The notes beneath the pieces are model-generated. The model had not been told where the DNA came from. It did not search any database and saw nothing but the letters and a program-made list of their open reading frames with translations. Of a DNA stretch of 10,385 bases, positions 1 through 10,385 are shown piece after piece. This DNA is from Candidatus Zixiibacteriota bacterium (lineage in GTDB: Bacteria; Zixibacteria; MSB-5A5; UBA10806; 4484-95), in assembly GCA_029932605.1 (NCBI GenBank), contig JAOZPT010000070.1:1-10385 (forward strand). The letters run 5' to 3'. Positions within the stretch are counted from its first letter, which is position 1; every line of letters starts with the position of its first letter. The position numbers and the translations under genes are program-made.

Positions 1-1
1 T

Positions 2-61
2 GGTATCCTTCTGGGAGGATTATTGTTCTGTGCCTTCAGAGCCGGAAAAAAGAGAAGTTAA
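2..61 (+). CDS. C-terminal fragment of a gene entering from the left; hydrophobic segment plus basic tail (possible membrane anchor or sorting signal)
   Basis: Frame 2 reads GILLGGLLFCAFRAGKKRS then TAA at 59-61; only 19 codons visible. Confidence 0.45.
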   Translation, partial: GILLGGLLFCAFRAGKKRS

Positions 62-118
62 CGTAATATGTATTCATTCCTCATCTTACATCCAAATAAT
101 CATAAAGGCCTAAAAAAA

Positions 119-1054
119 CTACAATCCATGGATAAGATTCCATAACACCTTGTTAGGCAAAGTCCTTAAAGCATTAATAGGTTTTTGTAAATAAACATTC
201 CATAATTTTTGATATTTTTTAAAGATATCATAACCCGATATAGCGTACATAACATCCAGCTGGTTAATATGTAATCTATGATACGGTATGGTTGCCGGAT
301 TTTTCATACCCTTGGATATATGGTATAATGACCAATAACCGATATCAAACCTCGGTAGGCACTCGATCAGTGTATAAAATCCCTCATCATATAATGACTT
401 GGCCTTGCTATTTTCGTTTAATCTTATAAGGTCATACAAACCCCATAATGCAAAAATAAATCCATTTAATACATGGTATCTTCCTTTAGAGGGATACTCA
501 TCATAAAATATATAACCTTCATCAATGCTTGCAACTCCCCCCTCCCCAACAGATTTTTGATAAGGCTCTAAGGCTTTAATAGCACAGTCAATATACTTTT
601 CATCGCCAATAACTTTAAAAGCCCGGACTAAGCACGAGATAGCTAACCCCTGCACCATAGCCGAAGGCCATGGTTTAAATAAATCGAATTTTTTTACCTT
701 ACTACTTGTTAACCATGCTCCTCTTTCATTTTGATTTGACACAAACCAATCGACCATCATTTTAAATATTGACAAGTTTTCGTCAGTTGCATTGCAACGG
801 TATAACTCAAGATGACCAAGAGCATACATACTTATAAAAACGGGGGAATAGATACATTTCCCCTTAATCTTATAAAGCGGTATACCAGAAGTATCAAAAG
901 GACCAAAATAATCAGCCTTTTTGGCCTGGTTAAAATAATATGGTAGAATATCATCTGGATCATAAGATTTCAGAGCCGGTAAATGGGAATAGCTTTTTGA
1001 CCTAATCCCCACGTATTCCATCAAATTATATATTTTATCTTTTAAAATAGTCAT
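119..1054 (-). CDS. D-glucuronyl C5-epimerase family protein
   Basis: Motifs WPSAMVQGLAISCLVRA, YDEYPS, HVLNGFIFALWGLYDL, LPRFDIGYWSLY and YHRLHINQL match the GLCE C-terminal domain (SAMAQG, YEEYP, VLNGFMYSLIGLYDL, YHTTHINQL). Confidence 0.9.
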   Translation of the reverse strand: MTILKDKIYNLMEYVGIRSKSYSHLPALKSYDPDDILPYYFNQAKKADYFGPFDTSGIPLYKIKGKCIYSPVFISMYALGHLELYRCNATDENLSIFKMMVDWFVSNQNERGAWLTSSKVKKFDLFKPWPSAMVQGLAISCLVRAFKVIGDEKYIDCAIKALEPYQKSVGEGGVASIDEGYIFYDEYPSKGRYHVLNGFIFALWGLYDLIRLNENSKAKSLYDEGFYTLIECLPRFDIGYWSLYHISKGMKNPATIPYHRLHINQLDVMYAISGYDIFKKYQKLWNVYLQKPINALRTLPNKVLWNLIHGL

Positions 1055-1137
1055 GAAAATATTACTTTGATATGTAGATTTTTAAGATAATAAAACTCCA
1101 ATTCTATTAATAACCATAAAATCGATACATTACTCAC

Positions 1138-1187
1138 AGCGGGAGACGGGTCTCGAACCCGCGACAAGTCCAGATGGACTGCTCTAC
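1138..1187 (-). pseudogene. Partial tRNA-Gly copy (distal) lacking the 5' 18 nt, anticodon arm replaced
   Basis: Minus strand GTAGAGCA-GTCCATCTGGAC-TTGTCGCGGGTTCGAGACCCGTCTCCCGCT; both flanks are identical to tRNA-Gly at 1770-1842. Confidence 0.9.
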
Positions 1188-1441
1188 ATAATAAAGTCCT
1201 CTTGCCTTAAATCCCTCTTTAAATCGACAGATTCAATACCCTTTAATTCCCTCTCCCGCCTCATCGCCATACACCTCGACTCAAACTCCTCAACATGAAC
1301 CAGACGTAATGGCCTTCTATATTTCGTCGATTTAACTCTACCAGTCTCATGTGCTAATAACCTCTTCTCAAGATTGGATGTCTGACCAATATACAATTTG
1401 CCGTCCTTATCGCTTTTCAATATATATACCCAAAAACCCAT
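1184..1441 (-). CDS. Small GIY-YIG nuclease family protein (UPF0213/YazA-like), copy 2, 85 aa
   Basis: WVYILKS...LYIGQTSNLEKRLLAH...TKYRRP...AMRRERELK with conserved Tyr, Tyr, Gly, Arg, His, Glu. ATG at 1441 preferred because the longer TTG start at 1483 lies in tRNA-derived sequence. Confidence 0.9.
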   Translation of the reverse strand: MGFWVYILKSDKDGKLYIGQTSNLEKRLLAHETGRVKSTKYRRPLRLVHVEEFESRCMAMRRERELKGIESVDLKRDLRQEDFIM

Positions 1442-1453
1442 AAACACTATATA

Positions 1454-1503
1454 AGCGGGAGACGGGTCTCGAACCCGCGACAAGTCCAGATGGACTGCTC
1501 TAC
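1454..1503 (-). pseudogene. Partial tRNA-Gly copy (proximal) lacking the 5' 18 nt, anticodon arm replaced
   Basis: Identical to 1138-1187. Confidence 0.9.
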
Positions 1504-1757
1504 ATAATAAAGTCCTCTTGCCTTAAATCCCTCTTTAAATCGACAGATTCAATACCCTTTAATTCCCTCTCCCGCCTCATCGCCATACACCTCGACTCAA
1601 ACTCCTCAACATGAACCAGACGTAATGGCCTTCTATATTTCGTCGATTTAACTCTACCAGTCTCATGTGCTAATAACCTCTTCTCAAGATTGGATGTCTG
1701 ACCAATATACAATTTGCCGTCCTTATCGCTTTTCAATATATATACCCAAAAACCCAT
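1500..1757 (-). CDS. Small GIY-YIG nuclease family protein, copy 1, 85 aa
   Basis: Identical to 1184-1441; ATG lies 12 nt after the tRNA-Gly discriminator base. Confidence 0.9.
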   Translation of the reverse strand: MGFWVYILKSDKDGKLYIGQTSNLEKRLLAHETGRVKSTKYRRPLRLVHVEEFESRCMAMRRERELKGIESVDLKRDLRQEDFIM

Positions 1758-1769
1758 AAACACTATATA

Positions 1770-1842
1770 AGCGGGAGACGGGTCTCGAACCCGCGACAAG
1801 CAGCTTGGAAGGCTGCTGCTCTACCAACTGAGCTACTCCCGC
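1770..1842 (-). tRNA. glyT: tRNA-Gly, anticodon TCC (CCA not encoded)
   Basis: GCGGGAGTAGCTCAGTTGGTAGAGCAGCAGCCTTCCAAGCTGCTTGTCGCGGGTTCGAGACCCGTCTCCCGCT folds as a cloverleaf: acceptor GCGGGAG/CTCCCGC, anticodon stem GCAGC/GCTGC, loop CTTCCAA, U discriminator. Confidence 0.97.
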
Positions 1843-1854
1843 ATTACGGTTTAC

Positions 1855-1883
1855 ATATTATAGCCAAATCTGTTTTCAGTCAA
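1855..1883 (-). promoter_or_regulatory. Putative sigma70 promoter for tRNA-Gly and the GIY-YIG array
   Basis: TTGACT at 1883-1878; TAATAT at 1860-1855 (17-nt spacer) or overlapping TATAAT at 1862-1857 (15-nt spacer), just upstream of the tRNA 5' end. Confidence 0.6.
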
Positions 1884-1957
1884 GGCTATTTGAGAACCAC
1901 TTTTTAAAGTCTTCACCAACTTTTTCCATAAGCACCGAAATGATTTATAGTTTATAA

Positions 1958-3307
1958 CTATTTAAACCGGTATAGGTTTTCACTTACGATTTCTATTGAA
2001 AGATTTAATTCTCCTGCGAGCACAAGCGTGGTTAAAAATGATGCGAACTCGCACGCATTGGTAATTCCCATAAAACGCATTATCTCTCTGCCCAATGGAG
2101 GAATAGCCCCTTCGGATGATGATATGACACCAGCTTCAATGTTTGGCATTTCTACACCATATACAATATTACTTTTTTCCCTGTAACAGAATATTCTTTG
2201 AGTCGATGAAACTAACGGAGCATGAGGATTAATTTTTAAGGCTTTATAAACCCCAGAGATTATTTCACCGCCCATACCCGTATGGTGAAACCAGCCCAAT
2301 TTCTCAGTTCCTTTTGCATCCATTGCCACAAAACTAACGAACTTGTCTGCTGGTTTACCGGTAAGCTTTTCTATTTCCGAATCGGGGATTGATAATTTTG
2401 CCATACAATATCTACCGCGTTTGTTGCGTGGTGAAGGTTTCAAATCACCATCATAGCCCTGTGTAATCCCGCTCAGTGTAAATTGAATACCTTCTGAATT
2501 CAACTTTTCATCAATAAGTTTCTTTGCCAGACCCGTTGCCTTGCTTATTGCACCATGACCGCGATAGAGTTTAAAATCAGCCGTGAAATCAACATACAGA
2601 TAAAACCTTCCCATATCCTCAACCGGCAAGATTTCCACGAAACTAACTTCAGCTCCCCATTTTGAAAGTATTTCGTTCATCTTAGAACATATTTCCGGGA
2701 AGAACGACTCGATTATTTTCATGGCTTTGTAACGAGTTGAAGAATCATCAAATATATATCCTAAGTTTCGGCAGGCTCTGGAGGTATCCAATACAGTAAC
2801 CTCGGCACCACCATAACGGTTTATAAAATACCCGCCTCGTGTCACACCGATAGGTCCCAATCCGGTACCATACTGTAGAATGCCGATAAATTCTTTTTCG
2901 ATATCTCCTTTAATATTAAAATTTCCACAATAAGAATAATAATCATCAATACCACCGATATAATTAGCTGTTAATGAATATAACTGTTGAGGCTTGGGTG
3001 AAATAAGTTTGTTTCCACATACCGAGCATGTCATGCATCCATCAAATGCAGCAAGTTGATAATCTATGTTGCATTCCTTACACTGATATTTTATAAGGTA
3101 TGGATTTTCAGGCAATAACAAGTATCTGAATTTCTCGCCGCTAATTTTTTCGAGAAAATTTCTACGCACGGTCGCCGCAACATAGTAATTCCCGGGAGGA
3201 AAAAGACCATATTCATCAGCTAAATGACCTTCTATTTTCCATGGAGGAATATCACCGGCCTGGATAAGTGAAACAAGTTTGTCGATGATTACTTTATCAA
3301 AAGACAT
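1958..3307 (-). CDS. Divergent class I HMG-CoA reductase-fold protein with inserted zinc ribbon; canonical catalytic motifs not conserved
   Basis: Colinear similarity to archaeal HMGR as recalled: AATVRRNFLEKISG, ANYIG, GNFNIKG, VTRGGYFINRYGG, DLKP...RGR, VEMPNIEAG, LVLAGELNL. ATG at 3307 follows GGGGAG (3317-3312), so it is preferred to TTG at 3319. Confidence 0.8.
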   Translation of the reverse strand: MSFDKVIIDKLVSLIQAGDIPPWKIEGHLADEYGLFPPGNYYVAATVRRNFLEKISGEKFRYLLLPENPYLIKYQCKECNIDYQLAAFDGCMTCSVCGNKLISPKPQQLYSLTANYIGGIDDYYSYCGNFNIKGDIEKEFIGILQYGTGLGPIGVTRGGYFINRYGGAEVTVLDTSRACRNLGYIFDDSSTRYKAMKIIESFFPEICSKMNEILSKWGAEVSFVEILPVEDMGRFYLYVDFTADFKLYRGHGAISKATGLAKKLIDEKLNSEGIQFTLSGITQGYDGDLKPSPRNKRGRYCMAKLSIPDSEIEKLTGKPADKFVSFVAMDAKGTEKLGWFHHTGMGGEIISGVYKALKINPHAPLVSSTQRIFCYREKSNIVYGVEMPNIEAGVISSSEGAIPPLGREIMRFMGITNACEFASFLTTLVLAGELNLSIEIVSENLYRFK

Positions 3308-3339
3308 AAAACTCCCCAATAATATCGTAATCTTTAAAA

Positions 3340-3368
3340 ATTATAACCTAACTTATATTATAAGTCAA
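3340..3368 (-). promoter_or_regulatory. Near-consensus sigma70 promoter of the HMGR-like gene, with overlapping palindrome at 3351-3365
   Basis: TTGACT (3368-3363), 17 nt, TATAAT (3345-3340); inverted repeat ACTTATA-T-TATAAGT. Confidence 0.75.
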
Positions 3369-3469
3369 TATGGAAAGATATTACCCATAACGAGGAGCAT
3401 GGTAGTAGATATCTGATTTTTTTAAACAATCGATATCGCCGAATAACCACCTTCTAAATAATAAATAAC

Positions 3470-3551
3470 TGGAGGGGGGAGGATTCGAACCTCCGAAGGC
3501 TGAGCCGACAGATTTACAGTCTGTTCCCTTTGGCCGCTCGGGAACCCCTCC
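3470..3551 (-). tRNA. tyrU: tRNA-Tyr, anticodon GTA (CCA not encoded)
   Basis: GGAGGGGTTCCCGAGCGGCCAAAGGGAACAGACTGTAAATCTGTCGGCTCAGCCTTCGGAGGTTCGAATCCTCCCCCCTCCA: acceptor GGAGGGG/CCCCTCC, loop CTGTAAA, variable arm GGCTCAGCC. Confidence 0.97.
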
Positions 3552-3882
3552 TGATAACAGGACATGGCACAGTCGAAGGAATAGATTTTTCCATCTCTTC
3601 CCTACACCATTACATCGGGAAAATAAAAACTATTTAAACATTTTTGGCAAGATAATTTTATTTAAAAAATATACTTCTTTAAATAATACATACAAATATA
3701 TAAACCAAATGAAATATTATAAGCTGTTAATACTTAACGGAAATACAATATATATTCACAATACTAATATAACTAATTTTATTTATTACCTTTCTAAGAT
3801 GGTATTCTATGATTTACCTTAAGATCGATATAGCCCTCCAGATATTTCAGCTACCAGTGTAACTTATTGATAGAAATAAAAA

Positions 3883-3955
3883 AGCCGGAGAACGGACTCG
3901 AACCGCCGACCGGCTGATTACAAATCAGCTGCTCTACCAACTGAGCTACTCCGGC
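3883..3955 (-). tRNA. thrU: tRNA-Thr, anticodon TGT (CCA not encoded)
   Basis: GCCGGAGTAGCTCAGTTGGTAGAGCAGCTGATTTGTAATCAGCCGGTCGGCGGTTCGAGTCCGTTCTCCGGCT: acceptor GCCGGAG/CTCCGGC, anticodon stem GCTGA/TCAGC, loop TTTGTAA. Confidence 0.97.
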
Positions 3956-4056
3956 AATAAAAGCGCTGGCCATGATATGTTTCTCAATTAATTAAGAACA
4001 CATGCATATGTTCTTATATTCTAAAAGAACAATAGCCACCAACGGTGACGATTCTT

Positions 4057-4085
4057 AATATAATATTCGACCTGGTGGCCGTCAA
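4057..4085 (-). promoter_or_regulatory. Putative sigma70 promoter for tRNA-Thr/tRNA-Tyr
   Basis: TTGACG (4085-4080), 17 nt, TATATT (4062-4057), about 100 nt upstream of tRNA-Thr. Confidence 0.65.
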
Positions 4086-4113
4086 GTTGAATAACCTTAT
4101 AACAACAATACAG

Positions 4114-5016
4114 CTAATTTTTCATCGCATAAGTCATGAGCCGATATGCATCACGGTAGCGATGTTTATTCGACGGTGAACCAAGCAGCAAAGCTGTTAT
4201 CTCTCTTCCTGAATCATCAGCCACATCAAGGGCGAGGCAATATCCCGATTGGCTTATGTATCCTGTTTTTCCCCCTTTAATATTCCAATCGCTGTATAGA
4301 AGGCGGTTAGTATTATACAGTGTATGTATGATATTCCTATTTCGTGGCTTAAACTGATACGACTTTTTCGTGGAAATCCCGGCGATAATCTCGTTTTCAA
4401 ACGCTCTCTTTATCAACTTTACATAGTCAATTGCCGTTGACACATTACCCGCCATTAAACCGGTTGGCTCGACAAAGCAGGTTTTTTTCATTCCCAGATC
4501 GGCAGCCAATTTATTCATTAAAAACACAAATTCATCTCCAGAAAGACCGGTTGACCTGGCCAGGGCCCTTGTGGCCACATTATCCGAACACATAAGGCTC
4601 ACATGCAAACAATCATTCAGGGTAATAGCCTCACCCGAACAAAGTTTCGACTTGCCAGAACCGTTTTTGTCCGATTCAGTAATAGTGATAACATTAGAAA
4701 GGTCAGGATTGGTTTCTAAAAACACCAAGGCTGTAGTTAGTTTAGTAAGGCTAGCGATTGGCAATTGATGATTCTGGTTTTTGGCAAAAACAACCTTACC
4801 GGTAGCAGCATCAACAGCAATTGCCGCTTTTGCCTTGAGTTTGACTTTGCCCGGAGTAATTTTACTCCATAACCGTGAAAAAATACCCTCATCATTCTCT
4901 GATAGATAGGAAAATCTGGTTGGTGTATTCTTAGAAAAAATATAATACGAGTATGTAGCCGAAACAAACCATATCAGTATAATGCATACAAGTATCTTAA
5001 TCGTTCCGGTTTTCAT
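4114..5016 (-). CDS. Serine-type D-Ala-D-Ala carboxypeptidase/endopeptidase (peptidase S11, PBP7/PbpG-like)
   Basis: N-terminal hydrophobic anchor; SxxK (PIASLTK), SxN (CSDN) and KTG (GGKTGY) motifs, plus FVEPTGL and NTNRLL; ATGA overlap with the upstream gene. Confidence 0.92.
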   Translation of the reverse strand: MKTGTIKILVCIILIWFVSATYSYYIFSKNTPTRFSYLSENDEGIFSRLWSKITPGKVKLKAKAAIAVDAATGKVVFAKNQNHQLPIASLTKLTTALVFLETNPDLSNVITITESDKNGSGKSKLCSGEAITLNDCLHVSLMCSDNVATRALARSTGLSGDEFVFLMNKLAADLGMKKTCFVEPTGLMAGNVSTAIDYVKLIKRAFENEIIAGISTKKSYQFKPRNRNIIHTLYNTNRLLYSDWNIKGGKTGYISQSGYCLALDVADDSGREITALLLGSPSNKHRYRDAYRLMTYAMKN

Positions 5017-5801
5017 AATTTCAACTGAAGCATTTCCATCATCATCTTTGCATTTTTAACTGCCTGCCCGTGATGGCAGTTGTTAAAGAAAAGATACACT
5101 TTTTCGGTATCCTTTCTCAACTGCTCAATCTTTTTTAACCAATCGGCTAATTCCTCTTTTTTATAACTGTAATTATAACGATCACTTCCTTTACGAGGAT
5201 GCCACCAGTCGATGCTATTGCGACCGTGGAACCGCACATAGCCAACCGAAGTGGTGGCCAAAGCTTTTGGTGGGAATAACCCTTCAAGCCCGGGTTCATC
5301 CACACAACAAAAACCGATATCATTATTGCTCAGAGAGACATAAACCTCCGGTCTGTCCCAACCGACATTCCGGAACTCCATAAAAAGAGGGACATCACCA
5401 AAAATATCCCTGCTGTTAATAACATACTGAAGATTTGATGGAGAAAACCTGAACGACCAGGGAAACTGTGCTAAAAGGCCATGAAAAGTACCCGAATCTT
5501 TTAAGGGCTTAATCGCTTCATTAAGTGCCTTAGCATTTTCTTTTAAATCCTTTCTTTCATGAGTAAAAAAACGGTGGGTTTTAATGATAAACTCGAAATC
5601 CGAAGGCACTTTTTTTGCCATATTGTAAAACACCGCTGCATGGGGAATACGATAGTAGGTTGAATTAATCTCAACCGCCCGGAAATGATCCTTGTAGTAA
5701 TCAAGCATCTTGCCTTTGGGAGTGCCCTCCGGGTAAAAAGGACCAATCCAATCGGGAAACGAATATCCAGATGTCCCCACTATGACATTGGCAAGATTCA
5801 C
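5013..5801 (-). CDS. DUF72 family protein (YecE/YunF-like)
   Basis: VGTSGYSFPDW, VEINSTYYRIP, LAQFPWSF, EFRN, YVRFHGRN, RYNYSY and YLFFNNC are DUF72 signatures; GTG start. Confidence 0.93.
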   Translation of the reverse strand: MNLANVIVGTSGYSFPDWIGPFYPEGTPKGKMLDYYKDHFRAVEINSTYYRIPHAAVFYNMAKKVPSDFEFIIKTHRFFTHERKDLKENAKALNEAIKPLKDSGTFHGLLAQFPWSFRFSPSNLQYVINSRDIFGDVPLFMEFRNVGWDRPEVYVSLSNNDIGFCCVDEPGLEGLFPPKALATTSVGYVRFHGRNSIDWWHPRKGSDRYNYSYKKEELADWLKKIEQLRKDTEKVYLFFNNCHHGQAVKNAKMMMEMLQLKL

Positions 5802-5920
5802 TTTGCCTTCTTCAATTGCTGGAAACGTACAGCACCGCAGTTAGGGCAAACCCATTTACGCTTTTTGTGAAAAGTCCGTTTTAATACTTTCATTGGCTTA
5901 TGGCATTTTCGGCAAATCAT
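5798..5920 (-). CDS. 40-aa basic zinc-ribbon micro-protein (not in the supplied ORF track)
   Basis: MICRKCHKPMKVLKRTFHKKRKWVCPNCGAVRFQQLKKAK*; two CxxC knuckles; its TGA overlaps the DUF72 GTG start (GTGA). Confidence 0.75.
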   Translation of the reverse strand: MICRKCHKPMKVLKRTFHKKRKWVCPNCGAVRFQQLKKAK

Positions 5921-5987
5921 AAAGTTCAGGTTATATCGATATTATAATTTTAGTTCGGTTTCCAAACGATAGGAAAAATCCGATCTT

Positions 5988-7784
5988 TTATTCACGCTCA
6001 ACAACGATTTTTACCCGAGTCACCATCAAGGGCACAACTGTCGCCTTAACAGCATACTTTTGTCCACCATCCTCAACCCACAGCAAATATTCTCCAGCGG
6101 GAACATCAGCAATCACAAAATTCTCATTATAGGCCGGACTAAAATTAACAGAATCTCCATATGTCTCGGCAAAAGAGAAAGGTGTCTCAGTAGGTACGGG
6201 TTTTTCAACACCGTAAATATGGGCTCCCATTATGGGTTTACCATCGGTATCAACAACGTTACCTACAATAGTGCCGCATCCTGCAAGAGGTTTTCGCCAG
6301 AGCTCGTTGTTGACGGTCTTATTGGGAACGTTGGAATCATCCTGTTTTGAAAGGGAAACCTCAAAATGCAAATGCTCATTGGTGACATTTCCCTTTTTCC
6401 CGATATGACCTATGATATCACCACGTTTGACTTTCTGCCCTATAAATCGTGTTATATCATGCATATGATGATAATGCGCATAAACATAATAATCATCAAA
6501 CCTGGTATCGCATTTTAAAACTGCATGACCAATCCTATGGTTAATGTAAACTATGGTACCATCATCAACCGATAAAAGAGAAACGCCCTCCGGGTTGTTG
6601 AATTCACACCCTTGATGCTGGCGGAAATTACCGCCCATGGTTGCACCATAAAGATATGTCTGGTCACACTGGTTATTTTCACTTGCACTAACCGGCCTTT
6701 TCATCCACTGGTGTATTGGTTTTTCGGGCCTATTAAACACCATTTGAGGTTCAGGGTAGATATTGGGTGCCGGTATCTTCTCCATCATTCGGTAAAGACC
6801 ATAGTTAGTACCAGCATAAATATTGCCATCGGGAGCCTGTGCCAGGCAGTTGATATTTTCACCGTAAAAGCCAGAGGTCTTGCCATACACCTTATATGAC
6901 TGACCATTGTTTTTAGTATAAGCAACCCCCTTATAGGTAGCTATCCACAACCCACCTTTTTGGTCAATTAGGATATCATGGACAAATTTCGAGGGCAACC
7001 CCCTGCTGATATTATTCCAGTTTTTACCGTTATCATCAGAATAGAAAAGACCATCATCACAACCGGCATACCAGGTCTTGTTTTTTACCGCAACCGCTCG
7101 AACCTTACAAATCGCCAGGTTGTCATCATTGTAGAGGCCATTCGGCGAAAAATTTCGCCAGCTTTTCCCCTTATCAGTGGATACCGAAAAACCATGGAGT
7201 GTTCCCACATACATATTATCTCCACTAATAACCATATCATAGATATACTGTGAGGCTAACCCCTGGCGCTCGTCAATTGTTGTAAACGGAGTTGTTTCAT
7301 ATTCAACGGTGGGGTCGATATCGTCCTTAAAAACGACGATACCATCAGCCGTAGGAACATATTTTATTCCGTCCTCAATATATGCTCCGACAGTATAAAG
7401 ATATTCAGTGCCAAAAAAGTTATATCCCAACCGCTTCCAGGTAATACCGCTATCACTGGAGATATTAAGACCATCGCCCAGGGTTGCCAGAATTATATAA
7501 TCATCGTCCCAATCACCACCTAAAATATAATTCCAGGACAATCCGCTCTTATCATCAAGGTCATTTTTTTCAAATACAGTCCAGGTTTCACCGCCATCCT
7601 TTGAAAACAGCGCACCTTTGCCATAAGTCCCCACCAGTATCTCATCATCTTTTATCACAACAGATAAAATATGAGTTTCCTTTAACCCTTCTCCAAGATC
7701 AATTCGTTCCCAGTATCTCAATTCCTTTTTACCACAACCCGATAAGGAAACCAGGACCGCTATAGCTAATAATACATTTTTCAT
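5988..7784 (-). CDS. Lipoprotein with BNR/Asp-box beta-propeller, M23 family peptidase domain and C-terminal carboxypeptidase-regulatory-like beta-sandwich
   Basis: Lipobox LSGC; repeats SKDGGETW, SSDSGITW, STDKGKSW, SDDNGKNW; M23-like HQGCE, YHHM, GQKVKRGDIIGHIGKKG, EHLHFEV; C-terminal GTIVGNVVDTDGKPI...DVPAGEY; GGGAGG ribosome-binding site. Confidence 0.85.
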   Translation of the reverse strand: MKNVLLAIAVLVSLSGCGKKELRYWERIDLGEGLKETHILSVVIKDDEILVGTYGKGALFSKDGGETWTVFEKNDLDDKSGLSWNYILGGDWDDDYIILATLGDGLNISSDSGITWKRLGYNFFGTEYLYTVGAYIEDGIKYVPTADGIVVFKDDIDPTVEYETTPFTTIDERQGLASQYIYDMVISGDNMYVGTLHGFSVSTDKGKSWRNFSPNGLYNDDNLAICKVRAVAVKNKTWYAGCDDGLFYSDDNGKNWNNISRGLPSKFVHDILIDQKGGLWIATYKGVAYTKNNGQSYKVYGKTSGFYGENINCLAQAPDGNIYAGTNYGLYRMMEKIPAPNIYPEPQMVFNRPEKPIHQWMKRPVSASENNQCDQTYLYGATMGGNFRQHQGCEFNNPEGVSLLSVDDGTIVYINHRIGHAVLKCDTRFDDYYVYAHYHHMHDITRFIGQKVKRGDIIGHIGKKGNVTNEHLHFEVSLSKQDDSNVPNKTVNNELWRKPLAGCGTIVGNVVDTDGKPIMGAHIYGVEKPVPTETPFSFAETYGDSVNFSPAYNENFVIADVPAGEYLLWVEDGGQKYAVKATVVPLMVTRVKIVVERE

Positions 7785-7797
7785 AATAGGCCTCCCT

Positions 7798-8415
7798 TTA
7801 ATTCATTATATGTAACCAATCTCTTAAAAGGAACGTTGTCCGACCGATTAACAGCGAGATACGCGCCATCACCGTAAAACCGAATGTCGCTCCGAAAAAT
7901 ATCATCAAAAAGTAAATCCCCAGCTTGGCCGCTCTGCCCAAAAATCCTTCATGCTTTTTTGAAAAATAGAAATATAGAAGGGTTGTGCATAAACCTATTA
8001 AAACTAAAGCAGCGTTAATAGCGTCACCTACCGAGACTAAATTGATAAACGGTGAAATGGTAGCTTTCATCTGGGCTAAAATATACGCCTGCATATTGGC
8101 TGGAATTGAAACACCCGCACCAAAACCGATATACAATGCCAAGGCAGGTCGGGATAACCAGGAGTGTTTTGAGGAAAAGCGAGCAAACATCAACAACCCC
8201 AAAATCACCGGAATAAGAACCAGCCATTCCCTGTGTATAAAAAGCGGATCGATTATCTTTGGCACAACTGTATCCATCCAGGCGATAACTATCAAAAAAC
8301 CAACTGAAATGCCTACCAAAAGATGTTCAGCGAATTTGTAAAACGGATTATCCTTGTATAAAAATGAATATAAAGCCAGTGTCAACAAAGCCGCAACCCA
8401 GACACCTATATCCAT
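7798..8415 (-). CDS. Multi-pass membrane protein of unknown function (last gene of the DUF6754-type cluster)
   Basis: About six hydrophobic helices; YSFLYKDNPFYKFAEHLLVG motif; TGATG overlap with the upstream gene. Confidence 0.8.
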   Translation of the reverse strand: MDIGVWVAALLTLALYSFLYKDNPFYKFAEHLLVGISVGFLIVIAWMDTVVPKIIDPLFIHREWLVLIPVILGLLMFARFSSKHSWLSRPALALYIGFGAGVSIPANMQAYILAQMKATISPFINLVSVGDAINAALVLIGLCTTLLYFYFSKKHEGFLGRAAKLGIYFLMIFFGATFGFTVMARISLLIGRTTFLLRDWLHIMN

Positions 8416-9242
8416 CAGGCTGTTCCCTTCTGTCTTTTCATCATAAAATACCCCAGATTCCCCATTAAAACTAAAATAACGATAAGCATATGGGCAATGC
8501 TCTGTGCACTCATGCCGATAGAGGCATCACCGGTTTTGTCAACAAGCTCTTCGTATTCAGCTGCCCCTTTTAAACCGGGCACCATACCTATTATCTGATT
8601 CTCCTGCAAAAAGGGATAATATGTCGTGGCCATTACCGCCGTGATAGCTGGAACTACAGCCTGGTGATAGCGCGCATTGGCATAGTTTATCCAGTAAGAT
8701 GGCGTGTCATCATCGGAAACTGAGACCACCAGGGCAATATCATTATAATTGTGCACTTTCTGCATAAGCGGTATATCATCAACAGGCAAACCACGATAAT
8801 CTTTGGGATAGACACGGTGAATATTTTCGCCCATACCAAGTATACCTGAGGATATCTCGGGGCGGAATCCCAGAAAAACATAATCCTCACCCTCAACCAG
8901 ACCAAACTCATCACCGTTATCCTTAAAAGCTTTATTACCGATAGCCGCTCCCTCAGCCCTGAAAGCGATACCAATAACTTTATGGCCGCGACTGAAGACA
9001 TGATGTAAAAGCGCCTTGGCCATCGGCGCCATCTCTGGCAACGTCGCCGTGTCATGGTCAAACGAAAAAAGCAAAACCGAGCCAGGGGGCAAGGTCTCGA
9101 TGAAATCGAAAGTCGCTTTCACCTCTTTGGTGATCTTATTGGGCAGTTTGAAATTGAATACCAATGGTATGGCCACCGATAGAAAAACCAATACGAATAT
9201 CAACCGTCTGTCAATCGTTGTTATTCTCTGCTGGAAACTCAT
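8415..9242 (-). CDS. Membrane-anchored alpha/beta protein of unknown function (N- and C-terminal TM helices)
   Basis: Likely start ATG at 9242 (MSFQQRI), 1 nt after the upstream TAG; motifs GEDYVFLGF and GLKGAAEYE. Confidence 0.8.
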   Translation of the reverse strand: MSFQQRITTIDRRLIFVLVFLSVAIPLVFNFKLPNKITKEVKATFDFIETLPPGSVLLFSFDHDTATLPEMAPMAKALLHHVFSRGHKVIGIAFRAEGAAIGNKAFKDNGDEFGLVEGEDYVFLGFRPEISSGILGMGENIHRVYPKDYRGLPVDDIPLMQKVHNYNDIALVVSVSDDDTPSYWINYANARYHQAVVPAITAVMATTYYPFLQENQIIGMVPGLKGAAEYEELVDKTGDASIGMSAQSIAHMLIVILVLMGNLGYFMMKRQKGTA

Positions 9243-9243
9243 A

Positions 9244-9864
9244 CTAACTGCGCCCCAGATATGTCCTTTCAACCCCAAGGATAACCCTTAGCGAGGTGGC
9301 AATCGTGCCAAGACCAACACCGATAAAAATCCCGCGTCGGGCCGTCATGGAAGGTACATTTAATATCCAGTTGGCTACTTTAGTGAAATAGGGTGATATG
9401 AGATCGCCTATGGGAACCCTGCCTATCATCACCAGCAAAGCCGCAAGTAAAAGTAAAAACGCTTCGAAATTCCTGGCTTTAAAACCACGATAAGCAGCAG
9501 AAACAACGAAAAAAGCCAAAAGCGAAAATACGGTAGCCTGCATCGGTGCCTGCATATGGTCAAATATCCAGACAAAAGGCGACCCCTCACCCCTGCCCCA
9601 TATCAGGCCGCTTAAAGCCATTACAAAAACTCCTATTAGCGTTACGATATTATAACCAAAACCAGAATCCCTTCGAGTAACCTTTTCGGCATGATACTTT
9701 ATCATGCCAACCACTCCAACGAGCAGAGTGAATATATATATAGTCTGAGTCCAATCGACCGCTGTCTCATAAGCAGCAATAGAGGCTTTACTGGGTATAA
9801 AAAACTGCACCAGCATAAAAGCACCGAACACAAAACAAATTAAAATCGGAATCTGCCTTCTCAT
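9244..9864 (-). CDS. Multi-pass membrane protein of unknown function
   Basis: About six hydrophobic helices; PMQATVFSLLAFFVVSAAYRGF and SLRVILGVER motifs; starts 1 nt after the upstream TGA. Confidence 0.8.
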   Translation of the reverse strand: MRRQIPILICFVFGAFMLVQFFIPSKASIAAYETAVDWTQTIYIFTLLVGVVGMIKYHAEKVTRRDSGFGYNIVTLIGVFVMALSGLIWGRGEGSPFVWIFDHMQAPMQATVFSLLAFFVVSAAYRGFKARNFEAFLLLLAALLVMIGRVPIGDLISPYFTKVANWILNVPSMTARRGIFIGVGLGTIATSLRVILGVERTYLGRS

Positions 9865-9865
9865 C

Positions 9866-10384
9866 TCAGGTAATCCTCAATAAATTCTGAAACATATCAT
9901 TGCCCATGATTGCAAGTATCACACCGATTATCATCACCAGTATGATAATAACCTTCAAATAATCAGAACCCTTTATACTGCCCAATACCTGTGAATCCTG
10001 CGAAAGATAACCCGAGGCGGCAAAGAGCTCCTCGCCGATAAGAACGTAATCGCAGGCCACTATGAAAAACGACATCTGGATCGATGAGTCGGTGCCGGCG
10101 ATCTGAATGGCGCCGATAGAATTGCCGGTTTCTGCCAAAATCAGCGATTCGGCCTCAAATGTTCCGAAAAAGAGGTTGGTGGCTGGTCTTTGGCGAAGCA
10201 TTATACCATCAACCGCCGCGGCATAACCAAACTGCGAATCGGTCACGAAAAATATGTTATCGGGGTCGAAATTATCCGGATGGCCGGCACGAGTGTAACC
10301 CTCATAAGCAACCTCCTGAGCAACCGCCATCACCACCGGGTCTTTGTTGGGGAAAATAAGCGGCGTATTATACTCAGCAACTTT
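9866..10384 (-). CDS. DUF6754-like protein, 5'-truncated by the window edge
   Basis: Frame stays open to the edge (KVAEYNTPLIFPNKDPVVMAV...); AESLILAETG...GAIQIAGT...FFIVACDYVLIGEELFAASGYLS then a C-terminal TM helix; family recognised from memory. Confidence 0.7.
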   Translation of the reverse strand, partial: KVAEYNTPLIFPNKDPVVMAVAQEVAYEGYTRAGHPDNFDPDNIFFVTDSQFGYAAAVDGIMLRQRPATNLFFGTFEAESLILAETGNSIGAIQIAGTDSSIQMSFFIVACDYVLIGEELFAASGYLSQDSQVLGSIKGSDYLKVIIILVMIIGVILAIMGNDMFQNLLRIT

Positions 10385-10385
10385 T

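Follow-up and report, generated by a model that had tools for sequence, protein, structure and literature searches.

Behind an intact tRNA-Gly gene stand two tandem units, each pairing a minimal GIY-YIG nuclease gene with a tRNA copy in which a hairpin has taken the place of the anticodon arm. That this arrangement is a real and recurring cassette is, in our view, practically certain, and it is probably selfish and mobile. We favor, at a probability of roughly 0.5, reading the array as a likely selfish element: its nuclease would nick single-stranded DNA next to the element's own hairpin, and host recombination with the tRNA gene would then insert and amplify the cassette. Taken separately, the proposal that this hairpin is the substrate recognized by the nuclease has about even odds.

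The tRNA-Gly array and its contig

The stretch of DNA analysed (the window) is the entire contig C99, 10 385 bases long, from a metagenome-type assembly of 2.53 Mb in 101 contigs. On its minus strand the intact tRNA-Gly(TCC) (1770-1842) is followed by two letter-identical 316-bp units (1454-1769 and 1138-1453), just as the original prediction had described; the identity is exact at period 316 between 1138-1484 and 1454-1800. The leader and nuclease gene of each unit were also as predicted, but the remaining 50 nt, which had been taken for a plain partial tRNA copy, are more elaborate: 8 nt of the D arm come first, then a 12-nt hairpin where the tRNA has its 17-nt anticodon arm, and finally the 30-nt tRNA 3' end (Table 1). 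The exact match to the tRNA 3' end is limited to 31 nt of this 50-nt element, and the 8-nt D-arm remnant supplies the stop codon of the GIY-YIG ORF.

Table 1. Features of the tRNA-Gly array, in the order in which they are read on the minus strand
Feature	Coordinates	Strand	Remarks
Sigma-70-like promoter upstream of the tRNA	1855..1883	-	Weak (9/12 match; 4 sites vs 2.8 expected by chance); sole candidate able to drive the array
Intact tRNA-Gly(TCC)	1770..1842	-	No encoded CCA; anticodon arm 1800-1816; same letters throughout as the tRNA at the empty site in relative L005
Leader, unit 1	1758..1769	-	12 nt; no Shine-Dalgarno motif seen by eye
GIY-YIG nuclease ORF, unit 1	1500..1757	-	85 aa, single domain; Y6, Y17, G19, R27, H31, E63; stop in D-arm remnant
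D-arm remnant, unit 1	1496..1503	-	8 nt, identical to host tRNA
Hairpin, unit 1	1484..1495	-	12 nt, replaces the anticodon arm
tRNA 3' portion, unit 1	1454..1483	-	Exact copy of variable loop, T arm and 3' acceptor strand
Leader, unit 2	1442..1453	-	12 nt
GIY-YIG ORF, unit 2	1184..1441	-	Identical to unit 1
D-arm remnant and hairpin, unit 2	1168..1187	-	Remnant 1180-1187, hairpin 1168-1179
tRNA 3' portion, unit 2	1138..1167	-	End of array; beyond it, host DNA and a C5-epimerase-domain gene

Genome-wide, the 12-nt hairpin occurs twice, both times in this array, and a scan for arm swaps at the genome's 40 own tRNAs gave chance-like or contig-end matches apart from the two array copies. By itself the pseudo-copy folds no better than shuffled sequences (z -0.8 to -1.7); the significance of the hairpin lies in its recurrence and not in its stability. 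Pairing of ORF codons with the acceptor strand of the pseudo-copy (fold z -3.75) was considered as a further structure, and since the exact 7/7 match appears in only 1 of 28 same-layout loci we treat it as chance. The window had been described as free of integrases, transposases and terminal inverted repeats, and it is so within the searches made: integrase and transposase families were absent among the nine other long ORFs scanned, the 25 longest of 82 inverted-repeat pairs included none at the unit ends, and an Rfam scan found nothing beyond the three tRNAs.

Elsewhere in the window, a 453-aa ORF (1958-3319, minus strand) weakly matches HMG-CoA reductase, scoring 42 bits with an NCBIfam model whose cut-off is 442, and has an N-terminal extension with two CxxC motifs; it has relatives in genomes G008 and G034. 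Four membrane-protein-like ORFs form a run at 7798-10336 (minus strand), three of them with no Pfam match and one matching DUF6754.

A minimal GIY-YIG protein with conserved catalytic residues

The 85-aa ORF matches the GIY-YIG family PF01541 (E 5e-14), and its predicted structure (mean pLDDT 87.7) is a single domain. Its nearest matches in fold and sequence are the UPF0213 proteins 1zg2 and 1ywl and Slx1 (E 2e-15; Foldseek rank 1), so that the modeled fold places it with the prokaryotic Slx1-like proteins (PMC1564403), whose minimal domain it shares. These are predicted to be repair or restriction-linked nucleases, and linkage to tRNA genes is not mentioned in the available passages of that paper (PMC1564403). 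The closest named protein relative, at 63%, comes from a Zixibacteria genome, and the host therefore probably belongs there too. Among 41 aligned sequences of the 65 homologues found, Y6, Y17, G19 and H31 never vary, and R27 and E63 are almost as constant, E63 being present in at least 90%. The 11 ORFs at tRNA-Gly(TCC) show pN below pS in all 55 pairwise comparisons (medians 0.30 and 0.84), with synonymous sites saturated. The protein is a minimal Slx1/UPF0213-like GIY-YIG protein that retains its catalytic residues under purifying selection, with predicted nuclease activity. It is a single domain and carries no DNA-binding module C-terminal to it; its score with the group I intron endonuclease model TIGR01453 is 22 bits against a cut-off of 56; and the defence and phage libraries gave weak partial matches only, with no meaningful match in the defence library.

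The cassette family is tied to tRNA genes

Homologous loci were collected by a scan with a 12-sequence alignment, another alignment being too divergent. The cross-phylum set comprises the best 80 of 498 confirmed loci; it includes L054, a probable duplicate of L028 (their flanks look identical while their taxonomic labels differ, and the contig is probably misbinned). The proposal that homologues lie beside tRNA genes held up well: a tRNA is found within 600 nt at 64 of the 80 loci, on the strand of the ORF in 63, and a same-strand tRNA lies within that distance at 27 of the 30 best loci of the same class (the window included) versus none of the 30 best Ssn-type paralogue loci of that class. 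As a further control, 40 of 1781 ordinary ORFs of the window's own genome have such tRNA linkage. A partial copy of the linked tRNA is present in 50 of the best 80 cross-phylum loci and more than one GIY-YIG match in 12. Cassettes carry 24 different tRNA labels, several can sit at different tRNAs inside one genome (for example G066), and 124 of the 151 genomes of the window's class contain a match, neighboring subfamilies included.

The 16 cross-phylum loci that have no called tRNA within 600 nt were inspected by eye; among the matches listed, several have a pseudo-tRNA at a contig end and a few have nothing evident, while at least two abut tmRNA-like 3' ends and at least five are flanked by inverted repeats. 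Six close homologues (L045, L076, L078, L086, L110 and L122) have inverted repeats on both sides of the ORF and are not tied to tRNAs, an IS-like variant; five of the six share one broad part of the tree. The flanks of L085 and L120 resemble tmRNA 3' ends (by eye), with a hairpin inserted in the T-arm-like part, and their proteins pair at a support of 99. Two homologues lie in contigs labelled Hadarchaeota (archaea; L065 and L074), with no tRNA or hairpin evident. At four tRNA-Ser loci (L033, L140, L147 and L149) the tRNA-type cassette adjoins further GIY-YIG matches and larger hairpin blocks are inserted in the T loop of the pseudo-copy, which suggests nesting of different elements.

Viral contigs yielded 18 loci, one of them full-length; plasmids yielded four records and phages two, all below 60% identity. 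The cassette family is rare on plasmids and phages, and no vehicle for transfer between cells was identified.

The anticodon arm is exchanged for a hairpin

The signature of the element, absent from the original prediction, is the exchange of the anticodon arm for a hairpin. Searching 110 loci with 9-nt anchors on either side of the anticodon arm returned 44 pseudo-arms in 31 loci; dropping one unchanged copy leaves 43 precise swaps in 30 loci. A terminal stem of at least three pairs is found in 22 of the 23 distinct arms (shuffle mean 0.73, maximum 5), and both stem sides of the Gly hairpins vary together. Hairpin type tracks the target: at Gly(TCC), Ala(CGC) and Trp the core is short (CC-N4-GG), and at Asp, Ala(GGC), Gln and Glu it is longer (CCCG...CGGG). 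At other loci (by eye, uncounted) the hairpin is instead an insertion in the D loop, the anticodon loop or the T loop. In most rows the pseudo-copy, both before and after the hairpin, shares the variants of the tRNA of its own host; the repeat borders differ from locus to locus, and the ORF stop codon falls inside tRNA-derived sequence in 19 of 89 loci.

A pattern search for the Gly arm swap hit 11 of 251 genomes of the phylum (0 with the reversed control pattern), 10 of them with the cassette ORF within 250 nt; this search is partly circular, since 9 of the 11 genomes were already among the loci behind the pattern design. Fourteen metagenome loci also carry the pattern. Eight have the cassette ORF within 70 nt, two are cut by the contig start and have ORF-like ends, and four are ORF-less relics adjoining an intact tRNA-Gly; two pairs among the 14 resemble one locus seen twice. 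Relics of this kind, a hairpin pseudo-tRNA beside an intact tRNA-Gly(TCC), were noted at L015, L172, L173, L182 and L186, and broken ORFs likewise occur.

Two layouts, arrays and empty sites

The original prediction placed the cassette just 3' of a tRNA gene, with a trailing copy. Among 90 labelled loci this is the layout of 39, as here, but the intact tRNA lies just as often on the other side, downstream of the ORF (51 loci). In every case a host segment that includes the anticodon arm is present twice in direct orientation. The ORF lies between the two copies, one of which has the swapped arm, and the order is intact-ORF-pseudo (as here) or pseudo-ORF-intact. Arrays of two to three units at 92-99% identity occur at tRNA-Gly, tRNA-Met and tRNA-Asp; a same-family genome (L007) has three units at 94-95% upstream of tRNA-Gly, and a single-contig genome (L131) has three at 98-99% at tRNA-Met.

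Relatives with an empty site, which had been put forward as a check, do exist: in the nine other genomes of the family, tRNA-Gly(TCC) is empty in five, occupied in two, cut by a contig end in one and not located in one. The empty tRNA-Gly of L005 is letter-identical to that of the window, with no sequence difference between the occupied and the empty state.

A quick tree was built from 125 rows and 85 columns, L054 and rows covering fewer than 60 profile positions being left out; 64 of its 121 forks are open. In it the window protein falls in a group of 12 rows (SH-aLRT 90, not starred), all at tRNA-Gly(TCC) and including both layouts; the Gly(TCC) cassettes L038 and L040 are placed elsewhere. 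The proteins cluster by target tRNA: target labels need 38 changes on the tree versus a shuffle mean of 69.3 and minimum of 65. Host relatedness contributes to this, and kin share labels. Groups at tRNA-Cys and tRNA-Ser that span phyla suggest transfer, with misbinning possible.

Proposed nicking at the hairpin followed by host recombination

SsnA, a 94-aa single-domain GIY-YIG protein, binds its flanking hairpin as single-stranded DNA and cuts just upstream, an activity that requires Y6, Y17 and E64; its authors (Chenal et al. 2025) compare the architecture to that of an insertion sequence (available passages of PMC11893778). The cassette resembles it in having a single-domain GIY-YIG protein of fewer than 100 aa, a short hairpin flanking the gene and the same active-site spacing (Y6, Y17, E63/64), and differs in that its hairpin forms part of a tRNA copy and is restricted to tRNA loci. 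We favor a single-strand nick at the hairpin because the nearest characterized enzyme of this size acts in this way (in the passages of PMC11893778 used here), and because the intact tRNA stays in cis with no sign of immunity.

By this analogy the cassette likely works as an Ssn-hairpin pair does, yet it lacks the SRM motif of the NTS/SRM hairpins that accompany Ssn genes, which was found at none of 110 cassette loci and nowhere around the window array, versus 18 of 30 Ssn-type paralogue loci as the positive control (the label cd10448 for Ssn is taken from PMC11893778). The cassette protein is 36% identical to the SRM-flanked paralogue of its own genome (contig C14), itself a long outlying branch of the tree; with identity as a proxy, this points to the cassette nuclease and the Ssn-type paralogue being separate groups. 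Given the absence of SRM from all 110 loci, Ssn serves as a precedent by analogy, being a protein type that is only 36% identical. At the paralogue locus (C14:25961-26291, L199) an SRM motif immediately precedes the Ssn-type GIY-YIG gene, and C85 and C93 contribute two further clear copies of the motif; the window's genome contains both kinds of small nuclease-hairpin system.

We propose the following course of events. The ORF would be expressed within the tRNA precursor. Its product would act like an Ssn enzyme and nick single-stranded DNA adjacent to the hairpin of its own element, whenever replication, transcription or the uptake of outside DNA exposes that strand. The nick would start recombination between the pseudo-copy and a real tRNA gene. 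Each layout may be regarded as a host segment X and a hairpin-bearing copy of X flanking the ORF; a single crossover between the donor's hairpin-bearing copy and an empty tRNA gene would produce the present layout if it fell 3' of the arm and the mirror layout if it fell 5' of the arm, either crossover leaving one working tRNA. Unequal crossovers would change the unit number and could produce both arrays and ORF-less hairpin relics. The route between cells might be uptake of chromosomal DNA, which is a guess. Two observations set limits on this proposal: the hairpin sequence differs between target tRNAs, and it is not dispersed as solo copies in the way of Ssn hairpins.

Alternative explanations

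The main rival, which we consider unlikely though stronger than those that follow, is a homing-type element. Here the nuclease would cut in or close to the anticodon arm of the intact tRNA gene, the hairpin swap would immunize the element's own copy, and repair from the occupied allele would spread the cassette. The swap does remove exactly the anticodon arm in the 43 cases above, the proteins do cluster by target tRNA, and occupied and empty alleles occur among relatives (two and five of nine), as they do for Seg/I-TevI-type homing endonucleases. Phage T4 SegB is an apt precedent: in the available passages of PMC2330249 it is a free-standing GIY-YIG enzyme whose gene lies among tRNA genes, is co-transcribed with them and is present or absent among relatives, and which cuts tRNA genes, drives homing and in vitro cuts T4's own tRNA genes. 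Donor immunity is not visible here, however, where an intact target identical to the empty L005 tRNA adjoins the nuclease gene; SegB, for its part, also cuts the tRNA genes of its own phage, which keeps homing the main rival. The cassette protein moreover has no DNA-binding extension such as the NUMOD3 region of SegB, and its score with the group I intron endonuclease model is far below cut-off. SegB itself differs in its C-terminal binding region, in making double-strand breaks near the T arm and in being phage-borne, and the same passages of PMC2330249 do not mention a flanking pseudo-tRNA, a hairpin swap or tandem units.

Less probable still is a domesticated, mostly vertically inherited nuclease gene carried in tRNA transcripts, with the pseudo-copy playing a role at the RNA level (a processing signal or decoy) and unit number changing by passive unequal crossing-over between the 31-nt repeats. 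Tandem repeats behind tRNA genes are known in E. coli, where one to five repeats each end in a copy of the tRNA 3' end (TLR, from the available passages of PMC8144298); the TLR copies share only 18-19 bp and are not described there as having a nuclease gene or a swapped arm. Purifying selection with saturated synonymous sites, pseudo-copies that match their own host's tRNA, and a linked tRNA on the ORF strand in 63 of 64 loci would all suit a resident gene. What such a gene does not readily explain is patchy occupancy inside one family, 24 tRNA labels in both layouts, several cassettes at different tRNAs per genome (as in G066), the ORF-less relics and broken ORFs, and the lack of a meaningful defence-library match. 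Against the favored selfish element nicking at its own hairpin, the host-matched pseudo-copies and saturated synonymous sites also fit long residence with gene conversion and frequent loss.

Duplication of a tRNA 3' end is the usual mark of integrase insertion, and integrase-dependent tRNA islands have a duplicated tRNA segment and leave one intact tRNA. The cassette too duplicates a tRNA segment and keeps one intact tRNA, and it might accordingly be non-autonomous cargo, moved by a recombinase encoded elsewhere that uses the tRNA repeat as its attachment site; we judge this quite improbable. The genome does encode three tyrosine recombinases and two Y1 transposase matches, but all are on other contigs, the sole phage-type integrase adjoins tRNA-Sec on C68, and no large serine recombinase was found in the genome. 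A cognate integrase using the repeat as its att site would have told against the original prediction, and none came to light: the three tyrosine recombinases gave no tblastn hit in 135 loci, and 125 of the 196 long ORFs in the flanks (0.9-2 kb) were scanned and proved to be mostly of housekeeping families, with no integrase, recombinase or transposase family among them. The cassette further differs from integrase islands in having no integrase, a unit of ~300-370 bp, repeat borders that vary by locus, unlike fixed att cores, duplication of either tRNA half, and a swapped anticodon arm, which an integrase leaves unexplained. From insertion sequences it differs in having no transposase family and, among the 25 longest of 82 repeat pairs, no inverted repeats at the unit ends.

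Copy number of the array

The tandem state stands, whereas the claim of exactly two, perfectly identical units is less secure. Another public assembly, L180, also contains the unit-to-unit junction: the tail of one ORF, the pseudo-copy and the beginning of the following ORF match there over 220 nt at 99.1% identity, with two substitutions. In L180 a Mutator-family transposase gene or insertion sequence interrupts the next unit, and its end matches a contig end of the window's genome (C1:1-50). The depth of the unit relative to its flanks in unitigs was 1.9-2.7x in X1, 2.6-3.2x in X2, 1.2x in X3 and 1.3-1.5x in X4, values from low-depth metagenome contigs of which X1 may be the source sample and X1 and X2 come from one study; this spread suggests copy-number variation. 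Runs X5 and X7 have flank contigs but neither a unit contig nor a contig bridging the site, and we do not count them as an empty allele; in X6 and X8 the unit is present with no long flank contig among the matches listed. No RNA dataset containing the array appeared among the matches listed.

Both the count of two and the 100% identity may have been shaped by an assembler crossing one collapsed unitig twice. The original prediction read the perfect identity as a sign of very recent or ongoing copy-number change, but identity alone is no proof of it, because short-read assembly can produce such identity. That the doubling is wholly an artefact of a single unit, which would bear on copy number only and not on the cassette family, is very improbable: the 100% identity, the metagenome-type assembly of 101 contigs and the near-single depth in X3 and X4 would allow it, but the junction occurs in another assembly with substitutions of its own, depth is 2-3x in X1 and X2, and relatives have arrays of non-identical units.

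Novelty and meaning

The cassette is real and widespread and apparently unpublished. A full-text literature search, which covered few subscription papers, found no published description of tRNA-linked minimal GIY-YIG cassettes with arm-swapped pseudo-tRNAs. The term 'tRNA' is absent from the main text of PMC11893778, and in 12 of its 14 supplementary files the matches listed are all unrelated.

Very many genomes have annotated genes for small standalone GIY-YIG proteins with no known role; our profile matches 8683 protein clusters at 50% identity (E up to 1e-10, neighboring subfamilies included). More tentatively than the reading of the array itself, we suggest that the cassettes may be a new class of mobile element, at ~300 bp among the smallest that are autonomous, in which an 85-aa nuclease and a hairpin-tagged pseudo-tRNA would suffice for entry into tRNA genes by way of host recombination, neither integrase nor transposase being needed. 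A new tRNA context of the hairpin would retarget the element, and bacterial phyla may hold thousands of natural nuclease-hairpin pairs. If it is indeed a selfish element that targets tRNA genes, the cassette would account for a widespread class of pseudo-tRNAs and tandem repeats and would represent an integrase-free route of insertion at tRNA genes. It would also offer many short nuclease-substrate pairs, each cassette locus indicating its own candidate substrate.

Follow-up and report, generated by a model that had tools for sequence, protein, structure and literature searches.

A tRNA-Gly-linked GIY-YIG nuclease cassette whose partial tRNA copies carry a short hairpin in place of the anticodon arm

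The window analyzed here, a stretch of 10,385 nucleotides from a Candidatus Zixiibacteriota bacterium, comprises the whole of one contig (C99) of its genome assembly (G000), and all features described below lie on the minus strand. An intact tRNA-Gly(TCC) gene (1842..1770), detected by ARAGORN and scoring 69.8 bits against the Rfam tRNA model, is single-copy among the 40 tRNAs that ARAGORN found in the 2.53-Mb assembly. A sigma-70-like promoter match (TTGACT-17-TAATAT, 1883..1855), which is a consensus match only, is located 13 nt 5' of the tRNA gene; promoter-like consensus sites of this kind were found four times, versus 2.8 expected. Downstream of the tRNA lie two identical genes for a small GIY-YIG nuclease. 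Because no promoter-like or terminator-like site was found between tRNA-Gly and these nuclease genes, we infer from the sequence that the tRNA and the nuclease genes are co-transcribed.

The nuclease genes belong to an exact tandem repeat (1138-1800; period 316 bp, 2.1 copies, 100% identity; Tandem Repeats Finder score 1326), which starts with the final 31 nt held in common with the real tRNA-Gly. Each unit opens with the final 30-31 nt of the tRNA. A spacer of 12 nt separates these from a GIY-YIG gene of 85 codons, after which comes the string GTAGAGCA-GTCCATCTGGAC, continuing at the end of the unit straight into the tRNA 3' part of the following copy. The first nuclease gene (1500..1757), whose translation (P0001, 85 aa) matches Pfam PF01541 with an E value of 5.1e-14, has its start codon 12 nt past the 3' end of tRNA-Gly, and its stop codon TAG (1502..1500) falls inside the tRNA-derived GTAGAGCA; the second gene (1184..1441) is identical to it (100%, E 1.6e-53). 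Two pseudo-tRNA-Gly copies result from this arrangement. The first (1454..1503) consists of GTAGAGCA at 1503..1496, the hairpin GTCCATCTGGAC at 1495..1484, and a 30-nt tRNA 3' part at 1483..1454, and the second (1138..1187) carries the same three elements at 1187..1180, 1179..1168, and 1167..1138. This distal copy, into which the interval 1167-1187 highlighted by a preliminary description of the locus falls, borders unique flanking DNA.

The real tRNA-Gly reads GTAGAGCA-GCAGCCTTCCAAGCTGC-TTGTCGCGGG, whereas both pseudo copies read GTAGAGCA-GTCCATCTGGAC-TTGTCGCGGG (1187..1158 and 1503..1474); in the copies, a self-complementary string of 12 nt stands where the tRNA has its 17-nt anticodon arm, and the sequence on either side matches the tRNA. 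The swap is thus exactly as the preliminary description had reported it, in its strings as in its coordinates. Its statement that both copies preserve pairing is correct in that pairing is present, but the two hairpins offer no independent support, since both lie within the 316-bp repeat at 100% identity and represent one recent duplication. The left-hand tRNA identity in the window amounts to 8 nt only and overlaps the nuclease stop codon; the pseudo copies of relatives, which retain up to 26 nt of the tRNA 5' part, show that the pseudo copy is tRNA-derived on both sides of the arm. A genome search for the 12-mer, which had been proposed as a check, returned two places in the 2.53-Mb assembly, both in the window repeat (0.04 matches expected per window by chance). 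The generic palindrome NNCCR..YGGNN occurs 55 times in the assembly versus 33-42 times in shuffled sequences, an excess that is not convincing as genome-wide spread. Folded alone as single-stranded DNA (ssDNA), the hairpin reaches -2.9 kcal/mol (z -0.91); folding is no worse in 35 of 200 shuffles. It is also unusually short and AT-containing.

Flanking the insert is a 31-nt repeat derived from the 3' end of the tRNA, as at integrase att sites, and an ordinary att-site duplication of an integrase-borne island, or alternatively an assembly artefact, has to be considered. However, tRNA identity resumes beyond the hairpin, as had been argued previously against a plain att duplication, and the insert measures 316 bp per unit. 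No integrase or transposase family was found among the nine neighbouring ORFs, and the locus lacks the make-up of an integrase island. In addition, Logan contigs from four runs of three studies, one of which may be the source sample, carry the unit including the hairpin with 0-2 differences; the unit is therefore not an artefact of one assembly. Either version of this explanation appears very improbable. Among contigs of public runs, none joins tRNA-Gly straight to the distal flank, and no upstream pseudo copy is present in the window, where the sole other match to the 5' half of tRNA-Gly is tRNA-Thr(TGT). The contig depth of the unit relative to the flank is ~2-3-fold in X1 and X2 and ~1.2-1.5-fold in X3 and X4, which is a hint only, as depth does not equal copy number.

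P0001 is a single-domain GIY-YIG protein, in which PF01541 spans residues 3-68 of the 85 and no second domain is present; across 17 homologues, residues Y6, Y17, R27, H31, E63, and K67 do not vary. By sequence, the nearest proteins of solved structure are the UPF0213 proteins BH0048 (PDB 1zg2, E 6.8e-8) and EF2693 (PDB 1ywl, E 1.3e-6), which align with residues 1-70. With a GIY-YIG protein (97 aa) from Azospirillum lipoferum 4B, P0001 furthermore shares 44% identity (E 6e-16). The corresponding gene is situated between sufB and sufC and has four flanking matches to the published SRM pattern, and the A. lipoferum genome is included in Supplementary Data 5 of a study on Ssn nucleases (PMC11893778). 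According to that study, Ssn nucleases are single-domain GIY-YIG enzymes of ~94 aa that bind a hairpin repeat (NTS/SRM) in ssDNA, cut a few bases upstream of it, and are inactive on double-stranded DNA (dsDNA) and RNA; their genes are usually flanked by NTS/SRM repeats, a layout that its authors liken to a mobile element, and the catalytic residues mutated in N. meningitidis SsnA were Y6, Y17, and E64 (Chenal et al. 2025, PMC11893778). A third GIY-YIG gene in G000 (contig C14), 37% identical to P0001, has an SRM match 49 nt upstream, and the motif beside this paralogue recurs on two further contigs of the assembly; the SRM pattern as a whole matches G000 nine times versus 2-7 times in shuffles, three of the matches being one real motif. 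The genome holds, in this pair, a canonical Ssn/SRM system as a contrast to the tRNA-linked cassette. Carriage by phages or plasmids was also considered and set aside, as the search yielded one unannotated phage-collection record (45.5% identity) and four plasmids (39.5-47.7%), with no close relatives.

At E<=1e-5, a homologue of P0001 was detected in 8 of the family's 10 genomes, counting G000; at E<=1e-8 this holds for 15 of 24 genomes in the order, and at E<=1e-16 for 22 of 285 in the class. The closest of these homologues (52-64% identity) all adjoin tRNA-Gly(TCC), giving 16 genomes from five families with G000 (the relatives being G001, G002, G012, G018, G021, G023, G049, G050, G231, G232, G236, G243, G246, G248, and G255). 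The preliminary description had recommended searching homologous repeats beside GIY-YIG genes for a consistent hairpin at the anticodon position, the lack of which it had named as refuting its idea, and one is present in 15 of the 16 genomes (G000 included), the arm being swapped to the base for a 10-12-nt quasi-palindrome of the form NNCCR-NN-YGGNN. In the lone exception without a swap, G232, the nuclease gene is truncated. An intact tRNA-Gly with its native arm stays beside the nuclease gene in all 16. The hairpin variants comprise GTCC-ATCT-GGAC, ATCC-N4-GGAT with the central bases ATCT, AGAT, AAGT, AAAT, AACT, AATT, or ATTT, and ATCC-TAC-GGAT, as well as ATCT-GTAC-GGAT, ACCC-GTAC-GGGT, AGCC-GTAC-GGCT, and (A)CCC-ATCT-GGG(T).

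Covariation was assessed in an alignment of 23 pseudo-tRNA-Gly segments (17 distinct) from 15 genomes, with a 5-bp helix counted. All 84 helix cells are paired, 83 of them as Watson-Crick pairs and one as G-T. Changes on both sides affect three of the five pairs, in eight cells (A:T/G:C; T:A/C:G/G:C; A:T/G:C), and the inner CC/GG pairs are invariant across the five host families. None of 500 shuffles reached the observed percentage paired or the covariation score, and only 4-45% of cells pair in a slid control in which the partner was moved by 1-3 columns. The tRNA-derived flanks, meanwhile, follow the tRNA of each host (AGCA/TTGTCG in G000, AGTC/TGGTCG in most genomes, AGTG/TAGTCG in G012), and for all this agreement of the flanks with the host tRNA, native arm and hairpin remain distinct throughout. 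Because of the compensatory pairing and this persistence despite host-tracking flanks, we argue that the hairpin is kept by selection in the relatives, in line with the earlier view of selection rather than random decay, with the qualification that the 15 genomes are not independent trials and that shared descent could account for part of the conservation.

The association extends to other tRNA types, as related nuclease genes adjoin tRNA-Ala, -Asp/-Val, -Met, -Asn, -Ser, and tmRNA genes. Among 47 loci with homologues of at least 55 aligned residues, a tRNA or tmRNA lies within 200 nt in 32, always in the same orientation (32/32), and tandem multi-copy arrays occur in six; most of the other loci either end a few hundred bases from the gene or belong to an SRM-linked clade. 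In pseudo-tRNA-Ala(CGC) copies the arm is replaced by CCCGTACGGG, and in pseudo-tRNA-Asp copies by TCCCGACC-loop-GGTCGGGA, some Asp-type hairpins having a TTCG loop. In G006, pseudo-tRNA-fMet copies have TCCGCC...GGCGGA hairpins, located in the D loop and the T arm. The possibility that a TCC...GGA stem represents the anticodon base-pairing with a Gly codon in cis was rejected, since such stems also occupy these D-loop and T-arm positions in pseudo-tRNA-Met; stems of this type also form second inserts in the T arms of family f2 copies, which counts against the same reading. In a tree of 45 proteins, with one copy per tandem array (excluding L018, L019, L020, L030, and L046 because they were broken, truncated, or unmatched, and retaining L037 and L041 despite in-frame stops), proteins cluster by tRNA type, requiring 16 changes versus 26.7 in shuffles, of which 0 of 200 were as low, on a short alignment with many open forks. 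SRM-linked proteins form a well-supported clade (100/100) separate from the tRNA-linked ones, and the specificity of the tRNA-linked nucleases may differ from theirs on account of this separation.

In copies of tRNA-Gly, tRNA-Ala, and tRNA-Asp alike, the swap falls with base precision at the anticodon-stem foot, which suggests a structure-directed event; together with the weakness of the hairpin, this would suit a neutral scar, that is, a functionless palindrome generated as a by-product of insertion or repair (for example, by a cut at the root of an extruded anticodon stem followed by fill-in) and subsequently inherited. Scars made afresh each time would, however, share no sequence core. Inheritance without function is also difficult to reconcile with compensatory changes at three pairs alongside an invariant inner CC/GG in five host families, or with a hairpin that endures while its flanks are homogenised with the real tRNA, and the scar is accordingly rated as distinctly unlikely.

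The layouts of the cassette vary among genomes. In the window and in family f2 it lies 3' of the real tRNA, and the tRNA 3' part is what the copy retains; in G001 and in G002, which has three tandem units, it lies 5' and the 5' part is retained. In G231, G243, and G248, cassettes flank the real tRNA on both sides. This variation bears on the proposal that the hairpin acts at the RNA level, either as a piece that processes, stabilises, or terminates nuclease mRNA read through from the tRNA promoter or as part of a non-decoding tRNA-like RNA. Such a role would be compatible with the sole promoter-like site lying 5' of the tRNA and none ahead of the nuclease genes, with the position of the nuclease stop codon within the pseudo-tRNA, with the TTCG loop of some Asp-type hairpins, and with the full-length pseudo copies of some relatives in which the arm alone is swapped (e.g., upstream in L042). 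A common tRNA-like fold, however, is precluded by the window copy, which is without the 5' acceptor strand, the anticodon loop, and most of the D arm, and by the G001 and G002 copies, which are without the T arm. The hairpin, moreover, is placed 3' of the gene or 5' of it depending on the lineage, its pairing is almost exclusively Watson-Crick (83/84 with a single G-T), and the search for terminator-like sites gave none. No cloverleaf is recognised in the window's pseudo copies by ARAGORN or by the Rfam tRNA model. Comparison with known RNA families in Rfam gave, besides tRNA itself, YrlA at 21 bits (threshold 69) and Yar_3 at 17.8 bits (threshold 50), both far below threshold and at chance level. 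An RNA-level role is, on this evidence, considered unlikely, and the non-decoding tRNA mimic suggested in the preliminary description is improbable for the window in particular.

Mobility of the cassette is indicated by presence/absence polymorphism at a fixed site, which was found in one clean pair at the relatives' locus. G247 contains tRNA-Tyr, one intact tRNA-Gly, and the flank, with no cassette, whereas G248, a member of the same genus, has ~507 extra bases at this site between flanks that are 89-94% identical. The order in G248 is pseudo copy, real tRNA, pseudo copy, nuclease gene, and pseudo copy, and the host flanks adjoin the outermost pseudo copies. The T loop of the distal pseudo copy is unlike the host type, while that of the real tRNA is of the host type, a layout that fits a cassette bringing its own pseudo-tRNA and recombining near the tRNA 3' end. 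A second candidate for an empty site, G013, was rejected as rearranged, only a 3' tRNA-Gly remnant being left at the old locus and the real tRNA lying on another contig. The filled/empty pair and the tandem arrays point to mobility. In a recombination model, a unit composed of a partial 5' part, the hairpin, the 3' part, and the nuclease gene would recombine with the tRNA gene through a crossover 5' or 3' of the hairpin, which accounts for layouts of the types tRNA + (nuclease, pseudo copy)n and (pseudo copy, nuclease)n + tRNA. An alternative in which the cassette is nested in the anticodon arm would fit the two-sided loci equally well.

Homing offers another route by which such a gene could spread. 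Phage T4 encodes, within a cluster of tRNA genes, the free-standing GIY-YIG homing endonuclease SegB. According to the abstract of its description, SegB cuts dsDNA at a 27-bp site, which includes the conserved T-psi-C motif of tRNA genes, and drives homing (PMC2330249). By analogy, the cassette nuclease would cut the native tRNA-Gly near the anticodon arm, break repair would copy the cassette, and the swapped arm would serve as an uncuttable immunity mark, as the preliminary description had suggested. The location of the nuclease gene at a tRNA gene, with a lineage that follows tRNA type, and the filled/empty pair agree with this scheme, and what the swap takes out is precisely the segment in which tRNAs differ from one another. 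Nevertheless, the native arm is intact beside the nuclease in 16 of 16 genomes, which means that the host copy would stay cuttable, and immunity does not require pairing, which is yet kept through compensatory changes. Near-identical hairpins (CCCGTACGGG) also replace the arms of both tRNA-Gly and tRNA-Ala copies. P0001 is a bare catalytic domain (85 aa in all) rather than the catalytic domain plus DNA-binding region that characterizes Seg/I-TevI enzymes, and TIGR01453 (group I intron endonucleases, 215 positions) aligns only with its residues 5-35, at profile positions 4-34, scoring 22.3 bits against a cut-off of 56.05. An immunity mark explains neither the retained pairing nor the intact native arm, and we doubt this interpretation.

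Of the roles listed in the preliminary description, a nuclease recognition mark or REP-like element end fits best, in view of the homology between the nuclease and hairpin-binding Ssn-type enzymes. That the hairpin is a cis site of the cassette, probably recognised by the cassette's own nuclease, is put at about an even chance. By analogy with Ssn, the nuclease would dock on the hairpin and nick or break the spare tRNA copy, and repair of the break from the homology of an adjacent or incoming tRNA gene would lead to tandem amplification. The same repair would copy the cassette into empty tRNA-Gly alleles, with the working tRNA never destroyed, and the swap would also leave the spare copy non-decoding. 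Break repair off tRNA homology would in this manner explain both the tandem arrays and the filled/empty polymorphism. The shortness of the hairpin and its unremarkable thermodynamics count against a cis site. A fifth pair leaves a 2-nt centre, which is at least as compatible with a dimer binding a double-stranded palindrome as with a single-strand hairpin; short palindromes are the substrates of GIY-YIG restriction enzymes. Given the near-exclusive Watson-Crick pairing and the 2-nt centre, the substrate may be either of these two forms, single-stranded hairpin or dimer-bound double-stranded palindrome.

In its full extent, the proposal is that the locus represents an undescribed class of selfish cassette in bacterial tRNA genes, in which an ~85-residue Ssn-like nuclease would use a hairpin in place of the anticodon arm as its cis site and tRNA flanks as homology, break repair off the real tRNA amplifying it in tandem and filling empty alleles while the essential tRNA is spared. 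This combination is put forward tentatively, as possible but falling somewhat short of probable. No publication describing a GIY-YIG cassette with hairpin-swapped pseudo-tRNAs emerged from full-text literature searches, the coverage of which largely excluded subscription journals. Should the hairpin prove to be the site of the nuclease, an 85-residue enzyme, a 12-nt hairpin, and borrowed tRNA homology would constitute a minimal self-propagating unit. The proposal, if true, would extend Ssn ssDNA nucleases from dispersed repeats to a life style resident in tRNA genes, and would account for an annotation puzzle, namely the broken tRNA copies and tandem repeats at tRNA genes that often end contigs. 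It would also supply very short, naturally varied recognition hairpins for the engineering of site-specific ssDNA cutters. The covariation series (A:T and G:C at each of two pairs; T:A, C:G, and G:C at the third) provides ready-made substrates with which to test the proposal directly.

Among known systems, Ssn nucleases resemble P0001 in consisting of a bare GIY-YIG domain of ~85-97 aa with matching catalytic Tyr, Tyr, and Glu residues (Y6, Y17, and E63 in P0001) and resemble the cassette in that the gene is flanked by short hairpin-forming repeats. The cassette hairpin, however, measures 12 nt versus the 20-50 nt of Ssn repeats (PMC11893778), and unlike NTS/SRM it is not dispersed in the genome, its two copies both lying in the window. 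It also occupies the anticodon-arm position in a partial tRNA copy, and the word tRNA occurs 0 times in that study. The published SRM search pattern, applied with a script that matches the positive controls, gave 0 matches at 16 loci bearing pseudo-tRNAs (the window included), versus 0.5 per shuffled set. Simple membership in the Ssn/SRM system is argued against by this lack of an SRM match, the separate clade, and the much shorter hairpin. On the other hand, GTC-ATCC...GGAT is the canonical repeat of A. lipoferum, and pseudo copies of families f2, f15, and f16 read GAGTC-ATCC-ATCT-GGAT; by this resemblance, which the tRNA itself partly supplies and which serves as a lead only, the hairpin could be a miniature SRM.

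SegB is the nearest homing analogue, both being GIY-YIG genes among tRNA genes with presence/absence polymorphism between relatives, as far as the abstract of PMC2330249 describes it. It is, however, a phage enzyme, whereas P0001 is a bare catalytic domain encoded on a bacterial chromosome, and that abstract contains no reference to swapped-arm partial tRNA copies, hairpins, or tandem arrays. UPF0213 proteins are, like P0001, single-domain GIY-YIG proteins (~100 aa), for which the depositors of 1zg2 and 1ywl gave no function and whose entry names state no link to tRNA genes or hairpins. REP/RAYT and IS200/IS605 systems use HUH/Y1 transposases with covalent intermediates. They combine a small nuclease gene with short hairpin repeats as ssDNA cis sites (discussed in PMC11893778), as the cassette would on the reading favoured here; the cassette differs from them in its GIY-YIG enzyme and in a hairpin that is embedded in tRNA homology.

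The 453-aa ORF on the minus strand of the window (1958-3319) lies between tRNA-Tyr (3470-3551) and tRNA-Gly (1770-1842) and has a weak match to HMG-CoA reductase (E 1.3e-8). Relatives carry a compact Thr-Tyr-Gly-Thr tRNA cluster, whereas in the window this ORF sits inside the corresponding stretch and tRNA-Thr(GGT) is absent after tRNA-Gly. The first 26 nt of tRNA-Thr(TGT) (3930-3955, minus strand) differ from those of tRNA-Gly(TCC) by a single base; therefore, a cassette relying on 5' tRNA homology could in principle pair with either gene.

The pseudo-tRNA copies of related loci carry further hairpins. At the tRNA-Gly loci of four relatives (L021-L024, in genomes G018, G021, G012 and G023), the downstream pseudo-tRNA-Gly copies contain, in addition to the arm swap, a second insert of ~17-19 nt, which is located in the 5' strand of the T arm between GGTCGCGRG and TTCGAA and holds another YCC-loop-GGR hairpin; this insert is absent from the pseudo-tRNA-Gly copy of the window. 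Upstream of the initiator tRNA-Met of another genome (L008 1010-1428, G006:C165) lies a 126-bp tandem repeat of 3.3 copies with no gene inside, whose unit is a 5' pseudo-tRNA piece with its D loop replaced by the palindrome TCCGCC-GC-GGCGGA. Two nuclease cassettes follow downstream, with two TCCGCC-type hairpins per pseudo copy.

Some cassettes are decaying, as the nuclease genes of L037 (G018:C41) and L041 (G246:C345) contain in-frame stop codons; L041 retains its hairpin-bearing pseudo-tRNA copies despite these stops. The readable sequence of L022 (G021:C76) is interrupted at about 1900-1956, directly after an upstream pseudo-tRNA-Gly copy, by a stretch of N that represents withheld or masked bases.

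At L035 (G010:C12), only 33 nt separate a distant homologue (38% identity) from a co-oriented tmRNA gene, and the habit of settling beside tRNA genes may therefore extend to tmRNA.

In Azospirillum lipoferum 4B (L067, NC_016623.1 254018-257215), a 97-aa GIY-YIG gene located between sufB and sufC has, on each side, two identical SRM repeats in inverted orientation to one another, an arrangement that resembles an insertion within the suf operon. The Zixiibacteriota genome itself (G000) encodes a third GIY-YIG gene (C14:25961-26207, corresponding to L005 1452-1698) with 37% identity to the 85-aa nuclease P0001. A canonical SRM-pattern hairpin lies 49 nt upstream of this gene, and its motif recurs at two further contig positions (C85:9 and C93:1616). 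This gene and its hairpin are a classical Ssn/SRM pair, coexisting with the tRNA-linked nuclease type.
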